Positions 1 to 64,000 of a stretch of 64,000 nucleotides of DNA are shown here, one piece after another; the first letter of the stretch is position 1, and every line of letters starts with the position of its first letter. The notes under the pieces were generated by a model. The model worked only from the letters and a program-made list of their open reading frames with translations. It was not told where the DNA came from and made no database searches. The DNA lies in the NCBI GenBank assembly GCA_001179505.1, contig CDMY01000349.1, positions 43,634-107,633 on the forward strand, given 5' to 3'. Made by a program: the position numbers and the translations under genes. This stretch comes from Vitrella brassicaformis CCMP3155 (lineage: Eukaryota > Protista > Chromerida).

Positions 1-15
1 GGCGTCTGCCTGCGA

Positions 16-38
16 GAGAGAGCGGTTTCGCGCGATGC
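16..38 (+). promoter_or_regulatory. Copy 1 of recurrent 5'-end motif GAGMGAGCGGTTTCRYGMRATG
   Basis: gagagagcggtttcgcgcgatgc; 20/22 identical to the copy at 14956 and overlaps the DENN ATG at 35. Confidence 0.55.
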
Positions 39-3000
39 CTTTCCTCACTGCGAGCTTGGCATCCGCCAGGGAGATACCGAAAATGACTGAAGACAGGGAA
101 ACCACACCGAACAACATTAACAGAGAGAAAACCCCGAGGGAAAACGGACGTCCAGCACGTGAGCAGAGCAGAACACACTCGCGGCACACGAGCGGCTTGT
201 GTACACAGACAGAAGATAAATGCCTCAGAAACCACGACGTGTATGTGTACTCTCCTGCTTGTGTGTTGACTGCCCATTGCACTGCAGTGGATGATCAGTT
301 CGATGATGAGCCGCTGTCGGTCACTGTCCATGATGATGCTCGGATGAGGCCGAGGAGGTCACGCAGCTGGAGCGTCACAGAACAACCAGGTGACAAAAGC
401 AAAGCACCAAACACAACACAACCACGTTTGTTGATCGGTCCGTCCACTCACTGACTGTGGTCCTTCGTGTCGTCAGCGCCTCCCTCCCCCTCTGCCGCCC
501 CTCAGCCAATCAGCCCGAGTGTGAGGGGCGACGGTGAGGCCTTCCACACGCCGTCTGCGGGGCAATCAGAGGACGTCTTCTTTGATGTGACTGACGAACC
601 TCCCCTGCCCGGACTCAACTCGCCCACCAAACCGCCCGGATATGCAGCGGTCTCTACGCCGACGACACGCCAACGTGAGCTCACGTGACAGGAAATGACT
701 CAAGGGGGGAGGGCGCCCTGCGATGAGTGTGTGTCTGTTGATATGTCTGTCTGTTTGTGTGTGTTTGCAGGCATCTATCGTCAGCTGATGGATCACGAGA
801 GGGAGTCCCCTGGCCAGAGGGACACCGAGGGCGCCGGCAAGGTCGTGGATCGGCTGATCCGCCTGTCGTGGGCCCACTCACACCTCCAGTCCAGCGCCAG
901 CGGCGTCGGCATGCAGGAGCGCCGCAGCGAGCCCCTCGGCAGCTTCGTCAGCGACGACACACAGCGGGGCAGCATGACCTGCCGCAGCTCACCTGCCACA
1001 CGCATGACGAGGAAGGAGGCTGAAGCTGATGGGGTCGAGGAGGCGGTGGATCTGCCCAGCATTCACGTGTCGGTGAGCTCGCCGGCAATGGAGGTCAGCG
1101 AGGAGGATGCGACCGCTGCTATAGCTAGGAGGGAGGAGAGGGAGGGGGAGGGGGACCCGTGGGCTGAGGTGCCACGTGACGAGTCTCCTCCTGTGCCGCC
1201 CGCACTGCCCATACCGCCATCAATGGTGCCGAAAAGGCAAAGACGGGTAGGTACGGGCACACACAGTGCATCCATTTGTGTGTGTGTGTGATGCACCGCA
1301 CCGACAGGGATAGATGCCGTCCGTGGTCACTGTGTTCCTTTCAGAATGAGATCCTCGATTGGCGAGAGATGGAGGAGCGGCAAGCCGAGGCGAGCGACGA
1401 GAGTGGCAGGCAAGTATCTTTCTCACCGGCCGTCACGCCAACGCCGCCCGGCTCTGTCACCGCAGTGGCCAGTCCGCCCAGCAACCGCTTATTCGAGTTC
1501 TTCTTTGTAAGCAAGATGGTGGCCAAATTATATCCGCAGAGAGCGGAACTGACTGACGGCATGGGTCTTCCTTCATCTGTGTCGTCTTGTCTTCAGATTA
1601 TCGGTGTGTCACTAGACACGCTGGAGCACCTGAGCAGCCAGCAGGCAAACGACGACCTCACTGCGTCGAGTCAGTCGCCCTCCCCCTCCCCCTCCACCCA
1701 CAACACCGGTCCCCTCCCCCTCCCCCCGGCCAGCGCATTCGTCCGCCCAGCACCCTCAGCATCAGGTGGCCTGCTGCCGTCCGTCGCTGCTCGCCTCGAC
1801 GGCAGGATGGGCGGCTGCGCTGCCGTGCCACCCGGGGGCCGCAGCAGCCGCTCCTACTTATCATCCCGTCGGAGTGTGGGGTCGTCGTCAGGGCGTGAGA
1901 GGGAGAGGGATAGTGGGGGCGAGGGGCGTGGGGGCCACCGGCGGTCTTGGGAGGTGCCGCTGGAGGTGGTGACGGCATTTCCTGTGAGAAACAAGAAGGG
2001 TGGCGCTTCCAAGGGTGCTGATGCTGAGGGTGCGACTGCTGCTGCTGCCGACAAGACGGCGCTTGAGTCTTGTATTTGTGACTTCTGCTTTCCGCAAGGT
2101 CAGCTGAATAAGCTACTTAGTGGATATATATCAAGTCTTGCCTGAGAGTGTAAATAAATGAAGGTGTGTGTTGTGTTGTGTTGTGAAGGTGGTGTAGAGG
2201 TATACGAGGTGTGCACTGCGAGTGAGTCGTTTTCAGAGCTGAATGAGCTCATCTACAGCCAGCAGGCCGTCAGGCAGCGGGGCGAACACACCTTCGTCTT
2301 CACCCTCGCTGCCGCATCCGTACAGGTAAACAGAAATACAATCGATGGATGGATGCCTCATGGAAAGCGATGAATGACTTCTGTGTGTGTGGGTCGCCCT
2401 CGCCCTCGCCCCCTCGTCTGACACGTCAGGAGGTGCCTGATGACAGCATGTTTGACCCAACGGACCTGCTGTATTGCTTCTGCCTGATGAAAGAGGAGCT
2501 CCTGCAGAAGCCACCCACCACCGCCCGCTCTCCCCCCTCCCCGGCCTTGTCCTTCCCGCCCCCTCCCGACGCCTGGCGCGTGCCTCACTGCTACTGCATC
2601 GTGTCGCGGTACCCCTACTTCCGGCTGTTCTTCGATGTCCTCTTCGCCGTGCAGGCCTTCAGACAGCTTGTGAACCTGCAGCTGTTTCATCCCGACGGTG
2701 TGCCGGACAGCGACACGGCCAAGGAGGACTGGCAGTGGATCGAGGCGCAGGCCACCACTGACCCGACGCCCTTCTCGCCGGATGTGCTGACGAGAGAGTG
2801 GCGGCTGCGGAGGACGCCTGTGGTGCTGTCGTCTGCGTGTCGGTATGTGTTCCATCGGCTGAGGCAGCTGCGGGCGCCGCAGCCAGGGAGCACTCTGGAG
2901 GTCCCGCTGCCGCCGCCACTCGACTGTGTCCGCTATGTGCCGCCAGAGGCGCCACACAATGTACGTACATGACCAGACACATAGCACACCCATGCAGCAC

Positions 3001-4990
3001 ACTGATCAATGTGATCCTCCTTCCCTCCCCTCCCTGTGTTTGTGTGGGTCATGCAGCATTATTTGGCCGAGTGGTCGTACGGTGTGCTATTTTCGCGTCT
3101 GCCGGTGACGTCTCTGCTGGTGCTCATCAGCGCCGTCCTGCTGGAGCAGAAGATCGTTGTCATATCCAAGAGCATTGCTGTCGGCACGGCAGTCGTCCTG
3201 GCTGTGCCAGCACTCATCCAGCCATTCAAGTAACTCTCCAACCAACCAGAGGAGACGACAGCAACCAACACACTCGCCACTCTGTATGTCCCCATGGCAT
3301 GGCAGGTGGATGCACGTGTTTCTGCCGATCTGCCCGACATCTCTGGCCGTCAACTTGATCGAGGCCCCTGTGCCCTTTCTCGTCTCACTGCAGGCCCTCC
3401 CCGCCGCCCTCCAGCAGCACATCCACGCCATGCAGCAGCTAACACCCTCACCCAGACCCTCCGACATGTCCGCATTCGGCGCACCGCCCTCTCTCCCGCT
3501 GCCCCTGGCGAGCAGGGACGGCTGTGACGAGATGGACACGGACAGTGCGATGGACCTGGTGGTCATCGACATCGACAACGCCACCTACTGGGTGGGCAGC
3601 AAGGCCCTCACACACAAGTTGGCGGGCGCCCCTCAGCTCTTCAAGGCTCTGGGCAAGTTCCAGCTGCTGCTGCAGCACCCCTCCCAGCAGCAGAGAGCAC
3701 CCCCACCACCATCCCGCCCCACGCCGCCCACGTCATCTCCCAGATCGGCCGTGACGGAGCGTGTCAGCCGCAGCCCCCGATGGATGGCGGCCATCACCAG
3801 GCGGACCAAGAACGTGGAGGGTGGCAAGAGGTCCGTCACAGAGGAGGGGGAGGCCACGACGACTGCCAAACAGGACTCACAGGAGGAGATCATGGACGGC
3901 GAGGGAGAGGAGGACGGAGGCGGTGGCAAGACGCATCGGCAAAGGGGACAGCGATTCTTTGCCGGCGCTATGGGTGCGTACGCACGCACGGTGCAGCCAG
4001 CCAGCCAGAAGATGATCGGTCAGTCACAATCCCATAAATTTGTTTCTGTGTGTTTCGCACATCTGTGCAGCTCTGCGCATCCCCCGCAGCCAAGGCCGCG
4101 TGATCTCCGCGCCTGAGGCAGCCCCCACAGGCAAGGGTGACCGCTCACCCCCCTCCCTCACCAGGAGGCGCCTGTCGCTCCCATCGGTGGTCGGCTTCGG
4201 TGTGCATCGCACCAGCGGCGGCGGGCCCCCCTCCCCCTCCCCCAACTCACCCAGGGAGTACACCCCTCGCCCCACCTCACCCGCTGACGCCACCACGACC
4301 AGTCATCGATCTGTCGCTGGCGCGCTCTTCTCACGCCCGTCCGCATCCCCACATGCGTCACTATGGAGGCGGGACAGAGACAGAGACAGAGGTGCCCCGT
4401 CAGTGTCTGCCGGCGGCTCCCCGCTGTTCAACAACCACGGGGGCATGGGTGGGATGGCTGTGGGCCCGCTGGGTCTGGCTGTGCTGGGTCTGGGATTCGA
4501 GTTCACAGCCGAGCAAACGGAGCTGCTGCACCAGATGGGGGATCTCCTGCAGGCCGCCGCGGAGCTGCTCGCCAGCCACCTCAAGATCTTCGTTCGCGAG
4601 TTCTACAACGTCAACCCCGTCCCACCGGTGCCCCAGAACCCGCCGCCCACACCACCGCCACCACTGGGCAGACGTAGCACAAAGGAGAGGCTGGAGGCTG
4701 ATGACCGATTTGGGCTGGAGGAGGCACAAAACGGAGTAGTGGTGGCTGATGGGGCGCCGGCGCCCGTCGCTTTGTCCGCTGCAGTGGGGGGTGAGGGGGT
4801 CACCCCACCCCCGCAGATGCTGACGTTGCTATATGATGTGGAGAGCCTTGGGCGTGCGTGGGATGAGTATGCCGGGCGCAACTTCGCTGTGTGTGATCGG
4901 CCCTTCGCTGTGTCGTACTTTCGGACGCAAATGTGCCAGTACCAGCTAGAGAGGCTCATTCGCGAGCTGATGCTGCCGCAACAACAGTGA
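35..4990 (+). CDS. DENN-domain protein (uDENN/cDENN/dDENN; putative Rab GEF), multi-exon
   Basis: Spliced exons give typical DENN motifs: LFEFFFV, CICDFCFPQG, EHTFVFTL, LYCFCL, HCYCIVSRYPYFRLFFDVL, LLEQKIVVISKS, LIQPFK-WMHVFLPICP, IEAPVPFLV, DLVVIDIDN, SYFRTQM. Phase-compatible introns at 159-287 and 390-476 link ATG 35 to the body. The start could instead be ATG 83. Confidence 0.88.
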
Positions 4991-5278
4991 TGTCCGGAAC
5001 GAACGAATGCACACCTGCCCACGTGGCGTGGCGTGGCCTCTCTCTTTGTTGTCCTATGTGGACGTACGTACGTACGTACGTGTAATTGGTGTGTACGTGT
5101 GTGCTTTACGTCTATCTATCTGTCAATACGCCATCATTTGATGATTTTGCGATCGACAGAGCTAGCACAGCAACAGTCCGCTCCACACACAAGCCAGACC
5201 AGTCCAATTGGCACCCATAGACATGGACACGTACACACACTCACACACAGACACAGACACACAGCCCCCTCCGCCCCC

Positions 5279-7174
5279 TCAACGCTCCTCCGGCGCGGGT
5301 TGCTGCTGCTGTTGTTCTCTCTCCGGCTCATCGCCCGTTGACTCTTCAGCAGGGTTTCCAGACGACTCGCCCCCAGAACTCTGTGTCTCGGTAGAAGGGA
5401 AAGCGGCGGGCGGCGGCGATGCCTCGGGGTCACTGGGGAAGACCAGAAAGTCAAAGAAGACGTCCTCGCACTCCCTGCCCTTGGTGCCCTCCACCGTCCT
5501 GGCCAGCACGCGGAAGTGCTTCGTCGTGACGTCAGATATCTGGAAGCTATACAGCACTGACGCGCAGTCGTCGCCGCGCTTGGACCTGACGGACCGGCAA
5601 GCCAAGGCAAGAGGAAGGAGCCGAGAAAGAGATTGCCATTTCTTGTGTCGTGTGTGTGTGTCTGTGTGTTGATTCGAGGGGGCTGACCGAATGATGCCGA
5701 AGACCTTTGGTGGCGTCTTCTTGTAGGCCTTGTTGTATGTGAGCTTAGTCGACTCACCCACCGTCAGACGGACACGACCAAGAGTGAGACCGCTGGGCAG
5801 ACGGACTGCATTTCATACCAACAAAAAAATAAGATGGATGGGATCAGCCAAGCCAGTCAGTATGCAAGCTGTGTCTCGCCGTGTGCACGGCCGTCTCCCC
5901 CACCCCCCTTCCACCCACCAGATCCGAATACTTCCTGGTCAAATATGACCTTGGCGATCGGCCCGTAAGGCGCCTGTGGCGGCTGGATGGCCACCCAGTG
6001 AAGCACCACCGTCACATCCTTATCCCACCCCTTGGCCTGCCACCCCATTTTCCGGCCTGTACCGGCGTCCACTCGGCCGTACTTGGCCTTGTAGCCGTGG
6101 TGCGTGCTACTGTGGATGTTGACGGCCACACCAGAGGCGAATGTGCGGGAGGTGGCCGAATGGGAGGGGGGGTGGAAGAGCTCAGGGGTGACGAACACAA
6201 GGGGGGCAACGAGGGAGGGCGAGAAGGGGCGGCGGAAGGGCCGTACCACGTAGGCAAGCCGGTCGATGGACGTGTGAAAAATGTCGGAGCCAAACTCGAC
6301 AAAGAGATCATCTGGGGGGCAGGGCAGGCAGAAAGAAGCAGACCAGACAAAAGACCAGTCAGTGGCTACACAAGCGCAGAGACACAATATATATATGTCT
6401 CTCCTTACCTTCAGGGAACTCCACTATATCGATGTATGCCGTCTCATTGCCTACGGGCTCGGGCCACCCTGGCCCGGGATCTTCCCTCTCCCCCCCGGCG
6501 GGCAGGTTGCCCGTCATTCGTCTCAGCTCCGTCACTTCGCTGCTTTCCACTGCCTTGAAGACCGAGAAGGTGAATGCAGCCGGCATCTGGCTGTTGTCCA
6601 GGGTGTGCACGGTCACTGCGAATGTGGCATTGGCCGCCCAGCCGCGACTCGCACGGACCTGCCGCACACACAAACACACATGCACGATGGATGGATGATT
6701 CATGCACGCCTTTGCCTTGGCCTTCTCCCCTCCCTCCCCCTGTGCCGTACCGATGCGAGCACTCTCCTGGGGGCTCTCTTGCGCTTCGGCCATGTGAATC
6801 GGTATGTCTTGAGGGCGTCCGTGCTGCCGGGCAGTGGGAAAGTGACCGTTGCAAAAGGCCAGTCGCACAGCCAGGTGCCCTCAGTGGAGCACGACAACAG
6901 AGCCGACAAGTCCGATTTCTCGGGAGCGGGCGTTGTTGTGGCGTTGGTTGCTGCAGTGGGGACGATGGGCTGCGACTCTTGGAGGAACGAGGAGGGGGTG
7001 AGAGGGCGGAAGTCAGCTTCTGCCACACATCAGGGGAAGATGGATTATGGCATTTGCGGCATCTGATTTGCATGCACCTCTTTGGCTGAGCTCCGCGTCT
7101 GCGAGAGGCCCGTGCATCCTTGCGAGGTACCCCATGGGGAGGAGGAGGGCCAGGGAGAGCCACAGGGCCTTCAT
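5279..7174 (-). CDS. Secreted protein with about three tandem H-type-lectin-like beta domains
   Basis: Signal peptide MKALWLSLALLLPMGYLA at ATG 7174. Phase-checked introns at 7020-7077 and 6659-6750. Repeated pattern F-x-x-P-F/Y-x-x-x-P-x-V-F ... F-x-V/I-x-x-V-T ... RVD ... GW ... LHWVAI. TGA at 5279. Confidence 0.65.
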
Positions 7175-7329
7175 TGTCAGCGCCTGTGCGATGTCTGCGA
7201 TAACCACTGTTTCTCTTCTTCTCGGAGTGGTACCAAAGGGAGAGTCAACGGCCCCCCAGGCGAGCTCAGATGGCACCGGGTGCGGCGAGTGTGCGTTTGT
7301 TTCCATTTGACGCTGATCCCGAGTGTTGA

Positions 7330-8760
7330 ATGCCTGTCACTGACACTGATCTAGAGTCCGAGGGCCGGCTGCCGCTGACTCACCCTCCGGAGTCTGCCGA
7401 GAGTGACAGCGAACGCGGTCAGGCGTCCTCCCCGCTGGCGTCGTCCTCACTGGGCATGGAGGCCTTCTCCCTTCGTCGTGATGAGGACGACACCGAGCGC
7501 GACCGGTCCCTGTTGTCGACATCTCCCACGTCGAGAGAAGCTACGGCGAGGTGGTTCTACTGGCGAGGGGGGAAGCTGAGGGTGTCGAGGGCAGCATACC
7601 AGATCATGACGGGCATTCTCTTCCACATCCTGCTTATCGTGGTCGTGGAAACGGTCTTCTTCTTCACGTGAGTGACTCAGTCACACGTGCAGTCAGTCGC
7701 ATGCAGATGGCACACAGACGAAGGGTGCGGTGCGACATGGTGCTGTGTGTGTTGCCCTGTTTGTTAAGGTATGTGACGCGTCAGGAGATGCTGAGCTTTG
7801 GTCGGAATATCAACACGACAGGGTACTCTGCCGCCAAGACCAGCGTGGAGGAGCTGCAGCAGACCCCCACCGGCAAGCAGCTGCTCTGGACGGCTCATGT
7901 CGCACTCACAAACCCCAACAAACGCCAGGAAATCGCACAGGTCAGAGACACATTGGCAGGCAGGCAGGCAGTGCACTCACCGTTGTTCCCAGCCGCCATT
8001 GGCTTTCTAATGGATTCTATGTGTGTGTGTTGTGTGCAGGAGATAGTTTTGCAGATCGAGGTGCTGCGTCGTGCTCGTCTCGTCCTCGAGAATGCACCCA
8101 TTCCGTGGGAGAAACTCAACATCACCAAGGAAGAGGCTCACGATATGCTCGAGAGTACCCCACCCCGCACAGAGGGAGGGAGGGGGGAATGCAGCGAAGA
8201 GCGCTGGTATGTGTCTCGCGTCTGTGTGTGTGTGTGTGTGTTCAGAGGATGACCAGGCCGCGCAGAACGTGATCCAGCTGCTGCACAATGTGACGGCCAG
8301 CCACAGCAATGACTTCGATGTGTACCTCCAGAAATACGTCCAGGGCAAACGAGACAAGGGTAAGCAACCGGAGACGCAGCAAGGGCAAGGGCAACTGCAG
8401 TCAGGAGTTTCTCTGTCTGTCTTTGTGTGTGCAGCAATCGAGCAGCGCCACCGGCGTATGGCTGCCAACCGCAGCCTGGTGTTCCGTGCCATCGAGTTCA
8501 ACGTGTGTGTGGCGTTGCTGGTGCTGGCCTGGGTCTTCGGCACCCCCCTGTATCTCTCAGACGCTCGCCTCAAAGACCTCCGGTGGAACGCCATCCTCCG
8601 CGACAACGCCATACTCATGTTCCTCCTCGCTCTATTCGAGTTCGCCTTCTTTAACTTCTTCGTCTCGAGGTTCAAAGTGGCCAGCAACGCTGAGACCATT
8701 GATGCCCTGGTGGAGACGACGCTCGACTACCTGAAGAATCTGAAAGTCGAGAAACCCTAG
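7330..8760 (+). CDS. Small multi-pass membrane protein (about 3 TM), resembling NCLDV/giant-virus hypothetical membrane proteins
   Basis: Five exons with GT-AG junctions. TM segments ILFHILLIVVVETVFFFT-YVTRQE, FNVCVALLVLAWVFG and ILMFLLALFEFAFFNFFVSRFK. TAG at 8758-8760. The viral resemblance is from memory. Confidence 0.7.
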
Positions 8761-9356
8761 TGGCCACAGGCGGTGGGTCGTACGTGTCATGTGGGGGTAT
8801 GGAATGGAATGGGGGATGTTTTGTCGGAAACGTTGCTTCTTCTGTTACCTACATGGTCGGTGCTGCTGTTGTTCTGTTGATACGTTCGTTGATTTCCCCC
8901 GTGTTGGTTTGTTTGGTCAATACGTTAGTACTAGGTAGGTGATGTGATGTGATGACACGAACAAGAGCAACAGACAGTGAGTGACTGCTGGCGGCCGGGC
9001 CTCCCATGACCTATCTATCTGTGTGTAATTAAAGGAAGGAGACATTTGTCCGCTGGTCGGCTCGTGTGTGTGGTGAGTCCATCCATGCTGTATACTGACT
9101 GTAGCTTGCTGCTGGACAGAAGTCAACTTATGTGACGGACGGACGGACGGACAGCTATGGTCTGCCTGCTACAACCAATCAACTGGATCAAGTGCGTGTC
9201 TCTCATCCATCGATTCATGTCTGTCTTCACACGCGCCGCTAATGCTCGACGGCAGTACGTGCATGTACTCATCGATGTATACAGGCGTCCCTACAGACAA
9301 AAAGCCCTCGGTGCGAGAGACCTACCATCAGCACTCTCATGCTAGCATCACATTAG

Positions 9357-12300
9357 CTAGCTCCTCAATGTGCACACGCCGTTGACCGAATCGCTCTCCA
9401 ACGTGACAGCCGAAGCGTCGAGCCCCACTGCACTCAGCATCTTGGTCAGCTCCATCAGATCGGTGTTGTCGAGCTCGTCGAGCCGCTGCAGCAGGTGGGC
9501 ACCGATGGCACGCATGACGGCCTGCAGGTCGTCAGCAGTCTCAGCTCGGCCGAGTGGATTTGGCCCAACCATTGCGCGGCTCATCCTGACACAACACACC
9601 CACCGCGCGGATGCATGTAAGTACGTGACATGATGGGTCTGTCTGTCTGTCTGTCTGCCACACCCACACAAGCGTGTTGTGTTGAGTGGTGGACGTCATG
9701 TATGTGTGTATGGTTTGTGTATGGTACCATACATACCTGAGAATCTGTTTGGTTGTCCTCCCCTTGATGTAGGGCAGGAGCTGACCCCTCACAGCCTTGA
9801 CAGCCACAGTGTATCGATTCCCCGCCCGCTTTTCACCGAGGCACTCGAGCGCATCGATCAGCTCATCCAGGGCCACCCAGCTGACGGTAGATCGGCTCAC
9901 CCGTCCCCAATTGATGGCTTCCCCAGCAGCCGCCAGATGCTCCCACAGTAAATGGTCATCCGCTCCTGGCCGGCGACAGCCGGGCCCCGTGGCGAAGAAC
10001 TGCACCAGCGTTGCCCAATCGCGCATTCCCAGCTCGGTGGCCCCACCCTCTGCCGCCGTCAGCCGCTCAATCGCTGCATGTGCTAAGGCACATCGACGGG
10101 CCCCCCAGGCCTCAGTGTCATAGGCACAGAGGTCATCATGTCGCTTGCACGCCAGCGACAGAGCGCCACACAGGCGAGCGAGGGTCTTGAGGAAGAAGGC
10201 GTCAATCCGTCGAGTCGCCTCGTCAGCCACGGCAGCAAACAGAGATGGGGGCGCCAGGCCCGCGTTGAGAAAGGCCCAGCAAAGGACGGTCAGGTCGGGG
10301 GGAGTGCAGTCTCGCAGAGTCCACATGCTGCTGCTGCTGCTGCTGCCGCGGCGCGAGCCGTCCACGAGAGCCCCAGCCACCGTGTGGAAGAGACGGTATA
10401 CATCGGCGCGCTTATCGACATCGGCCGCATTGTCTCTGCTGCCCCTGGCCGGCATGATGAGCTTCGATAGCGCCCACATGAGTGCGATGAGGCGACCTGG
10501 GGGTAGGGAGGGGAGGGCGGATGCGGAGAGGGTCTCGAGGGCGCTGGCGAGATCCTGGACGAGCAGCAGCCGCTGGGTGGCCGGAACGAGGGGCTCAGAG
10601 GACGCGCGTGGGCGTGCATTAGCGAGTGCATATGTGAGCCGGGAGAGCTGTGCCCCATCAAAGCGGTCCAGCTGCGAAACCACTCCGGTCACCAACATCC
10701 TGATTGACAGACAGACAGACAACACACACAGCAGCAGAGACCGTGAGTGAATTGAATGAGCCAATCAGGATGTTGTCCCCGCTCACTCGAATATCGGCGT
10801 GTCATCAGCCAGGCCGGTCTTGCTTATCACATGGGAAAGGCCGATCAGCTTCTCTGGTGACAGCCTGATCGCTCCGTCCCCCTTGATTGCGTCGATGATG
10901 CTGGTGTGTGCGATGAGTGGCCGCACCAGAGCGGCCTGCCGCACACCGCTGCCGACAAAGGCCAGGGCCAGGTCGACCAGCTGGTCGGCAGACGGAGGGG
11001 GGAGGAAAGCGTGTGTCGATGGTGATGGCGATGGCGCCAGAAGAATGAGCGTCTGCTCGGCACAGTACCTGTGTGTGTTGGGCAGACGGAAATTGCACAC
11101 ACACATCCATGTCATGTCCAATCTCCACCCACCCCTGCTTATTACCTCATTTCCTGTCGGGCCTTCCATTTCTGTGAGTGCAGGGCAGGGAGAACACGCG
11201 CCGTGCGCACCACCATCGAGAAGTCCTGCACAACAGACACAACAAAGGCAACACTCTCTATCCACTAACCCACCCTTCCACCTTGTCTGTCTGTCTGCCC
11301 TGGTGGTCCCACTCAGCTAACCTGCACGTTGCCCTGTTCCAGTCTTCGCCGCAACTCGCGCCGCACCAGCTTCCGTGCTGCCTCGTCCGTCTCGTCACCC
11401 TCACACTTGCCCGCCACCAGGGCATCAGCCTGACAGACATATGGAAGAAAGAAGCTTTCGATGATTCACATCGCACGCATCATCCCCGCCCCGCCCCGGC
11501 CCGTGGCTTCCATCCACCCGTCTTGTCTTCCTTACGATTGCCAGGAGCAGGTCGATGGGTGCCGTCCGTGTGGGTCTGCTGGATGGAACCGGCCACTTGA
11601 CGAGCAGGGCCTGCAGAATGAATGACCCGACACGACCCCACAAACGTTAGAGAAACGGCGAGTGCAGCCAGCCAGCGAGTAGCCCGCAGTCATCGTGCGG
11701 GCTCCGTACAGATCCTACTCACCGTGAACAGGGCCTGTCTTGGTTGCACCGCCCTGACGTCGGTCATCGCCCACAGCAGGCTGCAGAGAGCCTGGATTGA
11801 TGCAGCCACGAAGGGTCAACGTCCACTGTCGATGGAAGGTTCGAGGCGCTCTCTCACTCACCTGTGGCGACATTCGTTTGGCTATCACGTTGAGCCTCAT
11901 TTTGGACAGGAAGGAGGCAGCTGCAGGTGGGGTGGAGGGGCCGCCCAGCACACATGCAGCAGCGTCCCTTGAACCAGCTTCACACCACCTGCACACGATA
12001 CGTCCATCCAGAAAGAGAATCTGATCGCCCTGTCCCGTCCACACATCCGCGTGAATCCACTGCCTCCCTAACGTACTTACATACCTGAGGCTCTTCTGCA
12101 GTGTCTTGTCCATCATATCGTCCCAACTGGCACCCTGCACCCTGCTGTAGGCCGCCAGCATATCCCTGACCGTCGTCGGTGGAGCCTCATCGAATGACCT
12201 TATCACAAAAGGCTCCAGCCACCTGAATGAATGAACAAGGGACAGAGACACCATATATAGGGTGGCGTCTCTTCTTCCCCTCTCATGTATGTTGCCGTAC

Positions 12301-14933
12301 CTAAAGCACATGTCCATGCATCTGGGGTCCTCGCTGGCGCTTGTAGCGTCCCGCAGCGAGGTCACAAGCGTCGCCACATCATGTGCCATCCTCTGCTGGT
12401 CGTCGGGCTGTCCGCCCACGCCCAGCCGGTCGGCAATGTTTCGGTGGTCGATCCATGTGGTCACCAGGTGCATCATCAGCGCAACTCCGTCGGAGAAGGC
12501 AGGGACGGATTCTGCAGCAGAGAGCCGGCTAAGCGCCTGCAAAGGCACATACAACAGGGGCGGAAAAGACCATTCTCATGCCGACCACACTCACGTTGTT
12601 TTGTTACCTTTGCTGTTGTTTGGACCAGGCCGACGATTCGTGACGGATCCTGCTGGTCACCGGGTGTGGCGGGTCCCTCTAGCCAGTAGATGCGGCATAG
12701 AGAGGGCGCCAGGGAAGGATGATGCTCAGCAACCGCAGAAAGCGCTGACAAACACCACTGACACAACACACACACACACACAGAGGGAGAGCTCGTCTCT
12801 CACTGCATGACTATTCATCTCAATCACACCGGTTCGTTCCACCGACCTCTTCATCTCCTTCTTGGCCGCCGGCCTGCCGCATGGAGTGCTCCATCAGCAC
12901 TCGCAATCCCTCAACAGCTCCGCCACCTCTCCCGGCCAGAGCGGCCACATACGACGGCAACAGGGGGGAGGGAATGGTCCGCAGCGGGTTGCCGTGCGTG
13001 GGAATGATGTTTTCCGGTGGGCGGGAGGTGGCTTGGAGGAACGCGGCGAACATGTTGTGGTTGTGGAACTCACACAAACGACGGAGGCCAACCGACGCAA
13101 CATCCTACACACATCCACCAACCCAACACACGAGAGACAGACAGACAGACAGACAGCCTTGCGTCTTCCGTCCTTTGCTGGGTTCCTTTCGTACCTACCT
13201 ACCTCCAGCACTGTCTGAGCCTCCTGGGCCAGCGAAGGCACGTCCATCAACAAGCCACACGCCTGGGCAGCGGCCGACAAATCTTCACACGTGCTCCCGA
13301 CCTCAAGTGCCCTGCCCGCCCCCCCAGTGTACCGCCGCAGCAACTCGCCAACCAGCGCCTCGCCCTCTGCTCCTGCTCGCCCGTCACACACCAGCTCCGC
13401 AAAGCTTCTCAGCCACTGACCCCAGTCGCGGACAGAGGCGCGGTCGCTGGCAAGATGGGCCCGCGCTCTCGACGCAATACGCTCCAGCATGCCACATTCG
13501 TCCTCCCAATCCCCTCGGATGGCCGCGCGCGTGAAGCTCCACGCGGCCATGGTGGTGTCCGAGGCCGAGAGCGATGAAAGGAAGGGCATGAGCAGGCCCG
13601 CCAGGCGCTCCCAGAGCAGGGCGTCGTGCACATCGGCCCTCACGAAGGCCCACGCCAGGTTGACGGGGTTGGACGCGCGTCGCTTGAAGGACAGCAGGTG
13701 GAACGACGGCAGACTCCCCTTGACAATGGCATCAGCCGCATGCCTCAGCAGCCGCCCGTCGTAGTACCCCATTCGCGCACACCCCCACAGCACGACCGTC
13801 CAGTCCTCCATCGCCTTGCGAGAGGGGGGAGGAGAGGGAGAGGCAGAGGGGCCATCCAGTGGAAAACGCTCACGCAACTGCTGACCCACTCGGACGAAGA
13901 GCCTCTGCACAGACGTCTCGGCGCGCCAATGTCCTGGGGATTGCGCCGACTCCATCAGCTTTACCATTCCCCACACCAGATTCGCCAGCTCCCGAGACTC
14001 GAAATCACTCAAACGTGTGCTTGCCCAGCCAATAATAAAGCGGCCCATAGCCTCCCTCCCTTGGTATCGCCCCTTGACGGCCGACAGAAACAGACTCAGA
14101 GCCTCCTCCACACGTAGCCTCCCTTCCGCATCATCAGCCAGCCGTTCCGTCTCAACATAGTGGAACAGCTCGTTCCAGAGAGGGCGCAATCGGCCATCCA
14201 CCGCATGACCATCCTCCCTGAGACACTCCGCCCCCGACCACAGCAGGTTGGCAAGCCCCACATGCGACAGCTCGTGCTTGCGCGGGAGGGACGCCTCAAA
14301 CACACGCGTGATGATGCGGACATGGCCGGTGGGCTTCAGCCGCGCCAGACTGTGTGCGATAGAGTTGAGGTTGCGTGCAGGGAAGGAGGATGCCAGCGGA
14401 AGGGAGCGGTCCAGGTCATCCAGTAGCCGCAACAGCAAAGGATCGGACCGCTGGAGAGGACTCTGCTGTGCGCCTGCCAGCTTGGCCCATCTGTGGAGCG
14501 CCGTCACCAGATTGACCAAGTTGAAGCCATCAACAGAGGCGTCCACAAGCGCTTCAAGCTCGTCCAGGGACCGCACTTGTGTGAGCCGCTTGTTGATGCG
14601 AAAATTCTCTGCAGTCGTGTTGGACATACGTGTGTCGAAGAGATCTTCAGCATCATCATGATGCAGAGCCGGCCCACAATCGACGCGCGGATGAAAGTCC
14701 AAAAGAGCCGGAGAGCTGGGCGCCAGGCTGACGGGAGGAGAGGCCTGCGGAGGGGCGGTGAGGGCGGTCGTTGTCACTGCTGCTGGTGCGTGCTGCCGCC
14801 GCTGTGCGATGGGAGGGGCGATGAACGTGAGATGCCTCCCGTGACATGATGCAGCACCGAACTGACAGATCCACACTAGATATAAGACCCACAAGGCATC
14901 CTTGTTCTTCTGGAGCCTTGCATGGTGCATCAT
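9357..14933 (-). CDS. Plastid-targeted helical-repeat RNA-binding protein (HPR/OPR/FAST-like), multi-exon
   Basis: N-terminal hydrophobic signal (ALWVLYLVWICQFGAASC) followed by a Ser/Pro/Ala-rich transit-like stretch. Repeats FNLVNLVTALHRWAKL, FPARNLNSIAHSLARL, LSHVGLANLLWSGA, FESRELANLVWGMVKL, FDGAQLSRLTYALA, CTPPDLTVLCWAFL. No clear RAP domain seen. Confidence 0.8.
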
Positions 14934-14955
14934 TCATCCTTTTTCTCGTCCCGCC

Positions 14956-14980
14956 GAGAGAGCGGTTTCACGCAATGTCC
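14956..14980 (+). promoter_or_regulatory. Copy 2 of recurrent 5'-end motif
   Basis: gagagagcggtttcacgcaatgtcc lies in the 222-bp divergent intergenic region, 22 nt from the HPR ATG. Confidence 0.6.
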
Positions 14981-15155
14981 TAGCCCTCCGCCTCTTAGCT
15001 CGCTCGACAAGCCAAGGGAGAAGGCCGGGGCGGCTTCCTCAGGGGTGTCGGCACCCGTTAAGGCGGATCTTGGCTTGGCATCGAGCTGGAAGCGGAGGAT
15101 CTGGGTGGTCACCGTAGCTGAAGATCTTGGTTGGTGAAGGCAGTGGGAGAGGAGG

Positions 15156-18100
15156 ATGCCCGTGGCGTCTGGGTTTCAACGATGCTGTACTTCATCCGCC
15201 GCTTCTTCATCCGCATCTTCGCCGGAGGGACGAGAGTCGGACGGCTGGCCTCACCCACCACGGGATCATGATCTGGATGACACAGCCAGTGACACCAGTG
15301 CCACCCACGACCTAGGGGATGACCGCTTCGAGGACCCTACCGAGGACATCCTCCATCAGTGGATGGTGGGTGTCGGCGCCACATCAACGCCAGATGAGAG
15401 CGGCGACCGTCCCCACCCCACGAGGCGTTCTCAGACGTCACGCAGCGAGAGCTCCTCGTCCCCGTTCTCCTCTCTGGCCCACCGGGGTGATGATGAGCGT
15501 GCGGAGCGTGACATCGAGACGGAGCGGCAGAAGATGAAGCTGACGGCAGAGGGCGGGGCGTCTGGTGCACCGGCCGTCATCAAGGGATACGACGCCGTCA
15601 TGCACAAGATCGCCTTGCTGCTCAACGAGGAGGTGAGGTGGGTCAGCCCGCAGAGACAGACCACAGGGAAGGAGGCAGGCCAGGCCGCTTGGACACGTGT
15701 GGTTTGTGTGCATGGGTGTGCCATGCCGTCCGTGTATGTGATGTGTGCCTATCTATCAGGATAGCAAGGACGTGACTCTTTGCGTCAAGGATCCTGAGCA
15801 TGGCCACGTCACTCGGTTCCGCGCCCACCGCCTCCTGCTCGAGGCGCAGAGTGACTTCTTCCGGGCGCTGTTCCGCCCCGGCTTCATGGAGCAGCACAGC
15901 GATGAACTGACGCTAAGCGAGATGAAGGCTGATACATTCGCTGCATTTCTCAAGGTAGGTAGCTAGGTCGACACACAGATAAACACACGAGCAGGGAACA
16001 TGGAAGGGATTCATTCTGTGTGTGCGGTTGTTTGTTTGTTTGTGTCTGTCTGCAGTTCATCTACAGCGGCGAAGTCAGCGTTTCAGCAGACAATGTGTGG
16101 CACCTCGTGGAGGTCAGTCAGCTTGAGCAGATAGATGGCCAGCCAGCCATGTGTTGCCATGCATGGCCATGACACCCACCCACATACAGCATGTGCTGTG
16201 TGGTTGTGTCTGTCTGTCTGTCAGGTTGGCCATCGGTACACAGTGTTTTCGTTGGTGGAGTGCTGCTGCCAGTGGCTGCAGGGCCACGTGCCCCTCACCA
16301 GCGCCAACCTAGTCCCCACACTCAGCCTCGCTGTCCGATTCAGACTCACCACCCTCATCGAGGTACGTACGTACGGAAGGGCCGCCTCGCCGACTGACTG
16401 ATCACTCCAGCCGCTACGCTACACACGCCATCTTGCCATTCCCTCGTGTGTGTGCTGTGCAGGACTGCCTGGATCACCTCAACGGCCACAGCGAGGTGTT
16501 TGAGTCGAGGCTGTCTCAGCCCGGCCCCCACAACCACCCCTCAGGACGCCTTCACCGATCGCAGAGCAGCCGCGACCGCCAGCCCTCAGCCAGCAGCAGC
16601 TCCTCCTCTGCCTCCGTCACTGTGGGCGGGCTCTACGGCTTCGTGCACCACAGCAGCAGGGGGGCCAACGAGCGTGGCTACCAGCCGTCCCCGCTGCTGT
16701 CGTGTCCGCGCCACATCCTGGAGGAGATCGCCATCAGCGACCGCATCTGCATCGCCGAGGATCGGCTGCTGACGCTGCTGATCGAGTGGAGCTGCAAGCG
16801 CCTCACCGCCAGGCAGACCCGCAGACGGGGCAGCAAGACCTGCCACGGCAAGAGGTGCCAGTGCGCGACGCCCGTCTTGCAGGCCCTCCTCTGGCGCGAC
16901 TATCTGCTGCCGTCCACCGACCGCATCAACGCCAGCGCCAGAGCAGCAGCCGGGCAGCCCGAACAAGATGATGAGAGCCGATCTGTGTCGTCAACCCAGT
17001 CTGACAGCACCAGTGGGGGTGCGGAGCTGTCCCGGCAGATGCTGGCGGTCTTGGATGGGGGCAGCGACAACGATGAGGAGGCCGATGACACACAGGAGGA
17101 TGACGGGCTGGGGGAGGGCGACATGGTCGCCAGTGGGACCCTCAGGCGGCTGCTCAGATGGTGGCGACGTCGGCAGAGGGACCGGGATGACGACAGCGTG
17201 AGGGACACGACAACAGTGCGGCGGTCGAGACGGCGTGACGCGCGTCGTTCCACCACGGACCAGCCTAGCTCCTCATCTTCATCCTCTGCCCGCCCGCCCT
17301 CCCCCTCCTGGCCATTCTTCGAGAGGGACCGGTCTGGGCGCTGCATCGGCTGCGACGACCGGCTCGATGGCGACCGGGCGACATGGCTCTTGTGCGAGCA
17401 CTGCGCGGTGCCGGCGGTCAACGTGTGTGCGGTGGACCTCGTGAGAGATCTGCAGGATTTCTGGCCTACTCTGAGATACACGCAGCTGAGCCCTTACGCC
17501 TTCGCCGCTCTGCACCAGCTGGTGCGTCTGGTGTCGATGCACCGCGAGTCGATGCAGCCCCTGGTGCTTCCACTGTCATCTCCCCCGCTGTCGGGGCATG
17601 ACGTGGTGCTGGACATGACAGTCGACAAGCGTCGTGTCAACGAGGGGCTCGGCGACGGCCAGCTGCGTGGCATGCGGCCCACGCGGCCGTTTGTGGCGCT
17701 GTGGGACACGACCCCTTACGGCCTGGCCGACTACTCGGTGGGGTGTGCGAACCTCAACACCACAACCATGCACCCGGCTGCTGCCGATTTGGGCTGGCTG
17801 GACCGTTGGAGCGCGCCCGGCGTGTCCAACATGGCGGCGAAGGAAGACGCAGCAGCTCCGCCATCGAGTTCCTCCTCATCTCCGTCGCTCCAACCGCCGG
17901 CCATGATTCTAGAGCGGCCCCTCACCAGCCCCAGCGACACGCTGCCCACCGCACGGGCAGAGAGCAGCAGCGCCGCGTCCGTCCCACGCACGTCGTCATC
18001 CTCATCCACCGTGCCCACCCTCTCGCCGCCCAACGAGCTGCAGCACGAGACCACACACGACGATCCTGCAGCTGGCCAGGGGATGCTTCCGCCCGAGCCA

Positions 18101-19353
18101 CCTGCCGTCATTGTCGATGAGGGGTGCCCCCTGATGTCGCTCCTCGAATCGCTGGGCCATGTGAGGTCCCCCCTGCCAGAGGGCAGCACTGGCTATGACA
18201 GGGGTGACGTCCTGAGAGCCATCAAGCCTCCTCAGGCTCACGGAGGCGAGAGCAGCAGCAGCAGCAGCAGCAGCAGCCACAGCCCGGGAGGGGACGGCGT
18301 GTGCTGTTGGGGCCAGCAGTGTCCGGCGGGGGAGCGGGCGTCGGGCGGCGGCCTGACGTGGCAGCTTGACCACGAATCGGATGGCGCAGCTGAGCATGGT
18401 CACCACAAGGGCGAGGGGAGCGTGGCGGTCCATCCAGCTGGTGCTGGTGAGAGGAGCCTTGTGTGGCGTGACGCCAACCGCAGTGCCGGCTTCATTGCCG
18501 GGGCTCTCGACGCCGCAACCAGGGTGTTCAACGGTATGCAAGGAGTAGAAGGACACACAAAGGGCATGCCATGCCGCCCTAATGCATTTCTTTCTTTGCG
18601 TTGCTTGCGTGTGTATGCCATCCATCCATCCATCCATCCAGGGTCCTCCCCTGTGCCATGTGTGTGCATGCGTCCGCGATTCACCGTGATACGCTTCCGC
18701 TACAAGATGGGCTTCTTCGTCCGCCTGCCCCCGACGGTTAGACACGAATTAGACAGTGCACAGCACAGCTGTGTGTGCATGTTTACTGTGCGCGTGAATG
18801 TGATTGATGTGCGTCGCGTCAGGACCTGGACGGTCGCGATGAGGCTGTGCTGGGCGATGGTGTGGACCCCGAGGCCCTGGGCGAGCAGTCCATCACCTCA
18901 AGTATGCGCACGGTGGCCTGGCGGGTCAGGATTATCCAAAGCGCCCCGCACCAGAAGATCTTCATCGGAGTCCTCTCGCGCGGCGGCAAAATCGCCAGCC
19001 AGGAGTGGCTCAAGGTCACACACACACACAGTCCTGTGTTTGTGTATTCATGGGTGTGTTGTGTTGTGTTGTGTTGTTTTGTGTGTTCAGGGGTCGGCCA
19101 AGGTGGCGGTGCGCCGTGGGTGTGAGTTCCGTGTGGTGTTTGACGTCAACTCACGGTTTCTTCTCGTCTTCAACCAGCGGAGGCTGCTCGAGGCCAAACA
19201 GGTATGTGTGTATGGGTCGACAACCACACACAACACGGCCATGTGATTGCATCTGTTTGTGTGTAGGTGCCGAGCTACTACATGAACGACGAGCGTACGG
19301 CGTGGCCGTTTGTGCGGTCGTCGGGCGGGTCTGTCAGATTCACATCAGCTTGA
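15156..19353 (+). CDS. BTB/POZ-BACK protein with C-terminal SPRY/B30.2-like domain
   Basis: SKDVTLCV...FRAHRLLLEAQSDFFRALF...FME...FAAFLK|FIYSGEV is a BTB signature. BACK-like segments follow. The C-terminal exons (VAWRVRII, KIFIGV, FRVVFDV, WPFV) are SPRY-like. TGA at 19351-19353. Confidence 0.82.
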
Positions 19354-20368
19354 ATGAATGGAATGACCGCCTGTGTGGTGTGGTGGCTGGGCTGGATGGG
19401 CGTGGCGTCTCTTTGTGTGTGTTGGGAGTGGGTGGGTCGGTGGATTGGATGAGTGGGCTGGGCTGGGCGTGTGGGCTCCCCCTTTCTTTTTCCCGAAGAG
19501 AAGAGCGATGTGTGCGTGGAGTGACGTGGATGTGTGTGTGAGTCAGTTGGATTGGATGGATGTGTTGATTCCTGCTACTGATTGGATTGCATGTCGGTCC
19601 GGTGGGTGGGTGGAATGGCTGTGTGGGTGTGTGGTTCCTTTATTTATTTATCCAAAGCGTACGTACATGCGTGGCGTGGGTGTGTGTCTGTGGGTTCTGT
19701 GGGTGTGCATGTCATGTGGTGCGAGAGCGGTGTACGGTACGTTGGTATCTGTCATGAATGCATTTTATCTGACTGTCGATTATTTCAGTGAGGGGGTGGA
19801 TGGGGGTGGGTGAGAACGAGTATATGGATGGATGGATGGATTAACGGTAGTCAGTATGTAGCGTCCCGCCTTGCTTGTACGTTTCAACATCCGAAAGATC
19901 TCTGAATGTCTGTCTGTCTGTCTGTCTCTGTGGCTGCCTGCACGATGGATGCTTGATGGATGATCGAGATGGGTGAACGCAAACGGACCAGGAAGTACCA
20001 TTCTCATTTATTAGCTATCAGTGAACGCTTTCAAGAACCGATATAGGATATTCAATCCACGCTCGTCCACACATTCACGCAGACATCCTCTGGCTACTTA
20101 CTGCCTGGATCGGCTCCGCAGGGAGGTGCAGTAGCCAGAGAACAGCGATGAGGGCGACACGGCACGCCCATCCGACTGGGCCGACTCGTATGGCACATCA
20201 AGGTGGTAGAAGTTGTGCCCCGATATCCACTCGTCCATGTGACCTGCAGTGCATATCGAAGTAATACAACAAACAGGTCATGACGCCTTACGAGCGGATG
20301 GGACTGGCACCCACCCACCCACCCACCCACCTGAAGCCACGGCGATCCCCCAAGACGCATCCAGGGGC

Positions 20369-22484
20369 TCAGGGCCCGTCTCGTCGCCCTCCTGCATCCA
20401 GCCCAACATCGCTGTCCTCATCGTCAGCATCGCCATCGCTGATGTACGACACGTCCAGCACGTCTCGCTTGGTGTCAAATGCGTCATAGAAAGGCCTGGG
20501 ACGCATGAGCAGGTCCTCCTCCGTCTGTGTCATGTGCTGCGGCGGGAAGGTGTCCGTGTCGGGTGTCCGCGGGAAGGGGTGAAAGCGAGATGGGAACGGC
20601 AGCGGACAACGCAGACGGCTGTGGCCTGTGACAGGGCAGAGAGAAAAGACGCACACACATACCACATACAGAAAAGAGCAATTGGGTGGGTGTGGTGTGC
20701 CTCTTCTTGTCTTCTCTTCTGACCAAGTGCCGTGAGTGCTCTGTTGACAGGTGAGTGATTGTCCCTCGGGAAGGGAAGGGGCGTCGACTCACGGTGGGCG
20801 CGGCCCACCACCACGGTCTCGATGTTGACCAAAGACCGCTGCCGACGGGGCTTTGGCTTGCGGCTACGCAACATACACCTGCATCAGGCCATCTATCCAT
20901 TTGTGTATCAGACCAGATCAGCGAAGGCATACTAGGTGTCTTCATTCCGGTCTCACCTGTCCCTCAGTTTGGTGTCGAATTGAGCCACGGTGGCCGGGCG
21001 AGTAACGGCATCATGCCTCTTCTTGCCCCCTGTTCCTCGAGACAATGAGCTCACAGCCTGGAAAGGACACACGGACGACCAGTGAGCGTGCTTGGAAGAA
21101 TCCGACAGCCAAAGATGTCTCTACTCACCCTGTCGACGTCTGACGGCGCTATCCTTGGCGTGAGAGGCCGTCCACGCACACTCAACGGCACGTCCGCATC
21201 ATCGCCACCCTTGCATTCCTCCGATTCCGGAACTCCCTCTTTCTTCGTCTCACCACATGTCCTGTCCTCGCCAACCCGCTGCCCCGTGTGCGTGTCAGTT
21301 GGTGCGCTGGCCTCTTTCTCGTCCTCCTCTTGGTTGTGTTCCTGCCAGCCCCTCGTCCGCACGCTCTCAAGCAAAGTTGGCGTCGAACACACCTGCGGCA
21401 GTGGCGTGGGGGGCAAATGTCGCATGACGGGAGACGGCGTGAAGGGAGTCGACACGCGGGAGGGGACGCCAGACCGCTCGGGGATCCACGGGGCTGCCTC
21501 CCTGCCCAGCCGACAAACATCCTCGATCGTTCGCTCTCCGTCTGGCGAAGATAGACGCAGCGAGGGGATGGGAGACGGCAACGGCCGCCCGCCCTCTCCA
21601 GCTGTCGTTGGCGGCACCGAGGCCGTGGACGCAGCATCACGCGGACCAAAGGACGGTCGAATGACGGTCGCGCGCTTGCCTTCGTGTGTCGCCTTGAGGG
21701 GCTTCTTGGCCGGTGGGTGGATGAGGGGCGCACGCAGCTTGGTGGTGGTGGCAGGGATAGAAACGGACACACCGGCTGCCGTACGGAGCACCGTCATCGA
21801 CGTGCCGAGCGGCGTACGCCTTTCTGCGCGAGGCCCCAGTGGCCGTCTGTGTGGCGGTTCTTCTTTCGGCTTGTAGACGAGTCCCTCTGGAGGGATGCCA
21901 GTTGCTGCAGGGGCCGAGCGAGGTGGGGAGGGCGGGCCCGGGGCGGTATGGGGAAAAGGAGCTCTCCATCTCGAGCCTGGTGCTGTCTTGGCGAGTCGGC
22001 CGAGACAGGCGATGGATGGGCTGTACGACGCGGGGCTGCAGTTGGCGTCCGTCGCCCCCGTGGGAGCCACTGCCTCACAAGACAATACACCACACAGACA
22101 GACGTTCCATGAATCAATCAAAGGTGTTCGCGTTCGTCTAACTTACTCACAAGTGAGTCGGTCGCATACGTCAACCCGCGCCTTCCTCTTCCCTGTCGAC
22201 GGGGCGACCATCACCGGACCCCTGCACAGCAGCCAGCAGCCACCCACATTGCAGAGAGTGAAGCTGCACGCGTCAGCGCATGCGTAGCTCACTCACTTTG
22301 TCGTCCTCTCGACAGGCGGCATGTACGTCCCAGGTCCTGGCAGGTCCTCCACCCGAGCCCACACATCACTGGCATGGGCGTACGCCGGTTTGGAGGGCGA
22401 TTTGCGCCGTCGTCCGAGGTTCTGCGCGCCTCCCATCGCCACCTCTATCGCCGGCCCTGTGGGTTGCTTCCGTTTTGAGAACAT
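20369..22484 (-). CDS. Pro-rich protein with SHIPPO/STPG (PGPGxY)-like motifs
   Basis: ATG 22484 (MFSKRKQ...LPGPGTYMPP), then spliced exons including SPASYSP. The rest is low complexity. The last exon ends at 20369. Confidence 0.55.
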
Positions 22485-22789
22485 CGCGGCACGCAGGCGC
22501 TATCTGAAACGGAAATCGAGGCAGAAGGGAGAAGAGTCGTGATGGGTATTCGTATACGCTTGTTGCTCTACATGTTCCGAGCGCTGCTCCTGGCAGGCGA
22601 AATGCGCGCTGAGCTCGCAGAGCGCGATCGTCAGATCCGGAGAGCATTCGCAAGGCTGGAGCTTTGACATGAAGGCCACCAATCTCAGAGGCATAAAGGG
22701 CATGAAACTACACACCTTTGCACTGATGCAATACATGCAGGTCCACATGAACGGGGGATACGCACAGCATGGGCACAGTTGCTCACGAG

Positions 22790-23432
22790 ACCTCTCAATG
22801 TGGAGAATAGTCACACAAATAGATAGGTAGATGTCCCCCGTCACTCAAAGGGAGGCACATCCAGTCAGCCGACCTAGATGCTCAACGCACAGAGCCAGAC
22901 CACTTACTTCACCAAACAAAACCAATCAGCTGACAGACATCTGAGCGACCTCACTCGACCGCCCAACATGCAATACAGACATACGTACGAACTACAGAAT
23001 CGAAGTACAGGTGACTGACTGGCAAAAGTGTCATATATCTGTCACGTCACTGGCCACAAAACACTTCCCACTCACCCACCAACAAAGAGAGGGGTAGACA
23101 GACGGGATGAATTGATGACCTTTATGACCTGATCTCTCAATGGAGCATGGTCACACGATCAGATCGCTCAATAAATGAGAGCTGGTTGCACAAAAAGACG
23201 TCCCCCTCACCCGAAGACACAGCGAGTCAGACCGGCCTCAATGTTCAACTTACTAGTCAAACCCACCTCACCAGACAAAAAACTTATCAGCGACAGACAT
23301 CTGAGTGACCCCCGGACTGTCCAACACACAAACTGCACAAAACACAAACGCCCAACACACAGCATAGTTGATGGATAAACAGGTAGACAGCGTATCAACC
23401 CAGATTTGAGGTCAGACGGGATGAATTAACGG
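22790..23432. repeat. Degenerate ~340-360 bp tandem duplication (intergenic)
   Basis: Paired blocks: ctctcaatg (22792/23134); agtcag..c..atg.tcaac (about 22863/23225); atcagc(t)gacagacatctgag.gacc (about 22926/23286); cagacgggatgaatt (about 23099/23413). Confidence 0.75.
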
Positions 23433-23452
23433 CTTCATGACCTCAAACTGTT

Positions 23453-26400
23453 TCACGTCGTGCGGCGGACTCCACGGAGGTCACTCGCGTACTCAACCGC
23501 TGTGCGGCACGACGGGCACCGAAGGACGGCATCGCGCTTGACGTCGTCGGGCACTCGCCTGCGGGCCCTCTCCAACCGCTTCTTCTCCCTTTTGGCCGCC
23601 TCGTGTGTCCGCACCCATCGCTCGTGGCATCCGGCACACGCACATTGCTGCACACACACACACACACACACACCCCACACCACACCACAACACGTACACC
23701 CCCGTCGCCATGGACGCCATGTGCGTACACTACCTGTTTGCATGGGAAATAGACCACTGTGGGCGGTTTTTCGAGGCATAGCACACAGGTGCCTCTGTCG
23801 GCAGCCGGCGGGGCCTCCCTCTCCTGCAGCTGGCCCTCGAGCTTTGTGGCCTCGGTGTGGAGGGCCCACAGCTGCTGCTGCCGCTGCTTGACCTCCGCCT
23901 TGAAGGCACTCGCGGCAGCACTGCTGCTGAGGGCGGCCAGCCGCTGCACTGTCAACCTGACGATGCAAACACACGATTGCAGTGCATGCAGCGAAGACAT
24001 GGGGCAGTAGTGAATGCGTACCCTTTGTCTGCCTCCTGCACCAGTTTGTCGTGCTCTTGCTCGAGTGGCTGCAGCGACGCCCTCACCTTGTCGCAGTTGA
24101 CCCGCATGGCAGCGATACCCGACTCCAACCTGCAGGTAAACAAGGTAGATGGAGGCATCAGGTGGCTGTTGCTGTCTGTCTTACTTGCGTATGTCGCCCT
24201 TGAGTGTCTGCAGCGTCTTCCGCAGCTGGGCCTCGGTGGCTGGCGGCTCGGCCGATACAGACGGCTCTCGAGAATGAGACGATGAAGCGGATGTTGAAGA
24301 GCTGCAGACAATAGCCAACGCATCCATCCGTTAGATGTTCGGACAGTGCGCCTGCTTAGCTGCACTTACGTTTCTGCCGTGGCGGCCGTCGACGCACCTG
24401 CACTGTTCGCTGCTCCGATAGATATCCCCACCGAGTCGACACTGGTCCGCTCGGCAGCGCTGATTTGATCGTACAGGTCGTCGAGCCGCTCGTGCTCTTC
24501 TTTGACCTTGTCACCGAATGCGCGCGCATCAGCAGCAGTCTCACACGACGCCAACACGTCTGTACTTAGACTGAGGAAGAAATAGCAGCGTGAAGAGGTT
24601 CGTCTGTGTCCTGTGTGGCTCAATGTGTCTTCGTCGTCCACTCACTCTGGTATGGTGTTGTCTTTCATCTCTCGTATGGCCTCTTGGAGCTGCTTCTTCC
24701 GCTCTACAGCACGTCGATGCGCATCGGACAGCTCCTCATACCGACACGACAGACTGCAAAAAGAAGCGGTGCACACACAGCCGTCTCCAATATCTTGCCC
24801 GCGAGTTGGTGTCAATCAAGTCTGGCCTGTGTTTCTCGTCACTGGCATCGTGTATGTCGTTCTTGAGCTGAGCAATCCGCCCCTGAGATCTGTTGGCCTG
24901 CTCCTGGTTGTCGAACCTGATGCCAAAAAAACACGAAGCGCGGCTGCGTCCCATCGCTGAAAGCATGAGCCCTCATTGGCCTACAGAGAGGCAGTCGGGT
25001 GAGATGTCCTGCTGGTTCTGCCTATTCTGCCCGCACGACCGCTGCGCGCCACATCAGGCCCTGTCTGCCCCCCGCCCTGCCCTTGAGCACTTGCATCAAT
25101 CACTATCCACAGCCACAGACCAGCGATGCCACACACAGCGATGAGCACACCACCCCACTGCAAGTCAAGCGGCAATGACCGAAATGGACAGAAACATGCT
25201 GAGCTGCTGAGTTGGCGTACCACTTTGCCAGCGACAAGAGACGCTTCCTGTTCCTTGTGTCGGTACGACGAACCGAGGAGCTCAGAATCCACCTGAAGTA
25301 ACAGGAACAGATAGCCTCGGGTTGCATAGCGATCTGTCAGCTTGTCTCGTCTCACCCTCTGTACGGTTTTGGCGATCCTATTGTTGCTCCACATCCCTTC
25401 CTGCACCTGCCGGTCACCATACCTGTACACAGACAGCGCACGTGTGTATGAGTGGGCCAGTCGTCGTGTCAGTTGACGATGCCTACGATATAAATGCGTT
25501 AAGGATGATATTAATCGTCGACGCTACGTGCTTCGCCTGATTGATCTCGCCCCTCTTGATCGCCAGCAGGCATTTGGCGAGCACCTCTGGCAGCTCGGAA
25601 GAAGCAGCAGTCTTGATGAACACCTGAAGGAGACACAGGAGACATAAAGACGCTATCTTTCTAGCCTAACAGCCTGCCTGCCCGCCTGTGTGCCTCACCG
25701 ACCTGTCTATCTTTGGAGAATAGGACGTTGAAGGTGTCTACAACGGCTTGCAGAGACGTTCCATGTGGCCCCTTGGCACGTGGATGGGCCAGAGCATCTC
25801 GCATGACGCCAATCGATGCGGCGATGTAGCCGGCATCCAACACACGCTTGCCATATCCGTGCACTGAACACACGCACACGACAAACACACAGGCGAGCAC
25901 GCACCCATCACACACAGGTTGGTCGTCTGCGTGTCTTTCCATCTGTCGTCCCTTACGTGCCAGCGAGTGAAAAACACGTCCCGTGAGGTCATAGTCTGCC
26001 GCCCACTTGGCCGGTCTGTCTCCCAGAAGGCCAGCCATCACCTTGAGGGTTCTCCGCCCCCTCTGACCCACCAGCTGCCCAGCAACGGCATCAGAGACCT
26101 CCCAATCGGAGCGTGCGGACACAACCACAAAGCCCAAGAGATAGGTGGCCGCCCACTGCCGCTTGCGGTCGTCATAAGTCAGGACCGCATCGATGACACT
26201 GTCGGTGTAGCCACGCAAGTCCAGGGCATGTGGGTCCAGCCACTGCCCCGATTTCATGATCAAACTAATCAGCCGCACAAAGGGAGGGTCTCGTTCTGGG
26301 GTGAAGATATCCCAGGCGATGTCGACAGCAAGGGAGAACAGCCAATGCCACCAGGACGGGGGCACCAGGCTGCTGTGGCTGGTGTTGGAGAGAGCAGCAA

Positions 26401-27052
26401 TGAAGGACTCGGCAGAGGCTTTCTCCAATGCAGTAAGAGGGTCGTACAGAATCTCGGCCGCCCGAACAGTAAGGTTGCCGTGCTCTTGGAAGACGACAAC
26501 GACAAGATCATCGCGCTCCGTCACCGCCGCAGCGAGAAGACCGAACGCCGCAGTCTCGACCAACGGATGGCCGTACTCCCCATCATAACACATCCTCTCC
26601 ACATTGGCAAACACACACTTCGCTTCGGCCATGGTCATGTTGTTGAAGGGATACTTGCTCATCGATAGCTTGCTGATGACGTCGGCAGCCAGCAGGACGT
26701 CCCTGTCGTCGGCGTGGAAGTGCTCAATGGCCCATCGACCGAGAGAGTGAGGACCGGCGGCATCCCTCCTGGCCAGCTTGGATATGAGCATCTGGCGGGT
26801 AGCAGCGGGGGCCTCCATGACAGCGATGAGTCTGTCTTTCAGGAAGTGATAGTGGCGGGCGGCCGGGCTCGTGTCCATCTGCCTCATGTTGAAGAAACGG
26901 GTATCGGACGTGAAAAAATTGTCCACTGCCTTCGCCAGGGCGTGGAAGTCGCTCACGTCAGGAGAAAGTTTGCAAGATCCACACAATACAGCGGGCAGAG
27001 CGCCAATCAAGATGAGCAGGATGATCAGGATACTGCGGCTGCAGCCCGCCAT
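23453..27052 (-). CDS. Signal-peptide + ARM-like helical region + coiled coil + C-terminal RING-like finger protein
   Basis: MAGCSRSILIILLILIGALPAVLC at ATG 27052. The junction ATA TC|gtaggc...cag|G TAT joins the ARM part to the downstream exons in phase. C-terminus CVLC...FPCKQ|QCACAGC...RCPSC. TGA at 23453. Confidence 0.72.
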
Positions 27053-27222
27053 TGCACGTCGGCAGATGAGAACGCAGCTGTCTGGAGGAGGGAACGTCAA
27101 GGCGAGCGGAGCTGTCAATTGCCTCAAAGCAATGAGGCGTCGCTGGTCAGTTGCCTCAGACCTCCAAGCTTGCAAATGGTTTCTAGGGTGCTTCCTGAAA
27201 CTGCTGGCCGTCAGGCCGCTTA

Positions 27223-27247
27223 GGACATTTCATGAAACCGCTCGCTC
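27223..27247 (-). promoter_or_regulatory. Copy 3 of recurrent 5'-end motif (minus strand)
   Basis: The reverse complement is gagcgagcggtttcatgaaatgtcc, 22/25 identical to copy 2. It lies in the 234-bp divergent intergenic region, 39 nt before the PDZ ATG. Confidence 0.6.
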
Positions 27248-27286
27248 CCTAAAGCTCTGGGTTGGTTAAACTTGGTTTCTGCGACG

Positions 27287-28133
27287 ATGGCGGCGATTCA
27301 GCGGCTGCTGACGACGGCGTGTGCTGCGCTCCTCGTTTTTTCGCTGGGGATCGATGCATATCTTCCTGGTGCACGCATCGCCCCAGATGTGCTCTCACAG
27401 CAGCAGCCATCGAGGCACACGAGTCCACAAACGAAACTGCACGCCTTCCGGCCAATGGACAACAGAGCGAGGGAGCAGAGAACCGTCGGCCAAAACCAGG
27501 TCAGGCAGACAGAAAGACAAGCAGTATGCAGACAGGGTGTATCTATGCGTGTGTGTGTGTGCGTGTATGTGTTGGTGGCAGATGATGATAGAGCTGCAGA
27601 AGCCGCTGGGCATCGAGTGGAACCAAGATGAATTCGGAAATGTCTACGTCCGCAAACTCACTCCTGGGTGAGTGAGGGAGGGGAGGAGAATGACGGGCCC
27701 AGCACACTGCATGTGGAGATCTGGTCGTTCTCACGCTCTCTCTGTTGCTCACAGCGGCAATGCGGATCAGAGCGGAGCCATCAAGCCGGGCAACCAGCTG
27801 CTGATGGTGAGTGCGGCGTGGGGTGACGAGATGTGGTCGACCAAGGGCAGCGGTGTCAACATGGTTGAGACGGCCATCCGCAACAGGGCCCAGCCGCCAG
27901 TCAGGCTCGTCTTCGCCACACCTAAGGGCCAGACAACAGGACCTGCCGTCGCCAAGACCAAGAGCGACGCCGAGGTGAGGAAGAAATGAGTGGCCACCCG
28001 CAGTCGACACACAAATGGATCTGTCTGTCTGTCTGTCTGTGTGTGTGTGTGTGTCTGGCTGCAGCTGCTGAAGGAGCTTCAGGCGGAGGAGGACGAGAGG
28101 AAAAAGGATAAGAAGTTCTTCGGGCTTTTCTGA
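27287..28133 (+). CDS. Plastid-targeted PDZ-domain protein (algal type)
   Basis: Signal peptide MAAIQRLLTTACAALLVFSLGIDA plus a transit-like stretch. PDZ motifs IELQKPLGIEW...VYVRKLTPG|GNADQSGAIKPGNQLLMVSA...ETAIRNR. The last exon ends KKFFGLF*. Confidence 0.85.
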
Positions 28134-28293
28134 TCATTGATTGCGACATCGGTGTGCATGTGGTTTTGAGGGTGTGATGGATGTGCTGCCTGCACGAATC
28201 GAGTAGATGGACAGACAAGTGGATGGATAGGCTGAATGCGTCACTGCGTGTGTGCCTGAGTTGCTTTTCTCGTCCATGCAATTACTGATTGTA

Positions 28294-28400
28294 GAGGACG
28301 GACGGTGGACACCTTGCGACTGCGTGCCTGTCTCGAGAAACCGAGTATTCGGTGCATTTCTCGGTTTCTCGAGACGAGCAAGCCGCCACAGGGCGTCCTC
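28294..28400. other. Long hairpin with a perfect 16-bp core
   Basis: gtctcgagaaaccgag (28330-28345) and ctcggtttctcgagac (28360-28375) are exact reverse complements with a 14-nt loop. Outer pairings: cttgc/gcaag, gtgg/ccac, gaggacg/cgtcctc. Confidence 0.8.
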
Positions 28401-28912
28401 ACCGCTCCTCAAACAATCAGCCACATTCATCGAAGAGTCAGCCACATTTTTTCATGGCGATCCCCGCAGGCTGGCAGCGAGAGGGTCTCCGGCTTTAGCT
28501 AATGGAGGCCACGTCATCCATGCAATGCCACGACAGCGATTGTTTCCCAGACGCGATTGTTTCGATCCCTTGCCGTCAGTCAGTGCGACTGATGGAAGGG
28601 CGAGTTCTCACTTACATACTATCGTATGTTGCTCGCCTCACTTAACGTGCACCTACTGCTCACGTGTGCGTGTCTCTTTTTGGTGTGTGGGCGGGGCGGG
28701 GGGCAGTGTGAGCATGTGTCATGTGTCCTGTGTCCTCTCTGTGTGTGTGTGAGATGATGTGGATTTGGGCGATCGGCTTGATCAGTGCGATGCGCTTCCG
28801 AACTGAGTGCATGTGTTGTCGCCACCATGTGGCTTGACAGACACACTGAATGCACTGATGACGAACACGAATTAACCAACGTGCCAATAGTCCCTGGTAT
28901 GCACACACATAC

Positions 28913-31133
28913 TCATCCCTCTCTCATCGTCTCTGCCCCTCCGCCCGCATCTGTCAGCCCTCCATCGCTCTCTATCGTGGTGGGCCGCCTCGAGAAGGCC
29001 ATCACAGCAGGGGGGACTGGCTGTACATCCCCCCCACTGTCCTTGTCTGGCGTCATGTGTCGGCGGACTGGTTCGGCTGATAGCGAGCGAGAAGGGTTCG
29101 CCTCAGAGACACCTGTATTGCATGCATCCGTACATTCACGAATGACACGAGCACTTGTGATGCCTATGTGCACCCACACCCATACTTACCCTTTTCCGGC
29201 TTTGGGGCTTGTGATGCATCGCGGTACAAGCGACTGAAGATGTCACCTGTCCAACACACAACGAACGATGTGCTCCCTCTGTCGCGCCTGTATGTCAGTC
29301 GCCACAGCCCCGCGACCAGCCGTGTACGCCTACCGTCTCTCTTGAGGTTTCGTGCCTGTTCAGTAATGGCGGGTTTAAAGGTCGCATCTGGCGCGACACG
29401 GTGGTCCACACTCGTGTGTTGGGACCGGTCGAGACGCCGACGCTGACACAGAAACAAGGAAGGCATCAATCACGGAATGCCTCCCGCCTGACTTACATGT
29501 ATGTCGCGACTCATTCTCTCGAGCAGACCGGGGGGCAAACCGGCCTGAAGCATAGCAACGGACGCAGCGCGGGCTGAGGGACAGACCGCCATTCCTCCCT
29601 CCCGCCTACCTTTCGGAAGACCTGCCGGGATGCGTTTGAGACCACGGGGGCAAACGTGCACTCACCAGACTGATGACACCCACCCACACACACATCAGGG
29701 TGTCGGTATGTGATTCCACGCACCTCTTTCTCGTGTTTCTGGTGTATCTGTTGTCGCCTCCTCTGTTCCCTGTCAGTGGCCCAGCGATGCAGATCGGACA
29801 CCACACGCGCGCCGGGCGGCCTGTCGTGTGTCCTATGTCTGTTGATGTGGGGGGCCCGCAGCTGCTCTCTCTCGCGCCGCAGCTGATCCGCGCTGACACA
29901 CATACACAGAGGAGGATGCCAGGCGTGCGAGTCTGTGGCTGGCTGAGTGTTACCGTTCCTTCTCCAGGGCTTGCTCACGTTTCTTCAGAACGCTGGCCGA
30001 CTGCATAACACAAACAACCACACAAATGATCACACATGGATGATCTTGCCAGTCACGAACGCCTGTTGCCTGCCTTCCATTACCCGTTCGCTAATAGGCT
30101 TGATGCCCTGCGACAGCCGACGGGACCGGGCATTCATCAGCGGCGCCTGTGGGGAACACAGACACAGACATATAGACAGGAAGGCTAGCCGGTGATGCAC
30201 TGGAGAGCAGGCGCATATATATGTTCTGTCGGTGCCTGTGGTATGGTTTCCGCTGGAGGTCTCTTGGACATGCGCACCTGACCGACGAATCAACCGATCA
30301 GACATGCGTCCGTGTGTGCTGAATCTCCGCTCACTCACCACTCTGTCCGACTGCCGTCGCCCCAGCACGCTCCTGTTCGTCTCGCCCTTGCCAACCAAAC
30401 CGCCAGCGTCACCGTCCCCATCCGTCCGGACACTCTCCTGCCCCGCGTGTGATGATTGCGAGGGCAGCGCCGGCACGCCGATCCATGAGGGGGGCGTGCA
30501 GCTCACCGTGTACATGGGAGGGGGACTGGCGGGGGGCAGGCGGGTGAAGGACAAGGCACGGACGGGGGAAGCCGATGTGTCGGAGGCAGCAGCTGATGGA
30601 TGGGATGGCATGGCATGACACAAAATATAAGAGCACAAGAGGGAGAAGGGACAGTGGCAGTGGATTCAGATGCATGGCGGTGTGTGTACCCGTGTCCTCG
30701 TCGAGCGCCGAGTCCACCAGCTGCGACACACGGCAAGCCAGAGCGTCAATCTCACTCTGGAAGGGGCACAAGAAACGTCATAGACAGTGCAATGGATGCG
30801 GCATCGTCATGGTCTCACCTCGGAGGCCGTCAGCAGATGCTGCGGCACAACCCACCCCTCGCTCCATCTATACTCACCATTATCACCCTGCACCGCAGCA
30901 TTGATGCATGCATTCAATAATCAAAACGGTGCTCTCCGGCTGTGTGCCCTGACATGGGCTTCTATCAGTCGCTCTCGTTGGTTCTGCTCCTGCCTCCAGT
31001 GCCTCTCCAGTTCCCCAAGTGAAGGCACGGCCGCCATGCAGCGATGCGCATAGAATGAGAGGGACCGTCTGAGGCTGCCGGGAACAGTTGTAGCTGCAGA
31101 CAGATCTACGCTATCAGGCTGATCAGACGCCAT
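28913..31133 (-). CDS. Hypothetical protein with (E)CTFxP-type motifs
   Basis: ATG 31133; spliced exons include ECTFAPVV, ATFKPAIT and RLYRDA. Some 5' junctions are unresolved. Confidence 0.55.
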
Positions 31134-31853
31134 CTTGCTTTGCATTCAAGCTCGCGCGGCCGACCGTTTACGACCCACCGCCCATAGAGCCTTACTCAAG
31201 CGCACAAACGACCGACAATGGCAGCAAACACGATGGTAAAGGACAGCAGCGGAACACGCAAACCCACCAGAAGACACGCGAGCAGCAGCAGCACACACAA
31301 CCCAAGGACAAACCACAAGCATGCGTCATCCCGTTCATTCCGAACGATCATTTCGTTCGTCGTAGACGGCACAGAAACACAGTTACACAGACACAGACAG
31401 CAATTTGACGGCATGCACAAAGAAAGAAAGAGAACACAGCCAAACTCAATGGAAACACGCGACACACGACTGTCAGGTCACACACGACCCACGATGCAAC
31501 TGATGAATTACAGCAGCACACATTCCCACAAACATCAGCCCGCATGTCTCGTGCAGTTGCATGCCGTGTCTATCATCGGATACCCCCATTTCCCTCCCCC
31601 AAAAAAAACTGGCTGACAAAGACATATGGACAAAGGGATTGATGAGAGATCCAAAGAAAGAGAAGACCCTCATAGCACAATGCATGCGAGAGCTGCACTC
31701 AGTGGATCTCCATTGTCAGCGTGCTTAGGCGTCGTTGTTTTCTTTCATCGTCGTCCGATTTGTCCGGTCGTCCGGTCTGTCTCGTTTCTTGTCGTTCTTC
31801 TTGTTCGGTCTGTCCGGCTCCTCTCCAGTGTCTACAAAAGGATATAATGTAAA

Positions 31854-32693
31854 CTATTCGCAAGATCCGACGACACTCTGATATGCTGTCCCACCTTTGT
31901 CCCCTGGATTATTTGGTCCCGGTGGTCCAGCGGGCGGACATAAGTCGATTGACAGCCTACATCCCTTATAGTCGGTGTAGCTACCATCGGCATGAACCAC
32001 CACATCCTACACAACAACAAACACACAGGTGCGTGTTATTGTTCTTTTCTTGCTGCTACCGCAGTTGCCGGCTTGTCTCCGTATGCCATAATGTAGGCTT
32101 CCAATAGAGAGCTGTGTATGGTGGAGATGTACACGTAATCCTCGTAGCATCCTCTGGGGACGCGACGGACACACACTGGAGGATCATCAGCTGCAGTGCA
32201 GGGGGAGATTGGATCACCCGGCCCTTCGCAGTCGATGCAGATCTCCGGAGCCATCCATGAGCCGCGAGGAGACGTCCTTTCGCTGCAGAAAGAGAGGTGA
32301 AGGGTGAGAAATTGTAGCCATCTTGTTTTCGCACCCGTCGACCCAGGTATAGATGTCCGCGTCGCCAGAAAGCGAATATCGTGTTGTGCGCGAGTTGACA
32401 GCCACTAGCGCATAGGAATAGCCGAGATTGCGGATGTGATCCTGCACAACACAACATTCGGGGCAAGAATGCAATGAATGCAATGGTGTCTGATTTCTGA
32501 CCAGATCAACGGAGACTTTCGCGTAATCACGGGTCAATTGGGTTGCGTTGAACGGGTGGATGGTTTTGTTGAACGACTCAAGCACTGGACACAACTCTTG
32601 TTCCCGCTGGAGATCCCTCACCTGAGGCTCCCATATCGCCAGAAAAGGTTGCGAGTGAAGGACGCAGCCAAGAAGCAAGAGAATCGAACGCAT
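31854..32693 (-). CDS. Small secreted Cys-rich orphan protein
   Basis: MRSILLLLGCVLHSQPFLA signal-like start. Intron 32283-32334 joins two ORF-track frames in phase. A further exon DVVVHADGSYTDYKGC...SCE* follows. Confidence 0.55.
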
Positions 32694-32857
32694 CGTGCCT
32701 CTGTGATTTCCGCACCAGTCAAGCCTCATACCAGCAGTCAATTCTTACCTTGTGCAAAATAACGGCGGGCCGTTGCGGGCCGGGGCTAAGCGCGCAACTG
32801 GAACTCGTCGCAAGGAAGGTCTTTCGCCGCGCAAGGTCTTATCCGTGAACGCATTCA

Positions 32858-35800
32858 ATGAGTTCGGCCGCTGCGAGTCCTCCCCCGATCCTCCCCCCTC
32901 CGCCCCAGAGAGACCTCCATCGGCTGGACAGGCTGGACATTCACTCCAAGGACTTCCACCAGTCGCGAACCAAGTCGTCATCCAGCTCCAGTGCCTCATC
33001 GACCAATCGCACGCGGCTGAGTGCTGAGGGGAGAGCCCATGACGGAGGGGACGTCGACGAGGGCCAACAGGTGGAGGGGTGGCTCGCCAGGGTACAAGAG
33101 CACTTCGCCGCCCAGGCCAACAAGCCTGATGGTACACACAGGAAGTAATTGTTTACTCGTGTGATGGATACACGATTGTTTCGTATGTTTGTCTGTCTGT
33201 CTGTCTGCAGTCGATGTGTCTGCCAGTCGGGCTGGCCCAGTGCCAGTTGGCAGGACACAGTTCACCAACAAGGCCAAGACGGTGCTGTCACGGTGGCAGG
33301 TGCTCAACGCATTCACAGGGGGGCGGCTCAGCAGCGCCAGCACACAAGCGGAAGCGGCCAGCGCCACCCCATCGCCTGTGCACCGCGTCATCCAGTGCGA
33401 TTCTCACTCTCATTCTCATGCTCATTCTCATTCTCGTGTCCGCGTGCACTGTTTGCTTTGTTTGTTATGCTATTAGGGAGAAGGAGGTTGTATCGCCCAC
33501 TGCGTGTCAGAGAATTAGTGAACGGCTGGTCAGACACCGACAGGAAGACAGAGACATAATGAACGGCCGGCACACACAGCGTCTATCTTGCAGGCTTCTG
33601 ACTTTGACTACGTCCTCGGCACCGTCAGTGAGATTCGAAGGCAAATCGAGTACGCATGCTATGGATGGGCGGCGAGAGCCGTGTCCCCACATTCTCTGTC
33701 TCCACTGATTGAAATCCGCTATGTCTCAGCCCCAAAGCGAAGGCAGCCCCTCCGATGCCGGTCTCCGTCACCGCCCGGCCCTTAACAGTGGTGGTGGGTC
33801 AGGAGGAGGGCAAGGGTGATGCGGGCGGCTGGGATGACGACGAGGACGAGGAAGAGGAGAAGAAGCCGCAGGGCGTACTCGAGAGACTTGCTGCCAAAGT
33901 CGAAGAACAGAGGTACAGAGACGGGCAGAAAGATGCAAAGCCCCGAACCGCTTGTGCCCTGTCCCTGCGTACAGGCTAGACAAGCAGCTTCAGGCAGCGC
34001 TGGACGTGCCGACATCCCCTGTGCGCGGTAAATCGCCGCCGCCCTCCCCTACGCTCGCCAGCGGCCGACGGGTGCCCACCGTTGCATACAAGGCCGCATC
34101 AGCATCCGATACGCATGGCAAGTAAGATGGACAAAGCCGATAGCGTGTCTTTGTGGCTGAGTCGTGTGCATGTGTGTTTCGTAGAGTAGGCTTGTCAGGC
34201 TGCCGGATGTCAAGAAGATCCAGGCATCCCTGCTGGGGGCCGGCAGCAGCGCCACCATGCCAGTGCTGTGTGAACTAGCCGAGAGGCGGGCAAGAGACCG
34301 GAAGCGCTCCCCGACAGGAAGCAGACGCAACTACCTCAGGTCAGGCTGGTCAGCTGTCTGTCCGTCCATCCCACCAGGCACCGCACATCTGCTGATCGAT
34401 TGCTCTTATTGATCCAGACACAATCGCAGCACCACAGACTACCACCGCCCCGAGAGCCGGCAGGCGCGCATTACTGCGGGCAGGGATGTGCAAGAGGATC
34501 GGTACCAGTACGCCAGGCGGTTTCAGCGCTGGAAGCACCTGCAGCAAAAGGCCATCGTGGAGCAGTGGGATATACAAACCGAGGAAGAGCAGAATCTCCT
34601 TGCCTCGTACGCAACACACACCCAACACAGCAATGCCTACTCACACAGGCCTGTGTCGTTTGGTGCAGTCTTGGCCTCGAGGGCATGTCGACTCGACTGT
34701 CCGCCCGGTATGTGTCCATAGCAGACATGACGTCCAGCCAGCGGTCGTCGAGTCCGTCAATCACCTTTCCGCGGCCATCATCGGCGCAGAGTCGACGGCC
34801 GACAACCTGCCCCAGAAGCCCAGTGCCTCCGTCGAGGCGGCGCGACAGATATCGCGAGAGCTCAGGCGATGAGGAGGCCATGTCGTCTTCGTCTTATCCC
34901 GGGGAGGACAGGGGCAGCATGGAGCTGTCGTCGCTGATTGACAGAAAGAGGACGAGGTTTCTAGCTCAGGTGAAGATGGTGCAGGCCAAGCGGGGCAGGG
35001 AGTTCAGGGGGCCAATGGACATATGGACCGACGATCTGAAGCGGCCCGCATTGTTGATGAAATACGTCTTGGCGGCCATTGCTATGGTGGGATGAATGAA
35101 GAGAAAGAACGGGCGCAGGGCATTGATTGCCTGATTTGTTCATTCAGACCAGCTTTAAGGGGTGCAAGGATGGGAAAGTCCGAGCGATGTTGAGGAAAGT
35201 CCTTGTCAAGAAGGCCCGTGCCGTCATGACCACCGCCCGCTTCACACAGCGCATGAAGCAGACGTAAGTCGAGTCGATATATGTCAACCCCAACTTGCAT
35301 TGTGTCCACACGTCCGCCCATTCCATTGCGCACTCCGTGTATGTGTGTGCAGGGTGCAGATTCACCGCTCGTGGGCAAGAGTGCTGCGCATTCTGAGGAT
35401 ATGGCGGTTCCTCTATCGGGTGAGTGAGTGAGCTCGTCGGACTCAGAGACACACACTGGCTGTACCGTGCTATGCTGTGCTCTGCTGTCGTCTGCCAGAT
35501 CCGCCAACGCAAGAGGTACGCAGACGTCTTGGTGGTGCTCTTGCGACGAGAGTACGAGAAGTCTAGAATGCAGGGCAGCCTCTTCAAGTGGAGATGGTGA
35601 GAAACGCTTTCAAAGCGCAAAGGAAGGCCATTTAGCGACCGAATGGAAGCGATTTCCATTGCCCTTCCTGCTCAGGCGGATTCGGAGGCTGCAGACGACT
35701 TGGCGGAAGTTCCTGCAATGGAAGACATTCCTCAGACAATCCCTGAGCAAAAGGTGAACATCTCATACTTTGCCTATCATCCATCCATCCATCCACCCAT

Positions 35801-37015
35801 GCTGATTCGATTCATCAGGTGGATGGAGATCGAGGTGTCTCTGATCAAGAGCAAGCTGGGTTCCTACGCGCAGCAGCAGCGGCGACAGAGCATCGTACAC
35901 CTCACTCAGCGCCGCGCCAGCATCTTTCAGACGCTGGAGCCGCCCGTCCTGGCCTTGACGCCACCTACTGCCGCACAGCCGCAGCCACTCGTCAAGTCAG
36001 CAAATGGCGCAGCCACGCGCGCCGACGACATGAGAGTTGCCGGGCCTGTGTATGTGTGTGTGTTTGTGTGTGTGGCAGGGATGGCAAGCAGCCCCCGCCC
36101 AAGACGGGCGGGCCGCCAAAGGGTGGTGGTCGGCGGCAATCCATTGTACAGCCCCCCACACCTGGCATCACCGTCACACCAAGGTACGTAGAACAGACAA
36201 ACAGATGCCACGCACATAAACACGCACACACAGACAGACCGACAGGGCGAGCGGACGTGCCACCGATGTATGTCATCATTGCAATGTGTGTGCAGTGTGA
36301 CGGCCGATGCCACAGTGGGTGCCGCCATCGATGCGACAGTCGCCAACCTCATGGTGGGTGAAGTGATAGGGTGTGACAGACAGACAAAGCCCACAGACAT
36401 ATGTACTTGCAACACACAGCTGAGTGAGGAGGAGAGAATGGCACTGATCGACGCCGAGCTGTATCGAAGGAAGCAGGTATACAAGAGGCAGTATCTTGAC
36501 TACAGAAACGACCTCCAAGTCTACAAAAAGAACTACGGGGTAGGTGAGTGTCTGACTGGCATCGCATTGAATTGACGTAGGGATGTACACCGACCGCCTC
36601 TATGTCACATGCCATGTGTGCCGTGCAGGAGTGGGAGGCCTTCATCGGCACCTTCGGCGTTGCCAGGCAGCAGATGCAGCGTCACTCCATCCCCCTCACC
36701 ATGCCTACACCCCCGCGGCCGTACTGGCTATTCACCGACGACGATCTGCGCCGGCTCGTGCAGCAGGCCCTCGCCGACAAGGCCCTCCGCCAGGCGCGAC
36801 GGGGGTCACGCACCTCACCCAGTGGCTCGCCAACAGGGTCTCCCAAAGCCACACCAAAGCACTCCCCCAAGCTGACGGCGTTCGGTCACTCGCGGCGTCG
36901 GCGCTCATCCACGTCTCCCGCTTCGCCCTCTGGGTCGCCCACTGGGTCGCCGAAAGCATCCCCAAATCTGGTTGGAGAACGTCGTCGGATCAGCAGAATG
37001 CCTTCCTTTGAATAA
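32858..37015 (+). CDS. Hypothetical multi-exon protein with an IQ-like motif
   Basis: Phase-compatible junctions bridge the apparent stop at 35095 (AIAM|TSFKGC...KQT|VQIHRSW...FLYR|IRQRK). It contains RIRRLQTTWRKFL and ends MPSFE*. Confidence 0.65.
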
Positions 37016-37312
37016 TCAAGTGAAAGGCTTATTTTGGGGTTTAGAGGGTGGGTGCACTGCATGGTCATTGTTGTTCATCGATCGGGATGCTATGGACAGT
37101 ATGTATCAGAAGGAGGCCACAGTCGATGGCCGGGTGCAGCAGAGCAGTAGCAAAATGCAAAAAAACAAGTCAGTCGTGTCTCTGTTTTGTTGTTTCTCGC
37201 GGCTCGACTCAAGTTGAGCAAAGACCCCGAGCCAGGCCCGACTCGTGTCGTGTCTCTCCATCACTCACACATCAACGCAGCCAATAATAATGGGTTGGTG
37301 TTGCCATGCCAT

Positions 37313-38717
37313 TCATCTCTTGACTGTGGGTGCTCGCAGTGCCTGCACCCACAGCGGCGCTCTGTGTCCCATAGGAGATGTGTCGATGTCCGACAAACCC
37401 GACACCACACGACGCTGACACACACACAGCACACACACACAGAAGACAAGAGACACACACATGCGACACAACACTCCTCGCTGACTGTAGGCGCGTGTTC
37501 TCGGATGTACCTCACCTCTTGCATCATCTTCTCTTTTCTCTCTTGGAATTGCAGATGGAGGTAGCTGTCGCCGCGAAAACCGACCAGGGTCGGCAGCAGC
37601 GGATTCGAGGTGAGGAAGGCCTCCATCGCTGCCGGAATGAACCGCCTGATTTAGACGCACAGAGAAGGAGGATGATGGACATTCATTGTATGTGTGTTCG
37701 CGGCCATGTGCTTGCCCATCCATCGGCCCACCCTTGTCTCTGCGAGTCGATGAGGATGTGATGGACCTGCGCAATGTTGTCAGCAAGTGCAGCCCCCTCA
37801 TACCGTCTCTTCTGTCGCGTCACCCCATCGCCGCCCTCTCCACCGCGCGGCGCCACCATGCAGCCCCTCACCGCCGCCAGCGAACACAGCCGTTCGGGCA
37901 GACTCTCACTCCGGCGGGACAGCACCAGCCAGTCGGCGTCTCTCATCGCGAAACCGCCCTCAGGATCAACCAAATCCTCTATGTGCACCTCGACGGCCCG
38001 CACCGACGCCGCATGCAGAGCCCGATACCTCTGGGGAAACCTTTTCATCGCCTGTCGCTGTATGGCATCCCTCAGCTTCTCGTCTTTGTCCCTGCTGTCC
38101 TCCTCTGCCGCAGCTGGTGGGAGGCTCAGCGACGCACGCCGCGCCATCATCTCGGCCCGTCGACGATGGACCCGCAGCGTCCGTTTAGGCGCCAGGACGG
38201 ACGTAGTGTTGCCCAGCGAGACCCATTCCTCAAGCCCCCTCTCCGAGACCAACACACGAGCCAGCGCCACACGGTCCGCCACCGGCACCACATCGAGTTG
38301 GGGCACGCCTTGCGAGTGGGAGGTGGCCGATGCGGCCGACCGGGGCGTCTGTCCCCCTTGGTGTGACGGGTGTGCGCTCGTCGGGCGGGGCGTGATTGTC
38401 CTCATTTGACTGTCCAGCAGCAGTGGGGCCGAGACGCGTCGGGACATCGCCTGAATCGCCGTGTCTTCAGCAGTGTCGGCTGCGGACGGCTCGAAGAGCA
38501 CCAGGAGACCGATGACTTGGCAGTTGGCGTAGCGGGAGTTGATGAAGAGCCGGGCCTCGTTAATGAGGGAGAGGTCTTGACGAGTCAGTAGTTTCTTTGG
38601 GCCGCATTTGAAGTAGAGCAGCACGGCGGTGAGATGATGGGGGGCTGAGGCGGGTGGCTGGGACAGTGCCTCATCTGCTGCTGCAGGGCCCTCCTCAATA
38701 TTCTCTGTGCCTTCCAT
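37313..38717 (-). CDS. Divergent NMNAT/cytidylyltransferase-fold protein lacking HxGH
   Basis: Motif order AVLLYF...LINEARLFI...QVIGLLVLF...DRVALARVLV...EWVSL...WLVLSRR...RFIPAAMEAFLTSNPLL parallels NMNAT. There is a 5'UTR intron upstream of ATG 38717. Confidence 0.5.
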
Positions 38718-39621
38718 TCCGAGAGGGGAGGGAAGGGAGAGACTGCCAGCAGCGATCGGATCGGCCGTTGAATATTCCCCGCTAGGAATGGCAAAACTGT
38801 ACACACACCAGGGCAGGCAGGCGTCACCGAGGCAGTCACCCTCCCCGCCCCATGCACTGCACACAGTACTCACCGCGTCGCCTAATGTCAACTACTCCGG
38901 CCTGGCATCAACTATCACCCATTGCAATGGAGCGGACACAGCAGATAGAGATAGAGAGACAGATAGAGGGGAGAAAAATATCACTCATGCATGGCATGCC
39001 TAACCGCACGCAGACACACATCAACGAATATATGCATGGGGTCCATGGAGTTCCACAGATGCGCAGGGACTGCACACCACACCGATGGGTCGCTGTACAT
39101 GCATCCAATGGCAGACAGGCTGGCAGGCAAACAAGCGCATGTCGTCGTTTGTGCAGTCAGTCGGTCAAACACTCGATCATCGGCCGCGAGGGACGCAAAA
39201 TTTGATGCGTCAGGCAGGCAGGCGGCCGCAATACAGACATTCTCTCTCTCTCTCTCTCTCTCTCGTGGTGGGTGTGGTGGGTGTGGTTGCTTTCGTTGCA
39301 TCACACCCACCACAACGGCAGCAACCACAGGCCCACCCGCCCACCCTTTCCCACAATGAATGGCACACATGCACACATGACATCCACCTGTGTGTTCACA
39401 CCTGATGCGCCTCAGCCAGCCAGCCAGCCAGCCAGCTGGTAAAAGCACGTCTGTATGTACGTCTGTATGTGTTCATACGACGTGTGTATATCCCTCCCGC
39501 CCGCCCTCCCGCCCTTCACTGTCTCCCTCCCTCCCTCCCTCTGTCGCGAAAGTGCGTAATGGGGGGAAACACACTTGGAGACAGACAGAAAACACTTGGT
39601 GACAGACATTCGTCCGTCTGG

Positions 39622-39847
39622 CTAGAGTCCGTCCCAGTACTCGACCTGCCCGTTGTGCACGTGTGTCTGGGGATTGGTGAGTGCAGTGGTGGGCGGGGGC
39701 TCCCTCCCGCCACCACCGCCGCCGCCGCCGCCGTAGCCGACACCCACCACACCCCAGGTCTTCTCCTCGCCCTCGGGATTCACCTCACGCACCAAACGGA
39801 CCTGACAGACAGAATACGCACAGACACATACATGTACTCATTGCTGG

Positions 39848-39880
<33 letters not shown>

Positions 39881-42800
39881 CGTGTGTGTGTGTGTGTGGT
39901 TTACCCATGGGGATTGTGCAGAGAGGCCGTCCCATACGAGCTCGCCGCCATTGGCGCCACCCCCGTTGTTGTTGCCCAGCAGAAGCTGCGAGTGCATGCT
40001 GATCGCACGGCTGGGCGACGTGACCATGGTCCGGTGGTGGTTGAAACTTCCCGGCGCCACCAGCCCCGCAGGCGACCTCTTGACCACATGCTGCTCGGTC
40101 TTGCGGCCAGAACCGCTGCCGCCGATCTCCTCCGGCTCGTGGTGCGCGTCGACCTCATCGGCACCGCTGCTCGACGCCGCCTTCTGCTGCTGCTGTGTCT
40201 GAGTGGTTGTGTTGAGGGCGTCTGGCCCAGCACCACTAGCAACGGCCATCATTTTGACGTATGAGGTGAGCAGCCTGGCTCGGTCGGTGTCGTTGGATGT
40301 GGCGGGTGAGGGCATGAGGGAGCTGCTGGCGTCGTTGCTGGCGGCGTCCAGGATGTTGACCGATATGTGGGAGGCCTTGTGGGTGAGGTCCAACGCCACA
40401 GGGGTTGTCTGCACAGAGAGGGAGGGAGGGAGGGAGGGAGAGGGAGAGAAAGGTGTGTGTGTGGGTGGGTGGGTGGGTGTTCGAGTGCGGCGTCGCACTT
40501 CTGGTTCTAAAGAGTTGGCCGAGTTGGCGTAGTTGCGCGAGATGGCCCACACGACGGCGTCGTGCAGAGAAAGGAAGCACCGCTCCGCAGGCACATACTG
40601 GTAAAACTCTGATCGACCGATGATCGAGACACACACACAGGCAGTGCAGCGCAGACACACACAGAAGGAAGGGGTGTGGACGGTCGGTCGGTCGTGACTC
40701 ACTGGCTTTGTCGAGGAAATCCCGCATGGGGCCTTTCCAGTTGGCGAACATCAGAGCCACCTGCACCCACTCACCACCACCACCAGCCCATCGCATGCAG
40801 CACACACCCAGGACACACACAGAGAGTGACCACAAAAACAGGTGGTTGGGCCGGGGGGGGGGGGGGGGACCNNNNNNNNNNNNNNNNNNNNNNNNNNNNN
40901 NNNNNNNNNNNNNNNNNNNNNNNNNNNNNNNNNNNNNNNNNNNNNNNNNNNNNNNNNNNNNNNNNNNNNNNNNNNNNNNNNNNNNNNNNNNNNNNNNNNN
41001 NNNNNNNNNNNNNNNNNNNNNNNNNNNNNNNNNNNNNNNNNNNNNNNNNNNNNNNNNNNNNNNNNNNNNNNNNNNNNNNNNNNNNNNNNNNNNNNNNNNN
41101 NNNNNNNNNNNNNNNNNNNNNNNNNNNNNNNNNNNNNNNNNNNNNNNNNNNNNNNNNNNNNNNNNNNNNNNGGGGGGGGGGGGGGGGGGGGGGACCAGTG
41201 GTAGCTACGTACCTGTCGGTCGTTGAAGAAGTTGACGACCCTCTGCAGCATCCGCACCGACGTGGCATCCACGTCGTTGATGCTAGACGCGTCAACGATG
41301 AAGGCATGCACGCCCTGACCATCATCATCCATCATGTCATGCACACAAACAAACAGCCACACAGCCACACGGCACCAATCGACATAATGCGCTGGGCGCC
41401 TCTCCGCAGGTGTGGTGTGTCTTTCTTTTGCAGCGAGCAGGTTTGTTTGTTTACGTCCAGTTTGATAGACTTGATCTTGGCCTCAAAATAAGCGGCGTTA
41501 GAGAAGTTGAGCGAGGCGTCGAATCGGAAAATCTTCACACCCGGCGGCTCGACCGCAGTGGGGAAACGCTTCAAATTCCGATACACTGTCGTCCCTGCAC
41601 ACGCACACGCACATCCATCCCTCTGTATGTGTGTGTGTGTGCGTTGTTTGTCCTCCTTCACCCACACAACACACACAACACACACACACGCACCTGGCAG
41701 CTGCCCGAGGAGAGCGGTGAATGGCCGTGAGGTCTTCTTGAGCAGCCACAGGAGCGAGAGGATGACCGACATCATGACCCCCTCCATGGCACCCAGCCCC
41801 ACCGTCACGCAGAAGCACACCAGCCACAGGGCGAAGTCGGGGCCGCCCAGACGGAACAGACGATAGGCCTCCTGCACCACACACACACACACACACACAC
41901 GGACAGACAGACACACCTGAGTGGAGTGAGTGGATGGTATTTGTGTGTGTATGGGTGTAGGGGTGTGTTTAGCCACCCTGAAGTCTATCATGCCGTAGAC
42001 ACCGAAGAGGACGACAGATGCGAGGATGGTGTAGGGGAGGTAGTACAGCAGCGGCGTGATGGCGAACAGCGTCAGACACACCACAGCTACCGACCTGTGG
42101 CGGTGGGCACCACCACACACACACACACACGAGCATGTGTGTGTGTGTGTGTGTGTGGTGGGGGCATGGGGGGATGGGGGGATAAGCCTTACGGGACGTT
42201 GTGCAGGATGGTTTTCCCTCCGATTGAGTAAATGACCGACGTGCGTGACAGCGACGTGGCGCATGGGAAGCACTGGAAGAACGACCCAAGCGTGTTGGCC
42301 ACACTCAGAGCCACCAACTCCTGCTCGCTGTCAATCTGGCGACCATCCATCCATCCCACCACAACAACCGTCGTACGCAACGACACACACACACACACAC
42401 ACCTCCCCTCCCTGATGTGTCGCTGACCTTGTAGTCTAGCCGTGCCGCAACGGTCTTTGAGATGCTCATGTGGATGACGTAGAACATGACAGCGATGGGG
42501 ATGGCCTCCTGCAACAGCGGCACGAAATAGTTGGTGCTGCCCGTGGGGTTGAACGACGGCAACGTGGCGGGCGGGAAGCCTATCAGTCACCACACACACA
42601 CACACACAGACACACACACACACACACAGAGCGAGGGAGAGTTCGATGCATGTGTGTGGTGTGTGTGAGGGGGGAGGGGGCTGATATGTGTGTGTGTGTG
42701 TGTGCCTAGGCTTATTTGCCTTGTGGAATCTCTTTGAGGGTTTTGACGTTGAACGGCGGCAGGTCGAGTCGGAAGAGGTAGGCCAGGAGGGTGAACAGAA

Positions 42801-43049
42801 TAACGATCACCAGCTGACCTGCACACACAACACACGCCACAAAGGCAAAGGCATCGGTGGCGCAGGGAGGGCGACAATGGGCAGAGGCGTGTGTCACACG
42901 CATGACGGGGGGTACCCGGTAGGTTGAACTTGCGGAAATACTTGCCGTTGAGCCACTTGAAGAACACCAGTATCAGGATCCCACACACACCTACACACAC
43001 AACACACACCAGACAACAGACAACACACGACACAAGAGGATGTGCGCCA

Positions 43050-43088
<39 letters not shown>

Positions 43089-44552
43089 ACCGATTCCGAG
43101 AGCCATCCAGTTGGTCGATCCGATGTGTGTGAGGCAGTACCACCAGGTCATGGGGGTATAGGGCGTTCGGGGGTACACCACACCAAACAAATGCTTCAGC
43201 TGCACATCACATGACAGAACACACACAGGTCAACACACAGCATAGATAGACCCATCATCTATCTGTGTGCAGTGAGTGTCCAGGAAGAGCACAGCACCTG
43301 TGAGGTGCCGATGAGGAAGGCTGACGCAGTGGAGAAGCCCGACAGGATGGGATCCGCCAGGAAATCAGCCACCTGCACACACCACACACATACACACACA
43401 CACACACAGAGTACAGCCACCCCTCCCTCCCTCCATCCCTCCCTCCCCACCCCTCTCTCTCTCTCCCTCTGGCGTACCAGGCCCACTTTCATCAGCCTGA
43501 GGGCCATCATGACCACCCCCACCGAGACCGAGAAGGCTATCGTCACGGGGATGCGCACCTCCATCGGCGCGTCCCAGCCGATGACGCTCGCAACCGCCTC
43601 GGCACACAGCAGATTCTCGATGGCAGACACCCCCAGGGAGGCGTGGTGGCTCGTCCCGAAGAAGGTGTAGATCAGCGGGAAGAACAGACCGTTGTAGAGG
43701 CCGTATACGGGCGGCATCCCGGCTAACAGCGCATAGGACATTCCTGCACACACCACACCACACCAGACACACACAAGGGATAGAGAGAGAGAGGGAGGGG
43801 GAGGGAGGGAGGGAGGGGGAGGGGGGAAGTCCCTCCTCTCGCTGGTTGATTTACCGACCCATGGGTATGGCCATGATGCCCTCAGAGAGGCCGGATGTGA
43901 TGTCGTCGCACATCCACTGCTTCTGGTAGGTCTTGACCACCCCTATAATGGGCAGAAACCGCTGCACCGACAGCCCCTTGAAGCACCCCTTAAAGCACGA
44001 CGTCAAGGCCCTCCCCACAGAGGGGTTCGTCGGCTTCTCCTCAAGCGCGTGCAACTCGCTCTCCGTCCGCAGCCGCCACAGAGGGGGCAGTGGCTGGATG
44101 GACGGCACGCCATCGAGCTGCCCCAGGTGCCCCTCAAGCGTGCTGCTGACCACCTTCCGCGCGCGTGATCTCGACGAGAGGTCCGGCGGCGAGCTGCCGA
44201 TGAGTGGCTCGATCATCATCTCGTGCGTGTGCCCGCTGCTGGACTCGCCGTTGTTGCTGCTGGTGGTGGTGGTGGGTTTGCCGATGACTGCCGGGTCGGG
44301 CATCGTGCCTGTGGATGCGGCAGTGCTTGCGATGGTGTAGGAGGACTGCTGCTGGTGCGCGTGTAGGGGCGTGAAGGCTGTGGCACCCGCTGCAGCTGGC
44401 GAAGCTTCAGCTGCTGCTGTGGCTGTGGGAGAGCGGTGCGCCTTACCGTGCTGCTGTTGGTCGTCGTCGTAGCTGCTATAGTCGTCCTCCGATAGATCGG
44501 GGAGAGAGGGGTCCCACAGGAGCGGCGCTTCAGTGTACGACGCTGGGTACAT
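39622..44552 (-). CDS. SulP/SLC26 sulfate/anion transporter with STAS domain
   Basis: DITSGLSEGIMAIP|GMSYALLAGMPPVYGLY, FFGTS, PILSGFSTASAFLI, QELVALSVANTLGSFFQCFP, VYRNLKRFP, IFRFDASLNFSN, FIVDASSINDVDAT, ALMFANWKGPMRDFL, FLSLHDAV. The gene spans the N gap, which falls inside an intron. Confidence 0.95.
40872..41171. other. Assembly gap (300 N) inside a SulP intron, flanked by poly-G
   Basis: Seen directly in the sequence. Confidence 0.99.
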
Positions 44553-44746
44553 TCATGCGCACCATCACCGACAACGGACAGGCACACAGCACAGCCTGAA
44601 TGGAATAACGAACAACACACACATACAGAACACACAGCTTGACAGGCAGACGCGGCTTGCTTTCCGCTGCCTCGTTTACTCTCTCTCGCCTCTCACCTGT
44701 CACAGTGCTCTCACAGCCATCAAACGCTCTGGCGGCGTTGACATGT

Positions 44747-44800
44747 TGCAGGGTTAGCTAGGGCCTAGGGTTTGCAGCAAACCGTGACTGAACCCTGCAG
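44747..44800. promoter_or_regulatory. Nested palindromes plus telo-box-like TAGGGTTT in the divergent SulP/oxidoreductase intergenic region
   Basis: tgcagggtt (44747-55) / aaccctgca (44791-99); ctagg-g-cctag (44758-68); ggtttgc-a-gcaaacc (44769-83); tagggttt (44766-73). Confidence 0.5.
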
Positions 44801-44853
44801 AGGCCAGAGGGGGCCTCGCATCTGATTTTGCCAGTGGCCGTCTGTGCGCCGGC

Positions 44854-45753
44854 ATGAAGCGCACGGTGAGCGAGGGTGAGGGCGGCGGGCGCAAGGACGG
44901 CATACTCGGCGGCAACGACGAGGCGGCCGTCGGGCCGCACCAGGCCATCCGACTCGCACTGCTCGGCGCAGGGCCTTACGGTAGTGAGAATGAAATGAAG
45001 AATGCACCTGCGGCTGGATGGATGGATGGCCGTGTGTGCGGTGTTTGTGATTATTGTCCACACACGCCTGCAGCTCGTGAGATAGTGGTGCCGATTCTGC
45101 TGCAGCTGCCGGCCTTCCACCTCAAGGCCGTCTGGTCCCGCACAGAGCGGTCGGCGGCCTACCTCAACAGCCTCAGTGCGGGCGGGTCGCTCGAGACCTA
45201 CTGGGGCGGACACTTCTTCAGGAACGAACTCACGCCAGAGAAACAGCCATACCAGCAATGCCATCAGGAGGAGGGCAAAAATGGTGGCAGTGGTAGTGGT
45301 GGTGGTGGTGGCAAGGAGGAGAGTGGCGGTGGGGGAGAGGGCGCTTCAGGGATGGGTAGCAGTGACAACACCAGTAGGGGGCTGGAGGACCTGCTGCGGC
45401 GGGCTGACATCGACGGCGTTGTCATTGCGCTGCCCGGGCTAGTCACCGTGAGGGACAGAGAGAGAGAGAGAGAGGCCAATGCAATTCCATCTGTGTGTTC
45501 TCTGTGCTGTGGCGAGTAATGCCTCTCTCTTCTCTTCTCTGTTTGTGTGCAGCCGTCGTTTGTGTTGCGAGTGTTGCGTGCGGGGAAGCACGTCTACAGC
45601 AGCGGGCCGATAGCGCTTGACGAGAAGACGGGCGCCAGCCTGATGCAGATGTACCACGCCAAGTTCGCCGCCAAACTCACATGGTCCGTCGGCATGGACA
45701 TCAGATACGAATCGGCGTTCACCAAGGCAAGCTAGGGATGGAAGGGAAGGAAG

Positions 45754-45788
<35 letters not shown>

Positions 45789-46173
45789 GGCCTGCAAAGA
45801 CACACACACACACACAAAGGCCTGCAAAGACACACACACACACAAAGGCCTGCAAAGACACACACACACACACAAAGGCCTGCAAAGACACACACAACGG
45901 ATGGATGGATGGATGGAGGGGCGTGTTGGTGTGTGGTGTGTGTGTGAAGGTGCGGATGATGCTGCCTGATCTAGGAGATGTGTTGGGCGCGCAGCTGCTG
46001 GGTAACTTGGGTTGGGTGGGGCCGTGGGATCCTGTGCAGATGGATGACGCCGCTGTGTGTGTGCGTGCGCGTGTGTGTGATGCAGCTGTTCGTGCGGTCG
46101 GTGCTGGCGACCACGCCACACTCGCACACCTCCGCAAACAGGCCAACCAGCCTGGTGGGTTCACTCGCCCACT

Positions 46174-46207
<34 letters not shown>

Positions 46208-47230
46208 CGAGAGAGATGTGTGTGGTGGTGGTTTTGGTGCCAACCAACAGGTGGTCTGTTGCGTGAGATGCTGATGCCGTATGTGGGCATCATGCGCAAG
46301 ATACTAGGTGGGGAGGGAGGATGCACTGCACTGCACGTGTGTTGTGTGTCGGGTCGGTCACACACATCGATGTATGTGGTGTGATTGATGTGCGATTGTG
46401 TGTGTGTCGACAGGCGACGTTGCGTGTGTGGCGGCGTTCCCGTCACGACACAACGAGTTGTTCAGCACTTACGGTGGGTATGGGTATGGTATCCCTTCAC
46501 GCTTTCATGCCGTCCAGTCCACACACCACATAAGTGTAAGTGTGTGTGTGTGTGTGTGTTGTGGATGGATGGATGGCGATATAGATACGTTGGATGGGGT
46601 CATCTACTTCGAGTCGGGCACCTCGGCGACGGTGAGCGTGAGCCTGGCCAGCCAGGGGCCCTCCTTCCTCCTCACTGTCACCGGCACCAACGGCAAATTC
46701 GTAGTCAAGAATAACACCATGCAAGGAGGTGTCCTGCTGTCCACACCCACACACACCCACAGACACACCCACAGACACACATCGGGTGTATATGTGTGTG
46801 TGTGTCTGCCAGGTTACACCGTTCAGCGTTGTCTGCAGCATTTCGAGCACCCCATGCTGCACCCAACATCTGGCACGGCCTTCGCCATCCAGGTGAGGTG
46901 GGTCGCACACCACACCACACCACACGACGCAACACAACACGACACAGGCAATCGATCAACTGCCCCAATTCTATGGGCGGTGTGTGTGTGTGTGTGCGTG
47001 TGTAGGCGTGGGGCGAGGCCGTGCGCCACGAGCAGCCCGACGTCTGGAACACACCAGTGCAGGTCAGCCAGCCAAGAGACCCAGAGGCAGGTTGTGGAGT
47101 GGATGGAGATGCGATGCGATGCCGAATTCCATTGCATTCATACCAGGCGTTGCACGATCTGTCGGTGTCGATGACGTTGGCGCAGTCCAAGGGGATGCCC
47201 ATCCGGTTCAGGGAGAAGGGGCCCAACTGA
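44854..47230 (+). CDS. Gfo/Idh/MocA-family oxidoreductase
   Basis: IRLALLGAGPY|AREIVVP, LKAVWSRT, LEDLLRRADIDGVVIALP, LRAGKHVYSSGPIA, WSVGMDIRYESAF, DTLDGVIYFESG, LTVTGTNG. The GKHV-x-x-x-K-P motif is altered to GKHVYSSGP. Confidence 0.9.
45755..45896 (+). repeat. Intronic minisatellite: 4 x caaaggcctgcaaaga separated by (CA)n
   Basis: Cores at 45785, 45815, 45843 and 45873. Confidence 0.95.
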
Positions 47231-47833
47231 CACACAACACACAACACAACACAACACACCATCAAGGATGGAAGGACGTAGCGAGCGACGGACGGACGGA
47301 CGACGGACGGACAGACACCACACCTAGGGGCCTGCCTGCCTGCATGCCTGTGTGTATCTGTGTGTGTCTGTGTCTCTATGGGGTGCGTGTGGTGTGCATA
47401 ATGATGAGACTGACTGGTTGGTTGGCTTCCCGCATGGTTGTGAGTGTCTGTCGTGGCCAGTGGGGTGGGGTGGGCGGGGGGGGGCGGGGCGGCTGAATGC
47501 TTAGACGAACACAGGGCTGGGCTGGGCTGGCAAGACAAACGATAAACTATTACTGCAGGCAGGCTGTCAGTGAACACGAACACACAACGACACGCAGCCT
47601 CCGCACAGCCGCTCGCACAGACAGAGGAAGGAGATCTAACCCACCCGCCATAAAGATGATAACTAACGCACATCCCATCCCATTCGCAGCGCACACACAG
47701 CAGTCAGTCCTCTCTCCGCCCATCCCTCCCTCCCTCTGCTCTATCTAATTCGCTACTTTGTTTCATTCTACCAGAGCCAGCCCAGCCAGCCAGCAACTCA
47801 GATCATCTACCGGTCAGTCAGATCAGCCAGCCA

Positions 47834-50638
47834 TCAGTCGTCGCGCCCCTCACTACCAATCGCAAACGTCGACGCGAAGTCACCACCGCCACCACCACCA
47901 CCCTGCCCCTCCTTCTGCAGGGTGTCCTCCCGGCCGCTCTCGTCATCGTTGCTTTCGGTGCTGATGGCGATGGCGGGGATGACTCCCTGGTGCTGGTCTG
48001 TGTGGTGGTCGTCTGACAGAGGGGGAGGGGGCGGCGGCGGCGGGAGGACCGGAGAGATCGGAGAGGGGGCGGAGTTCTGCAGCTCCTCCTGCAGGCAGCA
48101 CATAGACAGACACCACACTTCACACACATATGGCTGGATGTGGTGGTGGTGGTGGTGGTACCATGAACGGAGCGGCGAGTCTGACGAGCTTCTGGTACTC
48201 TGTCTTGAGGGTGGAGAGGGTAATTGGGGCCTGCCCTGGCGGCTGCTGGTCTTCGCCATCTGCTGCTGCTGCTGCTGCTGCTGTGGCGGGCAGCTGACAA
48301 GATGTCACGTCACGCACACAGACATGGTTGTGGAGGGGATGGGGGGCGGATGGCATGGCGAACCTCACCTCATCTCACCTGCTGTATGAGTGTGGAGTGC
48401 TCCTGCTGGAACTGCATGACGTCGTCCCATATCAGCTCGAGCTGCGCTATCGCCTTGGCCAAGCGATGCCTGACATCACATCACATCGAATCGATGGGGG
48501 ATAGATAGACATGTCAGTCACGTCAGATCAGACACAGGACAGGCAGAGAGAGAGAGAGACAAGACAGCTAGCTGTGTGCCCTGTCCTGTGTGGCCACCAC
48601 ACACACAAAGAAAAGTCACCTACCGGAGGTCGAAGTCCACAGCGTCGATGGGCCGCTGCTCGACGCCCACAGCAGCCATGGTGGCCTGAAAACCATGCAG
48701 CCACCCACACCACACGTGTGCCAACCACTCCATCCGACCATCCGTCTGATCTCTCCGACCCACCGCACCCACCGCAGATTTCTCTCGGTCCTTGACCATG
48801 TCCACATAACGCTGCAGCACCTCCCCCTGCCGTTGTGTGTGTGTCAGTCAAGCCATCCATCCATCCATCCAGCAAGCCATCCATCGCACATCAATCAGTG
48901 TGCATGGCAGTGGCAGTGGGGCGGTGTGTGTGTGTGTGTGTGTACCTGGTGTGTAATCCTGGCCATTTGGTACTGAAGGTGTCTGCGAATGACGTCCTCT
49001 ACCATCGACTTGAAATTCGACGCCTTGCCGGCGATGTCTGACGACTAAACACACGGACAGAGAGAGAGAGAGAGAGACCACAGACAGCGATGTGTGCATT
49101 TGTTTGTGTGTGCCGTGTGGGGACGGTGTGTGTACCATTTGTTCGTTGACTTTGACGAGGTCGACCTGCGCCGCGCCAGCCAGCTTCTGCAGCTGCTCTG
49201 TCGCCTCCTGCTCCTGCACACACACACACACACACAGAGAGAGAGTACAAACACACCTGTGTGGATGCTCTCTGCCTGCCTGCCTGCCTGCCACACGGCG
49301 CAGCGCCTGCCTGTATCGATTCGTGTCTGAGTTGTTCCTCGGTATCCATCTTGCCCTCGAAGCGCTTCCGCAGTGTGCTCAGCTGGTGCCTGACGCTGTC
49401 GGTGCGGTGCATGTGCTGTCGCTGCTTGTCCGTCAGGTTCACGATCTGCTGCGTGACGTCCTCCAGTTGCAGCTGCACGACAGACACCAACAGAGAGGTC
49501 TCTCTCTCTCTGTCTCTCTCTGTGTGGGTGTGCCTCTCTGCTGACCTTGAGCGCTTTCTTCTTTTCTTCGAGCGTTTCGAGCTGACTGTCGATCTCAAGC
49601 CGCTCCTCGTCGAGACCCTGCCACCGAGACACACACACACACACACACGTGTGGCATCCTGATCTGATTGGTGTGGTCCATGTTGGTTGGTGTGTGTTAT
49701 GATGTGTGTCCACACCCACCCTGAGTGTGTGTGCGAGCCCCTCTGATGCCTTCTCCATCTCCGTCTGCAGGGCCGCCCTGACACACACGGAACAAACAGC
49801 CTCACATAGATCAATCAGATCGAGGGTGTCGGAGGATGACTCACTTCCTGTCGACGGTCGAGTGTGCGTTGTCCGACAGCTGGCTGATGTGGTGCTGCAG
49901 CCACGGCACACACCCACGACAGACAGGCAGACCTACCTGTCCGTCACTGTGTCTCTCGGTCTCTCTGCCTGTCTGTCTGTCTGTGAGTGCCTGCATACCT
50001 CCACAGCCGTGCGCAGGTGAGTGAGCTGCGTGGCCGTCTGATCCGTCACATCCTTGCGACGCACAGCTGCATCACACACACACACACACGTGAGTGTGTG
50101 TGTGTATGTGTGTTAGCTTCATGACACACAGATGCACAGCACACGGACTTCACTTACATGACTGTTGCAGGCTGTGCATGAGCGTCTTGTAAGTGGCCAC
50201 CAGCTCAGCCGAGGCCTTGACGCGACGAGCGTGAGTCTGGCTGCACACACAGACACACAGACACACAGGCCGCCAGGGAGTGATAGGGAGGCAGCACGTG
50301 TGTGGCCATACAGATGCACACTCGCATGCGTGATACCATACCAAGCAGTGTCGATGAAGCTGTCGTCTTTCTCCTGCAGTGTCGCACCACTGGGCGGCAC
50401 ACTCATCCTACTCATTGCACACACAGAAGAGACCACACACAGAGCAGAGGTTAGGTTCTCTCTCCGAGCACAGCACAGCACAGCACAGCGCAGCACAGCA
50501 CAGCACATGTGTGGTGTGCGCACTGGTGAATGGCGTGTTTCAGCTGCTCGGTGCGAATGGCGAGGTCCCGCCTCTCCTCCTGGTGATGCTCGTCCTCCCA
50601 GTCATACTTGTACAGTGACAGCAATCCCAACAACCTAA

Positions 50639-50675
<37 letters not shown>

Positions 50676-51561
50676 GGAGAGGGAGAGAGAGAGGCGTGTT
50701 CACACCCACACAGCCACAGCCATCCATCCATCGAGGCCATTTACTTTTGGAACTGCATGGTGTGCGAGGGGTCAGTGCTGAGGATGGCGTCCACCAGCGG
50801 GACAAACAGGGATGCGGGGGCCTTGAAGCACAGCGACAGCAGCTGGTGGAAATACACGCGGGGCGTCCCGCTCTCGCCTACAAGACAAGCATGCAGCGTC
50901 AGCCATCCCATGCACACACGCTGGCCCAGCTATCACTGGTCTGGATGGATGGATGGATGGATGAATGAATGTGGGCGCACCCTCGTCTGGCTTGCCCATG
51001 AGGTGTTTCTTGACATCATTCTGCCGCGCGAGAGTCGTCAGCGTGATGGGCAGCGCCTGGCAACGGAGGAACACCTGACCAACCGCACAGCACACCACAC
51101 CACACCATACCACCCGGCAGTCCATCGCTCTTTCTCCTCTGCGTATGGCGCAGGTCTGCAGCCACCCCAGCCACCGACCTGTTTGAAGCTGAGGTCCTGC
51201 CCGGTGTGGTCGGCATCATGATATCTGGTGGATCCCTCCCGCCCCGACGAGAGGATCTGTGCGCTCAGTCTTTTGAACTCCTCGGCGTGAATCGGCAGAG
51301 AGTAGGGCTGACGCGCCTGCGTCTCCAGCTGACGCTCCTGGATACAACGACACATCGGGAGAGTGATCTCACTTCACACACAGACAGACAGACACAGACA
51401 GGCAGATGAGACTTTCTTACCAGCTCTGTGACGCTCAGGTGGGACTTGACGACTCTCAGGGCATCTCTGGCCTGCTGCACTCCCTCCTTGACAGTGTCCT
51501 TGACCTTATCGGCGCCCTCCTTGACCTTCTTGAGGAAGCTGCCCAGCGCCCCAGACGTCAT
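47834..51561 (-). CDS. Long coiled-coil protein related to an uncharacterised plant family (At5g13560/At2g37370-like)
   Basis: ATG 51561. YHDADHTGQDLSFKQ|VFLRCQAL resembles the plant motif [23 protein letters not shown] (recalled, not searched). Long heptad exons and a Pro/acidic tail follow. Confidence 0.7.
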
Positions 51562-51622
51562 CCTGAACTGACAGTAGATCTCACTGCGAACACCACAGAT
51601 CAAGTATCCTGCAAGCTCGCCA

Positions 51623-54600
51623 ATGGCTGGGGGTCTGGGGGCTCCCAGATCCGCACATCCAAGGAAGATGATGGCCATCCTTCTGACGGCTCTGCTTGCA
51701 AGCGGAGCTTTCATCGCCTCTGCGCGATGTAACGACGAATCCGTGTGCACAATGCCAGAATCATTTGCTTCAGATGCTTCTCATGCATTGCTTTGTGTCA
51801 GCCCCCCCTGCGACGAATGAGGCGGGCTTCAGGGCACTGTTCGGCACCTCCGACTTCGTATCTCCTACGTGTGCCTCGACGATAACCGTCACGAGTGCTG
51901 CCGATTCAGGAGTCGGCACGCTGAGAGAGGCGCTTGGCATGTTGGAAGCCCAAGAGCCGGACACAGAAGAGACCACCCGCTCTATTCGCGTCAGCTCAAG
52001 CGTCACTCAAATCAGCCTCCAAAGCACTCTCCTCTTCAAGGGGCGCAACGTCTATTTATTCCCTCAAGACCTCAACAATGCAGACTCTTTCCCTCTTATT
52101 AAGGCCCCAGACAAAGCTGACTTGCTCACGACCGAGGGAACGAGTAACTTCACTATTGCTGGCGTTCGCTTCACGAACAAAGGCGCGGACCACGACTACA
52201 CTACATATTCCATGATTCTTCTCAAACCGGCGAGCAATATCAAGACAAGTGTGGCCTTCTATCGAGTGTCCGTTGGAGTGCAGCAATCCGGACACCATCA
52301 GCTTTAGAGCCGTAGACATTGACACTGGGGGATCAGAAAAGGATACCATTGATGTCTCGTTCTAAGAGTCGGCTTTCCACGGAAACGAAGGCATCGTAAT
52401 AGACCGCGCCTATCGCGGTGCTACCTATCCGCCACGCAGAAGAGTCGCTCTGAAGAATACCTCGATTTACGGAAATCGAATCTATGACGGAGAGGGGAGC
52501 TGCACCTCTTGCTATTACGCTCTTATGGATATCTCTCAATGCAGCGCACTTATTGATCATACAATCTTCGACAGCAACGAGGCTGTAGGAACCTCAAGCC
52601 AATCCGGGGATGCGCCAATTCTGAAGCTTGGGGACCGGAAGTCCGAATATGTGATCATTTGCCAATCGACTTTCCAAAACAACCACAATAGAGAAGCCTA
52701 TTACTGGGCGAGTCATCACATCGTCGAAATTAGAGCGTATGAGGCGAGTGTAATAGTCGAAAAGAGCATATTTACCGGCAACAGTCGGCAAAGTGATACT
52801 CGTAGCACATCTAACGACGGGGCTGCACTAAAAGTCTCATACCCATCCGGTAATGAAGATGCATGCACTGGAAAATTAAAGCTATCTCATATGGATGTGT
52901 ATCCTATAGGTGATGTCGTGATCAGCGATTGCATCTTCGAGGACAACAAACCAGGCGCTATCTACATCGACAGCATGTACGACCAAGGAGGCTCGGTGAC
53001 TGTCAGAAGATCAACATTTCGTCGGAATACGGCGCTAAGTGGTGATAGTGTTGATGAAGCAAACGACCGCTCTGCGATACGAGTCAAGGGCTATCGTCAC
53101 GTTGAGATCGTGGACAACTGTTTCGTGGACAACGAGCTCACAACAATGATACACGCGATCGACCGGGATGAAGACCGCCTCGATACGGAGACATTCACTC
53201 TCAGTGGCAACGGGCTTGTACCAAGATCAGTGGGTGGTGGATCAGACGTGTTGTTCAAGTTTGAGAATCCCAATCAATACTATGCGGGGATCATTATCGG
53301 GACAAACACGCAACGGTGCGCCAATGTGTGTGGAAACGGCCTCGTGATGCCGGCAATCGAGACATGCGATGATGTCGGAACACCCGACGTCTCTGCGACA
53401 CCAGAAAGCGGCGACGGCTGTAGTGCGTCCTGCACGATTGAGCAGGGGTGGGAGTGTGAAAATCAGGAAACTCACGGTGACGAGGGACACGGACCCTCTG
53501 TCTGCTCACGTGGGTGAAGACAGAAAAGAGAGACATAGGACATAGTGCTATGTCATGTTTGCCTGTTGGCCTCACGTGTATTTGCAGCTCGGCCGATGCT
53601 CCCCACCCTTACCACTAAAACCCCCAACAGCCGCATATTGCCTTTCGCAGTGGAAATCACCCTCTCCGAGCCAGCCAAATCCGGCTCTTTTGAGGTCGCT
53701 GATATTGCGCTATCTGGTGCTGCTGAGGCGTCTGTTACATCCCTACAAACCATCTCCAACCAGCAGTTCACTGCCAATGTGCAGCCTACAAGCGGTGGCA
53801 GCATAAGCATTCAGCTGGTCGCCGGTACAGTGGAGCTGCACAATGTGCCTGGCTACTTCAACCAAGATTCCAACCTTTTAACCGTAACCATCGGTGAGTA
53901 GGTGGACACACAATGCAACGAATGTACATATTCTTGTAATCTTTCAGATGCAATCAGACCGACTCCTGTCTTGACAGCAACAACAGCTTCTCCTGATGGC
54001 ATCGTGAAGAGCGACCCTTTCAGCGTGACAGTGACATTTGATGAGCCAATATTGGCGTCGACACTGACTGCGAGTGACTTTGCCACTACGAACGCTTCTG
54101 TTGTCAGCATTAGCGAGCTGGGGGCCTCGAGCGACACTTTCAGCATTGGTGTAGCGCCAGATGCAGCGGGAGGGATACAAGTGCAGCTTCCGGAAGCCAG
54201 AACGGAGGACCTTGTCGGAAACCCAAACATGGCTTCAAACACCTTGACAGTCACATACGGTGAGCACACAAAAATTGCTTCCTTTCGCTTCTTCATGCAT
54301 GCCTCTGCTGCTGCATTGCTCCAGAGATGCCACCAACCACAATCCCGCCATCGACCGTCAAGCCTCCCACCTCGCCACCGGGTTCGCCGCGGCATTGACT
54401 GGCATCAAAAGTGGCGAGATGGCCCTCTGCATCTGTATGTGTCAGACTCCGGTGGAGGGGATGTGCCACCAGACGGCGAAGATGGTGGCCCTGGCAATGG
54501 TGGCCCTAGTAATGGTGGCCCTAGTAATAATGGCCCTGGTAATGGTGGCCCCGGCGACTGTTATCGCCCTGATTGCCCTCCTTGCCTCTGCGAGGACGCT

Positions 54601-55628
54601 TTGGATAACATGTTTCCTCCCTGGCAAGAGGCAGACATTTCGTCTGGCGGAGCCGAGGGCGACCCGGCGGAAGGCTGCAGCACCAGACTTGGCACCGGTG
54701 GTCAGCATGGATTGCAGGAATCCGTGGGCAGGCATTTTCTTTCTGTGTCTATGTCTCGCACATGAGTTCGGAGTGTGTGTCTCATGCAGGGTTCCGTATT
54801 TCATGCAAGGACTCGCAGCACATGAAGACCATCAGTCTATCCGAGACCACTTTTGTCACCGTCCTCGAGGGCTCGACCAATGACGATACGCTCAGAGGCA
54901 ATTCGAAAGACAACACTCTCATTGGCGGAGACGGCGACGACAGCCTAGCTGGGCGCGGAGGATACGACCAACTGATTGGTGGCCGAGGATCCGACACATT
55001 CGTCATCACAGATGAGCCGTGCGACGTGACGATCCTTGACTTCGAGACCGGCGCATCCCACGACAAGCTCAACCTGCGCATATTTCCCTCCATCACAAGT
55101 ATGGAGGCCCTCGAGCAGCGGATGACGAGTGGCAGCGTGATAATCGACGTCGATGACACGCACAGGGTGACGATAGCGAACGTCATTCCAGAAGAGGTCC
55201 TCGATCCCACATACTTTCTCCTCAGCGAGGGAGCGGACGAGGCTAGAAACAATGGCGATGACGAATGCGGCTGGTTCACCTACAGCCGGCCCGAATGCGT
55301 CGACACCATTCTGTCCATCGTGCTTGGAATCGTCGGTGTTGCCGGCCTTGGGGTCGGCGCCTGGCAATTCTCACACAACTTTTTGAAGCGGGGCCAGAAG
55401 CCGACCGGGGCGGAGGAAAAGGGCGAAAAGGAGATGGACCCCCGCAAGCGATCGGTATCTGACACTCGAGACAGCCGCAAAAAGAGTTACCTCCAGAGCA
55501 AGTCCGAGAGGCGGGTGCCGCGCAGCGAACACCCCAACTTTGTCCAGACCCTGCAGGAGGACAAACCATCAGGAGATGAGAGCGGGACGTGCGGAAGGGT
55601 GGAGGATGGTGCTGTCAGCCGCGTCTGA
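51623..55628 (+). CDS. Bacterial-type adhesin-like type-I membrane protein: signal peptide, TVTSAADSGxGTLREA motif, beta-helix, Myxococcus Cys-rich (DUF4215-like) repeat, two bacterial Ig-like domains, RTX nonapeptides, TM helix; possibly disrupted
   Basis: MMAILLTALLASGAFIA; ITVTSAADSGVGTLREAL; repeated FxxN strands; CGNGLV...ETCDD...GDGCSASCTIEQGWEC; PFSVTVTFDEPI...EDLVGNPN; five GGxGxDxL-type repeats at 54865-55007; TM ILSIVLGIVGVAGLGVGAW. Downstream introns are phase-compatible. There is a frame break near 52275 and a TAA at 52363. Confidence 0.85.
54484..54558 (+). repeat. Coding 15-bp tandem repeat x5 (GGP[G/S]N linker)
   Basis: ggtggccctggcaat / ggtggccctagtaat x2 / aatggccctggtaat / ggtggccccggcgac. 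Confidence 0.95.
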
Positions 55629-55714
55629 ACTTTGCTTTTGCGGTGGCCGAAGTTTTTCTTTCTTCTTTTTTCCCTTGTTTGTGCAGTCGGTCATCAGACA
55701 ATTTGTTTTTATGC

Positions 55715-57076
55715 ATGTCGGCCATCAGACGACTTTTGTATCATGTGTCAAGTCTGCTGCAGAAAGTGAATCTCTCTTGCCAATCAATCGACGAGTCACG
55801 CTGTGTGCCTCCTGTGTCGGCAAGCCGGTCCTTTGTGCTGTGTGTCCCTCCTTTCCTCCGGCTGGAGGATCTGGAGGAGTCATGCCGGCGACTTAAAGCA
55901 GAGTCGCCCACACTGCCAGACAAGCAGACGTGCGAGCAGGGAGATTTTCCTGCCTCCCATTTATTCTGCCCTCTCTGGTTGTGTGTCAGGCGTCGACACT
56001 CGACAGCAGTGCAGAGTGTTGTAGCCGGGCGGCACGCCCCTGTCGCCCCATCACCCGATGCCATTCGATGGGCAAGCGACGGACCATCGGCCAGAGAGAC
56101 GCCCCAACGCACGCATTGCACACATATGTGTCTTGTCCGTCCGGCAGGTACGCCAACCTCACGGGCTTCGACATGGAGCTCAAGGAGAACTTCGAGATCG
56201 TTTGCTTCGTCGCTTGGCCGTGCGGAAACTTGTGTGAGCGGGACTTCTCCGCCAAATGTCCGCTCGGCTGGCGGCACCTGAGTGACGGCACGTGTCTCGC
56301 CCCCCTCTCTGTCTACCTGCCGGCCCGCGGCTTCGCAGCCTGTCCAACCCGCCGAAGATTTAACGACCTGCCGCCCGCCAGCGTGGCGAGCGCGGCGTAT
56401 GAGTGTGAGCTGGACTTCTCTTGTCTCTCACGCAAGACGTGCACTCGCGACTACACCAGCAGGCACGTAGCGACACTGAATATAATGGCTAAGAAGAAAG
56501 CTATCATAATGTGTGTGCCTTCTGTGTGTGCAATTTCAGATGTCCGATCGACTGGATGGACGCGGGCGTGACAGCTGGCGGCGTGACCTGTTTGCCGCGC
56601 GCTGTCAGCAACAAAGGCACCTGCACCAACATCACCTTGGCACACGACGCATCCGATGACGTAAGGAAGTCACAAACCACATTTGCCGCATACACACACC
56701 CATGGTCCCATACGTATGTGCGTGTGTTGTGTTGTGTGTGCACTATAAAGGCCAAACGCAAGAAGGCCGCCGAATGCGACGCCGACTGGCCCTGGTCAGC
56801 CAGCCAGCCAGCCGGGCAGATGGACAGATGGGAAGGAGTGCACTAAAGTGCCTGCGTGTCTCTCCCTGTCTGTCTGTGTGTATTTGTGTCTATCTCGTCA
56901 GTGTGGGTGAGTACCGGTGGCTCAAGCAGCATCACCACGCCGCTGCAGCCACACACGCCCCCACTCGCTGAGCGAGCGGCATTCATTCATCAAGAGAACA
57001 AACAAGAGGACAGAAAGTGTGCGTGCATGACTGCACCGACAGGGAGATGGATGACCACCAGACCCGAATGCATTAA
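55715..57076 (+). CDS. CPW-WPC domain protein (5' end uncertain)
   Basis: VCFVAWPC, CERDFSAKCPLGW, CTRDYTS|RCPIDW, ECDADWPC are repeats typical of the apicomplexan/chromerid CPW-WPC family. Confidence 0.85.
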
Positions 57077-57345
57077 TGCATCATGAGCGTATCCATCCAT
57101 CCATACATCCATCAAAACTGATTGATACCATATCACACCCCACAGACAGACAGACAGACAGACCGACACACAGACAGAAAGACAGACAGACAGACAGACT
57201 GGCAGGCGATGATGGCACACACGCACACACAGGCCGTCCCCCTCCCCTCCCCTCCCCTCCCCTGTTGACCCCTGTGGACGTGAGCCTGTGTGTGAGTGTG
57301 TCTGTCTGTCTGCCACGCACTGCTGCACACGCGCATTCACATAAC

Positions 57346-57426
57346 TAGGGTTTAGATGAGCACGTCGGCCGCCGCCCCGCCCCCCTGCAATGGGAAAAAG
57401 CCTCCAAAGCGAAAGTACTAGGGTTT
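57346..57426 (+). promoter_or_regulatory. Two telo-box-like TAGGGTTT elements upstream of a small gene
   Basis: tagggttt(ag) at 57346-57353 and tagggttt at 57419-57426. Confidence 0.45.
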
Positions 57427-57717
57427 GGGGTGAGGCATCATTGAAACGCGAGCTTTTGAGCTCGCAGGGGTCGCCACGGCTCTCTTACCCTCCCTTCTCC
57501 GGCGCCTCTCCTGTCTTCAAGGGCAGTGGGGGCTGCCCGGCTGGGGCCTGTGTTGTCTGGCGTGATTGTCTGTACGCTTGAAAAAAGTTTCGTGGGGCCC
57601 GCCTCACAGCAGAAGGCAACAACACGCCCATACCAAGATTCTGCACAGGTACGACAGCCACCATCCGATTCATTCTGTTGTCACCTGCATGATTGGTGTG
57701 CTGGCTTCAGAAAAACG

Positions 57718-58386
57718 ATGCATAGTTTTGGTCAGCAGCCGTCTGCAGCCGAGAAGGAGCCTGTGACGCCTCCCCGCTGGCAGCAGATCCACCCGCAGGC
57801 CAAAAGCGTTATCGAGAATGCCAGCAAGCTCCTCGGGAACGCCTCACTCCGACCCACAGACGTCCACTGGCTCAACGCATTCATGGCCATTTGTATGTGT
57901 GGGCACAGCACACGTATTGTATTGCGTCCATGCGTCTGTCCATCTGTGCTGTGTTGTTCTGTGTGCATGGATGCAGCTTCGCAGGATGTCAATCAACACT
58001 TCGGGGCGGGTGTCTTTCTCCCACTGACGTCGCCTGAGGCCGTCCTCCACGCGTCGACCCTGCGCCAAGGTCAGCCACAGGCGACCCTGGTGCCACTTAT
58101 CGCCACCACTCCTGTACCTGCACCTGCACCTGCACCAGCGCCGCCCATGTATAATACCAACACCACACACACGGGGGTCGAGTCCAGCGGGGAGTGGATA
58201 GTGTCACCCACTCACCCACGCCCATCCACCCGCCTCACGGACAACAGCAACCCCGTGTACCCTCAGACGACACATCAGCAATCGCAGGTGGCGGTGGTGG
58301 GGGGTGAGGGGCAGCAGCACTGGGGGATGGAAGGGGGAGGATGGGTGCAGACCAGTGGGCTCTGCCTGAAGCCTGGTGGCGTGTAG
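57718..58386 (+). CDS. Small hypothetical protein
   Basis: ATG 57718 follows an apparent 5'UTR intron; one phase-1 intron (ATT T|gtatgt...gcag|CT); TAG at 58386. Confidence 0.5.
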   Translation: MHSFGQQPSAAEKEPVTPPRWQQIHPQAKSVIENASKLLGNASLRPTDVHWLNAFMAICMCGHSTRIVLRPCVCPSVLCCSVCMDAASQDVNQHFGAGVFLPLTSPEAVLHASTLRQGQPQATLVPLIATTPVPAPAPAPAPPMYNTNTTHTGVESSGEWIVSPTHPRPSTRLTDNSNPVYPQTTHQQSQVAVVGGEGQQHWGMEGGGWVQTSGLCLKPGGV

Positions 58387-58788
58387 AACAGTCTGTGTTG
58401 CGTTGCGGGCGTCTGCGTGTCGTATTTTTCATCGTTCAACGTCTGCCTACATGAGACACGCGCACAATTGGATAAGCATTCAGACACCGTCTGGCTTGGA
58501 GAAATGCAATGCAATGCACGGATTGAGTGAGGTCATCATTGCATCGACTAGCTACAAATCACTCTAACGAGCATATATGACATGCATGCGCACATGCCGA
58601 GAGCCATACACACGCACACACACACGGAGTGCTCCATGCCGACAAACGATGCTACGGGCTCAGAAAGCCACATAAAGACATCTACCAGTAGATGCATAGA
58701 CGCAAAGCGATGCGAACAAGTAACAAACGTGCAGCTACCCGCATCAATCCAATCAAGCGACTGACCTACCCGTGCACGTGTCTCTAGT

Positions 58789-61700
58789 CTACTTGTCTGC
58801 GCCATAATCTACCTGTGGCTTCAGTGCAGGGGCAGAGGGATAGGAGGGCGGGAGGAAGCTCAAGCCATCGATCAGCGCCCCCCTCTCATTCGCCGTCTGC
58901 CTCTCCCTCTCTGTCTCGTCACCAGCGTTGTTCGCCATGCTGGCCGTGTTGGTCTGCCCACTGCTGTATAGCAGCCCCAACTGTGTGTGTGTGGCGCTCG
59001 GCCGCTCGTCCTGCATCAACGTGGAAGGCCGGTGGGAGGAGGGGGAGGGGTGGTAGAGAGACAGGGGCGGCTGGGGCGGCAGCGATCGGTCGACGGCTGG
59101 CTGCTGGGCCCCTCCTAAGTGCGAGGCGGTGCTCAGTTTCTTGGATTGCCTGTGGTGCATCGTGCCTTGGTGGCCGCCGGTAGCTGTGCTTGCCGATTTT
59201 GGTGGTCTGGCGGTGTTGTATGCGTATCTGTATGCACGCCTCGGGCGGCCGGATGGGTCGACGCTGCTGTTGCTGTAGTTGCTGCCATTGGACTCAGCGT
59301 CGTTGCCCTGGCTCGGCGTTGCCCCTGTGGGTATAGACGTGGTGTAGTTGTTGTACCTACGCATGACGGAGACATGGACAAATAAGGCAGTCTGTGCACT
59401 TCTCGCAGACACGCTTCCTCACTGGTTGACTCTCAGATTCCAAAAGGATGTTTTCGAGGATTTGCTCGATGGTATGGGGTCACCGCGGTCGATTAGCACT
59501 GACATAAGGGCCGTCCAGAACCCGCCTGTGCCGGGCATGCGCTGCAGAGACATGTGAACAGCAGGGTGAGTGTACTGCTCTGCTGGTCGGTGTGTGTGCA
59601 TGTGTGGTGGAGTCGACTTACGCGGATGGCCACAAGGATGATCGAGAAAAAGATAAACAGAAGGATCCCAATGACCTCCACAACTGAATGAATGAATGAC
59701 CAGCCAGCCAGCGTGTGTCCTCATGTTGTCATGTCTCCTTATCTTCCTCTCACGCCTACATAGGAAGATGTTGTTGGTGCTGGAGAATCTGTCCTCGTCC
59801 TGGTCGATATGGAGGGCCACGAGCGTCAGGATGTGCAGGTAAAATATCGACAGCCACCGATCCAGGTACACATCCTTCTTCCGACGCCACGGGTCATTGA
59901 ATTGCTGCACGTCCACACAAACGAATGTCCTCGTTCCATGCGTGGACACGTGGGGTGTGCTCGTGTGTCTGTCGGTGTGTGCGTTCGAACCAGCAGGACG
60001 AGGTATGCGACGATGATGCATGTGATCCACTGCAGCTGGTACATGCCCTGCTTGGGCAGCACTGTGGTGGAGAGGGCGATGAGCAGGTTGCGCGTGATCC
60101 ACACCACAGCCCACCACACCTTCCCGCTCGCGTACTTGTCCATCAACGCACCATAGAAACTCACAAACCCTGCACGATTCAACGGGCGAAGGAACGGACA
60201 CATTCACGGTGGGTGCATCTTGGTAAGGGTAGATAGATCACCTATACCCCTACCTCTGTCGCACCATCTGTAGTGGAGGAGTATTGCGAATCTGACGACG
60301 ACCACATATGTGCCTGCGACGTAGATGAGTATGGCCAGTGCAGTCATCCACAGGAAGGCACGCCACCGGTCGGCGGACTCGCTGGCGCCGCCACATAGAA
60401 TGTAGGGATACTCGAGCACACTCCACTCGCCAGTAGGGTGCTGCAGAAGATAGATGTCACCCACGCACCGGCCCACTTTACAGACAGGTGCTCATGGGTG
60501 TGCGTTGCTCGTTGCTCACCTTGTAGCAGTCGATGGCCACGAACGTCATTCGACAGAAGGCGATGAAGAAGGTCGTAAACACAGTGAGAATCGTCGCATA
60601 CACCTGGGAGGCAGGAAGATAGGCAGATAGGCAACAGAGACACCGGAATACATACGCAGAAAAGCCTTCGTTGGTCTGCCTCTCGCACATACTGTGGATA
60701 GCGGCAGGGGTCTGAGAGTGAGGCTAAAGAGCCGGGTCGAGATGATGATGCTCCGGAGGGGCTTCAGCTCCACATTCGGCGCGGGTCTTGGCGCCAGCAT
60801 CTTCTTGGCGGTCTCGGCAAGGTTGTGCAGGCTGTGCTGTATCTTGAGCACGGCTTGGTGGGGCAGTCTGCCGATTGACGACATCACCGGAAAGGACATG
60901 AATGCGAGCTGCTTGACCTTCTGCTTGCTCGTGCCCTCTGCTATCGTCTCCCTGTTATCCTGGTCGCCGCACGACTCGGCCGATGGAGGCCCTGGTCCCT
61001 CCTCATCACAAAACCCCGCCTTGTGTTCCTCGTCCCTCTCCTCTTGCCGCCTGCCTGATGCGTCTCCCTCTTCTGCTTCTTGGTCGGTTGCAGAGGCAAT
61101 GTGGAGAGCTGTTTCAGGCTGAGAGGGGGGCCCGCCGCTCATTTTCCTCTGGCTGGCGGCGAATCGTGGGCTGACCATGGCCTTGTTTCCTCCGACCGAC
61201 CGGGGCGTGAAGAGGTCACTGTAGGTGTTGTTGGTGTTCGTGTTGGTGTTGGTGGGGTTGAAGTTGGTGGTCGTCTTGGTGCCGGTGGCAGCGTGGCTGG
61301 GGAAGGACTGCAACGCCTCAAACGCATCGGTGTAGTTACTGGAAGAGGACGAGGGCAGGGGGAGGGGAGGGGGCGGGGGCGACGCCGACGAAGCGGCGGC
61401 CTCAGGTTCTTCATCTGGGCTGAGGCATGAGGGCGATGGAGCGCGGATCGTCTTGATTCCAAAAAGGCGAAATTGGGTCGAAGCGAAGACTACGCCGGTG
61501 CTCTCATTCTGGTGGTGGAAGTACTTGGCAGGAATCGACGATCCCGACTTGGCAACGGTGCGCGGGGGCAGAGACAGAGAGGGCACCGCAGGGCCAGGCA
61601 TACTACCAGTTTGGGCGTTTGCGAGAGCCCCGTCACTCGCCGCTCCCTCCACTCTCATGTTGTTGCCTCCTCGTCTGTTGCCGTCTTCTGAGGGGTCGGG

Positions 61701-64000
61701 TGACTCCCTGAGGTCGTCAGCTTCATCGTTTTCGTCTTCACTGTCGCTCAACTCCTCGTTGTCAGCGGAAGACGACTCAATGGCCGGAAGCGGGCGGTCG
61801 CCGAACAGCTGTCCTTGTTCCTCTCGTGTCTTCCTGTCAATGAACTCCTCCAGAAGCTGAGCGATCGGTGGAATCAACTGAGACAGGCAGAGACACACGA
61901 ACAAACAGGGCGGTGTGTGTGTGTGTGTAAGTGTAAGTGGGCGTCCATCAATTCTTGCTGACTTGGGAAACGCCGAAGAGGGTCAGCACGGTAAGTACGA
62001 AGACCACGGGCAGGAATAAAGCGAAGTACTGCTGCTCCTCGAATGCGTCGAGCCCGACGCAGTTGAGGCGGAAAGCGATAGGGGTGAAGAGGAAGATTTC
62101 GCACGCGCCAAAGAATATCTGGACGTTCTTGGGCAGCCGCAGGTTGAAAGAGTTGATGACGGCAACCTCTTGCAGGAAAACAAAGATGAGCAGTAAGCCG
62201 TTGCCCTTCTTGAAGCGCGGTGAAGTGGCCACCCACATAAAGAAGAATGTGAAGACCGGCATGCTGAATATGACAAGGAAGGCCGGACCGGCGAGGTTCG
62301 TGGAGCCGCAGTCGAAGCATTTGCCGCTGTGCCTGTAGGGCGCAAAATGGCCTTGGCGGCACTTGCCACACACAAGGTCCTCCCGATTGTCTTCGCATGC
62401 ATTGGCTACACAAAGAGACACAGACAACAGCGAGACAATACATAATTAATAATTAATCGGGTTGAAGCCTTACACTGATTTCCTGGGCATGCTTCTCTGG
62501 GAATGCACATGTAAAGTTCGGCTTGCTGGAAAGGCTTGCTTCGGTCGAACTCGCGAGCCCACCACCCCGGCTCAATCAAAGGGAAATCATCCCCTTCTGA
62601 AAGGCAAACACCGGACAACCACATGACGAATGGCAAATTAAATATCCAAACGAACGGGCGCGTACGGTTGCATATCGTGCGTTTCTGGCAGGGTAGGCAC
62701 ACGTCCTTGACAAAAAGGCCCGTCTCTTCTTCTGCCGTTTGATTGACAGACATGGCGGTGCCGTCGGTGCCGTTCGCAGTGTCGCTGACGCTGACGTTGC
62801 TCACGGCTATTGCCGGCCTTTTGTAGGTGCGATAGAAGCCCGAAGAGCAGATGCACGCCGTGATGGACGAGGCACCGATCAAAGAGGTGGTTTCGCCGGC
62901 AGGACAGCGCGTGCATTCGGTGCTGCCGGGGATGCTCGCGTACGCCCCGAAGTCGCATTTTTGGCAGCTGGTCAGCGCGACGAACTCCGTTTCGTTGATG
63001 GCGCTAAAGCTCCCCACCGGGCACTCGATGCATCCATCGGGGCTGTCTCCTGGATTGAAGGTGCCGTTTTGGCAGAACACACAGCCCTGCTGGCCCTCGA
63101 GCGGTTGTTCCATGCCTACGAACATGAGACAGGCAAGGGGGCGGGAGGAGCAAAAACAGGCGCCCATGTTGCAGTGTTCACGGGAGAAAGGGGAAAGACG
63201 AGCCTACCTCTGGGACATAATCGGCACTGCGTCGCATTTGTCTGGTCCGTGATCCTGTGAGCTGAACAATTTCGGCACTCGATCCCTGAAGCAATGTAAG
63301 CAATATGAGGCTAGTTAATGTCTCCGGCTGCCATGAGCCACCACGCAGTGCCACTCAGTGAGAAATCGGTTGAGTGCGCGAGTGCGTGTGTGAGTGAGAG
63401 GCTGACTGATTCACCCCCCCACCTGTGTTGAACGTCCCAGGTGGGCATCCAACAAAGCTGAACGAGACACAAGCAGGACATCACTCACCAGCTGTCTCAC
63501 TGACTCAGACAGAGAAACAGACAAACAGACAGACCGACAGGCCCGTCCTTGTCTGTTGGTCTGCCTGTCTTCTGTCTGCCTGTCTGCCTGTGGGCCTATC
63601 TATCTGTCTGTCTGTCTGTCCGTCTGTCCGTCTGTGTTTGTGTAAAGGTCATATGTACGCACCGTGATTGGAAGCTGGGCATGAGGATCTGAATAGGCAC
63701 TTCGGCAACGGCCTCGGGTGCCACCGCCTTCAGATCGCTGAAGCTGGTGGTCCCTGGGAACTGCTGGAGCAGGACAAAGGCTCCGTTCAGTCGATTATCC
63801 TTGTCGAACCGCAGGTTGGCGTCCCAGAAGGTGTCGAAGCTGTTACGCCAGAGCTCCAGCTTGATGGCCGCCCGGTTCGTGTCCATGTCGGGACTCCACT
63901 CGGTCAGAAACGAAATGGCAATCGCCAGCAGATGCACTGATGAATGAAGGTGCAAACACGCACAAATACACATGTCATCCCTTCGCCCGCTGCCCGCTGG
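58789..64000 (-). CDS. Class-C-GPCR-like receptor (periplasmic-binding/Venus-flytrap tail + ephrin-like Cys-rich repeats + multi-TM); 5' end outside the window
   Basis: FDTFWDANLRFDKDN...LLQQ...AVAPEAVA...MPSFQSR|FVGCPPGTF; CPVGSFS, CDFGAY, CPAGETT, CICSSGFY, PGWW, C..NREDLVCGKC; then about seven hydrophobic helices with YPYILC, FYGALMDKY, WWAVV and PWRR motifs. Confidence 0.8.

What the first reader, a model, noticed from the sequence alone, without database searches (positions are those of the whole stretch)
51623..55628. Bacterial RTX/Ig/beta-helix adhesin modules rebuilt as a spliced eukaryotic type-I membrane protein
Seen: an N-terminal TVTSAADSGxGTLREA motif, a long beta-helix-like region, a myxobacterial-type Cys-rich repeat, two bacterial Ig-like domains, a GGPxN linker, five RTX Ca-binding nonapeptides, then a TM helix and a charged cytoplasmic tail. 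Established: RTX repeats and Big domains characterise type-I-secreted bacterial adhesins such as LapA and SiiE. Here secretion is via an ER signal, the protein is anchored by a TM helix, and several introns fall at domain boundaries. Exons are visibly more AT-rich and introns lack the local microsatellites. Inference: a horizontally acquired, exon-shuffled Ca-dependent adhesin or receptor for substrate, coral or bacterial contact.
Basis: partly seen in the sequence, partly recalled or inferred. Interest (0 to 1): 0.82.

Follow-up and report, generated by a model that had tools for sequence, protein, structure and literature searches.

The report
Broken alga surface-protein gene, bacterial-type modules
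This is a transcribed, correctly spliced gene of the coral-associated alga Vitrella brassicaformis, one of five copies encoding a membrane-anchored surface protein partly built from bacterial-type adhesin modules, but this copy carries a frameshift and a stop codon and is probably a young pseudogene.

Summary
RNA-derived contigs confirm six GT..AG introns, and the spliced frame from 52366 to the stop at 55626-55628 is open for 950 codons.

All seven introns are phase 1. They bracket the two Ig-like exons (306 and 312 nt) and the linker exons exactly.

The RTX repeats and the myxobacterial Cys-rich repeat pass curated cut-offs. The Ig-like exons match Big_12 repeat units of giant bacterial proteins. 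The head folds as a right-handed beta-helix but has no sequence relatives outside Vitrella.

A 2-nt deletion sits at 52274/52275, and TAA (52363-52365) replaces a Trp codon conserved in paralogs. DNA contigs and unspliced RNA contigs show both lesions. The signal peptide and first ~190 residues are therefore not in frame with the rest.

The organism is Vitrella brassicaformis CCMP3155, which has five paralogs. Four carry frameshifts in the head; only copy D (CEM18028.1) looks intact.

Contamination is excluded. Bacterial origin is well supported by distribution for the RTX block, likely for the Ig and Cys modules, and untested for the head.

The scan's first readers noted RTX-module surface proteins on other pieces of this genome; I did not check those notes.

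The parts
51623..51728 (+). Exon 1: start codon(s) and signal-peptide-like segment. ATG at 51623; paralogs start at the position of the second Met pair, 51668.
   Evidence: hydrophobic core, KD 2.28. Paralog B has the same short exon and a phase-1 intron. Splicing of this exon is not confirmed by RNA contigs.
51729..51801 (+). Intron 1 (73 nt, GT..AG, phase 1). Predicted, not confirmed.
   Evidence: Reading. The frame joins to PPATNEAGF as in paralog B.
51802..52849 (+). Exon 2: N-terminal two thirds of the beta-helix head, including TVTSAADSGVGTLREA. It carries both disabling lesions.
   Evidence: The DNA contig 51803-53160 is identical in runs X1 and X3. RNA contigs 51821-52354 and 52127-52401 are unspliced.
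52274..52275 (+). Lesion 1: 2-nt deletion relative to paralogs B and E (GTT--GGAGTGC against ATGGAGGAGTGC). It shifts the frame.
52363..52365 (+). Lesion 2: TAA where paralogs B, D and E have TGG (Trp in DVSFWESAFHGNEG).
52850..52909 (+). Intron 2 (60 nt, phase 1).
   Evidence: Spliced RNA contig in run X9; boundaries.
52910..53509 (+). Exon 3: C-terminal part of the beta-helix plus the Cys-rich acidic repeat (about 53326-53457).
   Evidence: TIGR02232 at 39 bits against 20.8. Beta_helix at 20.3 bits, below the cut-off.
53510..53587 (+). Intron 3 (78 nt, phase 1).
53588..53893 (+). Exon 4 (306 nt, symmetric 1-1): Ig-like domain 1.
   Evidence: Same exon size in paralogs B and C.
53894..53947 (+). 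Intron 4 (54 nt, phase 1).
   Evidence: Spliced contigs in X9 and X12. The MMETSP ORF P0009 is identical across the junction.
53948..54259 (+). Exon 5 (312 nt, 1-1): Ig-like domain 2 (Big_12/Big_5 type).
   Evidence: BLASTP 33-40% identity, E 1e-12, end to end with Pseudovibrio Big_12 repeat units. Big_5 at 20.3 bits, below 23.6.
54260..54324 (+). Intron 5 (65 nt, phase 1).
54325..54381 (+). Exon 6 (57 nt, 1-1): Pro/Thr-rich linker.
54382..54445 (+). Intron 6 (64 nt, phase 1).
54446..54700 (+). Exon 7 (255 nt, 1-1): GGPxN linker (15-nt tandem repeat at 54482-54551) followed by a Cys-rich acidic segment.
54701..54789 (+). Intron 7 (89 nt, phase 1).
   Evidence: The X9 contig ends at 54701 and its loose end matches 54790 onward. 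Also.
54790..55628 (+). Exon 8. Five RTX nonapeptides (54870-55004); a post-RTX block like bacterial RTX C-termini (to about 55235); the CGWF..PEC juxtamembrane loop; TM helix 55305-55370; cytoplasmic tail with RKRSVSDTRDSR; stop at 55626-55628.

Best explanation
The locus is copy A of a five-member gene family of Vitrella brassicaformis.

The family's architecture, as annotated in one piece only for copy D, is a type-I surface protein:
- an ER signal peptide (copy D has FG-GAP repeats at this end instead);
- a right-handed beta-helix head of about 500 residues, with the fold of polysaccharide lyases and epimerases;
- one myxobacterial-type Cys-rich repeat;
- two bacterial-type (Big_12-like) Ig domains;
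- a Pro/Thr-rich and Gly/Pro/Asn-rich linker, predicted to be disordered;
- a five-repeat RTX beta-roll with the following block that forms the extreme C-terminus of bacterial RTX proteins;
- a disulfide-capable juxtamembrane loop, one TM helix and a conserved basic, Ser-rich tail.

Inferred mechanism: the head binds or processes a glycan on substrate, host or bacteria. The Ig domains and linker form a stalk. The RTX roll folds in millimolar Ca2+ as a membrane-proximal pedestal. The RKRSxSDTRxSR tail is a phospho-regulated or sorting motif.

The RTX, Ig and Cys modules are of bacterial type. They sit on symmetric phase-1 exons, which points to assembly by exon shuffling after transfer.

Copy A is transcribed and correctly spliced. 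A 2-nt deletion and a TGG>TAA change in exon 2 separate the signal peptide and the first ~190 residues from the remaining 950-codon ORF. Copy A is therefore most likely a young, still-expressed pseudogene.
For: Shown:
- Six introns are spliced in RNA contigs, and the 950-codon ORF is open.
- All introns are phase 1, and the exons of 306, 312, 57 and 255 nt are symmetric. Paralogs show the same pattern.
- RTX and TIGR02232 score above curated cut-offs.
- Ig exon 2 matches Big_12 repeat units at E 1e-12. A search with the paralog's Ig part gave 2139 hits, led by giant proteins with 8-36 matched stretches. The sampled hits carry Big_12 and are mostly bacterial.
- The RTX block aligns to the ends of bacterial RTX proteins, for example P0086 residues 404-508 of 533, 46% identity.
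- Fold models: beta-helix head (pTM 0.70; best PDB matches are PL6 lyases and the AlgE4 A-module); tandem Ig, a disordered linker, and strands with 9-residue periodicity.
- The lesions appear in the three-frame translation, in tblastn against paralog B, and in the DNA alignment with B and E. They lie inside a single 1358-nt DNA contig in two studies and in unspliced RNA contigs of two runs.
- Paralog loci lie in GCA_001179505.1.
- dN/dS between copies is 0.14-0.44.
- Tail motifs are invariant in all five copies.

Inferred: the function, Ca2+ dependence, HGT origin and pseudogene status.
Against: - The 950 codons downstream of the lesions contain no further stop, and all introns still splice. 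The lesions are therefore recent, or the downstream part is still used.
- A GT..AG pair at 52272-52368 (97 nt) would remove both lesions in frame.
- Four of the five copies have a frameshift, and every one lies upstream of the Ig exons. This could mean something other than random decay.
- The head has no bacterial sequence relatives.
- Big_12 arrays also occur in Mesostigma viride models.
- No rooted domain tree was built.
- Exon 1 splicing is not seen in the RNA contigs.
Confidence: 0.6

Rival explanations
1. Copy A is functional. A 97-nt phase-0 intron (52272-52368, GT..AG) or translational recoding removes both lesions, giving an intact type-I protein that lacks about one beta-helix rung.
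For: - GT at 52272 and AG at 52367-52368 bracket both lesions, and the join would read ...AFYRVS|SAFHGNEG in frame.
- The downstream ORF is open for 950 codons and dN/dS is about 0.2.
Against: - RNA contigs of two runs (X9 51821-52354; X12 52127-52401) read through unspliced, at the same depth as spliced exons, and no joint is reported there.
- The skipped stretch is conserved coding sequence in B, D and E.
- With several GT and AG dinucleotides nearby, an in-frame pair is expected by chance.
Confidence: 0.13
2. The locus yields separate products. One is a short secreted N-terminal fragment (signal peptide plus about 190 aa, ending at TAG 52305). The other, alone or in addition, is an N-terminally truncated membrane protein started at an internal AUG such as 52525.
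For: - Both ORFs exist on one transcript.
- In all four broken copies the Ig-RTX-TM-tail part stays open and conserved.
Against: - The downstream ORF has no signal peptide, so its ectodomain would not be translocated in the type-I orientation.
- Reinitiation after a 225-codon upstream ORF is inefficient in eukaryotes (general knowledge).
Confidence: 0.12
3. Bacterial contamination, or a chimeric mis-assembly of paralogs.
For: - The modules are bacterial in type.
- Short-k DNA and RNA contigs break at 51796-51825, 53137-53160 and 54845-55331, where paralogs share k-mers.
Against: - There are seven spliceosomal introns, six seen spliced.
- DNA contigs run into the flanks at both ends.
- A CPW_WPC gene lies 300 nt downstream.
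- The switch from B-like to C-like sequence at about 53775 lies inside one 1709-nt DNA contig in two studies.
- Both lesions lie inside one 1358-nt contig.
Confidence: 0.02
4. The modules are old eukaryotic inheritance, not horizontal acquisitions from bacteria.
For: - Big_12-type arrays occur in two Mesostigma viride gene models of 3101 and 7523 aa.
- An Atlas feature search with paralog B's head ranked first a eukaryotic (Chlorophyta) cluster of hypothetical proteins, a lead only.
- No donor lineage was identified.
Against: - Outside Vitrella, the named hits to the RTX block are all bacterial and the unnamed ones are metagenomic or unlabelled.
- The sampled Big_12 hits lie on Mb-size contigs or carry bacterial names.
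- No Chromera or other alveolate hit appeared in any search.
- The Mesostigma models could not be checked for contamination.
Confidence: 0.15

Closest known systems
Bacterial type-I-secreted RTX adhesins (LapA, SiiE, MpIBP, FrhA class)
   Same: Tandem bacterial Ig-like domains are followed by RTX nonapeptides and the block that ends bacterial RTX proteins. Both are Ca2+-binding surface proteins.
   Different: Here an ER-type signal peptide replaces T1SS export. There are only two Ig units rather than tens. The RTX block is internal and followed by a TM helix and cytoplasmic tail. The gene has seven spliceosomal introns, and this copy is broken.
AlgE-type mannuronan C-5 epimerases (beta-helix A-module plus RTX R-module) and PL6 alginate lyases
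   Same: A right-handed beta-helix head is combined with an RTX module. The AlgE4 and AlgE6 A-modules and PL6 lyases are among the best fold matches.
   Different: Identity in the fold alignment is only about 10%, and no catalytic residues were assessed. AlgE proteins have no Ig domains, no Cys repeat and no TM anchor.
Mosaic extracellular proteins of apicomplexans and chromerids (Woo et al. 2015, PMC4501334, Appendix 5 and works cited there)
   Same: Lineage-specific surface proteins are built by combining adhesion modules. Chromerids are reported to have many such architectures.
   Different: That survey lists vWA, TSP1, EGF, Sushi, LCCL, OWP, MacPerf and CAST-type proteins. It does not mention RTX, Big-type Ig or beta-helix proteins.
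Myxobacterial Cys-rich acidic repeat proteins (TIGR02232 / DUF4215)
   Same: One repeat scores 39 bits on TIGR02232. The pattern is CANVCGNG...ETCDD...GDGCS..C..E.GWEC.
   Different: There is a single copy rather than arrays. The Pfam DUF4215 score (15 bits) is below the cut-off of 27.

Membership tests
RTX calcium-binding repeat (PF00353 HemolysinCabind) | Tandem GGxGxDxUx nonapeptides scoring above the Pfam gathering cut-off. | tested here: met
   31.0-31.2 bits against 23. Five contiguous nonapeptides at exon-8 residues 27-71.
Bacterial T1SS substrates (RTX proteins in the strict sense) | RTX block plus an uncleaved secretion signal at the extreme C-terminus, exported by an ABC/MFP/TolC system. 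| tested here: not met
   The block homologous to bacterial C-termini is followed by about 130 more residues, including a TM helix and tail. The gene is in a eukaryote and has an N-terminal signal-like exon.
Big_12 / Big_5 bacterial Ig-like domains (PF19078 / PF13205) | Score above the Pfam gathering cut-off. | tested here: not met
   Big_5 scores 20.3 against 23.6 for Ig2, with nothing for Ig1. Big_12 was not reported at E<=5.
Big_12 / Big_5 bacterial Ig-like domains (PF19078 / PF13205) | Significant end-to-end similarity to bona fide repeat units, and an Ig-like beta-sandwich fold. | tested here: met
   Ig2 matches Pseudovibrio Big_12 units at 33-40% identity, E 1e-12. Ig1 matches at E 2e-4. 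The paralog model shows two beta-sandwiches, and the top PDB matches are FdeC, InvD, InvE and invasin.
Cys-rich acidic repeat (TIGR02232 myxo_disulf_rpt; PF13948 DUF4215) | Score above the curated cut-off. | tested here: met
   TIGR02232 scores 39 against 20.8. The Pfam DUF4215 model is not met (15 against 27).
Right-handed parallel beta-helix (PF13229; pectin-lyase-like fold) | Pfam cut-off, or a fold match to solved beta-helices. | tested here: inconclusive
   The window copy scores 20.3-21.7 against 25.9. Paralog P0001 scores 34.4. The AF2 model of copy D's head (pTM 0.70, pLDDT 63) matches PL6, AlgE4 and GH87 at Foldseek probability 1.0, TM 0.4-0.59 normalised by target. The window copy itself was not folded.
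Type-I single-pass membrane protein | One ORF with an N-terminal signal peptide, a luminal ectodomain, a single TM helix and a cytoplasmic C-terminus. | tested here: not met
   The signal-like exon and TM helix are present. The ORF is interrupted by a frameshift at 52274/52275 and TAA at 52363-52365, and RNA is unspliced there. The only copy annotated as a single model is D (P0280), and its N-terminus carries FG-GAP repeats rather than a signal exon.
Processed or unitary pseudogene | Disabling lesions relative to intact relatives, with loss of constraint. | tested here: inconclusive
   Two lesions are shown. Loss of constraint is not shown: pairwise dN/dS is 0.14-0.44, no further stops occur in 950 codons, and the gene is transcribed and spliced.

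The most novel reading that the evidence does not exclude
The five copies may form a diversifying surface-protein system rather than a decaying one.
- The copies are mosaics. A is B-like in its 5' half and 85-95% C-like in its 3' 1.8 kb, introns included.
- Four of the five carry one private frameshift each, always upstream of the Ig exons, yet all are transcribed and show purifying selection.
- The broken copies could serve as gene-conversion donors, or as switchable (contingency-type) variants of a Ca2+-dependent adhesin.
- The adhesin itself would have been assembled in a protist by phase-1 exon shuffling of bacterial RTX-adhesin modules.
Probability: 0.08. Interest if true: 0.8.

Novelty: new variant of a known kind. 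Interest (0 to 1): 0.45.

Why it matters
If the family reading holds, it is a clean case outside animals of extracellular modules sitting on symmetric phase-1 exons. Here the modules are of bacterial adhesin type. They include an RTX beta-roll, with the block that ends bacterial T1SS substrates, placed in front of a eukaryotic TM anchor. That bears on how free-living relatives of apicomplexans built surface-recognition proteins in the coral holobiont.

For this particular locus the practical message is a caution. The copy is interrupted, so it should not be annotated or expressed as an intact adhesin. Copy D (CEM18028.1) is the one to study.

Tried and rejected
- NCBIfam and Pfam gave nothing for the N-terminal GTLREA segment (51804-52304) or for Ig1. 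I found no support for membership in any curated family for these parts.
- The word search with copy D's head (residues 105-720) found no relatives outside Vitrella in the 696-2215 aa range. Shorter or longer relatives were not covered.
- No annotated protein of the window's own locus turned up in the length ranges searched, 210-670 and 368-1170 aa. I could not tell whether the locus is annotated.
- The Mesostigma model P0128 is not on record in the contig collection, so contamination could not be checked.
- Literature searches for RTX or HemolysinCabind in Vitrella or algae found nothing specific.
- I had taken P0008 for an environmental relative. It clusters with Vitrella copy E.
- MMETSP Transcript_49306 (ORFs P0001 and P0009) is a chimera of copies C, B and A, so I used it only where it is identical to A.
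- I rejected programmed frameshifting. The shifts differ in direction between copies and share no motif.
- No rooted domain phylogeny was built. Repeats and the lack of taxon labels for most hits made one uninformative with the calls available.
Full report
**What is in the sequence**

The plus strand of 51623-55628 holds a chain of ORF pieces in changing frames. Their translations show, in order:
- a hydrophobic N-terminal exon;
- TVTSAADSGVGTLREA;
- a long stretch with beta-helix-like periodicity;
- a Cys-rich acidic repeat;
- two segments of about 100 residues each;
- a Pro/Thr-rich and then a GGPxN-type linker, encoded by a 15-nt tandem repeat;
- five contiguous RTX nonapeptides, a hydrophobic helix and a charged tail.

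The region has lower GC than its surroundings. Exons are 0.55 with GC3 0.61, against 0.58-0.65 and GC3 0.65-0.80 for long ORFs elsewhere in the window. Its introns are short, 54-89 nt, and lack the long (TG)n or (CAGA)n tracts common around it.

**Gene model and expression**

Public runs hold the stretch. Two of them, X9 and X12, contain spliced contigs and so hold RNA. They confirm six GT..AG introns:
- 52850-52909
- 53510-53587
- 53894-53947
- 54260-54324
- 54382-54445
- 54701-54789

With these removed, the frame from 52366 to the stop at 55626-55628 is open for 950 codons. An independent MMETSP ORF, P0009, is identical to this model across introns 4 to 7.

Intron 1 (51729-51801) is predicted only. 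Its position and phase match paralog B.

All seven introns are phase 1. The exons for Ig1 (306 nt), Ig2 (312 nt), the PT linker (57 nt) and the GGPxN/Cys segment (255 nt) are symmetric 1-1 exons. With uniform phases the chance is about 0.0014, but the background phase distribution of this genome was not measured.

- Exon 2 does not read through. The frame carrying GTLREA ends at TAG 52305. The continuation is in the +1 frame and is itself cut by TAA at 52363-52365.
- Against paralog B, the frame switch falls between 52274 and 52276.
- In a DNA alignment with B and E, copy A lacks 2 nt (GTT--GGAGTGC) and has TAA where they have TGG. Copy D also has Trp at that position in the protein alignment.
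- Both lesions lie inside one 1358-nt DNA contig that is identical in runs of two studies.
- They also lie inside RNA contigs that cross the area unspliced (X9 51821-52354; X12 52127-52401), at a depth like that of the spliced exons.
- A GT..AG pair at 52272-52368 would remove both lesions in frame. No joint is reported there.

The signal-peptide exon and the first ~190 residues are therefore not in frame with the other 950 codons. I read this as a young pseudogene that is still expressed. A rescued or truncated product is not excluded.

**Organism and family**

Word searches returned proteins of Vitrella brassicaformis CCMP3155. Their loci come from assembly GCA_001179505.1. Including the window's copy A, there are five copies.

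| Copy | Locus | Annotated models | State |
|---|---|---|---|
| A | window 51623-55628 | none found | 2-nt deletion and TAA in exon 2 |
| B | CDMY01001045 (L001) | P0003 + P0007, split | frameshift at the end of exon 3, also visible in MMETSP ORFs |
| C | CDMY01000499 (L002) | a 232-aa model + P0002, split | frameshift in exon 2 |
| D | CDMY01000499, convergent with C (L003) | P0280, 1266 aa, CEM18028.1, one model | no break seen; N-terminus continuous with FG-GAP repeats, not a signal exon |
| E | CDMY01000217 (L004) | P0284 | frameshift in exon 2 and a shortened Ig1 |

Intron positions around the Ig exons and the phase-1 rule hold across the copies: B 7/7, E 5/5, C 4/5.

Pairwise dN/dS is 0.14-0.44, with dS 0.3-2.7.

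Copy A is a mosaic. It is B-like (76-80%, locally 90%) in its 5' half. It is C-like (85-95%, intron 7 included) from about 53775 onward, and that switch lies inside a single DNA contig.

**What the modules are**

- RTX: PF00353 scores 31 bits against a cut-off of 23.
- RTX plus the next ~70 residues: these align to the very ends of bacterial RTX proteins. An example is P0086 residues 404-508 of 533, 46% identity, E 1e-14. Outside Vitrella, every named hit is bacterial and the rest are metagenomic or unlabelled.
- Cys repeat: TIGR02232 scores 39 bits against 20.8.
- Ig-like exons: Pfam scores are below cut-off. Ig2 aligns end to end with Big_12 units of a Pseudovibrio protein at E 1e-12. An exhaustive search with the paralog's Ig part gave 2139 hits, led by giant proteins with 8-36 matched stretches. 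The sampled hits are bacterial, except two Mesostigma viride models that I could not vet.
- AF2 model of copy C's Ig-to-RTX part: two beta-sandwiches, a disordered linker, and strands every nine residues. The top PDB matches are FdeC, InvD, InvE and invasin.
- Head: no sequence relatives outside Vitrella. An AF2 model of copy D's head (pTM 0.70) is a right-handed beta-helix. Its nearest solved folds are PL6 alginate lyases, the AlgE4/AlgE6 A-modules and GH87, at about 10% identity.
- C-terminal region: the juxtamembrane CGxF.Y..PEC loop, the TM helix and the tail motif RKRSxSDTRxSR...ERxV are invariant in all five copies.

**Contamination and mis-assembly**

- The introns, the spliced RNA and the DNA contigs that run into both flanks argue against contamination.
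- A CPW_WPC-domain gene lies 300 nt downstream (57 bits).
- Short-k contigs break at three places where paralogs share k-mers. Only long reads would close these formally.

**Function (inference)**

For the family I propose a Ca2+-stabilised surface receptor or adhesin:
- the beta-helix head binds or processes a polysaccharide;
- the Ig domains and the linker (possibly glycosylated) act as a stalk;
- the RTX roll acts as a membrane-proximal pedestal that folds at millimolar Ca2+;
- the conserved basic, Ser-rich tail acts as a phosphorylation or sorting motif.

None of this was tested. For copy A the most likely state is non-functional.

**Comparison and novelty**

The nearest systems are bacterial T1SS RTX adhesins and AlgE-type beta-helix-plus-RTX enzymes. 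Copy A fails the defining T1SS feature, because the RTX block is not C-terminal, and it is a spliced eukaryotic gene.

The general idea of mosaic surface proteins in chromerids is published (PMC4501334). This family is not mentioned in that paper's Appendix 5.

First-reader notes of this scan list RTX-module surface proteins on other pieces of this genome. Some may be the paralogs described here. I did not check them.

Noticed in passing
window 55930-56568 (+): The ORF right after the gene carries a CPW_WPC domain (PF09717, 57 bits). This family is typical of apicomplexans and chromerids, and it is useful evidence of genuine host context.
   Followed up: partly
window 62409-63167 (-): A Cys-rich ORF with Ephrin_rec_like repeats (PF07699, 37 bits). 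It may be another modular surface protein.
   Followed up: partly
window 51268-51561 (-): A head-to-head neighbour encodes a small Lys/Glu-rich ORF (MTSGALGSFLKKVKEGADKVKD...). It starts about 60-100 nt from the gene's ATG, has high contig depth in run X12, and a contig loose end at 51420 may mark a splice there. It has no Pfam match.
   Followed up: partly
L001 9855-9880; L002 7385-7392; L004 5333-5336: Paralogs B, C and E each carry a private frameshift. With copy A's lesions, all five lie upstream of the Ig exons, while the Ig-RTX-TM-tail parts stay open. With five lesions this placement is only suggestive (about 0.06 by length).
   Followed up: partly
L003 4532-6555: Copy D's reading frame runs without an intron from FG-GAP_2 repeats into the TNEAGFRALFG start of the head, and it continues upstream of the annotated ATG. 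The upstream 368-aa FG-GAP model and P0280 may be a single larger gene.
   Followed up: partly
window 53775-55500 against L002: Copy A is 85-95% identical to copy C over its 3' 1.8 kb, intron 7 included, but only 50-70% identical in the 5' half, where it resembles B and E. This is a gene-conversion or recombination mosaic.
   Followed up: yes
proteins P0001 and P0009 (MMETSP Transcript_49306): The two ORFs of one MMETSP transcript switch from copy C to copy B to copy A. This is most likely an assembly chimera among paralogs, so it should be used with care.
   Followed up: partly
proteins P0128 and P0129 (Mesostigma viride, EukProt): Gene models of 3101 and 7523 aa carrying Big_12-type Ig arrays are among the best matches to the Vitrella Ig pair. 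This is either contamination or another alga with bacterial-type giant adhesins.
   Followed up: partly
runs X11 and X13-X15: Marine sediment metagenomes of 2025 hold 8-46% of the sampled words of this stretch. This suggests Vitrella-like DNA in sediments.
   Followed up: no
window about 40850-41180: A run of N (an assembly gap) shows up as X-runs in the ORF translations.
   Followed up: no
L002 5459-5596 (-): A short tblastn match (65% identity over 46 aa) to the juxtamembrane and TM part of exon 8. It may be a gene fragment or a further relative.
   Followed up: no
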